From NCBI GenBank assembly GCA_964370865.1, contig CAYJKF010000001.1, forward strand, positions 35,703-99,702: a stretch of 64,000 bases of DNA. The letters run 5' to 3'. The stretch's first letter is position 1. Each line of letters starts with the position of its first letter. The position numbers were made by a program, and so were the translations under genes. The notes beneath the pieces are model-generated. The model did not search any database. It was not told the DNA's origin and saw only the letters and a list, made by a program, of their open reading frames with translations. Positions 1 through 64,000 of the stretch are shown here, one piece after another. Origin of the DNA: an uncultured Candidatus Saccharibacteria bacterium. GTDB lineage: Bacteria > Patescibacteriota > WWE3 > 2-01-FULL-39-13.

Positions 1-3000
1 GAACCAATTGTTAACTTAGAACCTGGTGCAACCAAGTCACCTTCGGCCACGATGACTTCATCCATAGCATCAAGTGTGTATGTTTCTACTAGTTTATCTT
101 TGCCGGTGGACTCAATGACTATAGTATTATTTCCGTCATCTTTCTCAAATCTTACTTTTCCTGAAAGGCTAGAGATAATTGCTTTTCTCTTTGGTTTTCT
201 AACCTCAAAAATTTCTTCGACTCTTGGTAAACCTTGAGTGATATTTTGAGCAGCAATTCCACCTTTATGGAAAACGTTCATCGTTAACTGTGTTCCAGGC
301 TCTCCGATGGATTGTGCAGCAATAATACCGACGGCAACTCCGTTTTTTACAACTTCGTTTTCGGATAAGTTTATTCCGTAACATTTTGCACAAACTCCAT
401 GGTAGGTATTACAGTGGAATGGAGATCTAATAGTGTATTCGGATACTTCTAAATCGTGAATTAAATCTGCCGCTTCTTTTGTAATTAGCTCGCCCTTCTT
501 TACTATCATTTTATTCCCAGCTTTTATGTCGTTAAGAGTATATCTTCCGATACCTCTTTTGTGCCATGGTGTTAATGGAGTGTCTTCACCCTTAACAATG
601 GTTCTACCTTGAGTAGCACCACAATCATCCTGTCTTACTAATACATCTTGCGCAACGTTAACTAACCTTCTTGTTAAGTAACCTGCGTCTGCCGTACCAA
701 GACCCTTATCCATGTAACTCTTTCTGGTTCCTCTACCGGTTAAGAAATAATCAAAACTTGAAAGACCATTTGAGTAATTCCCTAAAACAGGAATATTAAT
801 TATTTTTCCTTTTGGATCAGCAATCAAACCTTTAATAGCTGAGATTTGTCTCATCTGAACTGGTGAGGCTTTACCTGCCCCGGCAGATATAACAATACTA
901 ACTGGGTTCTCTTTATCCATATGACTTAAGATTGTATTATCAAAGTGATTAATAAATTCACCCCATACTTTTAGTGATAGAGATTCCATTTCTGTTTCAG
1001 TTATAAATCCCATGTGAAAATTTTGTTCAATTTGTGAGATTTCTGCATCAGTTTTTGCTCTGACTTCATCAATATCCGTTGGCCTTACGCAGTCAAAAAT
1101 TGATAATGAAATTCCAGATTTTGTGGAATATTTAAAACCCGCCATCTTCATATCATCGATAAGTTCGATAGTGGCTTCTATCCCTGATTTTTCCATAGTC
1201 TGTTTGATAAGATCTTTAACTTTGGATTTAGATAATGGGTAGTTAACAAAACCGATTTCTTTAGGAACTGATCGGTTAAATATAATTCTTCCGACGGTAG
1301 TTTCTATTAATTTTCCTTCTTTATCCATAACCTTTACTAACTGTCTTAGTTGAATAACATTTGATCCATAGGCACGATGCATTTCCTGGAAGTCAGAAAA
1401 TACTGTCTTTGGCATTGGAATTCTTTCATCAATACTTGTGAAGTAGTAAAGTCCTAAAACCATTTCATGAGATGGAATAGTAACAACAGATCCATCTGCT
1501 GGTTTTAATAAGTTATTAGTAGACAACATTAACTCAATTGCTTCTTCTACAGCTTCATCTGACAATGGTAAATGAACTGCCATTTGGTCTCCATCGAAGT
1601 CGGCATTGAATCCTGAACAAACAACTGGGTGCAATTGAATTGCTTTATTATCAGTTAATTTTGGATAGAAAGCCTGAATACTTAATCTATGTAAAGTAGG
1701 AGCTCTATTTAATAAGACTGGCCTCTTAGCTACTAAACCTTCTAATATGGAATAAACCTCTGGAGTCTTTTCCTCTAAGATATATTTTGCAGTCTTCATA
1801 TTTGGAGCTAGTCCCCTGGACATGATTTCTCTAATTAGGAATGGTCTAAATAGTTCCAATGCCATCTCTGTTGGAAGTCCGCACTCGTTCATTTTTAAAT
1901 GTGGTCCTGAGACAATAACAGCTCTTCCTGAGTAATCGACTCTTTTACCAAGAAGATTAGCTCTAAAGTGTCCTTGTTTTCCTTTTATTGCATCAGCAAT
2001 GGATCTATATGTCTTTCTATCTCTTGTTCTAGTTTTCCTAACCTTTGATGAATCAAATAATGCATCAACAGCCTCCTGTAACATTCTTTTTTCGTTTCTA
2101 ACGATAATATCTGGTGCACCTAATTCTAATAATCTTCGTAATCTATTATTTCTGTTAATTATTCTTCTGTATAAATCGTTTAAGTCGGATGTAGCAAATC
2201 TACCGCCTTCTAATTGAACCATTGGTCTTAAATCAGGAGGTATAACAGGAAGTGTATCCACAATCATTGATTTTGGATCGACTCCACCCTTCAAAAAGTT
2301 ATCTACTACTTTTAACCTTTTTCTAATTTTATCGGCTTTGGTAGACTTTGCGTCCTCTAAATCGGAATGCAATTCTTCACTTAATTTCTTTATATCTACA
2401 TTAGCTAAAATTTTCTGCATTGCTTCGGCTCCAATTGAAACTTCGCAGAATTCATCTAGATATTCTTCTAAGTGAATAACTTCCTTATCAGTCATAACTG
2501 TATATAGCTCAACTTCTTGTAATTTCTTTTCGATTTTTCGAACTTCTAATTCAGCTCTTTCTACAATACTCTGCTCTTGTGACAATAAATCTTCGGATTT
2601 TGATTTGGCTTTTGCTCTAATTTCTTCGGCTTTAGCCTTTAATTTTTCATCACGTTTGTTTTCTGATTGCTTAGATAACGACTTTATCTTATCTTCTGCC
2701 TCAGTTAATAGTGCCTTAGCATCGGCAGCTAGTTGAATCTTTGCTTCTTCTCTCGCTTTTATAATTCTGTCTGGAAATGATTTATTTAATTCTTTTTTAG
2801 CGTCAAAATCGATTTCGGTGACAATAAATGAAGAGAAATATATAACGAGTTCGAGACTTCTAGGTGGAAGACCTAATACAGCAGCCATTACAGATGGAAT
2901 ATTCTTGAAAAACCATACATGTGCAACTGGAGATGATAAATGGATGTGTCCCATTCTTTCTCTTCTTACCTTTGATGTAGTTACTTGAACTCCGCATCTG

Positions 3001-3236
3001 TCGCAAACAACACCTTTGAATCTTACTCTTTTATATTTACCACAGGCGCATTCGTAATCTTTAACAGGACCAAAAATTTTCTCGCAAAACAGACCATCTT
3101 TTTCAGGTTTGAATGTTCTGTAATTTATAGTTTCTGGTTTTGTAACCTCGCCATATGACCAATTCAAAATTTCATCTGAACTTGCGAGTGATATCTTTAG
3201 TGCATCTAAATTTCTAAGTCTGTTAAGATCTATCAT
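1..3236 (-). CDS. rpoC: DNA-directed RNA polymerase subunit beta' (partial; the C-terminal part runs off the window start)
   Basis: The minus-strand translation from the ATG at 3236 reads [71 protein letters not shown]..., with the zinc-binding CxC...CxxC motif typical of the RpoC N-terminus. It lies 13 nt downstream of the rpoB stop. Confidence 0.9.
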
Positions 3237-3249
3237 ATTTTGTAATAAA

Positions 3250-6200
3250 CTATATTTCTGTTGAAAGGTCTGACTCGATTACAGGTTCTTCTGCAGCGGC
3301 CACATCTGCGGCGATTCCACCATCATGATTGATAGGTGTAATAGCTAAACAAAGACCATTTAACTGTCTAACTAATAACTTAAATGATTCAGGTACTTGT
3401 GATTCTGGTATTGGTAATCCTTTAATAATAGATTGGAATGCCATATATCTACCTTTAATGTCGTCTGATTTAATAGTTAACATTTCGTGTAGCATACTAT
3501 CAGCTCCATATGCTTCTAGCGCCCAAACTTCCATTTCTCCAAATCTCTGACCACCGAATTGGGCCTTACCACCTAATGGCTGTTGAGTTATCAAGGAATA
3601 TGGACCAGTTGACCTAGCATGAATCTTCTCTTCGGCCATATGATGCAATTTGTAAATATAAATAGCCCCAACAGTAACTTCTTGATCAAAGTACTCTCCG
3701 GTTCGACCATCTATAAGTCTAGTCTTTCCCGATGCTGGTAACCCTGCATCGACTAATTCTTTTTGAATTGATTCGGTAGAAACCTTTTTAAATGGAGGAA
3801 TTGCATATTTCGTATTCTTAACTATTCCAGCCCAACCTAAATGAGCTTCTAGAACGTTACCAATATTCATTCTTCCTAAAATTGAAACAGGTGAGACAAC
3901 CACATCGACGGCTGTTCCATCTTCCATATGTGGCATATCTGCCTCAGGCATTATTCTTGCGATAACACCTTTCTGACCATGTCTATTTGATAATTTATCT
4001 CCTACGGAAATTCTTCTAAATTCAGCCACCTTAACATTTACTTCTCTAATTACACCCTTCGCCATTTGCTCTTTATCTTTTGGAGTAAGAATTTTCACAT
4101 CAATTACGACTCCACTTCTTCCATGTGGAACTCTAAGTGAGTTATCTTTTACATCCTGTACTCTTTCTCCAAATACTGCTCTTAATAATCTTTCTTCAGC
4201 TGATAATTCTGATTGACCTTTTGGAGCAATCTTACCAACTAAGATATCCTGAGATTTAACTTGTGATCCAATCACAACAATTCCATCAGATCCTAGATTT
4301 CTCAAAGAAGCCTCTGCAACGTTAGGAATATCAGCAGTCAACTCTTCTGGACCTAATTTTGTCTCCATTACTTGAACCGTATAGTCGGAAATATTTATAG
4401 AAGATAATAAGTCCTCTTTTAAAACTCTATCTGAAAGAATAAAAGCATCCTCAAAGTTAAAACCTTCATAACTCATTACCGCAACTTTTAGGTTTGTTCC
4501 AAGTGCTAATTCTCCGTCCTGCGAAGATGGACCCTCTGCTAATAAGTCGCCTTTTTTAACTTTATCTCCATTTTTAACAACGCATACCTGTGTATAACAG
4601 GAATCCATGTTTGATTGAGAGAATGTCACTAAATTATGTTCGAGTTTTAACCCGGATTTTGTTCCTCTTAATATAATTTTATTTGCATCTGCGTATTCAA
4701 TAACTCCATCTTCTTCAGCTCTCATAGTTAAACCAGCGTTATCAGCAATAAATTGCTCGTTTCCGGTACCAACTATTGGAGCTTGTGGTCTAGCTAAAGG
4801 AACTGCCTGAGATGACTGCTGTGCAGCAATCAAAGCTCTCGCAACGTCATTATTAGCGATAAAAGGAATCAATGCTGTTGAAACTCCTAATATCTGTTGA
4901 GACGAAACTTCGATGAAATGTGCATCCCTAGTATTTCCATTGAAAAACTTGATGCCTTTTCTCATTGGTGACTTTTCTGCTGCGATATATCCTTTGTCAT
5001 CGATATCGATATCTCCACCGATGATATTGTAATTTGGTTCATCATAAGCGGCTAAATATTCGAAGTCGTCTGTAACTCTTACTTTTCCATTCTTTTCTAC
5101 AGCGATTCTTGCATATGGAGTTTCTAAAAATCCATACTTATTTACACGTGCATATAATCCCATATATGTAACAAGCCCGATGTTTGGTCCTTCAGGACTT
5201 CTAATAACATCTATTTTTCCATAGTGAGTTGGATGAGCATCTCTAACATCGTAGCTTGCTCTCTCTCTGGTTAATCCACCTTTACCCATAACACTAAGTC
5301 TTCTCTTATGATCCAATGATTCTAGAGGATTAAATTCTCCTAGTAATTGTGATAATTGACCTGAAGATAAGTAAGAAATAATTCTTGCAGAAACAGGTTT
5401 TGGTGAAATCAATACAGATGGATCTGGAAGTTTTTCTCTAGGCTGTAATGCCATTTTTTCTCTAGCCAATCTTTCTAATTGATAAAAACCATATCTAATT
5501 TCTGATTGTAATAATTCCCCGACTGATCTGATTCTTCTATTTGCAAGGCTGTCTATATCATCCATTTCGTAACCTGGCTCTTGTCTGTACATATGAGCTA
5601 GATATTTAATTATTTCAATCAAGTCAGTCTTTTGTAATACCCAATATCTTTCTTCATTAGGAATGTCTCCACCTAATTTCATATTTAATTTAAATCTTCC
5701 GACATCGCCTAGGTTATATCTCTTTATATTGAAGAATAAATTATCTACCAAAGCCTTAGCAGCATCTATTATTAGTGGCTCTCCTGGCCTTACTCTTTTA
5801 TAGATTTCTAAAACCGCTTCATTATAATTTGAACTTGGATCTTTTTCTAAAGTCTTACCAATAACAGCATCTAGTAACTCCCTTGGAAGATCCTTAAATG
5901 CATTCATTATTTCTTCATTTGTTTCTAATCCGAAAATTCTAAGTAAAGTGGTTACCGGTACTTTTCTCTTTCGATCGATTCTTACGCTGATAACTCCCAA
6001 TTTATTAAATTCGAAGTCAATCCATGAACCTGTTTTTGGAAGTATCTTTGCGGTTGGTAAAAATTTTCCTGTTGCAGGGTCAGTGTCACCGCCAAAAAAT
6101 ACACCTTGAGATCTCGCCAACTGGTTTATAACTACTTTTGACACACCATTTACTAAAAAGGTTCCTTCATCCGTCATAATTGGGATATCTCCCATATATA

Positions 6201-6501
6201 TATCTTTAATTTTCTCTTGTTTTGTATTTAATTTGGAAATTTTGGCAGTCATATACCAAGGAGCATCAAAGGTTAATCCTTTTGATTTGGCATCTTCAAC
6301 TGTTCTGTTTGGTTTATCGATACGTGGATTTGAAAATTCTAGCACCCATCCTCTACCTGTTCCATCATGTATCTGGGCTACTTCAGTTAAGGTTTCTTCT
6401 AGACCTTTGTCTAACAACCATTTAAATGAGTCTTTTTGTATTTCAATTGGGTTTGGCAGGGGGAAATCGGTGTTGTGTTTAGAAAAATGTACTCGCATCA
6501 A
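3250..6501 (-). CDS. rpoB: DNA-directed RNA polymerase subunit beta
   Basis: The 1083-aa ORF carries conserved RpoB blocks (e.g. [20 protein letters not shown]-like [14 protein letters not shown]). It sits in the canonical position immediately upstream of rpoC. Confidence 0.95.
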
Positions 6502-6588
6502 TAGTATTTATTAATATATACAAGACTTTCGTAAGGATTGCAGGACTTACTCACGTTAACGGTTAAAAATTTAATTCGCGCGAATGAA

Positions 6589-6617
6589 AATATAACAAAA
6601 CATTACAAGGGTGTCAA
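6589..6617 (-). promoter_or_regulatory. Candidate sigma70-type promoter for rpoB (TTGACA-N17-TATATT), about 80 nt upstream of the rpoB start
   Basis: The reverse complement of 6589-6617 reads TTGACAcccttgtaatgttttgtTATATT. Confidence 0.5.
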
Positions 6618-6681
6618 CAAACACTTACTAGTTTTCTTCTGTAGAATCAATTATCTCACTATATATGGCCATGTAAAGCCC

Positions 6682-7773
6682 CTATAATAACGCAATTGCA
6701 ATACCCAATATGCCAGAAACAACGTTAAAAAGCCAAAATCTGGTAGTTACCTTGGTTTCAGGCCATCCGAGTTTCTCGAAATGATGATGAATAGGGGCAA
6801 CCAAGAAAATCCTAGTACCCCTTGTTTTAACCGACCAAACTTGCAGCAAACTAGATAATATCTCGATAATATAAATCAAACCAACAAGCAGAAGTATTGA
6901 TTCTCGGTTTATAAGGAAAGCGATAACAACCAAAAACATGCCGAGTGGCAAAGTGCCAACATCAGACATTTCCATTCTTGCTGGATATATATTGAAATAG
7001 AGAAATGCCATCTCAGCGCCAGTAATGATGAAACTCAAAATTGCGACATCCGCATATCCTAAAGCAAGAGCAATTATTCCCAAGAAAGCAAAGCTGACCG
7101 TATGAGTCCCTGCCGATAAGCCATCCATTCCGTCAGTAACACCAAAGGCGTTGGCAAAGAATAACAAAGTAATAAATAGGATTAAATAATATAAAGATCC
7201 AAGGTCAAGATATGTGCTTGGCAAAAGATATAACTGGGTATTTTCACTTAGATAGTAAAAAAACATTACGATAACACTCGAGACCCCCATATGCATTAGT
7301 AGCTTATAATGACTCTTTAAACCTCGTTGTTGGCTTCCCATGGCACGCAAGTTCTCCTCAAAAAATTTCCACGGCGTCAGTAAGATGTTTTTAGCCACAA
7401 GCGCAGCTCCTCTGAAGGTAAAAAAACTTTCACCTTTACTTATACGAAGTGCCTTAATTGTGCGACCCAGCGTATTTGTATATTCGTCAATAGCACCGAC
7501 TGTTCCACCTAATACAGACACTAAAATAATTAACCAGTAGTATTCCCATTCCCAAAGAAAAAAAGTAGAAAGAATAATCAAAGAGATAAGTATCAACCCT
7601 CCACCCATAATTGGAGTTCCCAATTTAATTTGACGTCCTGGTAAAACTGAATCTAAATCGCTTTTTGAGATTCTACGGATATTGTATTTATATAGTAATT
7701 TAATATAAGGAAGCGCAATTAAGCAGGTTAAAACCAATGAAGCGAGTAGAATAAACAAAAAACCTGAAATCAT
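6682..7773 (-). CDS. mraY: Phospho-N-acetylmuramoyl-pentapeptide transferase
   Basis: A polytopic membrane protein with MraY motifs NAFGVTDGMDGL and APIHHHFE. Confidence 0.85.
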   Translation of the reverse strand: MISGFLFILLASLVLTCLIALPYIKLLYKYNIRRISKSDLDSVLPGRQIKLGTPIMGGGLILISLIILSTFFLWEWEYYWLIILVSVLGGTVGAIDEYTNTLGRTIKALRISKGESFFTFRGAALVAKNILLTPWKFFEENLRAMGSQQRGLKSHYKLLMHMGVSSVIVMFFYYLSENTQLYLLPSTYLDLGSLYYLILFITLLFFANAFGVTDGMDGLSAGTHTVSFAFLGIIALALGYADVAILSFIITGAEMAFLYFNIYPARMEMSDVGTLPLGMFLVVIAFLINRESILLLVGLIYIIEILSSLLQVWSVKTRGTRIFLVAPIHHHFEKLGWPETKVTTRFWLFNVVSGILGIAIALL

Positions 7774-7837
7774 ATGAATTTATTATATTACGTTTGACTA
7801 TGTAATAAAACGCGCAGATTCAAGAATTATCACACTA

Positions 7838-8575
7838 TTAGTTTGCCTGTACGCCATTAACTTTCTTATACCAGTAGTTGCCAGCTTTCAGTAAACCATC
7901 AAAGGTTCCAGTATCTTGCCAATATCCCTCCAAAATCTTCACTCTTAATTTATCTTGGGAAAGATATATTTTGTCGACATCTACGGTGTAATATTCCCCG
8001 TTCAATCCGGGATTTATTTTTTCGATATATTCGAATAAATGTTTATCGTAAATAGCCATACCCGTAGTCGCTAGGTTACTTTTTGGATTTTCTGGTTTTT
8101 CCTCAATTGATAAAACCTCCCCCTCCTCACCTAACTCCACAACTCCGAATCTCCTTGCATCTATAACAGGATAAGCGAAAACCAAAGCGCCTTCCTCAAA
8201 ATTTCTTACATCCTCTGATATATCCACATCGAAATTACCATCGGCAAATGCGACTAAAACATTATCACCTTTCACAAATTCCTTGCCATAATAGATTGCG
8301 CTCGCAGGACCTTTTTTTACTGGAGTATCATTCTCGTAGTGCAGTTTTAATCTAAAGTCCATGCCACTGCCAAGAATATACTTCAAATCATCCATATAAT
8401 TATTTTCAGCAATTACGCAAACCTCAGTAATTCCTGACGCTCTCATTAATTCTAGGGAATAGTAAATACTGGGCTTATTGTATACAGGCAACATACTCTT
8501 GTTAACTAAGAGAGATGTTGGACGTAATCTAGCGCCGGTTCCCCCGGCAAGAAGTATACCTTTCATGGTGTACAT
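7838..8575 (-). CDS. Sugar-phosphate nucleotidyltransferase (glucose-1-phosphate thymidylyl/uridylyltransferase-like)
   Basis: The N-terminal motif GILLAGGTGARLRPTS is the nucleotide-binding signature of the NTP-transferase family. Confidence 0.7.
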   Translation of the reverse strand: MYTMKGILLAGGTGARLRPTSLLVNKSMLPVYNKPSIYYSLELMRASGITEVCVIAENNYMDDLKYILGSGMDFRLKLHYENDTPVKKGPASAIYYGKEFVKGDNVLVAFADGNFDVDISEDVRNFEEGALVFAYPVIDARRFGVVELGEEGEVLSIEEKPENPKSNLATTGMAIYDKHLFEYIEKINPGLNGEYYTVDVDKIYLSQDKLRVKILEGYWQDTGTFDGLLKAGNYWYKKVNGVQAN

Positions 8576-8610
8576 TATTATATCTCTATTCCAGTATTAG
8601 AAAAGCAGTA

Positions 8611-9504
8611 CTATAACTTCGTCTTTCGCTTAAAAACGGATAAAACATATAGTAAGGGAGATGCAACAAATGGGGATGAGTAAGTTCCAAGAATGGTTCC
8701 AATCAAAAGAGCTACGACAAACCATTTTATAGTTATTCCACCAAATAGGAACAAACAAGTTAACATAAAAATTATAGTAAGTGAGTTATTCAATGACCTT
8801 GGTAATGTCGTTAGAATTGACGTATCAATAATATTTTCTAGAGATTGACCAGTATTCTTACGAAGATTTTCGCGGATTCTATCAAAAACTACGATAGTAT
8901 CATGAACGCTAAAGCTCAAAGTGGTAAGAACAGCTGTAACAAATAAGGTATCTACCTCAACACCTAAAAATTTGCCAAAAATTGCGAAAAATCCTAGCAA
9001 AATTACAGTATCATGAATAACTGCCAAGATTGCAGCAATTCCATATTTTTTATCTTTAAACTGATAAGCAACATAACCCATTATTAGAAGACTTGCGATC
9101 AGTACAGCAATACCAGTTTTAATCAAAAGTTCCTTACCTAAAACAGCGCCGACTGATTCAAATCTTAATTCTTCAAGATTACTACCAATCTTTTCTTCGA
9201 GTTTTGCTTTTAGCTCAGCCTTTTTCGCTTCGTTAATTGAATTCGTCCTTAAAATGTAGGACGAGGTTTCTTGCGAGTACTGTATCGTATATACGCTTAA
9301 ATCAGGAACTTCAGATGCATATTGCTCAATTGTTTCTGAGCCAATTTCTTGTGTTTGGTCTTGGACTCTAATTTCATAAATCGCTCCACCCACAAAATCA
9401 ATTGAAGGTCTTAATCCCCAAACTATTAAGGATATTAGCGAAATCAAAAGGAGTGACCCAGATATTGCGAAATAAATTGTTCGATAATTTATAAATTTAA
9501 TCAT
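8611..9504 (-). CDS. secF: Protein translocase subunit SecF
   Basis: A SecF-like 6-TM protein lying downstream of secD. The ORF in the track extends to 9585, but the ATG at 9504 (MIKFINYRTIYF...) lies 5 nt after the secD stop and is the more plausible start. Confidence 0.8.
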   Translation of the reverse strand: MIKFINYRTIYFAISGSLLLISLISLIVWGLRPSIDFVGGAIYEIRVQDQTQEIGSETIEQYASEVPDLSVYTIQYSQETSSYILRTNSINEAKKAELKAKLEEKIGSNLEELRFESVGAVLGKELLIKTGIAVLIASLLIMGYVAYQFKDKKYGIAAILAVIHDTVILLGFFAIFGKFLGVEVDTLFVTAVLTTLSFSVHDTIVVFDRIRENLRKNTGQSLENIIDTSILTTLPRSLNNSLTIIFMLTCLFLFGGITIKWFVVALLIGTILGTYSSPFVASPLLYVLSVFKRKTKL

Positions 9505-10921
9505 TTTGTATTTTCGGATGATAGAAAACTCTAACCAAATTTCTAGTAATAAAAACTCCGGTAAATAAGCTAATGATAATTCCAAGTGAAAGGGTTAAAG
9601 CAAATCCGCGAACCAGGCCTGAAGTTGGTAAAAATCCCCAATCAAATGGATTGAATAAAATAAATGCAGTTAACAATGTAGCGACGTTTGCATCCCTTAT
9701 TGAATCCCAGGATCTTCCAAATCCATTTTCAAGAGCAATTGAAAGAGGTTTTTTCATACGCAATTCTTCTTTAATTCTTTCGAAAATTAAAATATTAGCA
9801 TCAACGGCCATTCCAATTGAAAGTATAAATCCAGCAACTCCTGGCAAAGTTAAAACGACAGGTATTAAACGGTACAGAGCTAGAGTAATCAAACTGTAAA
9901 TAACAAGTGCAATACTCGCGAAAAATCCTAAACGTCCATAATAAATAATCATAAAAGCAACGACTAAAATAAGTCCTAAAAGTCCGCCAATAATACTTTT
10001 ATTAACTGACTCTTGTCCTAATGAAGGCCCTACTGTTCGCTGTTCTAAAATACTTACAGGTACAGGTAAAGCTCCCGCGTTTAACTGCGTAGTAATGAAC
10101 TTTGCTTCTTCTGGAGTGAACTGCCCAGTTACAACAGCAACACCATCTGTAATAACGGATTGCACAACTGGTGACATCAAAACTCTATCATCCAAATAAA
10201 TTGCGACAGGCTGGTTTAAATTTTTTTGAGTGATCTCTCTAAATTTTTTAGTACCTTCGGCATTAAATGTTAGTTGAATTTGAGGAGTACCAGAGGTTAA
10301 TGTGCCACTTTGATCGGTGACCACTAACGCTTTTCTTAAATCAGCGCCAGTAAGTCCAGTTGAAACAAATTGGTCTTCTAATGCAACCTCGATTGGGTCT
10401 GGTTCCTCGCTTCCCTCTGCTTTTACTTCTAAAGGTTTGATTTCTCGAAAATCTAGCAATGCAGTTTGACCAATTACTTCTAGTGCTTCTCCCGGGTCAT
10501 CGACTCCAGCAAGTTCGACAATAACTCTATAAGTATCACCCTGCTTTGAAGTTTGAACAGTCGCCTCTGATAATCCTAATAGATTCACACGCCTTTCGAT
10601 TATATTTTTAAGTGAGTCGAGAGCATCGTTTCGATCAGGTTCTACAATCTTACTCATATCGGCTTGTAGTAATACACTTACACCGCCTTCTATATCCAGT
10701 CCTTTTTTAATTTCTAAATCACGTTGAATTGCCCCACCAAAAAGAGAAAAATTATATCCACCAATTTCTGTATCAACATCCAATCTCTTACCATCCATAA
10801 AAGGAATTTCAAATCCGAATTTAACCGGAGTACGAGGCAAATTTATTAGTATCGTATAAAACGTAATTAGTGCAATTACAAATAAAATAAATTTAGGTTT
10901 TTTAATAGTTTTCCAATACAT
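9497..10921 (-). CDS. secD: Protein translocase subunit SecD
   Basis: A 474-aa protein with an N-terminal TM segment, a periplasmic domain and a C-terminal 6-TM SecD/SecF/RND-type domain, immediately upstream of secF. Confidence 0.85.
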   Translation of the reverse strand: MYWKTIKKPKFILFVIALITFYTILINLPRTPVKFGFEIPFMDGKRLDVDTEIGGYNFSLFGGAIQRDLEIKKGLDIEGGVSVLLQADMSKIVEPDRNDALDSLKNIIERRVNLLGLSEATVQTSKQGDTYRVIVELAGVDDPGEALEVIGQTALLDFREIKPLEVKAEGSEEPDPIEVALEDQFVSTGLTGADLRKALVVTDQSGTLTSGTPQIQLTFNAEGTKKFREITQKNLNQPVAIYLDDRVLMSPVVQSVITDGVAVVTGQFTPEEAKFITTQLNAGALPVPVSILEQRTVGPSLGQESVNKSIIGGLLGLILVVAFMIIYYGRLGFFASIALVIYSLITLALYRLIPVVLTLPGVAGFILSIGMAVDANILIFERIKEELRMKKPLSIALENGFGRSWDSIRDANVATLLTAFILFNPFDWGFLPTSGLVRGFALTLSLGIIISLFTGVFITRNLVRVFYHPKIQND

Positions 10922-10926
10922 ATGTA

Positions 10927-11508
10927 TTATTGAGCAAGATATTTGTTGGCAGATCCAAGTAACAGGATATTCGGAGAAATCAAAAATGACAATAAGAAAT
11001 TTTCTCGTCTAGCTATGGTGTTTGTAAATTCGTCATCTTTTAAGACAGTGTAGTTAATATCTCTACCAATTTTTCGCGTCGCATCTTTAACAATATCTTC
11101 TAGCATTGCTAAATTTATGTCACCAACTAATAATAAATCCAATTGATCTGGTCTTGATATTCTTCCTTCAAAAAATTCGGCAGACATAAGAGCTAATCTA
11201 ACTTTTCCTAAATGTGGTTCGTTTTGAATTAATGAATTACCTAAGTGGATTTCTTTGGCAACCATTGATAATAATTCGTAATAATATGGGTGCTCTCTTT
11301 TTACTAAATAGTAAAGCCTATTCCCTCTTTGTTCTTTTTTTACTATTCCTGCTTTTGTTAATCTTTTGAGTTCCCGACGTATAGCGTTAACCTCGGTACC
11401 CACTCTTCTAGTGAGCTCTCTAACATATAAATTGTTGTTCACTTCAGAAAAAAGCTCGATTATAAGTTTGACTCTTACTTCCGAAGTTATTAGATCCTCT
11501 AGAAACAT
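10927..11508 (-). CDS. Winged-helix DNA-binding transcriptional regulator (ArsR/MarR-like wHTH with a C-terminal domain)
   Basis: An HTH-like segment (LYVRELTRRVGTEVNAIRRELKRLTKAGIVKK). There are no catalytic motifs. Confidence 0.45.
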   Translation of the reverse strand: MFLEDLITSEVRVKLIIELFSEVNNNLYVRELTRRVGTEVNAIRRELKRLTKAGIVKKEQRGNRLYYLVKREHPYYYELLSMVAKEIHLGNSLIQNEPHLGKVRLALMSAEFFEGRISRPDQLDLLLVGDINLAMLEDIVKDATRKIGRDINYTVLKDDEFTNTIARRENFLLSFLISPNILLLGSANKYLAQ

Positions 11509-11569
11509 ATTTATATTATACCCAAAATTTACTCGTTTTTTAATATTTTATTTTTGAGAGTGTAAACTC

Positions 11570-13027
11570 TTACGGAGTTATTGTCGAGGATGAGTCTGAT
11601 TGGTATGAAACTTTATTTGTAGATGGAACTAACTGAACCCAGATTTGCCCTCTATTAAACACAACTTCTTCTCCATCTTTTGTTTTGTAGACATCCATTT
11701 CATCATGAGTAGATCTTGACCAAGTTGCTTCAATAACTTTTCCGTCCAGAAAAATAAGAGCATTACCTGTACCAGTTATTTGTTGGTATAAATGAGCTTT
11801 CTTATCACCGACCTTGGTTTCAACTGTAAATCGCACGATAACATTTTTAGCTCTTAATTCTTGATTATTTAAAAAGTCGGTTTGTTTAACACCACCTTGA
11901 TATCTAATATATTCATTTTTCTCTTTGTCGTATACCCACTTAACACTAAAATCAGGCATTGTATCCCAGTAGGTATATGTAATTGGAATATCAAGTCCAA
12001 TAGTTCCTCTTTCTTCCATACTTGCCTCATCCTTAAATTTCCAAGAAGTAAATGGAGCAAATTGGTGCCAAGCTTCTTGAGGTCTAATTTCTTTTGCCAA
12101 CTGATAAATTAATGGTAATTTGACACCTGCCGTATGTTCTAATGCTACTCCAGCAGAAAGTTTCGCTTGATCTCTACCAAACGCACAATCTGACCGATCG
12201 CAGGAATAGTTTCCTCCATCTAGATTTGGAAGTCCTAATTTAACAATGCGGTCATATGCATCAGTATCGGGTTCAGTTTCTTTTGGACAAGTTCCTGCCT
12301 TTTGACATGGAGGAACATGAGCAGCACCCCAGTGAATAAAATGTGGACTATATGGAGCTGCTAATTCTGCAAAGTAATATCGTGCCGATCTAACCGAAGT
12401 AACTTGCTCAGGAATTTTTGAGTGGAATATTGGCATTAAACGCGTAATACCACCTTCTGCGACAACTTCGTAAACTATATCTGCAAAGGAAAGGCCAGAG
12501 CTTGGACGTGCAACCACATAATTATTAACCATGACTGCGATTGGTTTTCTATCTTTAAAATTCTTAGCCTCATCCTGCGAGACATAGACACCGTTAATCG
12601 GGCTTTCAAACATATCAGACGAGTCAACATTGTCGTTTCCTGATGCGGCCTGGTTATCCTTTGCCTTACGTGGATCCATATAATTTTCGGGTTTTGCGAT
12701 TAAGATATAGGCACCAACTCCGATAATTAATAGTAAAAATATTCCCAGAAGTATTCCAAATAATTTCTTCTTACTCTTCACTGGTTGAGAACCTAAATTC
12801 ATTGTAGAACCAGAGCCATTTAAATTTATCTTCGCTGGTTTTTTAGGAATAGAAGTACTCGCAGGAACTTCTTTTGCTACTGGGGTCGCGAGGTTCACCG
12901 GTTCTGGATTGCCTCCTAATGAAGGAATCTCGGAAGTGTTACCCAAATTAGGATTAAGTGAAAATCCACCAGACTGTTCGGCAGATGCTTTATTTATTTC
13001 GGAAAAAAATGATTCTTTATCAGGCAT
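11570..13027 (-). CDS. DUF3048 (YerB-like) domain protein, membrane-anchored, extracytoplasmic
   Basis: An N-terminal low-complexity region, one TM segment, then the block PIAVMVNNYVVARPSSGLSFADIVYEVVAEGGITRLMPIFH, which is characteristic of DUF3048. Confidence 0.6.
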   Translation of the reverse strand: MPDKESFFSEINKASAEQSGGFSLNPNLGNTSEIPSLGGNPEPVNLATPVAKEVPASTSIPKKPAKINLNGSGSTMNLGSQPVKSKKKLFGILLGIFLLLIIGVGAYILIAKPENYMDPRKAKDNQAASGNDNVDSSDMFESPINGVYVSQDEAKNFKDRKPIAVMVNNYVVARPSSGLSFADIVYEVVAEGGITRLMPIFHSKIPEQVTSVRSARYYFAELAAPYSPHFIHWGAAHVPPCQKAGTCPKETEPDTDAYDRIVKLGLPNLDGGNYSCDRSDCAFGRDQAKLSAGVALEHTAGVKLPLIYQLAKEIRPQEAWHQFAPFTSWKFKDEASMEERGTIGLDIPITYTYWDTMPDFSVKWVYDKEKNEYIRYQGGVKQTDFLNNQELRAKNVIVRFTVETKVGDKKAHLYQQITGTGNALIFLDGKVIEATWSRSTHDEMDVYKTKDGEEVVFNRGQIWVQLVPSTNKVSYQSDSSSTITP

Positions 13028-13082
13028 TAGAATTATTCTATATTAGCGTTGAAAACTACACAAGGCACGTTATACTTTCACT

Positions 13083-13382
13083 ATGTCAAAAACAGATAGA
13101 AAAGTTGCACAACAAAACAAAGAACTTAGAAGAAAACTAGAGGCACTAAAAGCAGAAACCAAATATGAGCGATTAGATGTAAAAATTACGCCAACAAGTA
13201 TCGTTGAAAAGTCTAACAATCAACCCGTTGTGGTTAATAAAAAATTATCTGATGTTGATTTAATTCCTTTTGTAAAAAAAGACTTAACAAAAACGATTTT
13301 AGTTGGCGGCATAACAATCTTATTTATTGTTGGGCTAAAAGTCGCAGACTCCCTGGGAATCGATCTCCCTTATCTATACTGA
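13083..13382 (+). CDS. Small hypothetical protein with a C-terminal TM segment
   Basis: A 99-aa ORF lying between convergent genes. The N-terminus is lysine-rich with coiled-coil character and the tail is hydrophobic. Confidence 0.35.
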   Translation: MSKTDRKVAQQNKELRRKLEALKAETKYERLDVKITPTSIVEKSNNQPVVVNKKLSDVDLIPFVKKDLTKTILVGGITILFIVGLKVADSLGIDLPYLY

Positions 13383-14845
13383 TAAGCTTCAAGTATATGG
13401 TTTTTAGCGATTGATTCGGATTTATCTAATAGAGCAATCGTCTTAGCAACACGTAAAACCTTCTCAACTCCTCTTCCAGTTAATGAATGATTATTTTTTA
13501 TTTGCTTGATTATTTCTTTTGCCTGACTATCTAATTCTAAAACTTTTGATAATTCACTTCTAACTCTATTCACCTCGGTATACATATATTCGGATGTGTA
13601 TAAAGTATCAGAATTATTTTTTACGGTGGCAGAGGCGCTTCTTGGACTACAGTTAACATGAATATCAACGCGGTCAAGAATCGATCCGCTAATTTTACGA
13701 GAGTAATTGCGAATTTCTATTTCGGTGCATGTACACTTTAATTTTGGATGCCCATAGTTGCCACACGGACAAAGATTGTAGCTGGCGGCTAATAGAAATT
13801 CGCAAGGGAACACCGCCGAGCCATTTACTCGATTTATTGTAATAACTTTGTCTTCAAGTGGTTGTCTCAATGATTCAATAGTATCCTTATCAAATTCAGC
13901 AAATTCATCCAAAAAAAGTACCCCTTTATGAGCGTACGTTATCTCTCCGGGTTTAACTGGATTACCACCACCTAACATTGCGGCCTTACTGATTGAGTGA
14001 TGAGGAGATCTGAATGGCCTTGCTAAATTATTTTGGAGAACTCCATGTATCAAGTTCACAACTCTCTGCTCATCTTCCGTAATAGGAGGGAGAATAGTAG
14101 GAATAAGTCTAAGCATCATGGTTTTACCGGCTCCAGGAGGCCCTGATAAGGCTATGTGATGATTTCCTGCTACTGCTATAGTAATTGCTCTTTTGGCTAT
14201 ATTTTGCCCTTCTACGTGCGAGTAATTGGAATAATGATGAGGGAGGCTTTGAGTACCTTCTAGTAGATTGACTGAGGAATTGGCAAGTGTTGTTGTTTTT
14301 CCGTAAAACGGAAATCTACCTTGCTGGGTATATGAATCCACTAATTCTTTTAAATTATCTAATTTAAATATTTCACCCTTAACCCATGAAGGAACAACAT
14401 CTTTTGAGCTTACGATAGCTTTCAATTTCTTTTGACCGCATAAATCCAAAATAGTGAGCATACCTTTTACTGGATTTAAATCACCATTTAATGATAGTTC
14501 GCCAAATAAAACATATTTAGAAAAATCATAATTCTTTCCAAACATTCCACTCGCAGACAATATCCCAATTGCTATTGGCAAATCATAGAGAGATCCTTTT
14601 TTTGCAATATCTGCTGGCGCCAAATTAACAGTAATACGTGCTTCTGGAAATTTAAATTTACTATTCTTAATGGCCGATCTGATACGATCTTTTGATTCTT
14701 CAATTTCTTTAGCGGGTAGCCCCACTATATGGAATACTGGAAATCCTTGAAAATCAACGTGCGTTTCAACATTTATTAAGTCTGCCTCAATTCCATTAAT
14801 ACTAGCTGAATATAACCGGCTAAACCCCATCTTTATATTCAACAA
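13370..14845 (-). CDS. comM: YifB/ComM-family Mg-chelatase-like AAA+ ATPase
   Basis: N-terminal Lon-protease-like domain followed by an AAA+ Walker A (LSGPPGAGKT) and a Cys-rich insert. Confidence 0.8.
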   Translation of the reverse strand: MLNIKMGFSRLYSASINGIEADLINVETHVDFQGFPVFHIVGLPAKEIEESKDRIRSAIKNSKFKFPEARITVNLAPADIAKKGSLYDLPIAIGILSASGMFGKNYDFSKYVLFGELSLNGDLNPVKGMLTILDLCGQKKLKAIVSSKDVVPSWVKGEIFKLDNLKELVDSYTQQGRFPFYGKTTTLANSSVNLLEGTQSLPHHYSNYSHVEGQNIAKRAITIAVAGNHHIALSGPPGAGKTMMLRLIPTILPPITEDEQRVVNLIHGVLQNNLARPFRSPHHSISKAAMLGGGNPVKPGEITYAHKGVLFLDEFAEFDKDTIESLRQPLEDKVITINRVNGSAVFPCEFLLAASYNLCPCGNYGHPKLKCTCTEIEIRNYSRKISGSILDRVDIHVNCSPRSASATVKNNSDTLYTSEYMYTEVNRVRSELSKVLELDSQAKEIIKQIKNNHSLTGRGVEKVLRVAKTIALLDKSESIAKNHILEAYQYR

Positions 14846-14885
14846 TATAAAAATGAAATTCTTTTTAAAGATTAGTTAAAAAATT

Positions 14886-15980
14886 CTACTTAATGAAGTT
14901 TTGAACGTTTTGATTATGCTCTTCTAGCGTTCGTGCGAAATATGTCTTACCGTTGTTTCCACTTATATAGAACCAGTAATCACTATCTTCATATTCAACT
15001 ACTGACTCCAGTGCATCTAAACCAGGATTTGCAATTGGTGCTGGTGGTAAACCTTTATTTGTGTAGGTATTGTATTCCGAATCTAGATTTTGATAGTCAT
15101 CTCTAGTAACAATTGGCCACCAATCTTTTTCATTTCCCTTTGCGTACTGCAAGGTTGCATCGGCTTGAAGAGCCCAACCCTCTTGATATCGCTTAATTAA
15201 AATCCCCGCAACGATAGCTCTATCCGCCTTATGATTCATTTCTCTTTCTAAAATTGACGCTAAAATTACCACTTCTTCCTCCGTTAGATTTTTAAATGTA
15301 GCTTGGGATTTTAAATCCGACGAAAATCTTTTCTCAAAAGTATTCCTCATCATCGAAGCCAAATTTGCCGGTTCTAAGTTTGAATCAACAATATAAGTGT
15401 CAGGAAATAAGTACCCTTCTTTAATGTAACTCGAATTAGCAAATTCATCAGCAAATTCGTCGCCCATTGTTTCTCTTAAATAGTCCACATATTCTTCAAC
15501 ACGCCACCCTTCAAGAAAAGTAAGCTTTCTTTCAAAACTTCCGTCTTGAAGTTTTTCTACCAATTGAGCGAGAGTTAATTCACTTAGATCGATTTCATAA
15601 TATCCTGCCTGAATACTCTTATCTGGATTTAAGTACAGATAGGCTTTTAATATCTCTGGCTTGGTAATTAACTTTTCTTCATACAAAAGTTCAGCGATTT
15701 CTGAAACTGACATACCTTTTTCGATAGAGATTTTAAGCATAGAACTGTCGGTATCATAGCTTACCGGACTGTTGATTTCTCTATTATAGTAACCATAAAC
15801 AACGATGGCTCCTAAAAAGGCTAACCCAATAACAACCGCAAATAGAGCGATAATCCATTTAAAAATGTGCAAAGGTTTTTTTTGTTTCATTTTGTTTTTA
15901 TTAAGTTCCTCCTCGTTCTCAATATAATTTTCGGTTAATATAACTGTATCCATAGAGAAGAGATTATCAGAATGAACCAA
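14886..15980 (-). CDS. mltG: Endolytic murein transglycosylase MltG (YceG-like)
   Basis: An N-terminal TM segment and a YceG domain with conserved GYLFPDTY and QADATLQYA blocks. Confidence 0.8.
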   Translation of the reverse strand: MVHSDNLFSMDTVILTENYIENEEELNKNKMKQKKPLHIFKWIIALFAVVIGLAFLGAIVVYGYYNREINSPVSYDTDSSMLKISIEKGMSVSEIAELLYEEKLITKPEILKAYLYLNPDKSIQAGYYEIDLSELTLAQLVEKLQDGSFERKLTFLEGWRVEEYVDYLRETMGDEFADEFANSSYIKEGYLFPDTYIVDSNLEPANLASMMRNTFEKRFSSDLKSQATFKNLTEEEVVILASILEREMNHKADRAIVAGILIKRYQEGWALQADATLQYAKGNEKDWWPIVTRDDYQNLDSEYNTYTNKGLPPAPIANPGLDALESVVEYEDSDYWFYISGNNGKTYFARTLEEHNQNVQNFIK

Positions 15981-16751
15981 ACCAATCTAGAATTTTTATT
16001 AAAGGAAAAATATGGCTACTCAGATACAGAGATTTTTATACTGAAAAAAGACGATCCAAAATTCGATACTTTAGCTACGGATATCAAAAAAGAGATTACT
16101 TTACTTGAGAAAGGTTACCCCATAGATTACATGATTGGATTTACTCATTTTCTTGATTCTAAAATTGATTTAAGTCTTAAACCTCTAATACCAAGACCGG
16201 AAACGGAATATTGGGTTTCAAAGGCACTACAGGATATTTCCCCTAATGAGAATCTTGATATTTTAGACCTTTTTACAGGATCTGGTTGTATCGGGATAGC
16301 TGCTATAAGGTCTCTAGAAAATTCTCGTGTAACTTTTTCTGATATTTCTAATAAGGCGTTAAAACAAGTTGAAAAAAATTTAATCATAAACGGAATTAAA
16401 AATAACTTTGAAATAATTAAGAGTGATATTTTCTCAAAACTCAAAGATAGAAAATTCGATTTAATATTTGCAAACCCTCCCTATATTGATAAAAATGACA
16501 CCAACATTGGTGAAGAAATTAAATACGAGCCCAAAGAAGCCCTTTTTGCAGATTCGGAAGGTTTTGCTGTAATAGAACAATTTTTATCAGATGCATTTCT
16601 ACATCTAAATGACCAGGGCAAAATATATATGGAATTCGGATATAATCAAAAAGAGAAAATTGAAAATTTACTTTCAATAAGTAGATATGAAAGCTGGAAA
16701 TTTAATAAAGATCAGTTTGGAAAGTGGAGGTGGATTGAAATAATCCTATAA
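15972..16751 (+). CDS. prmC: Release factor glutamine N5-methyltransferase (PrmC/HemK)
   Basis: A SAM-binding motif DLFTGSGCIG and the NPPY catalytic motif (FANPPYI). Confidence 0.85.
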   Translation: MNQTNLEFLLKEKYGYSDTEIFILKKDDPKFDTLATDIKKEITLLEKGYPIDYMIGFTHFLDSKIDLSLKPLIPRPETEYWVSKALQDISPNENLDILDLFTGSGCIGIAAIRSLENSRVTFSDISNKALKQVEKNLIINGIKNNFEIIKSDIFSKLKDRKFDLIFANPPYIDKNDTNIGEEIKYEPKEALFADSEGFAVIEQFLSDAFLHLNDQGKIYMEFGYNQKEKIENLLSISRYESWKFNKDQFGKWRWIEIIL

Positions 16752-16777
16752 TAATTAAAACTCCTATATAGATAGCA

Positions 16778-16851
16778 AGAGACCGCCTTTCGGCGGTCTC
16801 TTTGATAAATCCCTGTTTCAAGCAGGTCCGCTCTCTTACGAGAGCGGACCC
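16778..16851. terminator. Two GC-rich hairpins between convergent genes, likely terminators for prmC (+) and the LPKTG protein gene (-)
   Basis: The hairpins are agagaccgcc-tttc-ggcggtctct (16778-16801) and caggtccgctctc-ttac-gagagcggacc (16823-16851). The U-tracts are short, so intrinsic termination is uncertain. Confidence 0.5.
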
Positions 16852-16859
16852 TATTTGAG

Positions 16860-17567
16860 TTACTTAGCTACTTTTCTAAGTCCGTAACCTACTAAGATTA
16901 AACCTAATGAAGTTACGCCTATTAAAGCAACGTTTGGATCGATGAATCCAGTTTTAGGTAAGTGCTTTATTGACTCTTTACCTAATACTTTTCCGTCTAA
17001 TTCTATACAGAAGTTAGCGTAGTCAGTATCCGATTCTTCTTCTCCATTGTCTTCTCTGTCTCCTTTAGCTTTAGCTACGTTAGATACACAGATGTAGTCG
17101 TCGTCAGGTGTTATTCCTCCGAAGTCTACTTTTGCGCTAAAGTCGAATTCTTTTTCCTCACCTGGATCTAAGTCGAATTCATCGAAAACAACTTTGTTTC
17201 CGCTTTCTTCGTCTCCATCTCCGCTGTTGTATTCAATGACTGATGGCATTACGTCGACAAGTTTAATGTCTTCGATTTTAACATCGCCAGTGTTTTCAAC
17301 AACAATGGTGAAGTAGATTTTGTCATCATTATCGAAAGTGTAAGGATGAGATCCATCTTTACGATTGATATGATTCTCATAATCCTTTGACTTCGGATTA
17401 TAGATTTTCTTATCTACTTTTAAATCGGCGTCTTCGTCTACACAAGTTTCGCCTCCCCCATACTGGGTAAAACACTCTTCCGCATAGACGGCGGAAGTTC
17501 CTGTAGTAATTGCCATAACTAGGGCAATCACGGCAGAGAAAAGGGTTAATAAGCCTATGTTTTTCAT
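16860..17567 (-). CDS. Sortase-anchored acidic surface protein (LPKTG cell-wall sorting signal)
   Basis: An N-terminal signal peptide. The C-terminus reads LPKTG followed by a hydrophobic stretch and an RKVAK tail. Confidence 0.75.
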   Translation of the reverse strand: MKNIGLLTLFSAVIALVMAITTGTSAVYAEECFTQYGGGETCVDEDADLKVDKKIYNPKSKDYENHINRKDGSHPYTFDNDDKIYFTIVVENTGDVKIEDIKLVDVMPSVIEYNSGDGDEESGNKVVFDEFDLDPGEEKEFDFSAKVDFGGITPDDDYICVSNVAKAKGDREDNGEEESDTDYANFCIELDGKVLGKESIKHLPKTGFIDPNVALIGVTSLGLILVGYGLRKVAK

Positions 17568-17616
17568 GGCAATTACCTACTTTCTTCTGGGCTGGAAACT
17601 AAAAGTTAATGTGGAA

Positions 17617-17645
17617 ATTATAGTGCAGTAAGGCCGTTTTGTCAA
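17617..17645 (-). promoter_or_regulatory. Consensus sigma70-type promoter (TTGACA-N17-TATAAT) about 40 nt upstream of the LPKTG protein gene
   Basis: The reverse complement reads cctatagcTTGACAaaacggccttactgcacTATAAT. The CTATAG element abuts the -35 box, as in the other cassette promoters. Confidence 0.6.
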
Positions 17646-17660
17646 GCTATAGGACGAGCC

Positions 17661-20600
17661 CTACGTTTTGTACCACAGCACACCAGATATGGTGAAAAGG
17701 CTTAGGATAAGCCAATATCCGATATACTGTAAATATTGCGGAACATATAATATTACATAAGAGGTCGATACTGGGACGAAAATCCATGAATTTGCCCAAT
17801 TATTGGCGACAAAATGCTCTGTAAATACTCGTCTACAAGTAAATGGCGTAGTAATGCCAAACCAGCATGAATCGGCCTCATATAAATTCCACCCGTCTTC
17901 GAACGATTGATTTAAAACTAATACAGCTTTTCCTGGTTTTGAGCTAGAACCTTCCACTTTATAACGAGTCTTTCCCGATTTAACAACATTTGTAATTGCA
18001 TAGGAGTTATCTACATATTTGTGCTCTTTTGTCATTATCGTTAATCCTTTAATAAAGCTATATGGAATTGGTGTAAAAGTGAGATCAGATAGAATGTTTT
18101 CAGAAGGAACTTTGCCAATTGAGTGATTACTAATCCTAAGGTTTAATGGCTCGACGTCGTTATAAGGCGGAACAACTATCGCGTGCGTTCCTGTTAATAG
18201 TCTTTCGGTAAATAAGCATTTTTGAATTCTCTCGGAGTATAAGCACACATCTAATCCCTTTCCAGAAATATTTTGATTAGTAATTTGTACAAGGGCTCCG
18301 GATGATAAGTCTACCTCGCTCAAATCCAAATTATCACAAGAGATTGCGTCGATAGCCCTATATCTAAAATTTCCAGTTATTGGATCTAGCTCTCGCGCAA
18401 ACTCTTCCTCATTATATAAATCACAATTTCTTGAATCTGAATTAAAATCATACAGATTAGGACGAAATACCTTAGAATATTTTTCTATTTCAGGAAAAGT
18501 AATCTTCACAGGAAACTGAGAATTATTAATTTGAATCGTGTAAGGTGACGTGTCGTGATTAGATCCAAAACCCGTACTACCTGTGGCTCGGTATTTTTTA
18601 ACTTCGATATTTTTATATTCCACATTTTGAGTTTCATTTTTGTCTGATGACTCGTTTATCAAAACTAACCTGTATTCACCTGTTTTGAAAACTTCCACAT
18701 AGTCTTCGTATGTTTTATATTTTTCACTCTTTGCAGGAGCGTTTTTATATTTTTCATTTGCGCACTCTCCAGTGACTACATTCTCAATACAATAAATTGC
18801 CTTACCCCCAGAAGTAGTCATGTATTCAAAATGAGTGCTTACAATATCACCTCGGGTCAAAGCAAAACCGTCGTCGAATTTCAAACAAATGTTACGATCA
18901 TAACTTGATAAAACAACACTTCCAGGATATTTACCAATTGATTTTCCAAATGATCCATCCCCACCAAAACAATCCGTTGGTTCGGCAGACGCAACAGAAT
19001 TACTAAATGGATATTCGGCAACTGGCGTCTCATTATAGAACACAAAATTTGGATATGAATTAGAGGTCAGAATAATAGTTTCTTTTTCTCTGAGTTTCTT
19101 TCCATTGATTACAACTCCAATACCAGATGGAACTGAGGTAGAAGTTTTTTTAGTCTGGCCATCTCCATATAATCGTAAATCTTGCCCAGAGGAATCAGTT
19201 ATTACAGGAATCACATCCTCTAAAGTCAAAACGCCTTGAAACAGGTTAACTTTAAGTGGCCACCTACCAAAATCATTAAATCCAAATTGTATCTGCAAAT
19301 TTTCGCCTATAAAATTTTCGTTATATGGAATCTCGAGCGAATTTTCGTTTACGAGTTTAATACTGCTATCATCGGCAAATGGGTATTCAATATCGATTTC
19401 ACTTAATTTCGAATCTAAAGAATATAAATGGGCAACGTTTGAATTTTTATAATACACAGGATCAACTTGGCTATCTTTATATGATTCCCCTGTAATCAAA
19501 TATTTTTGCGGTGCATAAATATCATTACTTACTTCTGAATTTAGATTATTTTCATATTGCCTAGTTGGATATTTTTTAACATATGTATATACACTTAGGT
19601 TATCTTTTTCTGTTAATAAAACGAATTCGAAATCTTCGCTTACCAACTCTTTCATTTTTTGACTATTTACCGAGTTAGGAGAACCAGGAGATATTACAGA
19701 ATCATCAAACATTATTTCAGTTACTCCATATTTCTCAAAAACGAATTTTATTTGTTCGATATTATTTGTGTAGTAAGCATATTGATATTCGTTGTAGAAA
19801 TCCTCGTTTGTTGGAAACCACCTATCAAATTCTCTATCCAGTACAGGATTTTTAGATAAAAACCAAATAAATCCTGCGCCTTGATAAGACGCGTCAACCT
19901 CGTTATCTCTAATCCAGTCATAATATACCCATCCAAAAATGCTATTTGGTGGAGCAGTCGCTACTCTTCTTCCCTCTTCTTTATTTAGTTCATCAAATAC
20001 TTGAAAATATGAATCTGGAATTTTAACTTTAACAATATCGCCAATCAAAAATCCTCTGAATGCTGGGATAAAATAATACGTAAGCAAAATAACTGGGATA
20101 ATTTTTAATATTAGATTGATTTTATCAATCTTGATTTTTTCAAGAAAGTTTAAGAAGAAAAACCCAACAAAAACTGAAAGGCTTAGCATTAGTGGAATCG
20201 AAAACTTCGTATATGGAAACCTTAATGCCTCTTTAATAAGTGGCAACCTATTTTGCATGAAGCCAAACAGAAAACCGAGTGGTGGAGATGTCATTAATAA
20301 GAAAAATACAGAAAGAAAGATAATCGGTAGAAAATATTTAACCTGACTATTAGATGATTTTTTTAGAGAGGTGAAAATAATTCCACCAATGGATAAAGCA
20401 AAAAACAGATATCCGATAACAATCGCGAAAGTCCTAAAATAAAATGCATTCCATTCGACAAAGATACTGTTGAAACTTTCATTTCCAACATGTACTTTCC
20501 AGTTGAATAGATAACCTTTAAGTACCGCTATATTTTGTATGTTCGCGTACTCTAGATTATTCAATATTCCCTCATCACTAACTAGGCTTGTAATCTTAGC

Positions 20601-21380
20601 GTTAGCTACCTCGTCGGCATGATTTGCGGTGAAATATAAAGTCGGTAAAAGCCAATATGAATTTAGTATTAAGGTCGTGACGATTAAAACTGTTACTCTT
20701 TTTAAGCGACTTTGTTTGTTGATTCCTTTTTCAAGAAGAAAAAACATTAGTGCAAAAACCGAAAGCATCATAAAATTTACAAACCAAAGCGTTGGAGTGT
20801 GAGACATCGGCATGGAAAAGAAAGTTACGACAGTATATAAAAGAAAAGTTTTAGGTGACGGATTTTTTAGAAAAAGTAATGCTGTTAAAAATATCCATCC
20901 TATAAAACCGTATAAAGTTGCAAACATTTCAAGTGGAGCAAAAAATGTTTGTAATGTTCCTAGATTTAATAGATAGAACAATCCGCCTATAAAAGCAGCA
21001 TATTTGTAATTATTTTTTCCCTTAAATAAATGGGTTAGCAAATAATAAATCCCGAGTGGTCCAATAATTAGCATTGTGAAAAAATATGCCCATCTTAAAA
21101 AATGTGTTGGAAAGAATATATCGAGTGCCTGCATGTAAAGTACCCTTGGAATTTCTGATGCGTGTGCTTGAGTCGCGACTGCTCCAAGTCCCTGGTGATC
21201 CTGCCATACACTTTGCAAAACTCGTTCCCAATAAATAGAGAAATTCATTTCGGGGTGCAGAGTATCCCAGCCGCTAAGCCATGTTCCTGTCTTATAATTT
21301 GCAATACATAATACAATCGCAAAGCTAGCTAAAAGGAGAGGAAAGAAAATCTTAGGCAGTTCAATTTTCATTCTATTCAA
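17661..21380 (-). CDS. Very large polytopic membrane protein (about 500-aa multi-TM N-terminal domain plus about 700-aa extracytoplasmic domain), putative glycosyltransferase/envelope biogenesis protein
   Basis: A 1239-aa ORF with many predicted TM helices in the first approximately 520 residues and a large soluble domain after them. It overlaps the upstream GT-C-like gene by 8 nt. Confidence 0.5.
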   Translation of the reverse strand: MNRMKIELPKIFFPLLLASFAIVLCIANYKTGTWLSGWDTLHPEMNFSIYWERVLQSVWQDHQGLGAVATQAHASEIPRVLYMQALDIFFPTHFLRWAYFFTMLIIGPLGIYYLLTHLFKGKNNYKYAAFIGGLFYLLNLGTLQTFFAPLEMFATLYGFIGWIFLTALLFLKNPSPKTFLLYTVVTFFSMPMSHTPTLWFVNFMMLSVFALMFFLLEKGINKQSRLKRVTVLIVTTLILNSYWLLPTLYFTANHADEVANAKITSLVSDEGILNNLEYANIQNIAVLKGYLFNWKVHVGNESFNSIFVEWNAFYFRTFAIVIGYLFFALSIGGIIFTSLKKSSNSQVKYFLPIIFLSVFFLLMTSPPLGFLFGFMQNRLPLIKEALRFPYTKFSIPLMLSLSVFVGFFFLNFLEKIKIDKINLILKIIPVILLTYYFIPAFRGFLIGDIVKVKIPDSYFQVFDELNKEEGRRVATAPPNSIFGWVYYDWIRDNEVDASYQGAGFIWFLSKNPVLDREFDRWFPTNEDFYNEYQYAYYTNNIEQIKFVFEKYGVTEIMFDDSVISPGSPNSVNSQKMKELVSEDFEFVLLTEKDNLSVYTYVKKYPTRQYENNLNSEVSNDIYAPQKYLITGESYKDSQVDPVYYKNSNVAHLYSLDSKLSEIDIEYPFADDSSIKLVNENSLEIPYNENFIGENLQIQFGFNDFGRWPLKVNLFQGVLTLEDVIPVITDSSGQDLRLYGDGQTKKTSTSVPSGIGVVINGKKLREKETIILTSNSYPNFVFYNETPVAEYPFSNSVASAEPTDCFGGDGSFGKSIGKYPGSVVLSSYDRNICLKFDDGFALTRGDIVSTHFEYMTTSGGKAIYCIENVVTGECANEKYKNAPAKSEKYKTYEDYVEVFKTGEYRLVLINESSDKNETQNVEYKNIEVKKYRATGSTGFGSNHDTSPYTIQINNSQFPVKITFPEIEKYSKVFRPNLYDFNSDSRNCDLYNEEEFARELDPITGNFRYRAIDAISCDNLDLSEVDLSSGALVQITNQNISGKGLDVCLYSERIQKCLFTERLLTGTHAIVVPPYNDVEPLNLRISNHSIGKVPSENILSDLTFTPIPYSFIKGLTIMTKEHKYVDNSYAITNVVKSGKTRYKVEGSSSKPGKAVLVLNQSFEDGWNLYEADSCWFGITTPFTCRRVFTEHFVANNWANSWIFVPVSTSYVILYVPQYLQYIGYWLILSLFTISGVLWYKT

Positions 21381-23523
21381 ATCCTAACGGTAAACTATTA
21401 TCAGGTTCGCTTGTCTGTCCTCTACTATAAACTTCTGTATGGAATGTTTGATCACCAACATTCCACTTATAATAAGTAGCTGTCTGGCAATCGATTCCAC
21501 AATGGTTTGGTTCTTGGATTGGCCTTTGAATGGCCTGCGACAAATCTATTTCTAAATCATCGTATTCGCACATTCCGGTTCCACCTGTTGGAAGATTATA
21601 TACATCTAAAATACTTCTATGAGGTATGTTCTCAATTTGTACTGTGTAGATGTTATCTGGTTTATAGTCCCCTTTCATTAAATCTAAAATTGCAAAGTGA
21701 CCTGTATAAAAAACATAAGTATGGTTAGGAGTTAATTGTATTGATTCGATTCCATCTCCTGCCCCCGCATCTGTTTTACAAGTCATATTTACTTGGTATG
21801 TAATTTCTTGACCTTTTGGTAAGCGTTTATATATATGTATTTGTGTGTTATCCGGCAAGTCAAAGGATTTTATTAATTCAAAATGTGTGTTTTTACGAGA
21901 CATCATATACATGTTCATCTGCTGTAGAACCTTAAAGTTTCTAAGTCCTTCTGGACCAGGATTTTCTGTAACAAGTACATACCTCACCCCGTTATTATCG
22001 AAGTAATCGAGTATTTCTTGATTTGATGCAAATGGTTCAAATTGAAAATATGGAACAGGCACAAATGCTTTTGTAAACTTTTGCTCTCTTCTTAAGAGCT
22101 CAAAGGTTGCTAGTGAAAAATCTTTTTTATCTAGTAGTGGCGTAACACCAAATCCTTCTTGAAAGTTTCCTGAATCTTCTTTGATGTAATCCCAAATTTC
22201 TTTAACCGGATAATATTTGGCGCTGTATGCATAAAGTTGTGGTTCATAATACCAAACGTCATAGTACTGTCCCGAAAAAACCATTCCGATGTATTTAAGG
22301 TAGTTACTCTGTGGTGTTGCCTGATTAAATGATGTGAAAAAGAATGTAAATGCTAAGTAAGTCAGTAAAACTATGCTTAATATTTTTTGAAATGCTTTTT
22401 GTGATTCCTGTTTTACTTTTCCGATTTGTCCGTAAACAAAATCTACAATTAGATATGCAAATAATGGTGTAAGTGGCATAACATATCTCAGATTTTTATT
22501 ACCGATAACTGTAAATAAAAACATTGGGATGAGGATTGAAGCGAATACAATTATAAAACGTGTTCGTGATTTGAAGAATAAATTTATTAATCCAGCTAAA
22601 GTGAGGATGGATGGAAGTAAGAATATTTGATGTGAAAGTATTCTTTGTGGGTAGTACATTAAGGTTGTTAGGGAGAGCAAATCAGTTGGATCATCGATTT
22701 CTCCTTCTGCAAATATTCTGGAATATTCAATTATTTTTTCGTAGTTGAATATATACCAAGGCATTGCAATCACACAAACTATTAAAAGGAAAATCAGCAT
22801 GTTTATAAAAAATTTCTTGAGTTGTTTTTTGAATTGATATCCCGAGTTCATAACTCCCATTAGGATTGGAGCTATTAAATACAAGAACCCGTACCACTTT
22901 GTAAGCTGGGCAAGTGAAAAGAAAATCGCAAATAATATAACGTATTTTGTGTTAGTGAACGACTTACTTTTTATAAAGCAATAAAGCGCAGATAGTAACA
23001 ATGCAATAAGCGGTAAATCTAAATGAAATACCCTGGACTGCTCATAAATTTGTGGAAGTAAAGAAAATACTAAAGCCGTGTATAAGCCTTTTTTGGAATC
23101 ACCTGTAAGTAAATTGACAACTATATAAATTAATGTAATTGATACGAGGAAAAATATAAGGCTAATAAGTAGTGCTAATTCTGAATAGTAACCGAATATA
23201 AGCATGAAAAATGCTCCTAAAGATTGAATGAAAGGTGGATAATAGTCAGAAGTTTGCAAAAACTGAACAATGTTCATCTCACCCGTCATGAGCATCTTAA
23301 AACTCTCTGCGATATTAAAGCTCATTCCAATATGACCAGCACTATCCCAAGTTTGATTACTTTGATCTAGGACTCTAAAGAACACAAAAACAACTGCATG
23401 AAATATCAGTATTATCGTTAATAGAAGATTATTATTATCTTCTTTATATTTATTTAGGAATTTAGAGAAATTAGAAGTTAAATTTGCTTCATTCATATGT
23501 GATTTTATTCTAGCATTTAACAA
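21373..23523 (-). CDS. GT-C fold membrane glycosyltransferase-like protein (PMT/ArnT-like)
   Basis: A 716-aa protein with an approximately 540-aa polytopic N-terminal region and a C-terminal soluble domain. The topology resembles GT39/GT83 enzymes. No definitive motif was identified. Confidence 0.4.
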   Translation of the reverse strand: MLNARIKSHMNEANLTSNFSKFLNKYKEDNNNLLLTIILIFHAVVFVFFRVLDQSNQTWDSAGHIGMSFNIAESFKMLMTGEMNIVQFLQTSDYYPPFIQSLGAFFMLIFGYYSELALLISLIFFLVSITLIYIVVNLLTGDSKKGLYTALVFSLLPQIYEQSRVFHLDLPLIALLLSALYCFIKSKSFTNTKYVILFAIFFSLAQLTKWYGFLYLIAPILMGVMNSGYQFKKQLKKFFINMLIFLLIVCVIAMPWYIFNYEKIIEYSRIFAEGEIDDPTDLLSLTTLMYYPQRILSHQIFLLPSILTLAGLINLFFKSRTRFIIVFASILIPMFLFTVIGNKNLRYVMPLTPLFAYLIVDFVYGQIGKVKQESQKAFQKILSIVLLTYLAFTFFFTSFNQATPQSNYLKYIGMVFSGQYYDVWYYEPQLYAYSAKYYPVKEIWDYIKEDSGNFQEGFGVTPLLDKKDFSLATFELLRREQKFTKAFVPVPYFQFEPFASNQEILDYFDNNGVRYVLVTENPGPEGLRNFKVLQQMNMYMMSRKNTHFELIKSFDLPDNTQIHIYKRLPKGQEITYQVNMTCKTDAGAGDGIESIQLTPNHTYVFYTGHFAILDLMKGDYKPDNIYTVQIENIPHRSILDVYNLPTGGTGMCEYDDLEIDLSQAIQRPIQEPNHCGIDCQTATYYKWNVGDQTFHTEVYSRGQTSEPDNSLPLGFE

Positions 23524-23557
23524 CCTTCCAAATCAGTTTGAAAGACTCTTAAATGCG

Positions 23558-23640
23558 TGAGGCGGGGTAGAGTGTTTTGAATAGTGTTTTGATTGGAAAA
23601 ATCCCAGTCAAATCTTTTTCGAACACTCTGCCCGCCTCAT
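23558..23640. repeat. Long imperfect inverted repeat (about 18-bp stem with a 45-nt loop) at the left edge of GC-rich patch 1, followed by a second hairpin
   Basis: The arms are tgaggcggggtagagtgtt and aacactctgcccgcctca. The second hairpin, gtagctc...gagctac, lies at about 23650-23682. Confidence 0.5.
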
Positions 23641-23704
23641 TTGTAGCTCCGCTACCTCACGGTATGAGAGCTACTCCCAACGCATCTTGGCCTAGTCGGC
23701 GAGA

Positions 23705-24754
23705 TTAGTCTTCGATGAAGACCTCGCTGACAGTTCTGCTGCCGTTGTCGCTCTCGCGTGTTTTCCACTCAGCGAGTGTTTCGACTGACGGTCGACTTTC
23801 GAACGCGCAAGCGTACATGTGTGCCGTTCCCTCGGAACTATATCCAAGACCTTCGATCTGGACGTTCTGCCCCGGTTGGACAAGCAAGAGAACACGATCT
23901 CCGTACTGAACTTGATTCACACGTGCGGGATCCATCCCTGCCAAGACCCACAGGTCACTGTTGACGACCACCATGTCAGCTTGCGGATTATCGTATCCCA
24001 CAAGGAATGATGTGTCGTCTGGAACACATGTGACTACTGGTACTTCTTCGGTAACTTCAACTGCCGTATCTGCAGGCACCTCGACCGGGATGGTCTCGAT
24101 GACTGTTGAGGTTGTCGCCGCTGTTGCGGTGACGACGGTTGTTGCCACTGTGGCGAGGGCCACGACGGCGCCGGTGCGATGATCCACGACATCCACAACA
24201 TACGATACATTGTCTGACTGTGCCTGACGACGTTGCTCGATTGTGACCGGCGAAAGCATGTTGCTGCATTCGGGATAGGCATTAACGCTACCTGATGGCG
24301 ACAGAAGAGTCACCACGCGATAGGCACCTGGCCCCAAAAGCAGAACAGCAGACTTGCCACTCGACAGAGTAGCTCCGGTTAGCAGATCGTACAAAGTGTA
24401 AGGATCGGTCGTGACGATGCACTCATATGACTGTGGAACAACCATCGTGCCATCGCCGAGAGCCCAACCTGGCATGATTTGGTTTTGACCAAGAGTCGGA
24501 TATGCCGGACTTTTTGGCTCAACCGAAACCAAGACGATAGGAACTGCAGGGACTTCTGCGATGAGGAGAGTATTAGTCTCAACCTCGGACGCCTCAACAA
24601 CAGGCTCACCCTCGACCGGGATGGTCTCGGACTTGACTGTCGTGGCACTGTCACTGGTCGTAACTTGGGCTGGGGCCGAAGCCGGAGCCGGTGTCGCGCA
24701 TGCTGACAGAACCAACAAAACAACAAACAAACTACCTACAAGAAACTTGTTCAT
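23705..24754 (-). CDS. Secreted lipoprotein, hypothetical (GC-rich gene)
   Basis: A signal peptide with a lipobox (LVLSAC). The mature part is rich in V, T, A, P and E. The signal-peptide codons are AT-rich, but the mature part uses GC-ending codons (gtc, acc, ccg, atc). Confidence 0.6.
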   Translation of the reverse strand: MNKFLVGSLFVVLLVLSACATPAPASAPAQVTTSDSATTVKSETIPVEGEPVVEASEVETNTLLIAEVPAVPIVLVSVEPKSPAYPTLGQNQIMPGWALGDGTMVVPQSYECIVTTDPYTLYDLLTGATLSSGKSAVLLLGPGAYRVVTLLSPSGSVNAYPECSNMLSPVTIEQRRQAQSDNVSYVVDVVDHRTGAVVALATVATTVVTATAATTSTVIETIPVEVPADTAVEVTEEVPVVTCVPDDTSFLVGYDNPQADMVVVNSDLWVLAGMDPARVNQVQYGDRVLLLVQPGQNVQIEGLGYSSEGTAHMYACAFESRPSVETLAEWKTRESDNGSRTVSEVFIED

Positions 24755-24971
24755 CTTATTCCTCCTCGGAATTTTACTGCAAGACCTGCAAGGTTGTTGT
24801 TGTAAACACAGAGATGCTGGGGGACAAAAAGACTCTCCAAACTAAATTGAAGCTCCTATTTGTCCGCCAACATTCTTTTATTAAATGCGTTGGGAATGAT
24901 TCATATCTAAGTAATCCTCATCAGCAATAGATGAATCTACAAAAGATAAAATCAAGTTATTTTAAAGTTCA

Positions 24972-25022
24972 ATGGCATGCTATATGCCATCAAATTGAAG
25001 TCAACGAATAAATTCCTTGACT
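24972..25022. promoter_or_regulatory. Perfect palindrome ATGGCAT-N5-ATGCCAT next to copy 1 of the W motif (gtcaacgaataaattccttgact), upstream of the lipoprotein gene
   Basis: Read directly from the sequence. The W motif recurs at 27126-27148 and, in partial form, at 29410-29421. Confidence 0.4.
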
Positions 25023-25124
25023 CATTCAAAGTTTCGATTTCTCGAAAGCTTGAATGATCTGCGGCGGCGTTTATAGGTATTTGTAATTCGAGACAGAGTC
25101 CCTACCGATAAACGTCGCCGCTAG

Positions 25125-25331
25125 TCAGATCAGTGCCAGCCACTCCAGAATCACGATGCTGGCGACTATTACTACTACTAGTACAACGACAGCGAGGACG
25201 ATCTTGACGACCATCCTGGCGACATTCGGCCTCCAAAGTGCTCCTGTAAGGAGCAAGAAAGCCAAAAGACTCGAAGCGAGAATGATACTCGCATTGAGCC
25301 GGAGATACTCAACCATCCAATCTTGATTCAT
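25125..25331 (-). CDS. Small two-TM membrane protein, hypothetical (GC-rich)
   Basis: A 68-aa protein with two hydrophobic helices. It lies downstream of promoter X-A. Confidence 0.45.
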   Translation of the reverse strand: MNQDWMVEYLRLNASIILASSLLAFLLLTGALWRPNVARMVVKIVLAVVVLVVVIVASIVILEWLALI

Positions 25332-25560
25332 GGTCTACTCCCTATTCTGGTAAGTGATTACTGCACGATTGCCGAATGTAAAAGGATTCGACTCCTCTTA
25401 TATCCGACAACCGTTCTGATCTGCTATTTTTTAGTAAATGTGCTCTAGTATTTCTACTAGTTGTGTAAATCAACAAAGGCAATCTTTATTGACTCCTTTA
25501 GAACAAAAAATAATTTTTATCCTAAGGGATAAGGTGGTACTTTCTCTCAAAAGTGTGTCG

Positions 25561-25590
25561 ATTATACTATAGGGCCCCTACTTTTGTCAA
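25561..25590 (-). promoter_or_regulatory. Promoter X-A (cctataggaTTGACA-N18-TATAAT)
   Basis: The reverse complement of 25561-25598 reads cctataggATTGACAaaagtaggggccctatagTATAAT. The CTATAGG/CCTATAG inverted repeat brackets the spacer. Confidence 0.55.
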
Positions 25591-25659
25591 TCCTATAGGT
25601 CGCTTAAATTAAGAATAACCACCTTATATAATGTGCTTCCAACGATTGAAACAATCCTT

Positions 25660-25701
25660 GGATTGTAAAAAGGATCTGTGTCCTGCCCAGTCACAAATCC
25701 T
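25660..25701 (-). terminator. Terminator module Y-A (11-bp stem hairpin plus a U-run on the minus strand), downstream of gene 25851-26900
   Basis: The minus strand reads aaggatttgtg-actgggcagga-cacagatcctt followed by tttacaa. Confidence 0.55.
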
Positions 25702-25850
25702 TATACAAATCATTAATAAGTCTCAACTTACTTTTACCTTCGACTTAGATGTCAAAAACAAAAGTAAATTGGATCCAGAAAGAAATTAAAAAGTGTTGTG
25801 TGCGTGCTTGTTAGCATGCTCTTTTTAATCCTTCCTGGATCCATGGTTGT

Positions 25851-26900
25851 CTAGCGGGCGACGAAGGCGAGGTGAATCTTGTATGGAGAGAAGAAAAACT
25901 TCTGGAAATACATCCGTAGAGGCGACCGATCAGGGTCAAAAACGAGTTCGATTGTCTCAAACTCATACTCAACCACTACTAGGTCAACATCTTGGAAATT
26001 CTTCCAGAACTTTCCATCCACGTATACGTTGACCGACTCGACTTTGCAGCCAAAATTCAACTGTAAGTTGTTTCCATCCATTGTCCACAAGAAATTCGTG
26101 GGATGAGGTGTACTACAACTTGTAGGCGGTGGGGTGACACTGGGTGTCGGGAACACAACGAGTGTTGCAGTTGGCGATGGCGACGGTGTTGAGGTGGGAG
26201 CTGGTTCAATAGACCCAAATAGTTCTTCCCAAGTCAAATAGACCTTGGAATTTTGACCATCTGGATCAATCGCGAGCTCCATATCAACCACAAAATCCGA
26301 TTTGTTCACACGAACGACACCACCAGCCTCACTTCGGACAAATTCACCATCAAGATACAGATTTGCAATTTTGTTGCAGTCCCATCTGATGATGACTTCA
26401 TCCTCTACCACTTCCCATAATGAAAGACATACAACGGGAACCTCGGTTTCCGTTGGTGTTACCGTCATGGTAGAGACTGCTGTTGGTGAAATTGTTGGGT
26501 TGGGTGTCACCGGAACTAGATCCAGAAACAAGTAAACCTGATTGTCAGTCTCGTCTGTCTCAACAATCAAATTGTCTGGATCGAGCACGACTTCCAAACT
26601 TGTTTCTGGGCATCCCCGCACCAACAAAATCTCCGTTGGCGAAACCTCATTTCGACCAATATTTGTGTAATGGTCGAATTCCCCATCAACGTAGATATGA
26701 ACGATGATAGTGGCCTCTATCAATTCTGGGTTCTGAACTGCAAATTCCAAAATGACGAAGCACTGATCATCATGCGAAACAATATTAAACGTCCCGACTG
26801 AAATATTCGGAAGAGTCTCCGCCCGAACAACCGACACGGTCAAGCCTATAACCATAACAAGCGCCATGGCGACCAAGAACAAACTACACATCTTCTTCAT
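25851..26900 (-). CDS. Secreted protein with three internal approximately 100-aa repeats joined by Pro/Thr-rich linkers, hypothetical
   Basis: A signal peptide. The motifs HIYVDGEFDH, LYLDGEFVRSE and NVYVDGKFWKN recur, each followed by a DPD motif. PT-rich linkers separate the repeats. Confidence 0.6.
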   Translation of the reverse strand: MKKMCSLFLVAMALVMVIGLTVSVVRAETLPNISVGTFNIVSHDDQCFVILEFAVQNPELIEATIIVHIYVDGEFDHYTNIGRNEVSPTEILLVRGCPETSLEVVLDPDNLIVETDETDNQVYLFLDLVPVTPNPTISPTAVSTMTVTPTETEVPVVCLSLWEVVEDEVIIRWDCNKIANLYLDGEFVRSEAGGVVRVNKSDFVVDMELAIDPDGQNSKVYLTWEELFGSIEPAPTSTPSPSPTATLVVFPTPSVTPPPTSCSTPHPTNFLWTMDGNNLQLNFGCKVESVNVYVDGKFWKNFQDVDLVVVEYEFETIELVFDPDRSPLRMYFQKFFFSPYKIHLAFVAR

Positions 26901-27145
26901 GTTATCTCCTTGTGATAGTGTTGCGAAACAACCAAATAGAAAGCCATTTAAGCTACCTATTAGGTTGTTCCACAGAAACTAACCAAAGAGAATTTTCCGC
27001 TAGACTATTGTCAATATGAAACATATCCTTCTCCGCTTATGGATTGGAAAATTTCATACTATATTAATGTTCGATGAGTAAACTCATCAATATAAACCTA
27101 AGAAGCAAATTCTTCGGTTCATTCAGTCAACGAATAAATTCCTTG

Positions 27146-27187
27146 ACTTGTAAAAAGGATTCGTGTCCTGCCCAGTCACGAATCCTT
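27146..27187 (-). terminator. Terminator module Y-B (near-identical copy of Y-A), immediately preceded by W motif copy 2
   Basis: The minus strand reads aaggattcgtg-actgggcagga-cacgaatcctt followed by tttacaag. The stem is perfect. Confidence 0.55.
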
Positions 27188-27325
27188 ATACAAAAGTTGC
27201 GAACTGTCTAGTGTACTATTTAATTGTTATAAGTCTAGAGAATATTTTAGGCAGGGCGGGTTGCGATGAATCAGATTTGGGCCTGCGTAAAATAATCCTC
27301 TGTAATTCAATTGCGCGGCAAGTAT
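27150..27325 (-). ncRNA. Candidate approximately 170-nt small transcript or attenuator leader between promoter X-B and terminator Y-B
   Basis: A near-consensus promoter sits at 27321-27349 (minus strand). An intrinsic terminator follows about 130 nt downstream at 27146-27187. No convincing ORF lies between them. The next gene starts about 250 nt beyond the terminator. Confidence 0.35.
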
Positions 27326-27349
27326 ACTATAGGACTATATTTTTGTCAA
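27321..27349 (-). promoter_or_regulatory. Promoter X-B (cctctaggaTTGACA-N17-TATACT)
   Basis: The reverse complement reads cctctaggATTGACAaaaatatagtcctatagTATACT. Confidence 0.5.
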
Positions 27350-27458
27350 TCCTAGAGGTAAACCAATCCGCAGTTTAGAAGCTCAATTACCGCCAAATTC
27401 CTCTGCTATAGGTTTTGACAACATTGGATATTTATGCTAAATTTCAAGCACTAAAACC

Positions 27459-27493
27459 TCCCACGACACCGCAAGGTCTTCGTGGGATTTTTA
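27459..27493 (+). terminator. Intrinsic-terminator-like hairpin (cccacga...tcgtggg followed by ATTTTT)
   Basis: Read directly from the sequence. It may be bidirectional, since an A-tract lies upstream. Confidence 0.5.
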
Positions 27494-27502
27494 TTAAAAT
27501 AA

Positions 27503-28036
27503 ATGCCCAAAACAAGAACAACAATACTAATAGATGGCAGCAACTTCTACTTCAAACTAAAGGAGCTTAAACTTCACAACCTACTGAAATTCAACTTTGC
27601 TGAATTTGCTAGAGACCTGGCGGGAAAAGACCAAATTATCACCACAAACTACTATGTAGGAGCAGTCAAAACTGATGGAACACCAGCTATGCAAAAGAAC
27701 TTCGATAACCAACGTAAACTACTATCCCACCTTAAAAAACAAAAAATTAACTACACACTAGGATATTTATTAAAAACAGACGGAAAATTACACGAAAAAG
27801 GCGTAGATGTGCAGATTGCCGTTGATATTCTCGTCACGGCATATGAGAAAATCGCTGATCATATAATCATAATATCTTCAGATACCGACCTAGAACCAGC
27901 CATAAAGAAAGCCATCTCTAAAGGAGTCACCATAGAATATATTGGCTTTAAACACCAGCCTAGCCTAGCAATGAAGAGATTTTGTAATAAATATAAGTTG
28001 CTAGAGAAAAAGTACCTTAAGAAATATATAAAATAA
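27503..28036 (+). CDS. NYN/LabA-like domain protein (putative RNase)
   Basis: Motifs ILIDGSN, GVDVQIAVDIL and ISSDTDLEPAI are typical of NYN/LabA (DUF88). Confidence 0.7.
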   Translation: MPKTRTTILIDGSNFYFKLKELKLHNLLKFNFAEFARDLAGKDQIITTNYYVGAVKTDGTPAMQKNFDNQRKLLSHLKKQKINYTLGYLLKTDGKLHEKGVDVQIAVDILVTAYEKIADHIIIISSDTDLEPAIKKAISKGVTIEYIGFKHQPSLAMKRFCNKYKLLEKKYLKKYIK

Positions 28037-28039
28037 CAA

Positions 28040-28594
28040 TTAAGATTTCTGAGCAATAAAGCTAAAGAAATGCCAGAACTTAGGTTCATTTTTTTGAGTA
28101 AAACCATACTTCTTAAGCTCAACAAGTTTAATGATATTGAACTTAGATAGTAGCTTACGCACATCCATCTCACTATGAAAAGTAATATTCTGGCTAGTTA
28201 AAGCCCACTCATCTTCAACACCAAAAAATTGACCTACAAAATACCCTCCTAACTCCAGAGAGGCGTGAATATTCTCCAAAAGTACAGAAATAAACCTCGA
28301 ATCCACAAAAGGTAAAACTGCTTGAGCGTTTACAACATCAAACTCCTGAGAACCTAGATTCACATTCTCCGCATAGTCACATATAACTTTTAGATTTGCG
28401 TCCTTAAATCTCGCCATCTTTTCAGTAATAGAAGCCTTATTCTTATCAATTGCCGTCACGGTAAAATCATTATTGAGCAAAAAGAAGGTATCTCGACCAT
28501 CACCACAGCCTATATCCAGAGCATTTCGCCGCGAGAATTTATGCTTAGAAACTGTTTCTACAAGAAAATGGGACGGAATAAGTGAATTTCTCAT
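28040..28594 (-). CDS. TehB-like class I SAM-dependent methyltransferase
   Basis: The SAM-binding motif LDIGCGDGRDT. The ORF in the track extends to 28675, but that extension contains a 15-bp-stem hairpin (28621-28655), so the start at 28594 (MRNSLIPSHF...) is preferred. Confidence 0.65.
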   Translation of the reverse strand: MRNSLIPSHFLVETVSKHKFSRRNALDIGCGDGRDTFFLLNNDFTVTAIDKNKASITEKMARFKDANLKVICDYAENVNLGSQEFDVVNAQAVLPFVDSRFISVLLENIHASLELGGYFVGQFFGVEDEWALTSQNITFHSEMDVRKLLSKFNIIKLVELKKYGFTQKNEPKFWHFFSFIAQKS

Positions 28595-28620
28595 GGCGAT
28601 AAGTACTAAATAAGAACTCT

Positions 28621-28655
28621 GGCCGGGCAGATCGCTAAAAGCGATTTGCCCGGCC
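28621..28655 (-). terminator. Strong hairpin (ggccgggcagatcgc-taaaa-gcgatttgcccggcc), likely the terminator of the upstream GC-rich gene
   Basis: A 15-bp stem with one G-U pair. It lies just 3' of the stop of gene 28695-29354 on the minus strand. Confidence 0.5.
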
Positions 28656-28694
28656 GCGTGGCTGGGTTCAAACAACTAGCTCTGCACCTAGCAA

Positions 28695-29354
28695 CTAAGC
28701 AAGCTGAACCTCAAACTCGGCAGGTCCAAGGTCTACGGTTGTAGGAGCGCAAACACATTTGACAGGTATATCATCTGGAAGCATATAAAAGAGCGAAGAC
28801 TTCTTGCCCTTATCCTTATCTGTTTCCAAGATGCATTTACCTACATCTTCTTTGCACTCTCCACAGTCGCCACATTCACCAGTACACCGACCAGCACCGT
28901 CATCACAAATCGGTGGCTTCAAAATACATGTAGCCATCGAGTAGCCATTCCAGATAGGATGCAAGTCTCCAAAAACCGCCTCGTAGGCATCTTTGAAATT
29001 AACCGCACCATCCGGATCAAGTGGAGCCCTGGCTGTCTTTGGAGCATGATGCAAATAGCCACCATACACACTAAAACAAAAACCAGCATATTCGTTCGTG
29101 AACAAAATATGCGCATGCCAGACCTCGTCAACATCCTTACTGCACATAGACATCCTTGAAGTACCAAGGGCAGCCAAGAAGAGAAACTTACGATACTCGT
29201 CGACCGCATCTGCAACCCTGTCTGCAGACATACCAGTCTCGCTAAGAACCCGGTCAGTAACATCCGAAAGGTCCACTTCGGCAATCTCCGCGAACGCAGG
29301 ATGGTACAACAACTCAGTTCTTTCCTCACATGCCTCACGAAATGCCTTGTACAT
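28695..29354 (-). CDS. GRDP-like (DUF1399-type) domain protein with a Cys-rich C-terminus, hypothetical (GC-rich)
   Basis: The motif DVDEVWHAHILFTNEYAGFC resembles the conserved D-x-D-x-VWH-x-H-x-L block of glycine-rich-domain protein/DUF1399 family members. The C-terminus carries CTGECGDCGECKEDVGKC. Confidence 0.4.
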   Translation of the reverse strand: MYKAFREACEERTELLYHPAFAEIAEVDLSDVTDRVLSETGMSADRVADAVDEYRKFLFLAALGTSRMSMCSKDVDEVWHAHILFTNEYAGFCFSVYGGYLHHAPKTARAPLDPDGAVNFKDAYEAVFGDLHPIWNGYSMATCILKPPICDDGAGRCTGECGDCGECKEDVGKCILETDKDKGKKSSLFYMLPDDIPVKCVCAPTTVDLGPAEFEVQLA

Positions 29355-29485
29355 CAGTTCCTCCTCTTACTTCTAGAAATCTCAATCCCAGCCTGAAGTA
29401 AATTTAGATTCAACGAATAAAAAATGGATGAAAACAAATTTAAAAGTAATTAATAATTTTTTAAACCACCTGTGATACGATCAGA

Positions 29486-31150
29486 TTGATGCCATATATA
29501 AAATTAAAAAATGAGAAATCAATCACAACCATAGAAGAGTTATATGAGTCTCTTCTTCAACTTAGAAATTTCACTGAAGAAGAAATTTCTAACTCAAAGC
29601 ATCCTTCAGAATATATAGAGACATTATTTGAGAAAGAATATTTTCAAATTCAAAAAGCGGTAGAAATCATAAAAGAGCACTTGTATGATAAGAAATTAAT
29701 AATAATTCATGGAGATTATGATGCTGATGGTCAAACCGCCACTGCGATTCTACAAAGAACAATTAGAGACGATTTAGGAAAAAAGAATGTCATTGCGTAC
29801 ATTCCTAATAGATTTGATGAAGGATACGGTCTTAGCACCGAAAGTATAGATGGAATGGAAAAGAGAACAATTCAAGAAGGATTTACTCCAAATCAAACAC
29901 TCATAATAACAGTAGATTGTGGAATTGTTTCGCCAAGCGAAGCAAAAATACTAAAAGAAAAAGGATTCACAGTAATAATTACAGACCATCACTCTAAAAC
30001 TGACAAAATTCCAGAAGTAGATGCAATCGTTTGGACAGATAAAGCCACAGGAGCTGGAATTGCATGGACTATTTCTAACAACCTAATTACAAGCAAATTT
30101 CCTCATGAAAAAAATAAATATTCTGACCTTGCAGCAATTGGAACCATATGTGACTTACAACCTCTAACCGATTTTAATAGAAGTATTTCGAAAATGGGTT
30201 TATTAGGACTAAATACAAATTCAAATTTAGGAATAAAAAAATTATTAGAAGTAGCAGGAGTTAAATTTCCAATAGATACATATGAAATCGGATGGGTAAT
30301 TGGTCCAAGACTAAACGCCACTGGAAGACTTGAAAATGCGATGGACTCATTAAATTTGTTAATCTCTGATGATCCAACTGACGCATTAAGAATTTCTAAA
30401 GAACTTAATTTGCTGAATCAAACAAGACAAGATAAAACATTTGCAGGATTTGAAATGGCGTCCAAAAAGATTGGGGAAAATAATATTCCTAATTTTATAA
30501 TTTCTTCTGACGAAAATTATCATGAAGGAATAATTGGATTAATAGCAGGAAGACTAACTCAAAAATTTAATCATCCAGCGATTGCGATTTCGATAGACAA
30601 AAATTCTGGACTCGCGAAAGGATCAGCCAGATCGATTACTGGAATATCAATTGTGGATTCACTAAGAGAAGTAGAAACTCTATTTGAAAAGGTCGGCGGC
30701 CATGAAATGGCCGCCGGATTCACCATCAAAACAGAAAACATCGAAAAGTTAAATGAATTTCTAAATAAAACATTAAAAATAGACCTATCCATTTTCGATA
30801 AAAAAATAGAAGCCGACCTTGAACTTCCCTCTTCATTAATTAGCCTATCCGCCTACGAAAAAATTCAAAGACTAAAACCATTTGGAACGGGCAATCCAGA
30901 ACCTACTTTCCTAACAAAAAATCTTAAAGTATTTAATAAAATCGTATTTGGAAAAGAAAACACACATCTTAAACTATTCTTACTAGACGAAAATCAGAAT
31001 GAATTTACAGCACTCGGATTTGGAAGAAGTTACATGAGCAATAAAATAAACATCGGAGAAAGCATCGACCTTTGCTATAACTTCTCTCTCAATGAATGGA
31101 ACGGCAATCGAAATTTAGAATTAAAAATAAGAGAAATATTGTCTAATTAG
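29486..31150 (+). CDS. recJ: Single-stranded-DNA-specific exonuclease RecJ
   Basis: DHH-family motifs (IIHGDYDADGQTA, ITDHH) and a DHHA1-like C-terminal half. Confidence 0.85.
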   Translation: MMPYIKLKNEKSITTIEELYESLLQLRNFTEEEISNSKHPSEYIETLFEKEYFQIQKAVEIIKEHLYDKKLIIIHGDYDADGQTATAILQRTIRDDLGKKNVIAYIPNRFDEGYGLSTESIDGMEKRTIQEGFTPNQTLIITVDCGIVSPSEAKILKEKGFTVIITDHHSKTDKIPEVDAIVWTDKATGAGIAWTISNNLITSKFPHEKNKYSDLAAIGTICDLQPLTDFNRSISKMGLLGLNTNSNLGIKKLLEVAGVKFPIDTYEIGWVIGPRLNATGRLENAMDSLNLLISDDPTDALRISKELNLLNQTRQDKTFAGFEMASKKIGENNIPNFIISSDENYHEGIIGLIAGRLTQKFNHPAIAISIDKNSGLAKGSARSITGISIVDSLREVETLFEKVGGHEMAAGFTIKTENIEKLNEFLNKTLKIDLSIFDKKIEADLELPSSLISLSAYEKIQRLKPFGTGNPEPTFLTKNLKVFNKIVFGKENTHLKLFLLDENQNEFTALGFGRSYMSNKINIGESIDLCYNFSLNEWNGNRNLELKIREILSN

Positions 31151-31841
31151 GGTAAGAAGCAAATTCACTACCAGTACTTACTTTCCATATATTCTTTACT
31201 TCAACCTTTTCAATATCAGTCAGAAACCTCTCGTATTTTTGCTCCATAAGCGGGAGACCTGTTTCATCAAAGCTATCTCTTGAAACGCCAAACCTATTGA
31301 TTTCAGGCTCAAAGGTAAAAAACGCCTCTAATTGATGATGAACAGAATTATGTCCCATACCACTTATACCAAAGGCAAGAAAGTTCTCCTCAGAACACAT
31401 CGTAAATTCTAATTTACTCTTACAATCAAATATTATGAATGAATGTGGTTTTTCCTGATAATAAAGTAGAAAAGTATTAGCGCGATTAAGACCTAGAATC
31501 ACCCCATTATAAAAGTATGCCTTTTCATCAAAGAATACCTCCTTACTAAGGGTAAATTCACTTTTTAGTTGCTCGAGCTCCAAGGACTCCATAGATCTAG
31601 AACCTGCCTCTACTTCTGACGATGCAGATATAAAATGCCAAAGTCCATCCCGGAATCTAGTAAAAGGTTTATCTATCGAAAATGGACTCTCTATTTCTCC
31701 TCCATAATCGCTATTTTCCACATCATAATTGGGGATAACGATACCATTCAATAATAGATATGATGCGATTAAGGTTCGAGGAAGTTGAGGATGATCTTCA
31801 ACAAGTTGGTTTTCATTTGGGTTCCGAATAGAATCTTCCAT
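31143..31841 (-). CDS. Hypothetical protein
   Basis: A 232-aa ORF with no recognisable motif. Confidence 0.4.
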   Translation of the reverse strand: MEDSIRNPNENQLVEDHPQLPRTLIASYLLLNGIVIPNYDVENSDYGGEIESPFSIDKPFTRFRDGLWHFISASSEVEAGSRSMESLELEQLKSEFTLSKEVFFDEKAYFYNGVILGLNRANTFLLYYQEKPHSFIIFDCKSKLEFTMCSEENFLAFGISGMGHNSVHHQLEAFFTFEPEINRFGVSRDSFDETGLPLMEQKYERFLTDIEKVEVKNIWKVSTGSEFASYPN

Positions 31842-31947
31842 AAATTGTAAAACCCATTATATACTATAGGAATAATGAAACGTACTTACATCAACCAAAT
31901 CTCAAAATATATTGGACAAGAGATGTTAAACGATTGACACCACAATC

Positions 31948-32442
31948 ATGAATCAAATACCGACAAATGTGGGTACCACACTTACAAAAAGGATAGTCGA
32001 AGCTCTAAATATAGCCTCTGTACCATATACAATCTCAACTCACGAACCTGTTAGAACCAGCGCCGAGGCAGCTTTGGTACGTGGATCCAACGAAGCAGAA
32101 GGAGCAAAAGCATTAATCTTTCGGGCAGACGGAAAACCAATACAAATTGTTCTTCAAGGAACTCGAAAGGTCGATAAGGACAAATTCAAGGCAAATTACA
32201 ATATTAATAAGCTCAAAATGGTCTCGGCTGAAGAAGTTTTAGAAATAAGTGGGGTTGAACCTGGAGGCGTTCCTCCTTTTGGTAATTTATTTGAGCCGGA
32301 AATTCCTGTATATTGTGATGATAATCTATTAAAATTAGATGACATTGAATTTAATGCGGGAGATAGGAGTGTAAGCATCCGCATGAAATCCCATGATTGG
32401 CAAAAGGTAGTAAATCCTGTCCTAGGAAATTTCACAGAATGA
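31948..32442 (+). CDS. YbaK/ProX-type aminoacyl-tRNA deacylase
   Basis: Similarity to the YbaK editing domain, including conserved GxxGGVPPFG. Confidence 0.7.
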   Translation: MNQIPTNVGTTLTKRIVEALNIASVPYTISTHEPVRTSAEAALVRGSNEAEGAKALIFRADGKPIQIVLQGTRKVDKDKFKANYNINKLKMVSAEEVLEISGVEPGGVPPFGNLFEPEIPVYCDDNLLKLDDIEFNAGDRSVSIRMKSHDWQKVVNPVLGNFTE

Positions 32443-33482
32443 AACCAACCCAAAATAGAAAGCTAAAAAAGAAACAAGACTCACATAAAGCCACGTACGA
32501 GGCTCCAAAAAACCACTCCATTTTTACGAGTATCCTATTAATACTATGTTTTCTAGCAGTATTATCAGGAGGAGCCGTGTTTTATTCCAGATACCCAAAT
32601 GGCATTGAACCACGTAAATCCGATGTAATGGTCGAACCGGCGACAACCAGCGCAGTATTATCCGCAAAGTCTCAAAAAGAACTTGTAACAGAAAATATAA
32701 CTACCAAAACTGATGCACCACAGATAACGGCTAAATCATATGGAATTTACTACCGAAAGAAAAATACTCCAAATGAATATGTAAAAATCGTAGAACGTGA
32801 GCCACAACAGATTTTGCCAATGGCCTCATTGACAAAGTTAATGACGGCATTAGTAGCATTAGAAAAATATCCGCTCGATAAAGAAATTACTATACCAGCA
32901 GTTTGCACAACCATAGTCGATGGAAGTAATGTTGGATTAAAAGCCGGCGAAATTTTTACCTTACAAGATCTACTGTTTGGCTTATTAGTAAAATCAGGAG
33001 CCGACGCTGGATGCACAATTGCAAACATAGAAAACCAGGAACAATTTATGAAGGAAATGAACGAAAAAGCTTCCTCCCTTGGAATGAAAGATACAAAATT
33101 TCAAAACGCAATTGGATTTGATTCAGGAACGACTCACGTTTCAACAATTAACGACCTTAAAATTCTATCAGAAGAAGTTTTGAAATCTAACGTACTTCGA
33201 AAAATCATAAGTACTCAAATTATTGAAATATCTCCTGAAAATTCGGCGAATGTTTATAGATTCAGTACAACAAATGATTTACTAAAATCGATCCCTGGTA
33301 CAGTTGGAATTAAAACCGGGTTTACTGAACTTGCAAAAGAATGCCTATCGTATCTTTACGAAGACAATCATTATGAAATCATGATTATATTATTGGGATC
33401 AGAAAAAAGATTTGAAGACACCAAGTCACTATTAGATTGGGCTAAAAAAGAAATAGAAAATAGTCAGACTCCTAATCCCTAA
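32439..33482 (+). CDS. D-alanyl-D-alanine carboxypeptidase (serine-type, PBP5/DacA-like)
   Basis: The active-site SxxK (ASLTKLMT), an N-terminal TM segment, and an ATGA start/stop overlap with the ybaK-like gene. Confidence 0.75.
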   Translation: MKPTQNRKLKKKQDSHKATYEAPKNHSIFTSILLILCFLAVLSGGAVFYSRYPNGIEPRKSDVMVEPATTSAVLSAKSQKELVTENITTKTDAPQITAKSYGIYYRKKNTPNEYVKIVEREPQQILPMASLTKLMTALVALEKYPLDKEITIPAVCTTIVDGSNVGLKAGEIFTLQDLLFGLLVKSGADAGCTIANIENQEQFMKEMNEKASSLGMKDTKFQNAIGFDSGTTHVSTINDLKILSEEVLKSNVLRKIISTQIIEISPENSANVYRFSTTNDLLKSIPGTVGIKTGFTELAKECLSYLYEDNHYEIMIILLGSEKRFEDTKSLLDWAKKEIENSQTPNP

Positions 33483-33879
33483 CGCTATCCAAATATCGAG
33501 ATAAAATCTCTGCTGCTGCGAAAGAATCATCTAGATTACGCTTGTTCTTCGCAATACCTGCATTAACCATCGTCTCCTTAGTGCTATCGGATGTTTTATA
33601 TTCATCTACAAAATTAATTTCAATATGTGAGGGAATATTCTGTTTTAAATTATATAGAAAGTCTTTAAATTCCTTGCTGTCTTCGTATCCTAAATTTCTT
33701 CCTATAATTACTTCTTCTATATATTCCTCATTAATTATTTTCATGATTTGAGAAATATTTTCATTCTCAACTACATGACCTGATATATTATTGAGGATTT
33801 TTAGCGGGCGGATAAAATTATTAACTGAAATAGCTAACCCAATTTTTTTAGTTCCGTAATCAATTCCTAGTATTCGCAT
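33472..33879 (-). CDS. ruvX: Putative pre-16S rRNA nuclease/Holliday junction resolvase-like YqgF (RuvX)
   Basis: An N-terminus MRILGIDYGTKKIGLAIS, typical of YqgF. Confidence 0.8.
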   Translation of the reverse strand: MRILGIDYGTKKIGLAISVNNFIRPLKILNNISGHVVENENISQIMKIINEEYIEEVIIGRNLGYEDSKEFKDFLYNLKQNIPSHIEINFVDEYKTSDSTKETMVNAGIAKNKRNLDDSFAAAEILSRYLDSVRD

Positions 33880-33891
33880 AATATTCGTAAA

Positions 33892-35466
33892 CTATTTATC
33901 AAGTTTGACGTTTATATTATCTTTTCGCATTGGAAGGCGTAGAAGTGCACCAGGCAAACGTGGAGATAATTCAATTCCATAGCTTTCAATATTATTGAGT
34001 CCGGATAAATATCGTTCGGCATCGGATAAAGAGTTACCAGTCAATTCTCTTTTGATTTCTTCAATATCAACCTTTGGCATAATGTGACTTCTAAGTTTTA
34101 CTTGAATATTTAGTACATTCTTATCTGTTGCATCAATTGTGGCAGCAGTTTCATAATCTATATTTTCACTATCTAGATTAAAGCTTTCAGGAACAACTCC
34201 CTTGGCAGATTCTTTTACAACCATATCCAAATCATCTTTTGAATAAGCAAGTCCATTACCCGACATCGTTAAATCTAATTTTAATTCTTCGGCTTCTTCA
34301 TCGAGCTTTTTATCGTAAGTAGCGGTCAGTGTTTCAAATTGAATAGATGATTCAGAAAGCTCTTGTGTAGAAATCTTTTTTCGTTTAATCGACTCAGCAA
34401 CTGTTTTCTTTAGGTTCTCTTCTAATTCTCGTTTTAAATTATCTAAGTCAATCTGGGCAACCACTTTTATTTCTTCTTGTTTTCCACCAGATATTTTCTC
34501 GTCATTCTCACCAACTAAATCATCAGTATCAAAATCACCAATTTCAAATTTCTCACCATCATCCACATTATATTTCTCACCAAACTCTAATGCCTCAATA
34601 TCCACTTCCTTTTCACCTGGCGTTATAGTTGTTACCATCTCAACTGTCTCTGAAGTTTGTTTTGGAATTGTTACTTCTTTCGTAATAATATATTTAAGAT
34701 TTTTATCATCAGTCGAGATTGCTTTTACCTCAGTACCTTTTTTAAGTTTTTCTTCTTCATCGGTCTTGTTATAAATAGTTATTTTTCCAGTTGCTTTATC
34801 TCCTATTAATTTAGTACCAGTTGTTGCGATCGATTTACTCTCCGTTTCGGTAACACTGATTGCTAGCGATGGAATTGTCTTATCTTCGACGCTCACCTTT
34901 GCATCTTTAATCGCTTTCATATCTAAAAGTTTTATTAGAACCTCTGATTTAACTTTTACAGTTACATTTGCCATCGGAATATAAGTTAACGCAGCGTAAG
35001 CTGATCCACCAACCAATAACAATATAATGAAAGAAATAATTATTGGTTTGAAAAATCTTTTGTACTTACCCGGAAATGAACTGCCAATCATATAACTTGC
35101 ATCATCATTTGCGTAGTAATTATTTTTTTTCTTAAAAAATCTCGATGGCTTTAACGCCGATAGAAAGGCAAATCTGGACCCTGCTGAAGCACTTGAATCA
35201 TAATCGATGTCTATTTCTGGCGTATTGAATTCTAAACGATCTTCATTTACTGCATTGATATAATCAAGATGATTTTTATCTTCAACAGCAAACTTTAAAT
35301 TCTTTTCATGATCTTTTGCAACTTTTTGAAGAATTTTTAGATTAGATGCATTCTCATATAATTTAGCCTTCTTCTCGAAAAATACCTCCAACTCTAAATC
35401 TTCAGAGTTCTTAATGAGTTCAATAATTTTATATAAATTTTGATCGTTACTTACTTTTATTTGCAT
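33892..35466 (-). CDS. Bitopic membrane protein with a large acidic extracytoplasmic domain, hypothetical
   Basis: A 524-aa protein with a single TM segment at about residue 155-175. It lies downstream of the actin-like ATPase gene. Confidence 0.45.
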   Translation of the reverse strand: MQIKVSNDQNLYKIIELIKNSEDLELEVFFEKKAKLYENASNLKILQKVAKDHEKNLKFAVEDKNHLDYINAVNEDRLEFNTPEIDIDYDSSASAGSRFAFLSALKPSRFFKKKNNYYANDDASYMIGSSFPGKYKRFFKPIIISFIILLLVGGSAYAALTYIPMANVTVKVKSEVLIKLLDMKAIKDAKVSVEDKTIPSLAISVTETESKSIATTGTKLIGDKATGKITIYNKTDEEEKLKKGTEVKAISTDDKNLKYIITKEVTIPKQTSETVEMVTTITPGEKEVDIEALEFGEKYNVDDGEKFEIGDFDTDDLVGENDEKISGGKQEEIKVVAQIDLDNLKRELEENLKKTVAESIKRKKISTQELSESSIQFETLTATYDKKLDEEAEELKLDLTMSGNGLAYSKDDLDMVVKESAKGVVPESFNLDSENIDYETAATIDATDKNVLNIQVKLRSHIMPKVDIEEIKRELTGNSLSDAERYLSGLNNIESYGIELSPRLPGALLRLPMRKDNINVKLDK

Positions 35467-35472
35467 ATTATT

Positions 35473-36651
35473 TTATTCTGGCGAGCTTAATTCTACTCTA
35501 ACTGCACACAGACTTGCTGGTACAAAAAACATAGTACCACCAATTAACTTTAATTCATCATCGACAATTTCTGACCAGTATTTATTTCCTACTTTTTCTA
35601 TTTCCAAGGAATTGGCAAATGGAATTGATTGTTTCCAATCCTCTTCATATAATAATTCTTCTATCAAAGGTAAATTAGCACCACCACCACTTAAAAATAT
35701 TTTACTTGGAAAACTTTTTATACCAGTCATTGAAGATAGTGTTGCCTCTAATGCTGATCTCCAATCTTTTCCTGACTCATATAATACATCTCCTACATTA
35801 TCATGCTCATCCTCTGAAATACTATTAAGCGAATACGATTCTTTTTTGCCTTGTGCTTTCTTAAAATCTAAACTCATTGAATTAGCTAAATGTTCGGTAA
35901 AATAATTTCCACCTATTTGAAAGGATTTAGTCTGAACTATATCCTTACCGAAAATTACAGCAATATCGGTATATTCCCCTCCTATATCTACCAAAATGTA
36001 GTTTTTATGTTCCTCTGATAATAATTTAACCTGAGAATATAATGTCGTAGTAATTGTAAGTGGCTCAATGCCAAGTGTTGCAAGGGTATTAACCACTTTT
36101 GTGTAAAACGTCTTAACGGCATATGAACAATAAACGGCAATTTGCACATAAGACACGTTGTTTCCTACTGGATCTTCTACTTTTCCTTCATCCGTTTCAA
36201 AAGAAGTTACAACCATATCAAGTGGAACGAAATCATTATCATCTGGATGAAATACAGACCATCTCTGTTTTGCCTGCTTCTCTGAAATATCTTTAACTTT
36301 AGAATAGAATCCTTCAAGTTCTTTTTCAGTAACTGGCCTAGATGAATCAGATCTATTTATTTTTAATATAAGCATAAAACCAAATACATTTGGTCCACCT
36401 AATCCCACTATTGTATTTGTGGTCTCTGAATCAGCCTGAACAAAACTTTCTCGAACAGCTTGAGATACTACGTGATCGAATTCTTCTTTTTGATAAGAGT
36501 TTTTAACAGATGCTCCTTTTATTGAGAATGGTTGAGATGCACCGCTTATAAACAAAGATTTGACTGAATTGTCTGTTATATCAAGAACTAAGAAGTCGTC
36601 GGGGGAACCATTTTTGGTCGATGTGGACTTTTTTTTGATGGGCAGTTTCAC
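35473..36651 (-). CDS. Actin-fold ATPase of the PilM/FtsA family
   Basis: A 392-aa protein with architecture and length typical of PilM/FtsA. The sugar-kinase/actin fold is inferred from LVLDI...GG...DIGG patterns. Confidence 0.45.
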   Translation of the reverse strand: MKLPIKKKSTSTKNGSPDDFLVLDITDNSVKSLFISGASQPFSIKGASVKNSYQKEEFDHVVSQAVRESFVQADSETTNTIVGLGGPNVFGFMLILKINRSDSSRPVTEKELEGFYSKVKDISEKQAKQRWSVFHPDDNDFVPLDMVVTSFETDEGKVEDPVGNNVSYVQIAVYCSYAVKTFYTKVVNTLATLGIEPLTITTTLYSQVKLLSEEHKNYILVDIGGEYTDIAVIFGKDIVQTKSFQIGGNYFTEHLANSMSLDFKKAQGKKESYSLNSISEDEHDNVGDVLYESGKDWRSALEATLSSMTGIKSFPSKIFLSGGGANLPLIEELLYEEDWKQSIPFANSLEIEKVGNKYWSEIVDDELKLIGGTMFFVPASLCAVRVELSSPE

Positions 36652-36707
36652 CCTTTTATTCTAACAGATAGGGTCCGCTCGTGTCATTGGTCGGGACACC
36701 TTTTCTT

Positions 36708-37181
36708 TTACCAAATGATAAACATTAGCCAAACAAAGAGAACTAGCGTTATAACGAATTTAAGGGCAATACCGCTAATGTAACCTATAACTGTACCGAG
36801 CGAGGCTTTCATGGCTTTCTCGATATCTTTTTTATCGAGTAATTCTGATATAAAAACGCCTAGAAACGCTCCAATTATTGCACCGAGTGGAAAGAATAAT
36901 ACAAATCCAATTAAGCCTCCAATTATTGAGGCTCCGATCCCTCTTGAGTTCGCACCGTATTTTTTGGCGCCTAGTAGAATTGCTAGATTATCTATAAAAA
37001 GTGAAATTATAGTTACAACTGCAAAAGAAATATAAACAAAGTTTGGAACGATGACACCTTCCTCAAAGAGTCCGTAGATTATTAATCCAAGTAAGACTAA
37101 AAAGATACCAGGAAAACCTAGCACAGCGACTCCCAATCCAAATAAGCTTATGAGGGTTATAAGAATCTGTATTTCGTACAT
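36708..37181 (-). CDS. Small polytopic membrane protein (DUF456-like)
   Basis: A 157-aa protein with four hydrophobic helices. Confidence 0.4.
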   Translation of the reverse strand: MYEIQILITLISLFGLGVAVLGFPGIFLVLLGLIIYGLFEEGVIVPNFVYISFAVVTIISLFIDNLAILLGAKKYGANSRGIGASIIGGLIGFVLFFPLGAIIGAFLGVFISELLDKKDIEKAMKASLGTVIGYISGIALKFVITLVLFVWLMFIIW

Positions 37182-37194
37182 ATTATCTTTAAAA

Positions 37195-39048
37195 TTATTC
37201 TAGCACAGCCTTTATTCTTCTAACTCCTTTTGCAACAGCTTCTTCTTTTAAAATTTTAAAGTGACCAAGTTCTGAAGTATTTCCTACATGTGGTCCACCG
37301 CAAAATTCTTTTGACCATGCCGATTCGATTGTTTCTCCAACATAATAAACGTTTACCATGTCTGCATATTTTTCACTAAAAAAATGAATTGCACCAGTCG
37401 CCTCGGCTTCTTTTATTGGAAGAACAACTTTATTCATTGGAAGTTTTTCTGAAATTTTTTGATTTACGAGTTGTTCGACTAACGCAATTTGTTCCACGGT
37501 CATCTTTTCATTATGCGAAAAATCAAAACGCAATCTTTCTGGCGTAATATTACTTCCCATTTGTCCAACATGTGTTCCTAATATTTCTCTAAGTGCGCTG
37601 TGTAATAAATGGGTAGCTGTATGAAGTTTTGTTGTTTCATAGGAATGGTCACCAAGCCCTCCTTTAAATCTATCACCCATATTTGCACGAGATTTTTCTT
37701 GATGCTCTTCGAGTTGTTTTTCGAAATCAGTAAAATCTACTTCTAAATTTAATTCTTTAGCGAGATTTTCAATTAAATCTTTTGAAGCGCCTTGTGATTG
37801 GTAAATATCAAATGGATTGTCGATTTTAGATAAAGCTTTGTTTACATATGTATGTGTTATAAAATTTCTTGTTCGATTAAATACTTCTTTATATAAATTA
37901 ACTTCATCGTTTATAACTTTAAAAATATGCGCCGTGTTATCAAGTTCTGGATAGATGTGTTTGTTTTTTTCAATAACCATTAATGCTATCTGATCAATTT
38001 GATCTGGGTTTATATATAGGTTCCACAGGCATTCATCAAATATCCTTCTTATAAGTCTTCTTAATACATATCCTTGATCTTTGTTTGATGGATATAAATT
38101 TTCAGCAATCAAAAAAGTTACAGTTCTAATATGGTCAGCGACCCTTTGAACTCCTGTTTTAATAGTTGTTTGCTCAATTGTAGTTGGATTTACTAAAGCG
38201 TCTTGAATTTTTTCGGATTCAGAACTTAAAGCAATTATTTTATTTATTATTTCGGAAAAAACATCTGTTTCATAAACAGAATCCACGTGCTGAATAAGTG
38301 TTGTCATTCGCTCAAGGCCTGAACCGGTATCAACAGATAAAGCAGGAAGTGGAGTTAGTTTTCCATCTTCTCCACGATTAAATTGCATAAAAACTCCTGC
38401 ATTCCAAATTTCTAAGTATCTTGGATTATCAGTTAGTCCTGGTCGATCTTCTTTTGGACCAAATTCTTCTCCTCTATCATATAAAACTTCAGTGCAGGGA
38501 CCACATGGACCAACGGGACCTGGAGCCCACCAATTTTCACTCCCTGGCAATTTTGAAATGTGAGATTCAGGTACTCCAACTGATTTCCATGCCTCAATGG
38601 TTTCAGTATCTTCGGGGCATTCTTCGTTTCCTTCAAAAACAGTCGGACGGAATTTTGTAGCATCAAATCCGAATCCGTATTCTTTGTTTGTTAACAAATC
38701 AAATGCAAACTGAATGGCTTCTTTTTTGCCATAATCTCCAATTGACCAGTTACCAAGCATTTCGAAAAATGTAAGGTGATATTTACTTGTTCCAACAATA
38801 TCTAAATCTCCAGTTCTAATACATTTCTGTGAGCTACAAAGTCTCTTCGAACCAAAATCTTTCTCGGCATCCCTCTCACCTAAAAAATAAGGCGTAAATT
38901 GAACCATTCCAGAATTTGTAAAAAGCAATGTTGGATGATTTTCGGGAATAAGTTTACTCGATGAAACCTCAATATGAGGATATCCACGTTCAGCCAAAAC
39001 CTTAACAAAATAATCAATAAATCTCTTACGGATTTCAGTAGATGTCAT
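37195..39048 (-). CDS. alaS: Alanine--tRNA ligase (short form lacking the C-terminal domain)
   Basis: An N-terminus MTSTEIRKRFIDYFVKVLAERGYPHIEVSSSKLIP...LLFTNSGM, the class II core, and an editing-domain HxxxH motif (TATHLLHSALR). The longer ORF in the track, ending at 39210, overlaps the conserved repeat, so M55 is the more likely start. Confidence 0.8.
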   Translation of the reverse strand: MTSTEIRKRFIDYFVKVLAERGYPHIEVSSSKLIPENHPTLLFTNSGMVQFTPYFLGERDAEKDFGSKRLCSSQKCIRTGDLDIVGTSKYHLTFFEMLGNWSIGDYGKKEAIQFAFDLLTNKEYGFGFDATKFRPTVFEGNEECPEDTETIEAWKSVGVPESHISKLPGSENWWAPGPVGPCGPCTEVLYDRGEEFGPKEDRPGLTDNPRYLEIWNAGVFMQFNRGEDGKLTPLPALSVDTGSGLERMTTLIQHVDSVYETDVFSEIINKIIALSSESEKIQDALVNPTTIEQTTIKTGVQRVADHIRTVTFLIAENLYPSNKDQGYVLRRLIRRIFDECLWNLYINPDQIDQIALMVIEKNKHIYPELDNTAHIFKVINDEVNLYKEVFNRTRNFITHTYVNKALSKIDNPFDIYQSQGASKDLIENLAKELNLEVDFTDFEKQLEEHQEKSRANMGDRFKGGLGDHSYETTKLHTATHLLHSALREILGTHVGQMGSNITPERLRFDFSHNEKMTVEQIALVEQLVNQKISEKLPMNKVVLPIKEAEATGAIHFFSEKYADMVNVYYVGETIESAWSKEFCGGPHVGNTSELGHFKILKEEAVAKGVRRIKAVLE

Positions 39049-39082
39049 GAAGGTATTATATAGGATTTTGTCTTTGGAAAAA

Positions 39083-39207
39083 GGGTACTGCGGCTGATAG
39101 GGTGAAAGAAAAAGTTTTGTATTCAAAAGAATACATGTTTTGGTCGAAATGACCGAAACAGATCTATGAAGATCAACTTTTCTCTCAACCCTATCAGCTT
39201 TTTTTAT
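39083..39207 (+). ncRNA. Structured repeat element copy 1 (candidate small RNA). It has a long closing stem, two internal perfect hairpins and a T7 run.
   Basis: The outer stem is gctgatagggtgaaagaaaaagtt / aacttttctctcaaccctatcagc. Inside are the hairpins gtattc-aaaa-gaatac and ggtc-gaaat-gacc. The element ends in TTTTTTT. A -10-like TATTATAT lies about 25 nt upstream. A second copy, about 90% identical, is at 40312-40437. The strand assignment is tentative. Confidence 0.4.
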
Positions 39208-39310
39208 CAAATGAATTCATTTTATTTTTCTTAGCACGATTGCCAAGAATTTTTTTACTATTTTAATGCGGTAAAGCTATGTAAACAACTCCTCGCGGAA
39301 TTGTTAAAAA

Positions 39311-39345
39311 GAAGCAGAACCCGGGACGGGGGTTCTTTTCTTTGT
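39311..39345. terminator. Bidirectional intrinsic terminator hairpin (agaaccc-ggga-c-gggggttct, flanked by an A-run and a T-run) after gene 39348-39875
   Basis: Read directly from the sequence. Confidence 0.6.
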
Positions 39346-39347
39346 GT

Positions 39348-39875
39348 TCATCGCTTTACCGCGAGGACGACATGGAGTCCTCCATTGCTGGAGCTCCCGG
39401 CAACCCAAAGTTTAGCACGAGGCTGTTCGGTACTTGGATCAAGCCAAGTATAAGTTTGCCCTGGCCAAACAATCCATCCATCTACAAAGACTTCCGAGAC
39501 AACTGTGCCTTCCTTCCCGTAGGGAGGAGTCATCCGGATGAATAACTCATCCTTCATGATTCCATAACCTATGAGGTCGGCTTCTATGTTGTACTGATCG
39601 AGGACGGGGAAGCCCTTGTCGATTGGAAACAACTCTGGCATACGGCCAGGTAATGCTGGAAGATTTTGGATAACATACATGTTGACTGGGCTATACCCAA
39701 CTTGGAGTATCTCCCAATTCTCGTCCGCCGTAGGAAGCGCTGTCAGTGTCGATACTTCAGTTGGCATCTCCATAGAAGTCGATGGAAGTGCTTCCCCGAC
39801 TCTTTCGGATACTTTGCATACCAAAAAAGATATCAACAGTCCAACACACACCAAAAATCCCAGTAGCTTACTCAT
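39348..39875 (-). CDS. Secreted hypothetical protein (cassette copy 1; moderately GC-enriched)
   Basis: A signal peptide (MSKLLGFLVCVGLLISFLVC). The C-terminal segment EVFVDGWIVWPGQT resembles EVFLNGIPVEPGIT in the gene at 40579-41811. An AGGAGG ribosome-binding site lies upstream. Confidence 0.55.
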   Translation of the reverse strand: MSKLLGFLVCVGLLISFLVCKVSERVGEALPSTSMEMPTEVSTLTALPTADENWEILQVGYSPVNMYVIQNLPALPGRMPELFPIDKGFPVLDQYNIEADLIGYGIMKDELFIRMTPPYGKEGTVVSEVFVDGWIVWPGQTYTWLDPSTEQPRAKLWVAGSSSNGGLHVVLAVKR

Positions 39876-39944
39876 CTAGTACCTCCTAGGTACTTAAACA
39901 CCAGTGGATTATTAAGGTGCATCGCGATAAATTGCGATTTGATT

Positions 39945-40006
39945 CTCTTTCCCCAAAAGCTGGATTCCTCGCACCACGAGAGGTTTCCTTGGGCGTCCCG
40001 AAAGAG
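39945..40006 (-). promoter_or_regulatory. Conserved multi-stem 5' leader element (copy 1) in the long leader of gene 39348-39875
   Basis: On the sense strand the stems are P1 cucuuuc/gaaagag, P1b cccaa/uuggg and the hairpin cucg-uggu-cgag. The same three helices are preserved in copy 2 (41888-41955) despite loop and linker differences. Confidence 0.4.
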
Positions 40007-40184
40007 CAAACAACCAGATAATGACTTATGTCGCTGTCTAGTTGCTTACTTATTCAAGACTAAAAGAAAAATATCCCTAAGAATTCATTTTATTATTAAT
40101 GTACTCGAAACATCGTTAGCAAAGCCTATTTGCACCGTGTTGTCGAAAGATGTTCAGCTTGAAATGTTTTAAGCAGAACGCCTA

Positions 40185-40219
40185 ATTATATCGCAAATTA
40201 GCACAAACTCAACCTATAG
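40185..40219 (-). promoter_or_regulatory. Cassette promoter, copy 1 (ctataggTTGAGT-N16-TATAAT)
   Basis: The reverse complement reads ctataggTTGAGTttgtgctaatttgcgaTATAAT. Confidence 0.5.
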
Positions 40220-40311
40220 TAATCTAGCCAGGCTCGATTACTTGGTCAAAATTTTCTTCAATTTTTGCTGATGTCAGGATGATGTTATATAGATTTTTAT
40301 ATTGTGAGAAA

Positions 40312-40437
40312 GGGTACTGCGGCTGATAGGGTGAAAGAAAAAGTTTTGTATTCAAAAGAATACAATGTTTTGGTCGAAATGACCGAAACAGATCTTAAAT
40401 GATCAACTTTCCTCTCAGCCCTATCAGCTTTCTTTGA
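40312..40437 (+). ncRNA. Structured repeat element copy 2 (candidate small RNA)
   Basis: It has the same stem/hairpin architecture as copy 1. It is preceded by an extended -10-like TGtTATATA. Confidence 0.4.
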
Positions 40438-40578
40438 ATCAAATGAATTAATTTATTTTTCTTAGCACGATTGCCAAGAAATTTTTCTTTCTACAGCAAC
40501 TGCTATATGAACAATTCCTCACGGAACTGTTAGAAAGAAGCAGAACCCGGGACGGGGGCTCGACTTCTCTTCTCATCT

Positions 40579-41811
40579 CTACCTTGCGGTAGGGACGAGG
40601 GGTGATTCAGCGGTGCCCGCAAGGCTTGTTTGCCCTGGGCAAAGTGACAGCTGGAAAGCTCTCCCGACGATGAGGACATCTCCTCGAACTATGTCGTCAT
40701 AGCGAACTTTTAGGACCCAATTGTCTCCCCACCTCGTGATACCTGGTTCAACCGGAATGCCGTTCAAGAACACCTCTTGAATGAAGAATACATTCTCCTG
40801 GTTGAACTGAACAATATGGACCTGAATGAGATCTCCACCATTAGTGAGGTCAAATAGGCCCTCGCCATGCAAAGACCACTCTGGTCCTTCTACTTCTTCC
40901 TGCCAGGAAGTCTCAACTGCAGACGTCGTGATGACGCTGACGTAGGGATCTCCCGAACCACGGACGAGGTAACATTTCTCGCCATCATCAGGCTCCGGAG
41001 TTGATGTTGCCTCGACGTTGGGCATTGGTGTTGGAATTTCCGTAGGTTGTTCTGTGGGAACTTCCGTTGGTTGTTCTGTAGGAACTTCCGTTGGTTGTTC
41101 TGTGGGAACTTCCGTTGGTTGTTCTGTAGGAACTTCCGTTGGCTGTTCTGTAGGAACTTCCGTTGGCTGTTCTGTGGGAACTTTCGTTGGTTGTTCTGTA
41201 GGAACTTCCGTTGGCTGTTCTGTGGGAACTACCGTTGGCTCGTCTGTTGGGACTGCCGTTGGTTCGTCTGTTGGGACTACCGTTGGCTCGTCTGTCGGGA
41301 CTGCTGTTGGCTCGTCTGTTGGGACTGCCGTTGGTTCGTCCGTCGGGACTGCCGTTGGTTCGTCCGTCGGGACTGCCGTTGGCTCGTCTGTTGGGACTAC
41401 CGTTGGCTCGTCTGTTGGGACTACCGTTGGCTCGTCGTCTGTTGGGACTGCCGTTGGTTCGTCTGTTGGGACTTCTGTACACTCTGGTGTGGGAACTTGA
41501 GTAGGAACCTCTGTCGGCTTCGGGGTTTTTGTGGGTTTATCACCACCACACCAACCTTCGTTACCATCGGCTCTATCTTCATCGTTACCACATCCATTAT
41601 TATCGTGTGGCTTTCCCTCCCCAGGATCAGGTGTGCCTTGATCTCGATCTGGCCCATGACCATCATTGTCTGGCTCGTTGAAACCTCGGGTCGGCTCCGG
41701 CAAAGGAGAATCCTTCGATCCATTTGCACTCACCACACGAGGAAGCATTATCATTGTGCCAAGCAAGGCCACAATAATAATTACACTGAATACCGCAAAC
41801 AACTTGCGCAT
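40579..41811 (-). CDS. Secreted protein with a long (PTDEPTAV)n/(PTEQPTEV)n Pro/Thr-rich tandem-repeat region (cassette copy 2; GC-rich)
   Basis: A signal peptide, an acidic Gly/Asp-rich N-terminal region, about 20 eight-residue repeats and a C-terminal globular part. It has the same flanking leader and 3' repeat elements as copy 1. Confidence 0.65.
   Translation of the reverse strand: MRKLFAVFSVIIIVALLGTMIMLPRVVSANGSKDSPLPEPTRGFNEPDNDGHGPDRDQGTPDPGEGKPHDNNGCGNDEDRADGNEGWCGGDKPTKTPKPTEVPTQVPTPECTEVPTDEPTAVPTDDEPTVVPTDEPTVVPTDEPTAVPTDEPTAVPTDEPTAVPTDEPTAVPTDEPTVVPTDEPTAVPTDEPTVVPTEQPTEVPTEQPTKVPTEQPTEVPTEQPTEVPTEQPTEVPTEQPTEVPTEQPTEVPTEQPTEIPTPMPNVEATSTPEPDDGEKCYLVRGSGDPYVSVITTSAVETSWQEEVEGPEWSLHGEGLFDLTNGGDLIQVHIVQFNQENVFFIQEVFLNGIPVEPGITRWGDNWVLKVRYDDIVRGDVLIVGRAFQLSLCPGQTSLAGTAESPLVPTAR
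41018..41500. repeat. 24-bp coding tandem-repeat array (about 20 units, two subfamilies) inside gene 40579-41811
   Basis: Units such as ggaacttccgttggttgttctgtg and ggactgccgttggttcgtctgtt repeat head to tail. They translate on the minus strand to VPTEQPTE and VPTDEPTA. Confidence 0.85.
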
Positions 41812-41887
41812 GGGAATTTTCCCTCCTTTGCGCTAAAAACTTGACCTAACGTTACCAATAGTGCATCGCTTTCGCGATTCTGATTCC

Positions 41888-41955
41888 TCTTTCCCCCCAA
41901 AAAACTGGATCCTCGCACTACGAGAGAGATCACTTGGGTTTGTCCCGAAAGAGAG
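41888..41955 (-). promoter_or_regulatory. Conserved multi-stem 5' leader element (copy 2)
   Basis: See copy 1. Confidence 0.4.
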
Positions 41956-42168
41956 AGCGATAAGATAACGATCGTTATCTTTACCTTATTGCTCAATCCT
42001 TAGGAAATATAGAAAGAAAAATATCCCTTTAAAATATTAAATTCATTTGATTGTTAAGGTACGTCATTTGAAGGGATTATTATAAGCGAAGCATCTTCGC
42101 TCGTATTTCTTCAAATCGAGTTCAGACACATGTTATATAGAATATATAGCAGGGTAAGAACAAGGCCT

Positions 42169-42203
42169 ATTATACTACATTTTTAGTATAAATCAACCTA
42201 TAG
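42169..42203 (-). promoter_or_regulatory. Cassette promoter, copy 2 (ctataggTTGATT-N16-TATAAT)
   Basis: The reverse complement reads ctataggTTGATTtatactaaaaatgtagTATAAT. Confidence 0.5.
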
Positions 42204-42211
42204 TACGTTGG

Positions 42212-43267
42212 CTAGAGCCTTAAGACAATCTCAAACTCCTCCTCAATATGCTCTGCTGACGTAACAATAGTCTGATATTTTTTCATTACGCTGGTTATAT
42301 TCTCCCTAAAATTGTCATCTAGCTCACTGAAAATATCGTCGAGTAAAAGAGTGGGAACTACTTTTGTCTCCTTTTCGATATATTGGAGCTCAAGGATTTT
42401 GAGGGCGAGGGCAGCAGTTCGCTGCTGCCCCCTAGAACCATAACTCTGAAGATCTAAATTCCTACTATCCTTAGCTATAATAAAATCAAAATCATCCCGA
42501 TGAGGTCCAACAGAAGTAGAGCCTTTGGATAAATCCCTACCTCGGCTCGCCTCTAAGGAACTTGGCGTAATAAGCACCGGCTTATAATCCAACTGCAATA
42601 AATATTCATTCCCAAACAATTCACCAGACACCTTATCTAAATTTTCCTTAGCAAATTCAAAAAACATCTTTCTAGACTGTTGTACATACATTCCTGCATC
42701 GGTTAATTGCTTATCCCAAACTTCTAATTGGTTCTCAAATATATTATGAATAACTTGTCCTTCAGCCATATCCAAAAGTTTGTTTCTATGTTTAAGTAGT
42801 CGTTCATACCTGTGAATGGTTCGATAATATTCTGACGAAACCTGTGAAAGTAAACCATCCACATAATCTCTGCGCCTAGAAGGCGAACCAATTACAAGCC
42901 TAATATCTTCGGGGTTAAATAAGACCGCTTTAAAAATACCAACAAAATCTTTTGACTTCTTTACGACTCCATTCTTTTTGAAAGTCTTTTTAACACGTCC
43001 CATTCCCGATCTTTCCTCTATAAACTCAAGCTTAGTATTATCTTCAAAAACCCCAACAGTTCTACAAAAGTTGGAATCAATATTAATCATCTCCTTTTCA
43101 GTAACCGCACGAAATGATCTTCCTTTACTTAAAACGCTAATTGCCTCAAGAATATTCGTCTTTCCTGAACCGTTCGAGCCTGATATCAAAGTAGTAGTAC
43201 TAGAAAGACTAACTTCTTTTTTAAGATGATTTCTAAAATTTTGTAACTCAATCGTTCGAATTTTCAT
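42212..43267 (-). CDS. recF: DNA replication and repair protein RecF
   Basis: An N-terminal Walker A (ISGSNGSGKTNILEAI) with the SMC-like RecF architecture. Confidence 0.85.
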   Translation of the reverse strand: MKIRTIELQNFRNHLKKEVSLSSTTTLISGSNGSGKTNILEAISVLSKGRSFRAVTEKEMINIDSNFCRTVGVFEDNTKLEFIEERSGMGRVKKTFKKNGVVKKSKDFVGIFKAVLFNPEDIRLVIGSPSRRRDYVDGLLSQVSSEYYRTIHRYERLLKHRNKLLDMAEGQVIHNIFENQLEVWDKQLTDAGMYVQQSRKMFFEFAKENLDKVSGELFGNEYLLQLDYKPVLITPSSLEASRGRDLSKGSTSVGPHRDDFDFIIAKDSRNLDLQSYGSRGQQRTAALALKILELQYIEKETKVVPTLLLDDIFSELDDNFRENITSVMKKYQTIVTSAEHIEEEFEIVLRL

Positions 43268-43292
43268 TTTATAGCTCGATGATAGAATATAC

Positions 43293-43955
43293 TTGATGGA
43301 TTACAAGGATAAGAAACTCGAATTAGATGCATTGGCTGAGCAAATAAAAATATGCAGAAAGTGTAGATTATGTGAAACCGCAACCAATGCAGTCCCAGGA
43401 CATGGAAATCCCAATTCAGAAATAATATTTGTAGGAGAAGCCCCCGGCGCAAATGAAGATTTGACTGGCCTTCCTTTTGTAGGGCGGGCGGGAAAGTTGC
43501 TAGACTTTATGCTCGCACAAATAAAGATGAAACGTGAAGATGTCTGGATAGGCAATATAATCAAACACCGCCCGCCACAAAATAGAGACCCACTTCCAGA
43601 TGAAATCGAAGCCTGCAAACCATATCTCACAAAACAAATAGAAATAATAAAACCGAAAATAGTAGTGACACTTGGCAGGTTTTCCATGAACTATTTCCTA
43701 CCAGAATCAAAGATATCTGATGTACATGGAACAATCCAAAAAGTAGGCAATCTAAATATTTATCCCTTATATCATCCAGCTGCGGGTCTTCGCAATCCAA
43801 AGATGAAAATCGCTTTGCTTGCAGACTTTTTGAAAATACCAGATATAATATTAGGCAAAGAGGTATCTTCCTCATCCGCTTTTATGAATGGCACGCAACA
43901 AACACCCTTAGATAAAAGTACAAGTAATAATTTTCAGGAAGGACTTTTTAAGTAA
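43293..43955 (+). CDS. Uracil-DNA glycosylase, family 4
   Basis: A CxxC Fe-S motif (CRKCRLC) and GEAPGANED....GRAG, typical of UDG family 4. Confidence 0.8.
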   Translation: MMDYKDKKLELDALAEQIKICRKCRLCETATNAVPGHGNPNSEIIFVGEAPGANEDLTGLPFVGRAGKLLDFMLAQIKMKREDVWIGNIIKHRPPQNRDPLPDEIEACKPYLTKQIEIIKPKIVVTLGRFSMNYFLPESKISDVHGTIQKVGNLNIYPLYHPAAGLRNPKMKIALLADFLKIPDIILGKEVSSSSAFMNGTQQTPLDKSTSNNFQEGLFK

Positions 43956-43959
43956 ATAT

Positions 43960-45681
43960 ATGATTGATGAAAATCAAAACAAAACCGTATCTACACTGAT
44001 GAATTTTCAGAACGATACAACAAAACCCGCATTAAAGATCATCCCGATCGGCGGTACCACAACCGTACAAAAAAACATGTACGTTTATGAATCAGGGAAT
44101 GACATTTTAGTTATGGACTGCGGAGTCGGATTTCCCGACCTCTTCACTCCAGGAGTTGATGTAATACTTCCAGACTTTACATATATTCTCGAAAGACGAG
44201 AAAAAGTAAGAGGAATTGTTATCACACATGGACATGATGACCACAGAAGTGCTCTGCCATATCTTTTAAAGGAATATCCTTTTGAAGTTTATGCAGCACC
44301 TTTTGTTAAAGCATTAATCGACAATCAGTTAGAGGAATTCACAAATCTTACAACCAGAAATATTAATGCATATGATGCTGATAAGCCATTTCAACTTGGA
44401 GTATTTAGGTTGACACCATTTAGAGTCAATCACTCTATTCCAGATACGTTGGGATTTGCTATCGATACACCACAAGGAAGATGTTTTCATGTTGCTGATT
44501 ACAAATTCGATTGGTCTCCGGTAATGGGTAAACCATTTGAAATACAAAAGGCAGCCATGTTAGCAGGAGAATCTCCAAACGGAGTTCTCGCGATGTTATC
44601 AGACTGTTTAGGATCAACCACCGAAGGTTTTTCAAGAACAGAAAAAGTAATTGGCGAGACATTTGACCAAATCATTGGCGATTCAAAAGGAAAGCAGGTT
44701 TTTATAACTACTCTTTCTTCTAACATCTCAAGAATTAAACAGGCAATCGAAGTCTCCCTAAAGCATGGACGTAAAATCGTACCAGCAGGAAGATCAGTTC
44801 GCGACACAATGAGAATTGCTAGAGATTTTGGTTACATAGATTTTCCAGATAATATTTTTGTGGACGAGAGAGAGTCATCTCAATTTCCACAAGATAAATT
44901 AACTTACATAATAACTGGTAGTTATGCGCAAAAAAATGCCGGCTTAGTTAGAGTCGCAAGTGGAGAACACAAAGCAATCGTAATTGAAAACGAAGCTGTC
45001 GTAATCTTCTCCGCAGATCCAATTCCAAATTCTGTTGGAGCAGTAAATATGATGATTGATGAACTTTATCTAAAAGGTGCGGAAATTTATTATTCCCAAA
45101 TCCAAGATAATCTTCATGTTTCAGGTCACGGACTACAAGGCGATATGATTCTGTTAGCTAACGTTGTTAAACCAAAATACTTCATACCAATTGGAGGAAA
45201 TGTAAAACACATGCGCGCTTACTCAGAATTAATGGGCACATTAGGAATTGATGAAAAACGCGTACTTCAATTAATTGACGGACAAAGCGTCGTATTTAAA
45301 AATGGCGAAATGAAATTTGGAGACAAATTAAACTTACGCGAAATTTATGTAGACGGAAATCTTGTCGGTGATGTTGGAGCACAAATAATCGATGAAAGAA
45401 TTCAAATGTCCAGCAATGGAATCGTCGTGGTTATGATGTCACAAGACAAAATCGACATCGTCACTCGTGGATTTATTTTTATTAAAGAGTCAAAAGATTT
45501 AATTGAAAAAGCAAAATTAATCGCTAAAAAATCTTTCGATAAAAATTCTGCAAAAAAAGCTGCCGCAAACGACAAAAAATCACATTACCAAGTTTTACGA
45601 AGAGTCGAAATGGATTTAGCCACATACTTCTTCAAAGAAACTGGCAGAGAGCCATTAGTTGTAATTAATACGACCAAATAG
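43960..45681 (+). CDS. rnj: Ribonuclease J
   Basis: A metallo-beta-lactamase motif ITHGHDDH plus a beta-CASP and C-terminal domain arrangement. Confidence 0.85.
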   Translation: MIDENQNKTVSTLMNFQNDTTKPALKIIPIGGTTTVQKNMYVYESGNDILVMDCGVGFPDLFTPGVDVILPDFTYILERREKVRGIVITHGHDDHRSALPYLLKEYPFEVYAAPFVKALIDNQLEEFTNLTTRNINAYDADKPFQLGVFRLTPFRVNHSIPDTLGFAIDTPQGRCFHVADYKFDWSPVMGKPFEIQKAAMLAGESPNGVLAMLSDCLGSTTEGFSRTEKVIGETFDQIIGDSKGKQVFITTLSSNISRIKQAIEVSLKHGRKIVPAGRSVRDTMRIARDFGYIDFPDNIFVDERESSQFPQDKLTYIITGSYAQKNAGLVRVASGEHKAIVIENEAVVIFSADPIPNSVGAVNMMIDELYLKGAEIYYSQIQDNLHVSGHGLQGDMILLANVVKPKYFIPIGGNVKHMRAYSELMGTLGIDEKRVLQLIDGQSVVFKNGEMKFGDKLNLREIYVDGNLVGDVGAQIIDERIQMSSNGIVVVMMSQDKIDIVTRGFIFIKESKDLIEKAKLIAKKSFDKNSAKKAAANDKKSHYQVLRRVEMDLATYFFKETGREPLVVINTTK

Positions 45682-45683
45682 AC

Positions 45684-46547
45684 ATGATTGATCCTGCCCT
45701 AGGAATAAATTCAATCATACAAGAGGAAGCTTCTGAAACTGTTCAGCCTAATCATGCAGAACCTAATTATCCAGAGCCAAATCCTGAATATATTTATGAT
45801 AAAGAAACTTGGGGCGATGCAGAACTTACCTCTTATTTATTAAGATGTGCTGGAAATGGCCCACGTTATACTAGTGAATTCCCTAAATTTCTAGAAGGAA
45901 ATAATTTTATCGCAAGACAGGCAGTTGAATGTGCTATTAGAACGATATTAGGTTCAATGGATAATCCGGAATCACAAATCGAAGAAGGTGTAGCCATTAC
46001 AATGAACCCTTTCGTATATCCAAGCGATATTACTGCACCTTTTAATTTTCACCGAGTTTCCGGCGACAAAAATTGCGTGAATATTCCTCAGTCATTTGGT
46101 GATAATGAAAGAACCATAGCAACTGTCCATTCTCACCCAAGAGAACTACCAAATATTAATCTTACAGCCCCCTCACCTCAAGATATCTATTTGTTAACTC
46201 AAAACTATGGTAGTCCAGATTTAGCATCGGGCATAACAAACGGAAATGAAATATTTATTTTATTTCCCACTATGGAGACTCCTAAATATAATACATCGGA
46301 GAGAATGAGATTGGTCGATATTGCAAATAAGCAAATTGATCGTAGAGTTACGGCAGAAATCAATTATGCCAAAAGAAATTTCGATCCAACTCAGATGTCT
46401 ATTGAAAGACTAATTTATTTCCAAACTATTAATCAGAGAGTCATTAAAGACTGTTCAACTCGTTTAGCAGACCAGCTTGGAATTAAAATGTATCACAAAA
46501 GACTTCAATCTAAATCAGAAGATGAGCGATTTAAACGCTTAGTTTGA
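45684..46547 (+). CDS. Hypothetical protein
   Basis: A 287-aa ORF. It carries a possible weak JAMM-like HSHP...SPQD pattern, which is uncertain. Confidence 0.4.
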   Translation: MIDPALGINSIIQEEASETVQPNHAEPNYPEPNPEYIYDKETWGDAELTSYLLRCAGNGPRYTSEFPKFLEGNNFIARQAVECAIRTILGSMDNPESQIEEGVAITMNPFVYPSDITAPFNFHRVSGDKNCVNIPQSFGDNERTIATVHSHPRELPNINLTAPSPQDIYLLTQNYGSPDLASGITNGNEIFILFPTMETPKYNTSERMRLVDIANKQIDRRVTAEINYAKRNFDPTQMSIERLIYFQTINQRVIKDCSTRLADQLGIKMYHKRLQSKSEDERFKRLV

Positions 46548-47465
46548 TTTGTAATACTCAGTCGTTTTTCTGACTCCATCTTCAAATGATTTGCTTGCCT
46601 TCCATCCCATTTTATCTAAGGCCTTTTGTGGAGAAAGCCTGTTGTGCAACGTATCACCTGGGCGATTCGGTCCATAATTTGCTTTTAGATCCAATGCAAG
46701 AGTAGAAACGAGAACATCAAAGACTTTCTTGTTAGAAGTTCCAACTCCCGTCGCGATATTAAAGTAATCATTCTCTTGATAATTAAGAGCTGCAATATTC
46801 GCATCAACAACATCTCCAACATAAACATAATCACGCGTATGAGATCCATCGCCATTTATAGTTGGCGTTTCGCCCCTTAACATTTTACTTGTGAAAACGG
46901 CAACGATTCCGGCTTCTCTATTTCCATCTTGTCTTGGACCAAATACATTAGCGTACCTCAGCGAAACCCATTTTAGTCCAAACAAATTTCCATATAATTT
47001 CAAATAATTTTCGGCGCATGCTTTTGAAACGCCATAAAAGGAAGAAGGCTTAGTTACAGGAAAATCTTCGACGACCGGAAGATCTTTTTCTTCAACATCT
47101 CCGTAAAACGCTCCGCCAGTATTCGAATAAATAATTTTTGCACCCACTAACTTTGCCGCATCTAAAACATTCATCATTCCTTCAATATTGATATCGTGAT
47201 CTTCATCTGGATGTTCCATCGAATAAGGTACTTCGTTTTGAGCAGCCAAATGAAAAATTGCGGAAGGTTGAAACTCTTCAACAGTTTTTATAACTGCATC
47301 TTTATTTCTTACATCGACTTCGTAAAACTTACTTTTTGAATTTAGGTTATCTAACTTTCCGGAACGTAGATTATCTAGAATCGCAACTTCATGTCCAAGT
47401 TCTAATAACTTATCTTGAATATGAGATCCAATAAAACCTGCGCCACCTGTAATTAAAGTTTTCAT
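46539..47465 (-). CDS. NAD-dependent epimerase/dehydratase (UDP-sugar 4-epimerase-like)
   Basis: A Rossmann motif TGGAGFIGSH and a YxxxK-type SDR architecture. Confidence 0.75.
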   Translation of the reverse strand: MKTLITGGAGFIGSHIQDKLLELGHEVAILDNLRSGKLDNLNSKSKFYEVDVRNKDAVIKTVEEFQPSAIFHLAAQNEVPYSMEHPDEDHDINIEGMMNVLDAAKLVGAKIIYSNTGGAFYGDVEEKDLPVVEDFPVTKPSSFYGVSKACAENYLKLYGNLFGLKWVSLRYANVFGPRQDGNREAGIVAVFTSKMLRGETPTINGDGSHTRDYVYVGDVVDANIAALNYQENDYFNIATGVGTSNKKVFDVLVSTLALDLKANYGPNRPGDTLHNRLSPQKALDKMGWKASKSFEDGVRKTTEYYKSN

Positions 47466-47500
47466 ATAGTAACTTTATCATTAAATAAACCGGGAATGAC

Positions 47501-49285
47501 TTACTTCTGCATTACTTTCCAGAAAACGTCTTGAGGAATTTCTACTTTACCAAATTTACGCATACGTGATTTACCTTTTTTCTGTTTCTCTAACAATTTC
47601 ATTTTACGAGTAATATCTCCACCATATAGATAACCAGTAACATCTTTTCTAACGGGAGAAATATCATCTCTTGCATAAATTTTTGCACCAACTGATGCTT
47701 GAAGTGAGACCTTAAACTGTTGACGAGGAATTAAATTCTTAAGTTTTGCGATTATTCTCTTGCCCTCATCTGCAACGATAGATCGCTGAACAAGTTGCGC
47801 CAAAGGCGCAACTTCATCCCCTGCCACTAAAATATCCATCTTAACAACATCCGTGGCCCTATAATCAGTGAGCTTGTAATCTATCGAACCATATCCTGAT
47901 GTAATAGATTTTAATTTATCAAAGAAATCTATAATCAATTCAATTAAAGGAATTTCATAAGTAATTTTCATTCTCTGACTGTCTACCTGTTTTGAGTCCA
48001 CAAAAATCGCGCGCCTTGATTTACATAAATCCATGCAAACACTCATATAAGTAGGAGTTACATATATGTCCAATAAAGCCCAGGGCTCTTGAACCTCTTT
48101 TATGTATGTAGGATCAGGGAATTCCACAGGAGACTTAATATCAACAGTTTCATCTTTTGTATTCACTAATAAATATCTAACAGATGGAGTTGTAGTTATA
48201 ATTTCAATATCAAATTCTCTCGTGATTCTTTCGCAGATAATATCCGCATGAAGCAAACCAAGAAAACCGCATCTAAAACCTTTTCCCATCGAACCTATAT
48301 TCTCCGGATCAAAAGAAAAAGCCGCATCATTAAGTCTTAACTTTTCAACCGCAGCTCTCAAATCCAAATAATCTGAAGAATCAACAGGATAAATACTCAA
48401 AAAAACAACAGGGACTGGCTCTTTATAACCATGAATTGGCTCTGGCTCTTGGTTTAACAGAGTGATTGTATCTCCAACTCTAACGTCAACAATATCTTTA
48501 AGACCCGTTGCAACAAATCCAACTTCACCTGAACTTAGCTCTTTCACTAACTGTTCTGCAGGATTTAAATATCCCAAATCAACTACCCTAGACTTGGCTC
48601 TCGAGGCCATTAATCTAATATATGAATCGGATTTAATTATCCCAGAGAAAACTCTCACAAAGGCAACCACACCACGGTAATCATCATAAGCGGAATCAAA
48701 AACCAACGCGGTTGTATCCTCTGTTTCAGAAATCTTTGGCGCAGGAATTTTTAAAATAATCTTTTTTATTAAATCATCAACACCTTCGCCAGTTTTTCCC
48801 GAGGTGTAACAAATATCGTTTTCCTCAAAACCCAACTCAATTAGTTGTAGCGCGGTTTCTTCACCCCTAGCTGATGGTAAATCTATTTTATTAATTACAG
48901 GAATAATTTTTATGTTTTCTTGTTTTGCCTTTTCAAGATTTGCGATGGTCTGTGCCTCCACCCCTTGTGAAGCATCAACAAGTAAAAGAGCCCCTTCACA
49001 CGCAGCTAAAGACCTAGAAACTTCATATCCAAAATCCACATGTCCGGGTGTATCAATAAGATTTAACTGATATTCGATTCCATCCAAAGTGTACGGCATT
49101 CGAATAGCTTTTAACTTTATAGTAATGCCCCTTTCCTTTTCTAAATCCATGCTATCTAAAAGCTGTTCTTCCATTTTCTCTTTTCGAACAGAACCAGTTA
49201 ACTCAATAATACGGTCAGCTAAAGTGGACTTTCCGTGGTCAATATGGGCTATTATCGAGAAATTACGTATAACTGCTGTTTTCAT
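47501..49285 (-). CDS. lepA: Elongation factor 4 (LepA)
   Basis: A GTPase N-terminus NFSIIAHIDHGKSTLADR and the LepA-specific C-terminal domain. Confidence 0.9.
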   Translation of the reverse strand: MKTAVIRNFSIIAHIDHGKSTLADRIIELTGSVRKEKMEEQLLDSMDLEKERGITIKLKAIRMPYTLDGIEYQLNLIDTPGHVDFGYEVSRSLAACEGALLLVDASQGVEAQTIANLEKAKQENIKIIPVINKIDLPSARGEETALQLIELGFEENDICYTSGKTGEGVDDLIKKIILKIPAPKISETEDTTALVFDSAYDDYRGVVAFVRVFSGIIKSDSYIRLMASRAKSRVVDLGYLNPAEQLVKELSSGEVGFVATGLKDIVDVRVGDTITLLNQEPEPIHGYKEPVPVVFLSIYPVDSSDYLDLRAAVEKLRLNDAAFSFDPENIGSMGKGFRCGFLGLLHADIICERITREFDIEIITTTPSVRYLLVNTKDETVDIKSPVEFPDPTYIKEVQEPWALLDIYVTPTYMSVCMDLCKSRRAIFVDSKQVDSQRMKITYEIPLIELIIDFFDKLKSITSGYGSIDYKLTDYRATDVVKMDILVAGDEVAPLAQLVQRSIVADEGKRIIAKLKNLIPRQQFKVSLQASVGAKIYARDDISPVRKDVTGYLYGGDITRKMKLLEKQKKGKSRMRKFGKVEIPQDVFWKVMQK

Positions 49286-49325
49286 AGTTGGAAATATTAT
49301 ACAGACATTTGTTAGAATCTAGCTA

Positions 49326-49880
49326 ATGCCTCAATATAATTCAGATTTTAACTTCGCTTCTAAGGAAGAAACTAATTTAAGCTTTAATCAGAAAGTTGTT
49401 GACTGGTCAATACAATCAGGCAAAAAGATCATAATAATAACGGAGGCAATCGTCCTTATCAGCCTATTCGCAAAGTTTAAATTAGTCAGAGATTCTAACG
49501 CCATAAATTATAAATTAGAGAATTTGAAATTAGAAGTATTGCAAAAAACTGAAGAAGAAAAACGTTTCAACGAAATCATATCCGATATAAATAAATTCAA
49601 AGAAATTGAGGCTAGTCAAATTAATTGGGTAGATCGGTTTGTATTAGTTAATAAAAATGTGGCAGACCAAGTTATCCTTACCAGCGCAACATACACTGTC
49701 GATCAAGCCACAATAAAAGCACAAGTGTCAGATATTAGAGCCTTTGGAGTTTTTATAGGAAAAATATTAAGTGAGGATAGAATTACCAGCGCCTCATTAA
49801 TATCAAGTGAGTTTAATCAAGACGATCAACTGTTTATATTTGAAATGGTTTTAAAGATTAAAGATGTCGAGCGACTTTAG
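49326..49880 (+). CDS. PilN-like type IV pilus assembly protein (putative)
   Basis: A bitopic protein with an N-terminal TM segment and a coiled-coil, adjacent to a PilO-like gene. Confidence 0.4.
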   Translation: MPQYNSDFNFASKEETNLSFNQKVVDWSIQSGKKIIIITEAIVLISLFAKFKLVRDSNAINYKLENLKLEVLQKTEEEKRFNEIISDINKFKEIEASQINWVDRFVLVNKNVADQVILTSATYTVDQATIKAQVSDIRAFGVFIGKILSEDRITSASLISSEFNQDDQLFIFEMVLKIKDVERL

Positions 49881-50430
49881 AGAAAGATATAAAACAATTA
49901 AAAATAGTAGGTACTTTTACCTATCACTAACACTTATTATAACAAGTGTTTTTGTCGTATTTGCAATCAGACCCGCCATTGTTGAGGCAATAGATACATA
50001 TAATAACTTACAGGATTTAAAGGAAATCGAAACAATTCTCGAAGAAAAAAGAGTAAAACTAGAACAAGCTAGGGGCCTTATGACTACCTACGTTGTAGAA
50101 AGTTATAAGCTAGACGAGGTTTTTCCATCTGAACCAGAAGAATCAAATTTATTAGCTAACTTTAGCCAGACTGCCCTATCAAATAATGTCGTGATTGAGA
50201 GTATAGTCTTCGATGATTCAAAAGATGAAAATACACCAAATTCAGAATATAAAGAAGCAACTTATCGAATAAATATTGAAGGTAAATATCCTGATATAGA
50301 AAAATTTATTGCCGAAGTTTACAAATACCTAAGAATCACTACCATAAGTTCAGTCCAAATTGATTTAGATGCAATTTTTAAAGAAACAATCGTAGAGGTT
50401 CAATTAGAAGGAGTATATTTTTATAAATAA
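49864..50430 (+). CDS. PilO-like type IV pilus assembly protein (putative)
   Basis: An N-terminal TM segment followed by a coiled-coil (LQDLKEIETILEEKRVKLEQAR) and an alpha/beta domain. Confidence 0.4.
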   Translation: MSSDFRERYKTIKNSRYFYLSLTLIITSVFVVFAIRPAIVEAIDTYNNLQDLKEIETILEEKRVKLEQARGLMTTYVVESYKLDEVFPSEPEESNLLANFSQTALSNNVVIESIVFDDSKDENTPNSEYKEATYRINIEGKYPDIEKFIAEVYKYLRITTISSVQIDLDAIFKETIVEVQLEGVYFYK

Positions 50431-50431
50431 T

Positions 50432-50629
50432 ATGGATTCAAGAAGAGTATTTAATGTAGCCCTATTCACAATAATTACCACCCTCCTATGGTTAGCTACA
50501 AGTATATATTCAAGTTTTTTTAGAGTACCTAATCATCAAATTGAAGAAGGATTGACCGCAGAAATAAAAATTGAAGATTTTGATATAGAATTACTTAGAG
50601 GACTTAACGAGAGAGTTAAATATTACTAG
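50432..50629 (+). CDS. Small membrane protein, hypothetical
   Basis: A 65-aa ORF with one TM segment, third in the pilN/pilO-like cluster. Confidence 0.3.
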   Translation: MDSRRVFNVALFTIITTLLWLATSIYSSFFRVPNHQIEEGLTAEIKIEDFDIELLRGLNERVKYY

Positions 50630-50633
50630 TAAA

Positions 50634-52370
50634 TTACTCTTCGATTACAACTTTCTTATTCTTTATATTCTTGCTCAAAAGAGCTAACCATACATCCTTA
50701 ATGATATTTAATTCCTCAATCCTAAATAATCTCGAGAGAATTATAAATGTAATAAAACCAAAAATTGAAACAGTTCCCGTTAAAAGAATTAAATTTAGAG
50801 TTCGAGTAGTATCGAAAATGAATTTGTCCAGCGCCTTCATCGGCACGTAAAGTGCAATCGCTAAACAATAAGAAACCAGCAACATTCTATTTATAGGACC
50901 AATCAAAAAATTCCAATCAAAACCGCCAAGTTTTTTCGAAAGGCTAAAAAACAACCCGATAACATTTACCATACTACCAATAGAAAAAGCTAAAGCTAAA
51001 CTCCAAACTCCAAGTTCGAGCGTCCTAACAAAGTAAATCGCACAAACAGCATTTACCACTACTGAGATAATACTCCAAATTAAAGGCGTTTTAGTATCTT
51101 TTAGTGCATAAAATCCGCGCGTTAATACAATGGACAGTGATTGAAAAATCAACGAAATGCTAAAGAAACCAAGTGTATAGGATGTCATTACAGTTGCTTC
51201 CCATGAATACTTACTAGCTCCATATGCCAATCTAATTAATGGCACTCTCAATACAAAAAACAATACACTCACTGGTAATACAAAATAGACGACTTGCCGG
51301 ATCGTCTTTAAAAGCAAAATTTTAAATTCTGATTGATCAGCATTCTCGTCATCCTTCAAAGAGTTAACAAAAATTGGAAGAGCAGCTTGTCCAATTGAAA
51401 CTCCAAAAATCCGAACTGGTAAATTTTGAATGTCGTCTGCAAAGGTTAAAATAACGTTCGAAGCAGGTGATATAAATAAAGCGAGATTTGTATTAAGCGG
51501 AACTAAAAACCTCATTCCTGCCTGACCAAAAATTCTAGGCCAAGTAAGCCTATATATTTCTTTTACCCCCTCATGTTTTATAGAAAAATATGGCTTATAT
51601 TTAAATCCTATCTCTCTAACGAATGGCAATTGAATAAGTAAATGAATTAATGCGCCAAAAACTGTACCCCAAGCAGGGGCATAAATCCCTAAATCGTCGG
51701 TAAAAAGATAAATAAAGACGATAACTCCAATATTCATAAAAACAGGAGCTAAGGCAGGGATAATAAATCTTTTAAAGGAATGTAAAATGCTCGTAAAATA
51801 GCTACTAAACAAAAACCCAAGTTGGGCTAGCATCATGATGGTCATTAAATTTTCTAGTAGACGATATTCAGCATCGGTCATTCCCGCGCTATGGCCAATT
51901 AAGTTTCTCGCAAAGAAATCAGAAAAAGTTATCATGACAAGAATAAAGATAAGAATTCCAATCAGTGAGGTATTCATTACTTCCGAGGCTATTTTCCAGG
52001 CTTCTTCTTGACCTTTCTTGTAATACTTTAGAAAAACAGGAACAAATGCTGATGAAATGGAACCAGATACAATTATTGTGAAAATAAGGCTAGGTATATC
52101 ATCAGAGGCGAAAAAAATTCCAAGCTCGTTTGAATCTCCAAAATAATTAGACAGCATTCTATTTCGGACAAATCCAAAAAAAGCTGAAACCAAATAAATT
52201 GATCCTATGACTGATGCTGCTGATAGAATAGTTTGTTGTTGCGAGCTTAGAGCTAAACTGCTACGTTTTAAAAATCCTCTAACCATAAACATGGCGATAC
52301 TACCATATATATTGATATGCCTACAATAACCTGATAAAATACCCCGATATGGCAAACACCAAGCAAGCAA
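50634..52370 (-). CDS. murJ: Lipid II flippase MurJ
   Basis: A 14-TM MOP-superfamily protein with conserved N-terminal helices 1-2 of MurJ. The true start is probably the internal Met (MFMVRGF..., about 52292), which would avoid the overlap with rpsT. Confidence 0.75.
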   Translation of the reverse strand: MLAWCLPYRGILSGYCRHINIYGSIAMFMVRGFLKRSSLALSSQQQTILSAASVIGSIYLVSAFFGFVRNRMLSNYFGDSNELGIFFASDDIPSLIFTIIVSGSISSAFVPVFLKYYKKGQEEAWKIASEVMNTSLIGILIFILVMITFSDFFARNLIGHSAGMTDAEYRLLENLMTIMMLAQLGFLFSSYFTSILHSFKRFIIPALAPVFMNIGVIVFIYLFTDDLGIYAPAWGTVFGALIHLLIQLPFVREIGFKYKPYFSIKHEGVKEIYRLTWPRIFGQAGMRFLVPLNTNLALFISPASNVILTFADDIQNLPVRIFGVSIGQAALPIFVNSLKDDENADQSEFKILLLKTIRQVVYFVLPVSVLFFVLRVPLIRLAYGASKYSWEATVMTSYTLGFFSISLIFQSLSIVLTRGFYALKDTKTPLIWSIISVVVNAVCAIYFVRTLELGVWSLALAFSIGSMVNVIGLFFSLSKKLGGFDWNFLIGPINRMLLVSYCLAIALYVPMKALDKFIFDTTRTLNLILLTGTVSIFGFITFIILSRLFRIEELNIIKDVWLALLSKNIKNKKVVIEE

Positions 52371-52606
52371 AAAAAATGATAAGAAAAACGGTTAAAAAGA
52401 CCAAATACAATAGATGGTGGACATCTAGGGTTAAAAACGCTGTAAAAGCATTAAATACCAATAAAGATGCATCGAAAACACCAGAATTAATGACTTTTTT
52501 ACAAAAAACCATAGATAAGGCCGTTAAATCTAATGTTATTCATAAGAATCGAGGAAACCGAATCAAGTCAAAATCAATGAAAGTATTGCAATCAATAAAA
52601 GATTAA
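52349..52606 (+). CDS. rpsT: 30S ribosomal protein S20
   Basis: MANTKQAKKMIRK..., an 85-aa basic protein typical of bS20. Confidence 0.8.
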   Translation: MANTKQAKKMIRKTVKKTKYNRWWTSRVKNAVKALNTNKDASKTPELMTFLQKTIDKAVKSNVIHKNRGNRIKSKSMKVLQSIKD

Positions 52607-52620
52607 CCTAATATTCAAAT

Positions 52621-53295
52621 ATGGAATCAAAACTGCCCTTATACAAAAACCTTTTAACAATTTCTTCGATTGGATTTTTCTCAGTTCTCGCGTTACTAGT
52701 TCCTTCAAACTCATTTGCAGCAACCGCATTTATTGAGCCCAGCCAGGGAACCATTAATGCCAAAACTTTTCAGGTTGTAATTCACGTCGAGTCAAGTATT
52801 TCTGAACCAGAAATAGCTAGTTCAAACATTAAAATTTCTTACCCAGCTTCAGTAACCGCTACAGAAATCACAGAAGGTGATTTTGACAGCTATTTAGAAA
52901 AAACAATAGATACCACTGCGAGAGTTGTAACCATAAAAGCCGTTAACAATGCTCAAAATTATAAGAGTGGAGATGTCGAGCTAGGTTTAGTTAAGTTCAC
53001 GACGAATCAAGATACTGGTCAGGTTCAATTAGCAATTAGTGAACAAAGCGAAATAACAGGGGCAGGTGGTGAACAATTATTTACTGAATCAATAAATAGC
53101 AATTTCACTTTAAAATATGAAGGTGTTGATACAACTACGGCTACAGACACTACTACCACTACTACTACAACTGATACAACTGGAACTGCACCTGAAACTG
53201 GAATAAATGAAACATTACAATATGTATTGATTTCAGCAGCAATGCTAATCGGTGGACTTTATCTGTCACGAGGTACGCTTAAGATTCGTAAATAA
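52621..53295 (+). CDS. Surface protein with a C-terminal sorting-signal-like APETG, a TM segment and a basic tail; a Thr-rich linker
   Basis: A signal peptide. The C-terminus reads TGTAPETGINE, followed by a hydrophobic helix and RGTLKIRK. A sortase gene lies 750 nt downstream. Confidence 0.55.
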   Translation: MESKLPLYKNLLTISSIGFFSVLALLVPSNSFAATAFIEPSQGTINAKTFQVVIHVESSISEPEIASSNIKISYPASVTATEITEGDFDSYLEKTIDTTARVVTIKAVNNAQNYKSGDVELGLVKFTTNQDTGQVQLAISEQSEITGAGGEQLFTESINSNFTLKYEGVDTTTATDTTTTTTTTDTTGTAPETGINETLQYVLISAAMLIGGLYLSRGTLKIRK

Positions 53296-53303
53296 TATGA
53301 ATT

Positions 53304-54041
53304 ATGAATTCCGTCGAGGCATACAAAGGTTTTATCAGCTTCTTAATTCTTAGTGCAATCGTAGGAATCTCTGTAATAGGTTTTAGATACGTTAACACAA
53401 GTTCAAACACAACATCCTCTGCTACTGAAGCCGATTTAGTGCCATATGTTATTGTTGTTGAAAATGTCTCAACCACCGAAATAAATATTAATTGGAAAAC
53501 TTCAGCAGAAAATGGATCCAAAGTAATTTATGGAAAATCGAAAGACAACCTATCCGAAGTAGCAGCTAATGAAACCCTAACTAAAGAACATAAACTGAAT
53601 ATAAACGGGTTAGACCCCTCTACAACATATTATTATCGAATTCACATGCTTGATGAAAAGTATCACCCTACTACCGAGTTTTTCGATTTTTCAACCAGTA
53701 GTCATCTATTGGCGCCAGTCGAGGTTGAAACGCTCGAGCCGATTCCGACTCCAGCAGAACCCCCGGATATTGATATTGATTTCGAAATAAATCCTAGTCA
53801 ACCTGTTATTCAAAAAAAGAATTTAGAGTATTCAGGATTTGAGAATGTTGTAGAACGTAGTGATGGAAGCACACCAGAGACACTTGGAAAAACTACCAGC
53901 ATAATCGGAGAATCAATTATTGCCGAGTTTAAAGAAGCTCTGATATATAACGATTTAAGATATGATTTCAATGGCGATAAGGAAGTTGGGGCTGATGACT
54001 ATCCTTTATTTATACAATTTATATTAAATTCAGAAGATTAA
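53304..54041 (+). CDS. Secreted or membrane-anchored protein with an FN3-like domain and a dockerin-like Ca-binding repeat
   Basis: An N-terminal TM/signal segment, an FN3-like region (INWKTSAENGSKVIYG...TYYYRI) and a C-terminus DFNGDKEVGADDY that resembles a dockerin repeat. Confidence 0.45.
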   Translation: MNSVEAYKGFISFLILSAIVGISVIGFRYVNTSSNTTSSATEADLVPYVIVVENVSTTEININWKTSAENGSKVIYGKSKDNLSEVAANETLTKEHKLNINGLDPSTTYYYRIHMLDEKYHPTTEFFDFSTSSHLLAPVEVETLEPIPTPAEPPDIDIDFEINPSQPVIQKKNLEYSGFENVVERSDGSTPETLGKTTSIIGESIIAEFKEALIYNDLRYDFNGDKEVGADDYPLFIQFILNSED

Positions 54042-54044
54042 TTC

Positions 54045-54845
54045 TTACTTAACAAGTTTTCCTATAACTGATAGCCGATATTTCGTAGTTCCTGGTGGCA
54101 CGCAAGTAAATAATTCAACCGTACTCTCGTGTTTACCAAGTGTATTGGGATAAGGGTTTCCTAACGGGTCAACTTCCTCTGGATCCTGAATCTTAGAGAA
54201 ATCCACAATGTATCTATATTCTTTACCTTTATATTTGATAGTAAACTCGTCTCCATAATCTAAATCCTCTAATTTTGAGAAAATTGCCGTATAATCCCCT
54301 TCTTTATAATGATTCTTGAAATATGAATAAGTAGAATGACCATAAATGAATGAATTACAACCTTCACCTGGTAAACAGCTACCTTTGAAGTGTCCTATTG
54401 AATCCTGTGGGTCCATTGTGCCCGAATCTATCTCGACCAACGCATCTACTATATCTAGCTTGGGTATTGTTAAATAGAAATAACTGTGCGGTACATCATA
54501 ATTAGTAGTTTCTGCATCACTTTCGTCCTTTGTTAGAATTGGGATATTCGAATTATCATCATATGAAGTTAACTCCTTGTGCTTTTTGGCCTGGGATTCT
54601 AATTCGTTAAATGTAAACCCATTCGATGAGGCTTGGTTTGGAAGTACGCTTAAAGTAACTTTTTGAAGTGGATTAATAATTGGATCTTTTTGCTCTTCGT
54701 AGGCATAACTAACAAAAACTGGAATAATTACATTTTGAGATAATAAATAAAGTCCTGTTAGGAATAAGGCTAGCGCCAGAGTCGACCTTACGATTTTTAG
54801 CAAAACGTGTTCCTTTTTTTGTATAGATTCCTGTGAAATATTCAT
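54045..54845 (-). CDS. Sortase-family transpeptidase
   Basis: An N-terminal TM anchor, conserved His (YGHSTY), the catalytic TLxTC-like ELFTC motif and a downstream Arg. Confidence 0.65.
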   Translation of the reverse strand: MNISQESIQKKEHVLLKIVRSTLALALFLTGLYLLSQNVIIPVFVSYAYEEQKDPIINPLQKVTLSVLPNQASSNGFTFNELESQAKKHKELTSYDDNSNIPILTKDESDAETTNYDVPHSYFYLTIPKLDIVDALVEIDSGTMDPQDSIGHFKGSCLPGEGCNSFIYGHSTYSYFKNHYKEGDYTAIFSKLEDLDYGDEFTIKYKGKEYRYIVDFSKIQDPEEVDPLGNPYPNTLGKHESTVELFTCVPPGTTKYRLSVIGKLVK

Positions 54846-54903
54846 AAGTATAACCCATGGCTATACTAGTCCTATAGTAGAGCTGGGCAGCGCTATTTTA
54901 ATG

Positions 54904-55590
54904 CTAAAATGAGTATATCATAAAATCTTGGATCATCTGTAATTTAGACTTATAAGAATTAGATTTCATGTCAAATTCTAGTTTATAAATGTCCAAAAGG
55001 ATATTTTTTAGCTGGGCAATTTCTAATTTTGAATTTTGTAATTTACTTTTAAAAAACGGACTTATTTTTTTTGAGGTTTCATTTTTTGATTTTATGGATA
55101 AAATATTTCTGACATAAGTTTGCGCTAGACTGGCAAACATAAAAACAGCTGCCTCGTCTTCATCAATATTTAACAGTTTAGTAATCGCGGACTTTTTATC
55201 ATTACGAATAAATAAACAGTCACATATATCAAATGATTGTGAATCGAATTTTTCATCAAATTTAATGAGTTCTACGACTTTTGGTAATGTTTTTGCAGTG
55301 GCAGCCTCTAATTTATAGCTAAGTACGAAATAAAGATTTGTATTTTTAACAATTGGTTCGATTTGTTTTATAAAATCGACTACTTTAGATTTATCGGCTG
55401 GCTCAACTTTAATGATTACTAGTTTATCTCTATCATCAAATAATGAATTTGCGCTAAGTAAATCTTTGATATCTAATTCAGTTTTTATTAAACCCTGAAA
55501 TTCATATACTAAGCTTTTATCAAATTTATTCTTAACATTTGAAATATATTCCTGGATTTTTACTTTATCGTCTCCCGATATTATTTGCAT
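54904..55590 (-). CDS. Hypothetical protein, possibly a short DNA polymerase III delta subunit (HolA-like)
   Basis: Weak resemblance to the N-terminal HolA domain. The length (228 aa) is short. Confidence 0.3.
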   Translation of the reverse strand: MQIISGDDKVKIQEYISNVKNKFDKSLVYEFQGLIKTELDIKDLLSANSLFDDRDKLVIIKVEPADKSKVVDFIKQIEPIVKNTNLYFVLSYKLEAATAKTLPKVVELIKFDEKFDSQSFDICDCLFIRNDKKSAITKLLNIDEDEAAVFMFASLAQTYVRNILSIKSKNETSKKISPFFKSKLQNSKLEIAQLKNILLDIYKLEFDMKSNSYKSKLQMIQDFMIYSF

Positions 55591-56663
55591 TCGGCTTGTG
55601 AGTCGTCACAAAAAAGGTAAGATCTGACTAAGGTTTTAATAGCTTCATATGTCCTCCCTGTAGGAACTAAAACATATTTCCCACTATAAAATTGTTCACG
55701 TTCTTCTTCGGTAGGTGATTCTAACATTCCAGAGCCTAAAACATTTGGATTTTTTAATTCGTTAGATAAAACTATTTTCTTTACATTAAGATTCTCAGTT
55801 GAACTTACCATGTCATAAAAATATAAAATCTCTGAAAGACTAATATCAGTTTCGACATTTTGCTTGTAGGCTTCATATAGTTCTGCGATTTTGCCAGGGT
55901 TAAGTAAGGTTTCGGAAGAAAGAATTTCGTCTTTTAATGCGACTAAAACTTTTTGTTGGCGTCTGGCCCTGGCAAAATCGCCAGCCTCATTAAAATTTTC
56001 TGAATGCCTAGATCTAGCATACTGAAGTGCCTTCTCACCATCCATGGTCTGGATACCCTTTTCAAATCTGACTGTCATATATCTTGCACTTTCAGGTATA
56101 GCATTCTCCATTCCCTCTACTGGATATAAATGGTCAACAAAAGCTTCTTCGACTTCAATGTCTAATCCTCCAACTGCGGTTATTGCATCTTTGAAGGCAC
56201 TAAATCCTACCAATGCTGTGTAATGAATAGGAATTCCTACTATTTCCTCAACTTTTTCCTGAACTTTTTTTACATCCCTACCCCTTCCTTCATAAGGAAA
56301 ATAATTCCATGCATACAACGCATTAATTTTCTCATCAATCTCATCGACCCATAAATCACGAGGAATTGAGACCATTACTGTATTTGAATTATTGTCCCCA
56401 ATTGATAGAACCATAATTGTGTCCGTAAGAACTCCACCCTGTGTACTGCCTGGTGATCTTTGATCTAAACCTAGAACTAGAATATTGGTCCTACCATCTG
56501 TGGATTTGATATCTTGCGCGGTAAAGACCTTCGAAACAACTGAAACGGGCTTAAATAGTGCAGCCGCAAGGCCTCCATTCTTGAAGAATAAAATTGATAC
56601 TATTATCGAAACTATAAATATTAATAGAAAAAAATATTTTAAGACCGGTCCTAATTTGAACAT
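55581..56663 (-). CDS. LytR-CpsA-Psr (LCP) family cell-envelope glycopolymer transferase
   Basis: An N-terminal TM segment and the LCP block ILVLGLDQRS...TDTIMVLSI...VSIPRDLWV. Confidence 0.8.
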   Translation of the reverse strand: MFKLGPVLKYFFLLIFIVSIIVSILFFKNGGLAAALFKPVSVVSKVFTAQDIKSTDGRTNILVLGLDQRSPGSTQGGVLTDTIMVLSIGDNNSNTVMVSIPRDLWVDEIDEKINALYAWNYFPYEGRGRDVKKVQEKVEEIVGIPIHYTALVGFSAFKDAITAVGGLDIEVEEAFVDHLYPVEGMENAIPESARYMTVRFEKGIQTMDGEKALQYARSRHSENFNEAGDFARARRQQKVLVALKDEILSSETLLNPGKIAELYEAYKQNVETDISLSEILYFYDMVSSTENLNVKKIVLSNELKNPNVLGSGMLESPTEEEREQFYSGKYVLVPTGRTYEAIKTLVRSYLFCDDSQAECK

Positions 56664-57304
56664 TTAGAAATTATAGAACTAAATTCAATTGGATCCAATG
56701 CCGAAGTTCCTATCAAAAAGCCTGATATTATCGAATTATTTGTATATTGTTCAACATTTGCACTATTCACACTCCCACCATATATGAAGGACGATAGTCC
56801 TATTTGTTTTTGAACATCATAGATTGATTCCATTGATGCAGGATTTCCAGTACCAATTGATTCAAGTGGTTCATATGCGAAAAGTAATGTTGAAGATGCG
56901 ACATGGGATTTAGCCGAAGTAAATTCACCTAGATTTTTGAAACAAACAATTGGAATAAGGCCTGCTTTCAAAGATAAATCAATTTTGGCTAAGACCTCAT
57001 CATTGCTCTCACCCCTTGTGCGCGATTCAGAATGACCAATAATTACATATTTACAAAAGTCTTTTATTTGACTTGCTCCTACTAAACCAGTTTGGGCTCC
57101 GTTTTCAAACATTGATACATCTTGCCCAGCAATACTTACACCAAGTTCATCCGATAGACGACTTAACATATGTAAATATGGATTTGAAGGGGCAATCACC
57201 ACCTCGATATTGGGCGTTGCTTTATATTCATGACCAAAAGTATCAATCCAATTCTTAACCTCAGATATATTTTTATTTTGTTTCCAATTTGCAATGAAAA
57301 TCAT
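56651..57304 (-). CDS. tpiA: Triosephosphate isomerase
   Basis: Motifs NWK, IIGHSESR (the catalytic His/Glu region) and GGSV. Confidence 0.85.
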   Translation of the reverse strand: MIFIANWKQNKNISEVKNWIDTFGHEYKATPNIEVVIAPSNPYLHMLSRLSDELGVSIAGQDVSMFENGAQTGLVGASQIKDFCKYVIIGHSESRTRGESNDEVLAKIDLSLKAGLIPIVCFKNLGEFTSAKSHVASSTLLFAYEPLESIGTGNPASMESIYDVQKQIGLSSFIYGGSVNSANVEQYTNNSIISGFLIGTSALDPIEFSSIISKCSN

Positions 57305-58164
57305 TTGTTATCTTCTTCCATCTTACCCCTAATTCTTTCACGTGTTGCTGAAAAAATCTCGGGTAAATTCTCTAAATCGCTGTGAGTATAATCATATCCG
57401 ATCGTCGATAAACAGGCAAAAACAGTAGGTATTTGCTTATAAATTCTCGAAGCGTACCCACAGGATATCAAACTGCGAGGGAGGATTGCTACATTCAAAT
57501 CGTCTTCTCCCAAACTTGATAAGTCACATCCCATCGGACATCCCATGCAAGATGGATTATTTCTAGGTTCTACCGTTAATTCTCTATATAAATCGAGGAT
57601 ACTATTATATAGGTTTTCGTATTCGTATATATTCTTTAGGTCTACCGATAAACTTGAGTCGATTTTCAAACTAAGACTATTAATTTGATTTAATTTGGTC
57701 TCAGAGAAATCCCCAAATGAAAAATATCCAAGTGAGAAAACGCCGTGTTCATTTATTATCAAATCAGACTTGTATTTATCCGCTTCTGTTGTGGAAAGAG
57801 TAATTTCGTCTGGGAGTACAGTTAAATCAATAAATGGGGTCTTTTGTTCTCCAACTATAACAATTGCATCTAGGCCAGCATAATTCATTTTTGCGGCTAA
57901 AGTTCCTCCACCATACTTCTCTACGAACTTTCCATTTTCAATTGTTAATAGACATGATTTTGAAATATAAGGAAAATATCCCGATAAAGGTCCAGATGTA
58001 ATAACGATTGGCTTATCCTCGTAATATTCTTCTAATAATTTATAAGCTAGACTTACTCCTCCAATATACTCATACACATCACCAACTATTTTTATTTGAG
58101 CAACTTGCTCAGTTAAATCGAGATGGAGAATATTTTTGTAGTATTTTTCATTTGAAGAAATCAT
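57301..58164 (-). CDS. Stand-alone aldehyde:ferredoxin oxidoreductase N-terminal-domain-like protein (AFOR_N-like) with a Cys-rich tail
   Basis: The blocks ILHLDLTEQ..IGGVSLAYKLL, ITSGPLSG and KYGGGTLAAKMNYAGLDAIVIVGE follow the order and spacing of the AOR N-terminal domain. The C-terminus carries CMGCPMGC. Confidence 0.45.
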   Translation of the reverse strand: MISSNEKYYKNILHLDLTEQVAQIKIVGDVYEYIGGVSLAYKLLEEYYEDKPIVITSGPLSGYFPYISKSCLLTIENGKFVEKYGGGTLAAKMNYAGLDAIVIVGEQKTPFIDLTVLPDEITLSTTEADKYKSDLIINEHGVFSLGYFSFGDFSETKLNQINSLSLKIDSSLSVDLKNIYEYENLYNSILDLYRELTVEPRNNPSCMGCPMGCDLSSLGEDDLNVAILPRSLISCGYASRIYKQIPTVFACLSTIGYDYTHSDLENLPEIFSATRERIRGKMEEDNK

Positions 58165-58166
58165 TT

Positions 58167-58409
58167 TTAATCTCTCGCCTGTACAACTTCAAAGCAGTTT
58201 TGTGGACAGATTTTCACAATCTTTTCTGGAAACTTAATTTTAGAACCATAATCAATTTGAATTTTGTATCGACCAGGTCTCCCTTTTATAACAATCGAGG
58301 AATCTTTTATTCCCAGCTTTCGATTTTCATATACGGAATTTAATAAAGTACAAAGATTACAACCTATACACTTGTGCTCTCTTGGAGCAACTAAGAATTT
58401 ATCTGCCAT
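58167..58409 (-). CDS. 4Fe-4S ferredoxin
   Basis: CIGCNLC...CPQNC cluster motifs in an 80-aa protein. Confidence 0.7.
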   Translation of the reverse strand: MADKFLVAPREHKCIGCNLCTLLNSVYENRKLGIKDSSIVIKGRPGRYKIQIDYGSKIKFPEKIVKICPQNCFEVVQARD

Positions 58410-58411
58410 AT

Positions 58412-59416
58412 TTATTTACAATGATTCAGAAGATCAACAACCCTGTTTGAATAACCCCATTCATTATCGTACCAAGCCATTACTTTCACCATATTCCCAC
58501 TGACTACTCGAGTTAAGTCACCTGCAACTATTGAAGAATATTGAGTTTTAATTATATCGGTGGATACGAGCTGTTGAGTAGTGAAAGCTAATATGTTTTT
58601 ATATTCTTCTTTCCTAGATGCTTCTAAAAAAGCATTGTTAACTTCTTCTACTGTTACCTCTTTTGAAAGAATTGCCGTTACATCGGATATAGATCCGCAA
58701 ACTACAGGAACTCTAAGTGAAACTCCATCAAACTTATTTGCCATTACTGGAAGAGCCTTCGCGGTTGCTTCTGCGGCACCTGTTGAGGATGGAACGATAT
58801 TTTGAGCTGCTGCTCGGCCTCTTCTCATATCTTTAACTGTAGGTGAATCAACTAGGCTTTGTGTCGCTGTATAAGCATGAACGGTTGTCATCATCGATTT
58901 TTCTACACCGAATGAGTCATTTAAAACTTTTAATAATGGCGTTACGTTATTTGTTGTACACGATGCATTCGAAATCAAATTCGCGCTCATATCTGATAAA
59001 TCTGATGCGCCTAATACAATAGTTTTAAACCCATCATCTTTTGCAGGGGCAGTTAAGAGAACCTTCCTTGCGCCGGCTGTAATATGAGCTTGAGCGGATT
59101 CAGATTTTGTAAAAATCCCCGTTGACTCAATAACGACATCAACTCCTAATTCTTTCCAGGGTAATTGTAATGGGTCTTTTTGGGAATAGACGGTGTAATT
59201 TTTACCGCTAACTACCAAATGTGTATCATCAAATGACGTTGGCCTTTCATATCTACCGTAGACGGTGTCATATTTAAGTAAATATTCCAAAGTTTCAGGA
59301 GGAGTCAAATCATTTATAGCTACTACTTCAAAGTCGAATCCCTGATCAATTCTGTCCAATATTATTCTAAAAACGGCTCTGCCAATTCGACCAAATCCAT
59401 TAATGGCAATTTTCAT
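58412..59416 (-). CDS. gap: Glyceraldehyde-3-phosphate dehydrogenase
   Basis: An N-terminus INGFGRIGR and the catalytic SCTTN motif. Confidence 0.9.
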   Translation of the reverse strand: MKIAINGFGRIGRAVFRIILDRIDQGFDFEVVAINDLTPPETLEYLLKYDTVYGRYERPTSFDDTHLVVSGKNYTVYSQKDPLQLPWKELGVDVVIESTGIFTKSESAQAHITAGARKVLLTAPAKDDGFKTIVLGASDLSDMSANLISNASCTTNNVTPLLKVLNDSFGVEKSMMTTVHAYTATQSLVDSPTVKDMRRGRAAAQNIVPSSTGAAEATAKALPVMANKFDGVSLRVPVVCGSISDVTAILSKEVTVEEVNNAFLEASRKEEYKNILAFTTQQLVSTDIIKTQYSSIVAGDLTRVVSGNMVKVMAWYDNEWGYSNRVVDLLNHCK

Positions 59417-59688
59417 TGACTATGTCCTTCTAACCACTGTCTTAATACCGGCTCTACTAATAGACCGATTCGCCTATCAATTTCTTTGCCATCTTTCATG
59501 ATAACTAAGGTTGGAATACTCATCACACCAAATTGTTGTGATTTAGCTTGCTCAACGTCGACATTAACTTTTTCGACGGTGACCTTTTCGGCCATTTCTT
59601 TTGCTACTTTTTGTAAAATCGGATCCATGGCATGACAAGGGCCGCACCAGTCCGCATAGAAGTCTAAAACTGTAATCATACATACCAT
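59413..59688 (-). CDS. trxA: Thioredoxin
   Basis: The WCGPC active site in a 91-aa protein. Confidence 0.85.
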   Translation of the reverse strand: MVCMITVLDFYADWCGPCHAMDPILQKVAKEMAEKVTVEKVNVDVEQAKSQQFGVMSIPTLVIMKDGKEIDRRIGLLVEPVLRQWLEGHSQ

Positions 59689-59801
59689 TCTACTTGCCGA
59701 ACCTCAAAAATCAAATGCAATATTACTCTTAATAAGAAATATTTTAGAGATTTCTAATACGGTTGTTAAATAATTTTAATCGTGTTAGTAATAATAGATA
59801 T

Positions 59802-60869
59802 ATGGTAGAGAAGAAAAAAACAACTAACACAAGTACAAATGAAAAACAAAAATCAGAAGCTCTTGAATCAGCTCTGTCGTTAATTGAGAAACATTACGGT
59901 AAAGGTTCCATTATGAAAATGGGCGAAGGAGTTGTCGATGCCCAAATTGAAATAATACCAACTGGTTCATTAACACTGGATTTAGCACTTGGTGTCGGCG
60001 GTATTCCAAAGGGACGAATCATTGAAATATATGGTCCTGAATCTAGCGGTAAAACCACACTAGCACTTAGCATAGTAGCTCAATCTCAAAAGAAAGGTGG
60101 CAAAGCAGCTTTCATAGATGCAGAGCATGCCTTTGATCCAGGCTATGCAAGAGATTTAGGCGTTAATGTTGAGGAAATGTATATCTCTCAACCCGATGAT
60201 GGCGAACAGGCACTAGACATCGTAGAAACACTTATTAGGAGTGGAGGAATTGATGTAATCGTTGTGGACTCCGTGGCGGCTCTAACACCAAGAGCCGAAA
60301 TCGAAGGAGAAATGGGAGATAGTCACATGGGACTTCATGCACGGCTAATGAGCCAAGCCTTAAGAAAAATCACAGGAATCACAAGCAGAACAAATACAAC
60401 TGTAATTTTCATTAACCAAATAAGAGAAAAGATTGGCATTATGTTTGGCAACCCTGAAACAACTACCGGTGGAAGATCATTAAAATTTTATGCAAGCGTT
60501 AGACTGGAAATCCGAAGAATTCAAACGATTACTGACAAAGGACAAAGCCTAGGAAATCGTACAAAAGTAAAAGTCGTTAAGAATAAAGTCGCACCACCAT
60601 TTAAAGAAGCTGAATTCGATTTAATTTTTGGAGAAGGTATTAGCCGTGAAGGAAGTATTCTTGACGCAGCTATCGATACAGGAGTAATCGAACCAAGTGG
60701 AGCTTGGTTCAAATATAAAGGTGAAAATATTGCGCAAGGTAGAGAAAATGCAAAAACTTATTTAAAGGAAAACGCGAAAATCGCAGGTGAAGTTGAAAAA
60801 GAAGTTTACGAGAAATTAGAGTTGAGAAACACAAAAAAAATTGAGAGTAAAGTCGATAAAGCCAAATAA
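59802..60869 (+). CDS. recA: Recombinase RecA
   Basis: A Walker [10 protein letters not shown] and the L1/L2 loops. The ORF in the track begins at a TTG at 59763, and the ATG at 59802 (MVEKKK...) is the more likely start. Confidence 0.9.
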
Positions 60870-61488
60870 ATCTGTCCCTGGTATCTATATTATAGAATTC
60901 GAGGAATCTAATTCTGTTGCTTATATAGATACAGACTCCCTTATAAAACTAGGATTAAAAAAAGGCCTTGAGGTTGAAAAAGAAAAGGTAGACGAACTAA
61001 TCTACATATCCCCTTCAAAGCTACTTTTTGTGAAACTGAAAAATAGGCTACTACTTAAAAAATATTCGGAGAAACAAATTGTTCGCTATATCTCTACAAA
61101 TAAGATTTATAGGGAAAATAAAACTCAAATAGATATTGATCAAATAATAGAAAGTTTATTAAAGGCTGGTTTACTTGATGATGAAAAATTTGCCAATCGA
61201 ATAATCGAAAAAAGAACTTCTCAAAAAGCAGTAAGTAATAACGCAATCAAGAGAGAACTTCAAATCGCAGGCGTAGATAAAACTATAATTTTAGAACTTA
61301 CAAAAGATTTCAATGAAGAAGACGACATTAGAAAGGTTGATGAGGTCGCCGATAAATTTATTCGAACTAAACGCCTATCCGTAGAGGACAGAAAAGATGT
61401 CGAGAAACTTAAAAGGCACTTGTTATATAAAGGGTATACATTTGATGTCATTAATAGTTTAATTGACAGGCTTTCTCACAATCTTTAG
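60841..61488 (+). CDS. recX: Regulatory protein RecX
   Basis: It lies immediately downstream of and overlapping recA, with a three-helical-repeat architecture. Confidence 0.65.
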
Positions 61489-61666
61489 AATACCCTTAGT
61501 TGAAATCTATAGTGCTTTAGTTATAAGTGTTCTGTTTAGGGAATATACCATTAGAATTTCGCGTAAAATGCATGATAACCAATATAATTGCCATAAAATC
61601 AGTATTATCAAGCTATAAAGACAAATCTTAAACAAGATTCCTTAAATCGAACATAAAATTTATCAA

Positions 61667-63157
61667 ATGGAGTTAGAACTAATGTTGCCGATAATTACGA
61701 GTTTAGGTGCTGTAGCACTAGCTTATTACTTATTTACACGAAAAACCGCGCAAAGCGGAAAAGTCGATATAGAAACGAGTGAAAAAGCTCAATCAATATT
61801 ACTTAATGCCAAAGATGAGGCCATTAAAATCAAGGAAAAGGCCGAAGTTGAAGCAAGAGAAATTAGAAATAAAAGTCTAGAAACGGAAAAAAAGGCAGAA
61901 AGACGATTTGATGACCTTTATCACAAAATAAAGGAAGTAGACGAAAGGGACAAACAAGTAGGAGTTTTGATTGAAAAGTGGAAAAGAAAAAACTCACAGG
62001 TGGAGGAATCTAGAAACGAACAACTTAAAAAATTAGAGGAAGTTGCAGGTTTGCCTAAAGAAGAAGCCAAAAGAATGGTAATGAATAGAGTTGAACAGGA
62101 ACTCGAGTCTGATATAGCAAAAAGAGTGAAAAATGCTGAAGAAGCGATTCAAGCTGAAGTTGCAACAAAATCTAAAGAGTTACTGGTTGATGCTATGCAT
62201 CACGCTTCTACAGATTATGTAGCCGAATATACTATTACCACGGTTAAACTAGCCGATCCTGACGTAAAAGGAAGAATTATAGGTAAAGAAGGAAGAAATA
62301 TAAAAGCTTTCGAAGACATTACCGGAGTTAATGTAGATTTTGAAAATGAGGATGAAGTAAGATTATCAAGTTTCGATTCGGTTAGAAGAGAAGTCGCGAG
62401 AATCTCTCTCGAACAATTAATTAAAGATGGCCGAATTCACCCCGCAAGAATTGAAGAAATCGTTCGAAAAATTAATAACGAAATGGACCGCGTCATTTTT
62501 GAGGCAGGAACCGAACTTTGTCAAAAAGTCGGGGTATTTAATTTACCTAAAGATTTAGTCAAGAAATTAGGAAACTTTAAATATCGAACATCATATGGTC
62601 AGAATATGATTCAACATACTTTAGAAGAAACCAAAATCGGTGTAAAACTTGCCCATGAAGTTGGTGCTGACGTACCAATTACTAAACTTGCATGCCTTCT
62701 GCACGATATTGGAAAAGTCGTAACAGATAAAGAAGGTAATCATATTGAATTAGCAGTAGATTACTTAAGACGATTTAATATCCCTCAAGCTGTATTAACC
62801 GCTGTTGCTGAACATCACGAGGATAAACCATCATCGGTTGAAGGTGTGCTGGTACAAATCGCTGACTCAATCTCTGGATCTAGACCTGGCGCAAGATATG
62901 AAGATTATGAAAACTATATTCGAAGAATGCGAGACTTGGAAGATGCTGCAATGGCATTTGAAGGTGTTGAAAAAGTATTTGCAATTTCAGCAGGAAGAGA
63001 ATTAAGAGTTGTTGTAAATGCAAATGTTGTAAACGATGCTGGTGCGGTTAAGTTAAGTAATGATATAGCTAAAAAGATTGAAGAAGAACAAACTTTTCCA
63101 GGTACAGTAAAGGTTATTGTAATTAGAGAACTCCGAGCGACTGCAACTGCAAGTTAA
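61667..63157 (+). CDS. rny: Ribonuclease Y
   Basis: An N-terminal TM segment, a coiled-coil, a KH domain (IIGKEGRNIKAFE) and an HD domain (LLHDIGK). Confidence 0.85.
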   Translation: MELELMLPIITSLGAVALAYYLFTRKTAQSGKVDIETSEKAQSILLNAKDEAIKIKEKAEVEAREIRNKSLETEKKAERRFDDLYHKIKEVDERDKQVGVLIEKWKRKNSQVEESRNEQLKKLEEVAGLPKEEAKRMVMNRVEQELESDIAKRVKNAEEAIQAEVATKSKELLVDAMHHASTDYVAEYTITTVKLADPDVKGRIIGKEGRNIKAFEDITGVNVDFENEDEVRLSSFDSVRREVARISLEQLIKDGRIHPARIEEIVRKINNEMDRVIFEAGTELCQKVGVFNLPKDLVKKLGNFKYRTSYGQNMIQHTLEETKIGVKLAHEVGADVPITKLACLLHDIGKVVTDKEGNHIELAVDYLRRFNIPQAVLTAVAEHHEDKPSSVEGVLVQIADSISGSRPGARYEDYENYIRRMRDLEDAAMAFEGVEKVFAISAGRELRVVVNANVVNDAGAVKLSNDIAKKIEEEQTFPGTVKVIVIRELRATATAS

Positions 63158-63202
63158 AAAGGTCGTTATTGCAAGCAAATAGCGCTATAGTATTCGGAAA
63201 AG

Positions 63203-63236
63203 ATTGACATAACGCATCTATCCGATGTATTTTACA
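63203..63236 (+). promoter_or_regulatory. Candidate promoter for hup (TTGACA-N18-TATTTT); a strong AAGGAGG ribosome-binding site follows
   Basis: The sequence reads aagaTTGACAtaacgcatctatccgatgTATTTT. Confidence 0.4.
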
Positions 63237-63308
63237 AACATGAAGTAAAATCAACGTATTTTGCTTCTCTCGCAATCGAGTTCACTATTAAGGAGGTGAC
63301 CATTACTA

Positions 63309-63581
63309 ATGACAAAAAACGAATTAATCCAAAAATTAGCAGACGATTTAAATATGCCAAAAGCTCAAGTCAGAAGAATGACCGATGCTATGGTAGATAC
63401 TGTCTCTAAAACTTTAGGAAGAGGAGAAAAAGTACAAATCTCAGGATTAGGTACATTCCATATAAGTAAAAGAAAACAAAGAGAAGGAAGAAATCCTCAG
63501 ACTGGAGCAAAGATGACTATTTCAGCAAGAAATGTTGTCGTATTCAAGACTGCTAAACCATTAAAGGAAACCGTTAAGTAA
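63309..63581 (+). CDS. hup: DNA-binding protein HU
   Basis: MTKNELIQKLADDL....GRNPQTG, typical of HU/IHF. Confidence 0.85.
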   Translation: MTKNELIQKLADDLNMPKAQVRRMTDAMVDTVSKTLGRGEKVQISGLGTFHISKRKQREGRNPQTGAKMTISARNVVVFKTAKPLKETVK

Positions 63582-63604
63582 ATAAAGGTTTAGTTAGCTA
63601 CTTT

Positions 63605-63964
63605 TCAAGACCGACCGCTACTGCGGTCGGTCTTTTTATTAATCAACATACCAACTCTCCTTTTTAATTCACTTCCCAATAACTTAAAATTCGTATTTGC
63701 GGCAAGTAATAAAATCAAAATCGGAATTATGTAGAAAATGATTAACTTATTCTTGTCCCCCATCATCTGTAGAGTTCTTCCAAAAAGAACTGAACTCAAT
63801 AGAGTTCTATTCTGATACAAAAGGTAAAAACGTTCATCAACCATCTTCGAACTGATAATCCAATTCATATCTATAACGGATAATAATTTTAATACCGAAA
63901 GTACAAATGCTATTAATAAGAAAAATGTAATTAGGCTTTCTTTGTATAAATTTTTAATCCGCAT
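63605..63964 (-). CDS. Hypothetical small membrane protein (doubtful)
   Basis: A 119-aa hydrophobic ORF whose 3' end overlaps the hup terminator hairpin. Confidence 0.25.
   Translation of the reverse strand: MRIKNLYKESLITFFLLIAFVLSVLKLLSVIDMNWIISSKMVDERFYLLYQNRTLLSSVLFGRTLQMMGDKNKLIIFYIIPILILLLAANTNFKLLGSELKRRVGMLINKKTDRSSGRS
63608..63640 (+). terminator. Intrinsic terminator after hup
   Basis: A hairpin agaccgaccgc-tact-gcggtcggtct followed by TTTTTATT. Confidence 0.8.
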
Positions 63965-64000
63965 AGATTATGATTACTAATTAATTACTTGCGCCAAGGA

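Follow-up and report, generated by a model that had tools for sequence, protein, structure and literature searches.

A conserved structured RNA element in the 5′ leaders of two tandem secreted-protein genes between recF and alaS in a Patescibacteria clade

Genes and signals between recF and alaS

The window, that is, the whole stretch of DNA that was analyzed, is 64,000 nt long and comes from a genome with a GC content of about 35%. The AlaS of this species is at most 46% identical to that of any GTDB species representative, and its best matches in GTDB are mostly from Patescibacteria (Saccharibacteria, Peribacteria, and Uhrbacteria). The locus described here is flanked by housekeeping genes: RNase J, UDG, and recF (42212-43267) are located on one side, and alaS (37195-39048), DUF456, FtsA/PilM-like, and ruvX genes on the other. 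Between recF and alaS, there are two minus-strand genes, B (40579..41811) and A (39348..39875), which we refer to as cassette genes. Gene A encodes a protein of 175 amino acid residues with an N-terminal hydrophobic signal or anchor. No Pfam family was assigned to this protein, and no homologue was found outside its own species among 5.8 billion protein clusters. Gene B encodes a 410-residue secreted protein in which a signal peptide and an N-terminal motif containing Cys are followed by a long PT repeat encoded by 24-nt units and by a C-terminal domain without known relatives. Direct comparison showed that proteins A and B are unrelated to each other. When the repeat of protein B was left out, a search returned only the N-terminal Cys motif, in four proteins (P0123-P0126).

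This motif, DxDGHGPDR...NNGCGNDEDRxDxNEGWCG, occupies residues of about 45-90 of protein B (about 41540-41680, minus strand). It is common to protein B and the four matching secreted proteins, which come from other metagenomes and are otherwise unrelated, and it does not belong to a Pfam family; one of the four appears, as read from its sequence, to carry a C-terminal LPxTG-like sorting signal. The repeat of gene B (40957-41484) consists of about 20 tandem 24-nt units encoding PT(D/E)(E/Q)PT(A/V/E)V, and the length of protein B in different samples of the same species was 353, 362, 370, 378, 410, and 418 residues, which makes this a variable-number repeat of a surface protein. The GC content of the two cassette genes is 47-59%, as compared with 32-36% in the flanking genome. 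The amino acid composition accounts for only part of this difference, and a foreign origin or a special codon usage is possible.

A relative of the window species with 74% RecF identity was represented by a Logan contig (L092), which was reached via RecF homologues. The gene order in this contig is recF, a 375-nt gap, a gene for a PT-rich secreted protein of 161 residues, and alaS. The protein has in common with protein B only a CxND..WC motif and PT-rich sequence. Comparison of the window with L092, L093, L094, and L105 indicated that the recF-alaS gap is a variable spot in the clade. It contains two cassettes in the window, one cassette in L092, two MazE/PIN pairs and a gene for 291 residues in L093, and a PIN gene with a small upstream partner, a gene for 326 residues, and a glycosyltransferase gene in L094, and it is empty in L105.

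Promoter-like sites were found on the minus strand upstream of both cassette genes. The site of cassette A, TTGAGT-16-TATAAT, is located at 40185..40212, with a predicted transcript start at about 40178, and that of cassette B, TTGATT-16-TATAAT, is located at 42169..42196, directly after the stop codon of recF. From these best promoter-like sites, leaders of about 300 nt (A) and about 350 nt (B) are predicted, in line with the long leaders of about 300 nt described in the original prediction. The block ACTATAGGTTGA, just upstream of promoter A, recurs in copy B and is present as ACTATAGGATTA in L092. Another block, ACTATAGG(T/A)T(G/T)A, overlaps the -35 region (40207-40219, 42191-42203, and 1436-1448 of L092) and is kept in all three leaders though the remaining promoter region diverges. 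It could function as a promoter element or bind a regulator.

A unit of about 300 nt is found 3′ of each cassette gene (39032-39335 and 40261-40561), and its two copies are 86-97% identical. It contains an intrinsic terminator (AGAACCCCCGTCCCGGGTTCT followed by a T-run), a promoter-like TTGGCA-16-TAAAAT, and the leader stem of alaS. Since the similarity extends to the start codon of alaS, cassette A seems to have arisen by an insertion or duplication in which the upstream region of alaS was copied, and the copied alaS promoter may also drive transcription of gene A. The 5′ leader of alaS (39093-39198, minus strand) is predicted to fold into a long stem of exceptional stability, with two or three hairpins at its top, and has a folding energy of -50.6 kcal/mol (z = -9.5). 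The second copy, which lies together with the promoter-like site upstream of cassette A (40322-40430), has a z-score of -8.1, and the alaS leader of L092 (2331-2421), in which the stem sequence is changed, has a z-score of -7.6. The stem has no Rfam match and was not called as a tRNA; it may be an alaS autoregulatory leader.

Structure and conservation of the leader element

The leaders of both cassette genes contain the same predicted RNA fold on the minus strand, and only these two copies are present in the window. The core of copy A (40006..39945) reads CUCUUUC-GGGACG-CCCAA-GGAAACCU-CUCG-UGGUG-CGAG-GAAUCCAGCUU-UUGGG-GAAAGAG. The original prediction had placed P1, P1b, and a small hairpin (P2) in both copies, and its coordinates and strand were right. 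P1 (CUCUUUC/GAAAGAG) is formed by 40006-40000 with 39951-39945, and P1b (CCCAA/UUGGG) by 39993-39989 with 39956-39952; the conserved bulge GGGACG (39999-39994) lies between them. P2 is formed by 39980-39977 with 39971-39968 or, alternatively, by 39983-39980 with 39970-39967. The core of copy B (41887..41953) has the same P1 (41953-41947 with 41893-41887), whose 5′ strand is followed by the bulge GGGACAAA, the same P1b (41938-41934 with 41900-41896), and P2 at 41924-41921 with 41915-41912. The linkers and loops of the two copies differ as had been listed, and all paired positions of the three helices are the same. The loop of P2 has 5 nt (UGGUG in A and UAGUG in B), not the 4 nt given originally. 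A shift of P2 by two bases, to CCUC/GAGG with a 9-nt loop, fits equally well. The register of P2 is ambiguous, as both versions covary because the sequence CUCUCU/GAGAGA is repetitive. The wider loop would be sterically better for the pseudoknot described below.

The three-helix model was incomplete, as it missed P0, P3, Pa, and a loop-to-tail pseudoknot. With P0, P3, and the pseudoknot, the element covers about 125 nt of the minus strand (40039..39916 in A and 41981..41859 in B). P0, located 8-9 nt upstream of P1, is AGACAGCGAC-AUAA-GUCAUUAUCU in leader A (40016..40039; 8 of 10 pairs) and a perfect 8-bp hairpin, AAGAUAAC-GAUC-GUUAUCUU, in leader B (41962..41981). In L092, P0 has 8 of 9 pairs and another inner sequence, and the inner pairs differ in all three copies. 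P3 begins 6-8 nt after P1 in each of the three copies, and it is AUCGC-AAUUUAUC-GCGAU in copy A (39921..39938) and AUCGC-GAAA-GCGAU in copy B (41878-41865). Pa is located about 100 nt upstream, and it is GCAAA-UAGGC-UUUGC in leader A (40119..40133), GCGAAG-AUG-CUUCGC in leader B (42086..42100), and GGCAGA/UUUGUC at the equivalent position in L092. The distance from the predicted transcript start is about 45-60 nt to Pa and about 170 nt (A) to about 210 nt (B) to the core.

The loop of P2 is complementary to the 4-6 nt right after P3, and this pairing would form a pseudoknot enclosing P3. The strands are GGUGC (39975-39971) and GCACC (39916..39920) in copy A, UAGUGC (41920-41915) and GCACUA (41864-41859) in copy B, and GGUA and UACC in L092. 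Although only 4-6 bp long and spotted by eye, post hoc, the pseudoknot covaries twice, independently: a G-to-A change in the loop of copy B is matched by a C-to-U change in the tail, and another loop G-to-A change in L092 is matched by a C-to-U change at the other end.

The homologue of the element in L092 lies at 1684-1774, within the gap after recF. R1, a covariance model for which only copy A was used, scored L092 at 1678-1774 with 56 bits and copy B with 43 bits, and there was no other match in the 1.4 Mb of loci examined. A further homologue that varies in sequence yet keeps the pairings thus exists, and the original prediction withstands the refutation test that was stated with it. As copy B and the P1 strand of L092 were placed wrongly by MAFFT, the alignment for pair counting was produced with a covariance model for which copy A was the only seed. 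In this three-sequence alignment, which the covariance model fitted to the structure, 98.7% of cells were paired. Six pairs changed on both sides in the originally drawn register of P2 (1 of 500 shuffles was as good) and seven in the alternative register (0 of 500), in a comparative set of three distinct sequences from two lineages, with A and B being paralogues, which has no power for an R-scape-type test. When the partners were moved by 1-3 columns as a control, pairing was 38-64%.

The compensatory changes in L092, 6-7 in number, are from C-G to U-A. P1b changed from CCCAA/UUGGG to UCCAA/UUGGA, P2 from CUCG/CGAG to UUUG/CAGA, and P3 from AUCGC/GCGAU to AUCGU/ACGAU. The lone lost pair is the outermost one of P1. 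Between copy A and L092, 13 of the 51 paired positions differ, corresponding to six pairing-preserving double changes and one broken terminal pair. The probability of rescuing six of seven changed pairs by luck is 7e-5 to 1e-3 if each changed pair has a 15-25% chance of rescue. Copies A and B alone cannot show covariation because the three originally proposed helices have no paired-base difference between them. The differences between A and B were distributed unevenly, with 3 of 52 paired columns and 19 of 45 unpaired columns affected (Fisher p = 2e-5), and the indels in the alignment of A, B, and L092 were all in unpaired columns. U-G wobble pairs are present on the sense (minus) strand. The earlier proposal of a conserved structured RNA element in these leaders is borne out by the L092 homologue and its compensatory changes.

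Folding energy did not distinguish a single-copy fold from shuffled sequence: the core had z-scores of +0.1 and +0.9, and the extended element had z-scores of -1.1 to -1.8. The unpaired bases of the core were not more conserved than the paired ones: A and L092 differ at 14 of 46 unpaired and 13 of 51 paired positions. The conserved unpaired bases are (C)GG(G)AC, CCAAG, and GAAyCCrG. The leader is alignable throughout, and the core is best kept, with an identity of about 70-82% versus about 50-60% elsewhere. The identity of the element between the window and L092 is about 80%, compared with 74% for RecF. Since the core is conserved to this degree while the proteins of L092 and cassette B share only a motif and PT-rich sequence, the leader RNA is more constrained than the encoded proteins. 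The comparative results indicate that the fold is a real, selectively maintained RNA structure.

Distribution of the element and its relation to translation signals

Strain variants of the source species (L001-L005 and L101) carry elements identical to those described above. The number of distinct sequences thus stays at three, which is the chief weakness of the case. The contigs of sister species with 92-93% RecF identity (L095, L100, and L102) end before the leader. In relatives with 58-61% RecF identity (L093, L094, and L105), the motif was not found within 10 kb. Models R1 and R2 gave nothing better than E = 0.3 on these three together with 80 GTDB alaS loci, which are mostly from Patescibacteria and have a best AlaS identity of 46%. 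Patterns fitting all three copies had no match in GTDB genomes (596 Gb), JGI metagenomes, or IMG/VR. Six matches to a loose pattern in IMG/VR were rejected as chance matches, since none of them scored with the covariance models. Upstream of three of the four Cys-motif genes (all but P0126), the gaps were short, and the RNA motif was not found.

At gathering thresholds, the 4227 covariance models of Rfam 15 gave no match in the whole window, and when 38900-42400 was searched at E values up to 10, neither copy of the element was overlapped by a match. No tRNA-like gene was called by ARAGORN, plasmid and phage sequences contained no blastn match, and a string search of the literature with the core sequence returned only unrelated primer matches. 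A search for coding potential found no shared reading frame in the element, and its indels are not multiples of three. We regard the element as a new family of structured leader RNA in bacteria, which is very small so far.

Each of the three copies is found 3′ of a promoter-like site, with 35-52 nt between its end and the downstream start codon, and this position makes a cis-regulatory role plausible. No terminator was found on the sense strand between the element and the AUG. The hairpin AGUACC-UAGGA-GGUACU over the AGGAGG ribosome-binding site (RBS; 39887-39882), which had been noted in the original prediction, is present in copy A (39878..39894, minus strand); it is specific to A and occurs neither in B nor in L092. 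In the latter two, the last bases of the RBS pair with UCC(C) immediately before the AUG. The RBS is partly within a small local hairpin in all three genes, and these hairpins are built differently. An RNA thermometer, one of the functions proposed originally, is disfavored by the fact that the element does not contain the RBS and ends 35-52 nt upstream of the AUG, with RBS hairpins that are not conserved.

When the three leaders were folded without constraints, the tail after P3 paired in each with a downstream segment instead of the P2 loop, so the pseudoknot and the downstream hairpin are mutually exclusive. The alternative pairings are GCACC with GGUGU (39902-39898) in A, CUA..GC with UAGGU in B, and CCUUU with AAAGG, the RBS, in L092; these downstream partners are not homologous among the three copies. 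When the loop and tail were blocked to mimic the pseudoknot, the predicted accessibility of the RBS changed from 0.24 to 0.45 in L092 only. This modeling of RBS accessibility as an expression platform revealed no effect in A or B and no consistent effect among A, B, and L092. A conserved link of the element to a terminator or RBS was not found in the three copies.

Candidate roles of the leader element

Our working model, to which we give somewhat less than an even chance, is that the element is a cis-acting leader module that would be recognized by a trans factor and would govern non-homologous surface-protein genes post-transcriptionally. The RNA fold in the 5′ leaders of the two tandem secreted-protein genes would act in cis on the mRNA. 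Its predicted layout consists of P0, the long irregular hairpin P1-P1b-P2 with the asymmetric bulge (C)GG(G)AC, P3, and the pseudoknot. Because a conserved three-dimensional shape, made up of the bulge and pseudoknot, would serve two different genes, recognition by a common trans-acting factor is suggested. A protein is likelier than a metabolite as the factor that would bind the fold. Unrelated surface-protein genes would thereby come under one control of translation initiation and/or mRNA lifetime, and competition between the pseudoknot and the downstream hairpin for the tail sequence could provide a switch. We infer the transcription from the predicted promoters, the action in cis, the factor, and the switch.

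A serious rival, which we nevertheless consider rather improbable, is a constitutive leader that stabilizes the mRNA or enhances its translation, with stacked hairpins protecting abundant surface-protein mRNAs from 5′-end-dependent RNases or providing a ribosome standby site, and with no sensing or switching. The stabilizers of ompA and aprE act as 5′-terminal stem-loops, and we know of no covarying pseudoknot in leaders of the slpA/ompA type. In Lactobacillus, the long half-lives of transcripts of slpA and other S-layer genes come from long structured 5′ leaders (review PMC3666127). The cassette leaders resemble those of slpA and ompA in that a long leader with multiple stem-loops follows a strong promoter-like site and precedes a signal-peptide gene, and an effect at the mRNA level would be expected. 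Such a purely protective role is consistent with the downstream genes, which encode secreted proteins with PT-rich linkers behind near-consensus promoter-like sites, and with the lack of a conserved expression platform in the three leaders; the RNase J gene in the region would make 5′-end-dependent decay plausible. On the other hand, the core that is conserved here lies inside the leader, starting about 170 nt (A) or 210 nt (B) past the predicted transcript start, and is common to two unrelated genes, with no sequence or Rfam relationship to slpA- or ompA-type leaders. A generic protective hairpin would need neither a covarying pseudoknot nor a conserved asymmetric bulge. A rather different proposal, in which the RNA itself has no function and the similarity reflects duplicated or converted cassette flanks (homology arms of a recF-alaS hot spot) or a DNA-level site, with the pairings being incidental, seems very unlikely to us. 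Neither drift nor conservation at the DNA level predicts 6-7 double compensatory changes with a single broken pair, the concentration of A/B substitutions and the confinement of all indels in unpaired columns (p = 2e-5) point the same way, P1 arms about 49 nt apart are unlike a protein operator, and no integrase or recombinase gene is present within 10 kb on either side of the element. This stands against the repetition of both cassette flanks (76% identity in the leader and 86-97% in the 3′ region), the variability of the recF-alaS gap among relatives (toxin-antitoxin genes in L093 and L094, empty in L105), and the unexceptional folding energy, all of which fit this proposal. An integron attC site or gene cassette was also considered and rejected, as the element is 5′ of genes behind their own promoter-like sites and no integrase is encoded within this distance.

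A small-molecule riboswitch was another of the functions proposed originally, and the analysis gave it no positive support. The bulge, internal loops, and pseudoknot would then form the aptamer for a metabolite or ion, and ligand binding would stabilize the pseudoknot and alter translation initiation. The multi-helix pseudoknotted fold with conserved unpaired bases, its 5′-leader position, and the alternative partner of the tail fit this proposal, and the lack of an Rfam match would make it a new class. We regard it as unlikely, since the element is confined to one narrow Patescibacteria clade with no match in GTDB, the JGI metagenomes, or IMG/VR, intrinsic terminators and consistent sequestration of the RBS are absent, the downstream genes encode unrelated orphan secreted proteins that suggest no ligand, and the unpaired positions are not better conserved than the paired ones. 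With ZTP/pfl riboswitches, the element shares its layout, in which a first subdomain is followed by a separate hairpin and by a tail that returns to pair with the first subdomain, as well as the 5′-leader location. The preQ1 classes are likewise pseudoknot-forming riboswitch aptamers (see PMC11625349). The conserved bases differ from those of ZTP/pfl and preQ1, no Rfam riboswitch matched at E values up to 10, and, unlike pseudoknot riboswitches, the element has no expression platform that we could find, occurs in a single narrow clade, and precedes genes without metabolic meaning. A trans-acting small RNA of about 250-300 nt, separate or processed from the leader, with readthrough into the coding sequence being secondary, would explain why the promoter block and the leader blocks (Pa, GUACAUUAACAA, P0, and the core) are conserved and the coding sequences are not, and it would be compatible with two tandem copies. 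We consider it slightly less probable still than the riboswitch, as a sense-strand terminator is absent between the element and the start codon, and the RBS and gene follow within 35-52 nt of the element in all three cases.

Protein-bound pseudoknotted leaders are known from the autoregulation of E. coli rpsO by S15, of the alpha operon by S4, and of T4 gene 32. In these leaders, the regulator is the product of the gene, and the pseudoknot covers or directly adjoins the RBS or start codon. As in them, the cassette leaders have a hairpin loop that pairs with a downstream strand, a shape that a protein could read. Unlike in them, the pseudoknot ends 35-52 nt before the AUG, and the downstream products are signal-peptide secreted proteins without an RNA-binding family. 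Autoregulation by the gene product is unlikely because the two downstream proteins are unrelated.

Patescibacteria (CPR) are uncultured bacteria with small genomes and few recognizable regulators, and to our knowledge, very little is known about their gene regulation. In a more speculative version, which we would hold only as an outside chance, the element would belong to an undescribed class of ligand-responsive RNA, with an aptamer or catalytic core, in a deep-branching Patescibacteria clade, and a ligand-stabilized pseudoknot would switch on surface or secreted proteins. If true, fast-evolving surface and secreted proteins would be switched on by a host-derived or environmental signal. The element, a compact RNA of about 125 nt for which a pseudoknot is predicted, is a testable target, the value of which is limited by the small number of representatives. 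With regard to the working model of a leader module recognized by a trans factor, the combination of a conserved leader with fast-diverging surface-protein genes points to post-transcriptional control of the cell-surface repertoire, which is probably central to the episymbiotic lifestyle of Patescibacteria.

Follow-up and report, generated by a model that had tools for sequence, protein, structure and literature searches.

In a 64-kb stretch of DNA (hereafter, the window) from a bacterium of the WWE3/Katanobacteria lineage with a very small genome, a glycolytic gene string encodes two adjacent proteins of 80 and 287 amino acids that probably constitute a miniaturised two-subunit enzyme of the aldehyde:ferredoxin oxidoreductase (AOR) type, which has lost its pterin-binding domains and may serve as a two-cluster electron-transfer or redox-sensing heterodimer, and neither as a GAPOR nor as a replacement for phosphoglycerate kinase (PGK). 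Enzymes of the AOR family are defined by a tungsto- or molybdopterin site. The pair represents a lineage-wide, strongly selected AOR derivative in which this site has been discarded; what remains is the N-terminal domain, together with the [4Fe-4S] ligands and a dedicated Fe-S partner of reduced size. The arrangement had been called unusual in a preliminary description of this DNA, and indeed the searchable literature yielded no account of it, and nothing on proteins with AFOR_N alone or on AORs of CPR bacteria; with respect to that literature, the pair is an undescribed variant of the enzyme family. Kantor 2013 lists a “ferredoxin oxidoreductase-like protein” among the WWE3 electron carriers, which may or may not be the protein described here.

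Organization of the gene string

The genes are all located on the minus strand, in the order trx, gap, the gene for the 80-aa Fe-S protein (fdx), the gene for the 287-aa AOR-like protein (mini-AOR), tpiA, lytR, a holA-like gene and a sortase gene. The string is headed by trx (59413..59688), which encodes a thioredoxin of 91 amino acids with a WCGPC motif (Pfam PF00085, 1.5e-22), and most of the related loci also have trx upstream of gap. The gap gene (58412..59416) codes for a type I phosphorylating glyceraldehyde-3-phosphate dehydrogenase (GAPDH) of 334 amino acids, which scores 396.7 bits against TIGR01534 (cut-off 367.2), matches Gp_dh_N and Gp_dh_C, and contains the SCTTN, TVHAYT and RRGRAA motifs. 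It is followed by fdx (58167..58409), the mini-AOR gene (57301..58164) and tpiA (56651..57304), the latter encoding a short form of triosephosphate isomerase (TIM) of 217 amino acids (PF00121, 7.8e-45). This confirms the string of gap, ferredoxin, AOR N-terminal domain protein and tpiA without pgk that had been noted previously, except that the interval given for it, 57301-59416, leaves tpiA just outside. Downstream of tpiA and in the same direction, Pfam identified lytR_cpsA_psr (55581-56663), the holA-like gene (54904-55590) and the sortase gene (54045-54845). The pair has these three genes (54045..56663 in the window) as conserved neighbours in lineages with a mini-AOR and lineages with a long AOR alike.

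The junctions between the genes look translationally coupled, judging from their spacing: the stop codon of trx and the start codon of gap share an ATGA overlap, as do the stop codon of the mini-AOR gene and the start codon of tpiA, and the gap/fdx and fdx/mini-AOR junctions are 2-6 nt long. In the canonical bacterial gap-pgk-tpiA operon, pgk is placed between gap and tpiA. In the window, only 2 nt separate the stop codon of gap from the start of fdx, and neither pgk nor a remnant of it is present there. A promoter-like site upstream of trx (TTAACA-17-TAAAAT, 59741..59769, minus strand) is a candidate for the operon promoter only, as the promoter and terminator scans of the window gave no more sites than shuffled sequence. 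The scan detected no terminator-like site on the minus strand within the gene string. Rfam and tRNA scans of the 64-kb window gave no matches, and two open reading frames of 349 amino acids each in a GC-rich stretch at 23.7-26.9 kb are not paralogues.

The mini-AOR protein

The 287-aa protein contains the N-terminal domain of AOR and [4Fe-4S]-binding elements but neither of the two pterin-binding domains. It passes the threshold for Pfam AFOR_N (54.8 bits, cut-off 29.8, E 1.3e-14), so that the N-terminal beta-sandwich domain of the AOR family is present, as had been proposed. However, the domain had been proposed to span the first 200 or so residues, and the match is restricted to residues 11-112, corresponding to profile positions 2-116 of 199. 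The Pfam scan gave no match to AFOR_C (PF01314) at E<=1, and domains 2 and 3 of the family, each of which carries a pterin-binding DxxGL(C/D)x motif, are missing. In the alignment with AORs of 538-605 amino acids, the mini-AOR lacks about 250 internal and about 45 C-terminal residues, including the GLDxxSxG block, and of the region around the second pterin motif it keeps only a short segment surrounding the cysteine of that motif.

The cysteines that hold the [4Fe-4S] cluster in AOR have counterparts in the mini-AOR. The sequence CMGCPMGC at residues 206-213 (57526..57549, minus strand) represents the CxxCxxxC motif, and HMMER pairs RNNPSCxGCPMGC with residues 284-297 of 1aor, RNKP-CYACPIGC. 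In this alignment, C206, C209 and C213 correspond to Cys288, Cys291 and Cys295 of the AOR from Pyrococcus furiosus. The segment LISCGYA (57451..57471, minus strand) contains the invariant Cys235, which aligns in register with Cys494 of the P. furiosus enzyme and is presumed to be the fourth ligand. A cysteine is located exactly 19 residues before a GW/GI/GY segment in the P. furiosus AOR (C494/A513), in the long relative P0203 (C462/A481) and in the mini-AOR (C235/T254). All four cysteines are invariant across the family alignments, and the ligand set of the AOR-family [4Fe-4S] cluster thus appears to be complete. The protein had been described as a truncated AOR N-terminal module that ends in CMGCPMGC; in fact, 74 conserved residues come after the motif, and judged from the alignments, the mini-AOR is an internally deleted AOR that has kept both CxxCxxxC and the distal fourth cysteine. 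The AF2 model of the protein is confident overall, as is that of the 80-aa protein, and is weakest at residues 200-220 around the cysteine motif (pLDDT 65).

Since both pterin-binding domains have been lost, the mini-AOR would lack a W/Mo site, and its sequence argues against binding of a W or Mo bis-pyranopterin and against aldehyde oxidation. Several residues on the pterin-phosphate face of the N-terminal domain have nevertheless been kept: K69 aligns with Arg76 of AOR, and the GGG loop at residues 85-87 aligns with Ser94-Gly96. This suggests that the mini-AOR may still bind a phosphorylated ligand, with catalytic or sensing chemistry. If so, it could, together with the 80-aa protein, act in triose-phosphate metabolism as an enzyme or sensor that is linked to ferredoxin and works without pterin, binding a phosphorylated C3 intermediate at these positions and taking over or re-routing the step from glyceraldehyde-3-phosphate to 3-phosphoglycerate in the clades in which pgk was lost from the operon. 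The pair would then be a redox enzyme of a new, minimal kind, and the lower glycolysis of CPR bacteria would have a new variant; such a function is improbable in our view.

The position of trx at the head of the operon also led us to consider a role similar to that of ferredoxin:thioredoxin reductase (FTR). FTR carries CPC/CHC motifs. The only invariant cysteines in the mini-AOR are the four cluster cysteines, and there is neither an additional redox-active cysteine pair nor anything that resembles the FTR motifs, and this role was rejected.

The small Fe-S protein

The 80-aa protein contains a single [4Fe-4S]-type motif, C14, C17, C20 ... C68-P69, and the pattern CxxCxxC...CP is invariant. 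Its matches to Fer4-type Pfam families are below the thresholds (16.4 bits vs 35; 15 vs 21.1), and its predicted fold is of the ferredoxin type. Bacterial ferredoxins of the dicluster type have two CxxCxxCxxxCP motifs. With the Pyrococcus/Thermotoga-type [4Fe-4S] ferredoxins, which hold a single cluster, the 80-aa protein shares its small size and a CxxCxxC...CP ligand pattern for one cluster. Among solved folds, however, it is best matched by small Fe-S subunits from heteromeric AORs, namely WOR5-S, the 9mqx_E subunit, AorA and BamC, with which it shares 18-21% identity. The neighbour of the mini-AOR had been taken for a 4Fe-4S ferredoxin; the cluster type stands, and its modelled fold places the protein nearer to the small subunits dedicated to heteromeric AORs than to a free-standing ferredoxin. 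Relative to these AOR-associated homologues it has been halved, with one cluster motif left.

Similar to the mini-AOR and its partner, the heteromeric AORs (P. furiosus WOR5, 6x6u/6x1o; Aromatoleum AorAB(C), 8c0z; the bifurcating W-AOR, 9mqx; Geobacter BamBC, 4z3w) are two-gene units in which the gene for a small Fe-S subunit is located beside that for the large subunit, and the cysteines of the large-subunit [4Fe-4S] cluster are in register with those of the mini-AOR. They differ in that the large subunit has about 600-650 residues, compared with 287 in the mini-AOR, which lacks the pterin-binding domains and the W/Mo site, and in that the small subunit has about 150-170 residues and three or four cluster motifs, compared with 80 residues and one motif here. 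The mini-AOR is 17-18% identical to the solved large subunits. As in the heteromeric complexes, the small-subunit gene is adjacent: the 80-aa gene is located directly upstream of the mini-AOR gene in all 38 distinct loci recovered.

The gene adjacency and the fold matches together point to a heterodimer of the two proteins, which would contain two [4Fe-4S] clusters. The pair may thus be a vertically inherited small version of an enzyme of the WOR5-L/S, AorAB or BamBC type. The large subunit would have shed about 300 residues, both tungsto/molybdopterin-binding domains among them, and retained the beta-sandwich domain at the N-terminus and the four cysteine ligands of the AOR [4Fe-4S] cluster, and the small subunit would have been halved and left with one cluster motif where three or four are usual. 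Such a heterodimer would transfer electrons at low potential or sense redox state, and would not be an oxidoreductase for aldehydes or glyceraldehyde-3-phosphate.

Sequence conservation and selection

With dS values of 0.4-1.2, the mini-AOR and the 80-aa protein have dN/dS ratios of 0.030 and 0, respectively; the ratio of GAPDH is 0.031 (compared with L007). The genes for the mini-AOR and the 80-aa protein are therefore under strong purifying selection. The length of the mini-AOR is nearly constant, 270-302 amino acids in about 34 clusters at 50% identity, and 29 residues are invariant among 32 aligned close relatives. The invariance of the four cluster cysteines and of the main glycine motifs extends to a sister clade of about 35% identity. 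Along with fdx upstream, tpiA is placed directly downstream of the mini-AOR gene in 38 of the 38 loci. This gene order, which had been proposed for examination in related genomes, is thus conserved far beyond chance.

The massive loss of domains relative to AOR and the weak Fer4 matches of the 80-aa reading frame would fit with the pair being a decaying remnant of a broken AOR operon or an annotation artefact, as had also been contemplated. With a dN/dS ratio of the mini-AOR equal to that of GAPDH, a near-constant length, residues that are invariant into the sister clade, junctions that look coupled and confident models of both proteins, the chance that the genes are functionless debris is close to nil, and the data on selection and conservation effectively refute this explanation.

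A different proposal is that the pair is a non-catalytic regulator, scaffold or redox sensor, which binds GAPDH, PGK, TIM or thioredoxin and modulates them depending on whether its clusters are intact or on their redox state, with no relay of electrons between metabolic enzymes. The persistent linkage with trx, gap and tpiA speaks for this, as does the lack of an obvious remaining active site in the mini-AOR. Furthermore, P0196, a long relative without the cluster cysteines, has been kept at the same genomic position, which suggests a role that is not strictly dependent on electron transfer. On the other hand, the eight cluster cysteines, four in each protein, are invariant in the mini forms, and the pair is just as tightly linked to lytR, holA and sortase, so that, in genomes this compact, little can be concluded from the operon context. 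The pair may conceivably be a novel ferredoxin-linked partner of GAPDH, as had been put forward earlier. A purely regulatory role is conceivable but rather unlikely, and a two-cluster electron-transfer or redox module that is not a GAPOR is, from the sequences, most likely.

Association with pgk

No PGK was found in the 64-kb window, neither by tblastn with a PGK query nor by Pfam scans of all reading frames of at least 120 amino acids, and tblastn and Pfam likewise detected none in the flanks of 6-10 kb around 17 loci of the window's clade. However, in 18 of the 38 distinct loci the gene order is (gap-)pgk-fdx-miniAOR-tpiA, with pgk located directly upstream of the same pair. The pair is thus not the substitute for PGK that had been suggested; it coexisted with pgk, which then left the operon at least twice. 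A PGK profile was built from five WWE3 PGKs, and among the best 120 of its 7997 matches, none could be tied to a contig of the window's clade. Among the matches listed in the metagenome scan, no PGK locus had neighbours that resemble the genes of this clade, and all five of the long-contig PGKs that were examined were in a pgk-fdx-miniAOR context. PGK, GAPDH and TIM have been reported to be essentially universal in CPR (PMC7304191), and we infer that pgk is located elsewhere in this genome.

These results bear on the suggestion of a GAPOR-like bypass, in which the mini-AOR and its ferredoxin-like partner would oxidise glyceraldehyde-3-phosphate, or act on 1,3-bisphosphoglycerate, and replace PGK where the operon lacks pgk. 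The location of the pair within a glycolytic operon at every locus, its descent from an AOR of full size that occupied this position, the absence of pgk from the window, the lack of a WWE3-type PGK tied to the clade among the matches examined, and the alignment of K69 and the GGG loop with AOR residues that contact the pterin phosphate could all be cited for it. Archaeal GAPOR (NF040818) also belongs to the AOR family, is associated with glycolysis and has a ferredoxin-type partner. However, GAPOR is a full-length tungstopterin enzyme of about 650 amino acids, compared with 287 in the mini-AOR, which has no match to NCBIfam GAPOR_Arch at E<=1 (curated cut-off 1300 bits), and even the relatives of 538-605 amino acids score only 26-44 bits against this model. 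GAPOR bypasses both GAPDH and PGK, whereas the pair coexists with both in many genomes, and the GAPDH encoded in the string is of the normal phosphorylating type I that needs PGK downstream. The loss of both pterin-binding domains makes this type of bypass unlikely, and since all four cluster cysteines of the mini-AOR are present, no iron site is left for Lewis-acid chemistry. Taken with the reported near-universal occurrence of PGK in CPR and its presence beside the pair, a bypass of this kind is decidedly unlikely, and on present evidence the picture of glycolysis is unchanged by the pair.

Long AOR relatives and origin of the pair

The closest full-length relatives by profile score are WWE3-type long AORs of 538-554 amino acids (E 1e-26 to 1e-22), which are themselves uncharacterised. 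The three whose context was examined were all found in an fdx-AOR-lytR setting. Similar to the mini-AOR loci, the long AORs (P0193, P0198 and P0203, and P0196 and P0197, which lack the cysteines) have a gene for an Fe-S protein of 78-79 amino acids upstream and lytR-holA downstream, and they share the CxxCPxGC and (L/M)IGCGY motifs with the mini-AOR. They differ from it in that AFOR_C, domains 2 and 3, has been kept, and in that there is no tpiA between the AOR gene and lytR. P0203 aligns with residues 11-356 of the P. furiosus AOR at 8e-36, including the GRGGxG, EYES and GLD motifs. The cluster cysteines are missing from the long relatives P0196, P0197 and P0218, which suggests that a non-redox role exists somewhere in the lineage.

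Since related contigs hold an AOR of 538-554 amino acids at the same position, it is most likely that the mini form originated at this very locus. The pair would have been located between pgk and tpiA in an ancestor of WWE3, derived from a normal-looking AOR gene of about 540 codons at that position, and a later loss of pgk from the operon in the window's clade would explain why the pair now adjoins gap. The mini-AOR indicates that selection can act on a function of the AOR scaffold alone, devoid of its cofactor; this function is probably electron transfer or redox sensing. It is relevant to how reduced genomes dismantle complex metalloenzymes. The mini-AOR genes are currently annotated as “aldehyde:ferredoxin oxidoreductase” or “hypothetical”, so that metabolic reconstructions could attribute AOR or GAPOR activity to Katanobacteria in error, or overlook a key electron carrier. 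The series from about 600 amino acids, via about 540 amino acids with or without the cysteines, to about 285 amino acids forms a natural deletion ladder for dissection of the fold.

Gene string and selection

The 287-aa protein (mini-AOR; 57301-58164) is encoded in a tight co-directional string on the minus strand (window 54-59.7 kb) in the order trx (59413-59688), gap (58412-59416), an 80-aa Fe-S protein gene (fdx; 58167-58409), mini-AOR, tpiA (56651-57304) and, downstream of tpiA, lytR, a holA-like gene and a sortase gene. Adjacent genes overlap by ATGA or are 2-6 nt apart. The gap product is a type I phosphorylating GAPDH (TIGR01534, 396.7 bits, above the cut-off), the 80-aa protein has only sub-threshold Fer4 matches, mini-AOR passes Pfam AFOR_N (E 1.3e-14) and tpiA encodes a clear TIM. 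The preliminary description of this string holds as a whole, including the lack of pgk between gap and tpiA, except that CMGCPMGC corresponds to residues 206-213 and not to the protein end. No PGK is encoded in the 64-kb window, as judged by tblastn and by searching every ORF of at least 120 aa against Pfam. At 217 aa the TIM is short, and its scores against the bacterial NCBIfam equivalogs stay under the respective cut-offs; some Katanobacteria TIMs group with archaeal sequences (Jaffe et al. 2020, PMC7304191).

Relative to the 93% identical locus L007, dN/dS was 0.030 for mini-AOR (dS 1.23), 0 for the 80-aa gene (dS 0.42), 0.031 for gap (dS 0.89) and 0.019 for lytR (dS 0.99). The value for tpiA (0.126, dS 0.55) is about four times that of the neighboring genes. 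These genes are functional and not debris, and the values for mini-AOR and the 80-aa gene contradict the earlier suggestion that mini-AOR is a remnant.

Sequence features of the two proteins

The Pfam AFOR_N match spans only residues 11-112 of mini-AOR, and Pfam gives no AFOR_C match in the protein. In an alignment with AORs of 538-605 aa, the segments absent from mini-AOR are a portion of the N-domain, some 50 residues ahead of the Cys motif, some 190 residues from this motif to Cys235, among them the GLDxxSxG pterin-binding block, and the final 45 or so residues. In the profile alignment, RNNPSCxGCPMGC aligns on residues 284-297 (RNKP-CYACPIGC) of the P. furiosus AOR (Pf AOR), in which Cys288, Cys291 and Cys295 are three of the four [4Fe-4S] ligands of the 1AOR structure; the numbering of the printed alignment agrees. 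The invariant Cys235 (LISCGYA) is the counterpart of the fourth ligand, Pf AOR Cys494, and this position is located exactly 19 residues before a conserved G(W/I/Y) segment in Pf AOR, the 554-aa homolog P0203 and the window protein. The missing segments and the retained cysteines indicate that mini-AOR is an internally deleted AOR, which has kept the N-domain and a predicted iron-sulfur site but lost the pterin domains. The AOR N-terminal module proposed initially is recognized by AFOR_N, but the protein is more than a simple N-terminal fragment, since the Fe-S cysteines are kept. The family-invariant K69 aligns with AOR Arg76 and the G85-G87 loop with Ser94-Gly96 (counted from the printed alignment), positions at which AOR contacts the pterin phosphates and Mg. 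They may have been kept for structural reasons or as the trace of a residual phosphate-binding site.

The only invariant cysteines of the 80-aa protein in both the window's clade and its sister clade are C14, C17, C20 and C68-P69, a CxxCxxC...CP set predicted to suffice for one [4Fe-4S] cluster. The best fold matches are AOR-associated small subunits (WOR5-S, 9mqx_E, AorA and BamC), whereas free ferredoxins score lower. Each of these subunits is about twice as long as the 80-aa protein, which together with the shortened mini-AOR indicates that both partners of a two-subunit AOR were miniaturized together. NCBI QG570_226, encoded on a 571-kb contig of a "Patescibacteria group bacterium", has the same sequence as the window's 80-aa protein.

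Distribution, synteny and history

A search of 5.8 billion proteins identified 34 mini-AOR clusters at 41-100% identity, all but two of 281-289 aa. When 1.84 billion cluster representatives were searched exhaustively with a profile, about 34 full-length family representatives were recovered (270-302 aa, E<1e-30), below which the next tier consisted of AOR-like proteins of 538-590 aa. The carriers are candidate division WWE3 records as well as unclassified Patescibacteria or "Saccharibacteria" MAGs with shared synteny.

The gene order recurs in related genomes. Genome, metagenome and assembly collections yielded 38 distinct mini-AOR genes, each of them immediately preceded by the small Fe-S gene and immediately followed by tpiA. 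The pair is directly preceded by gap in 19 of the 38 loci, which represent the window's clade and a subgroup of the sister clade, and by pgk in 18, on contigs of up to 864 kb, where the usual order is trx-gap-pgk-fdx-miniAOR-tpiA-lytR-holA-sortase. The pair therefore coexists with PGK and, contrary to the initial view, has not replaced it. The pgk-less order is found in two separate mini-AOR clades, which implies at least two departures of pgk from this position. On indirect grounds, pgk is probably located elsewhere in the genomes of the window's clade: a phosphorylating GAPDH makes little sense without PGK, a survey of about 1000 CPR genomes reports TIM, GAPDH and PGK to be essentially universal (PMC7304191), and tpiA is likewise displaced at loci encoding long AOR-like relatives.

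These relatives, of 538-554 aa, are by profile score the closest full-length relatives of mini-AOR. They form an uncharacterized subfamily (AFOR_N plus AFOR_C) on WWE3-like contigs of 43-50% GC, which also includes P0197, P0198, P0208 and P0218. All three members that were looked up occupy the same fdx-AOR-lytR position: P0193 (538 aa, L039:1135-2751) in pgk-fdx79-AOR538-lytR-holA, P0196 (550 aa, L040:6001-7653) in gap-...-fdx78-AOR550-lytR-holA-sortase, and P0203 (554 aa, L122:95-1759) in fdx-AOR554-lytR. P0203 aligns with residues 11-356 of Pf AOR at 8e-36, and the aligned part contains the motifs GRGGxG, EYES and GLD. As tpiA is missing from these strings, the glycolytic genes come and go around a constant fdx-AOR-lytR core. 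The simplest history would be a WWE3-lineage ancestor with a normal two-subunit AOR adjoining pgk, the large subunit of which was later cut down in place.

Between gap and pgk, the pgk-containing clade has a spacer that varies from 5 bp to 2.4 kb (L018:2305-4690; L029, L032, L035) and sometimes contains a small opposite-strand ORF, in contrast to the tight pgk-fdx-miniAOR-tpiA junctions; breaks seem to have recurred at the gap/pgk boundary. This clade has a Peptidase_S11 gene and uvrD directly upstream of trx-gap, whereas the window's clade has recA-recX-rny-HU there and the Peptidase_S11 gene about 26 kb away (32397-33482, plus strand); pgk loss from the string is thus accompanied by a rearrangement of the upstream border. 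The WWE3 PGKs (L018-L020, L024, L025, L029-L038, e.g. L019:4675-5712; P0035-P0083) are unusually short, 315-345 aa versus 387-400 aa in typical bacterial PGKs, and retain the main motifs RxDLDVP, GHxGRP, LLENLRF and GGGDT.

Putative function

The pair is similar to the electron-transfer arm in the complexes WOR5, AorAB and BamBC. In contrast to the AOR family, mini-AOR lacks the defining AFOR_C and pterin-binding features, and it does not match the GAPOR model; for these reasons we classify the pair as a domain-deleted variant of the AOR family that is neither AOR nor GAPOR. Oxidation of aldehydes or G3P is unlikely because the W/Mo-pterin site is absent, and this absence, the failed GAPOR model and the coexistence with PGK argue against the GAPOR-like glycolytic bypass raised earlier.

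The large subunit is AOR-derived and without pterin domains, the ligands of one cluster are conserved in each protein, and the genes are coupled and under strong selection. The two proteins may form a heterodimer, as their full-size homologs do, which would carry two [4Fe-4S] clusters within electron-transfer distance and could act as a redox sensor or carry electrons at low potential. [quoted passage not shown] This inventory is consistent with an electron-carrier role, although the latter protein may be another gene. A serious rival is that the pair acts as a regulator or scaffold linked to trx and gap. P0196, P0197 and P0218 have neither the CxxCxxxC motif nor the distal Cys, and the cysteine-less P0196 and P0197 show that this lineage tolerates non-redox versions of the fold, which favors such a role; the 78-aa partner of P0196 retains its cysteines.

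No published description of the mini-AOR pair was found in the searchable literature, and public annotations of mini-AOR read "hypothetical protein" or "aldehyde:ferredoxin oxidoreductase". Mini-AOR is a clean, lineage-wide case in which a metalloenzyme has been deprived of the catalytic cofactor, and it calls for caution in metabolic reconstructions.

Other features of the window

No tRNA, tmRNA or Rfam family was detected at threshold in positions 1-64000. Pfam gives no match for a 1239-aa ORF (17661-21380, minus strand) or for two 349-aa ORFs (23705-24754 and 25851-26900, both minus strand). The latter two are not paralogs and are located in a stretch of 41-45% GC, compared to about 35% for the genome. 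Another GC-rich patch, at 40-42 kb, is explained by the gene of a 410-aa protein that consists mostly of PT repeats (40579-41811, minus strand).
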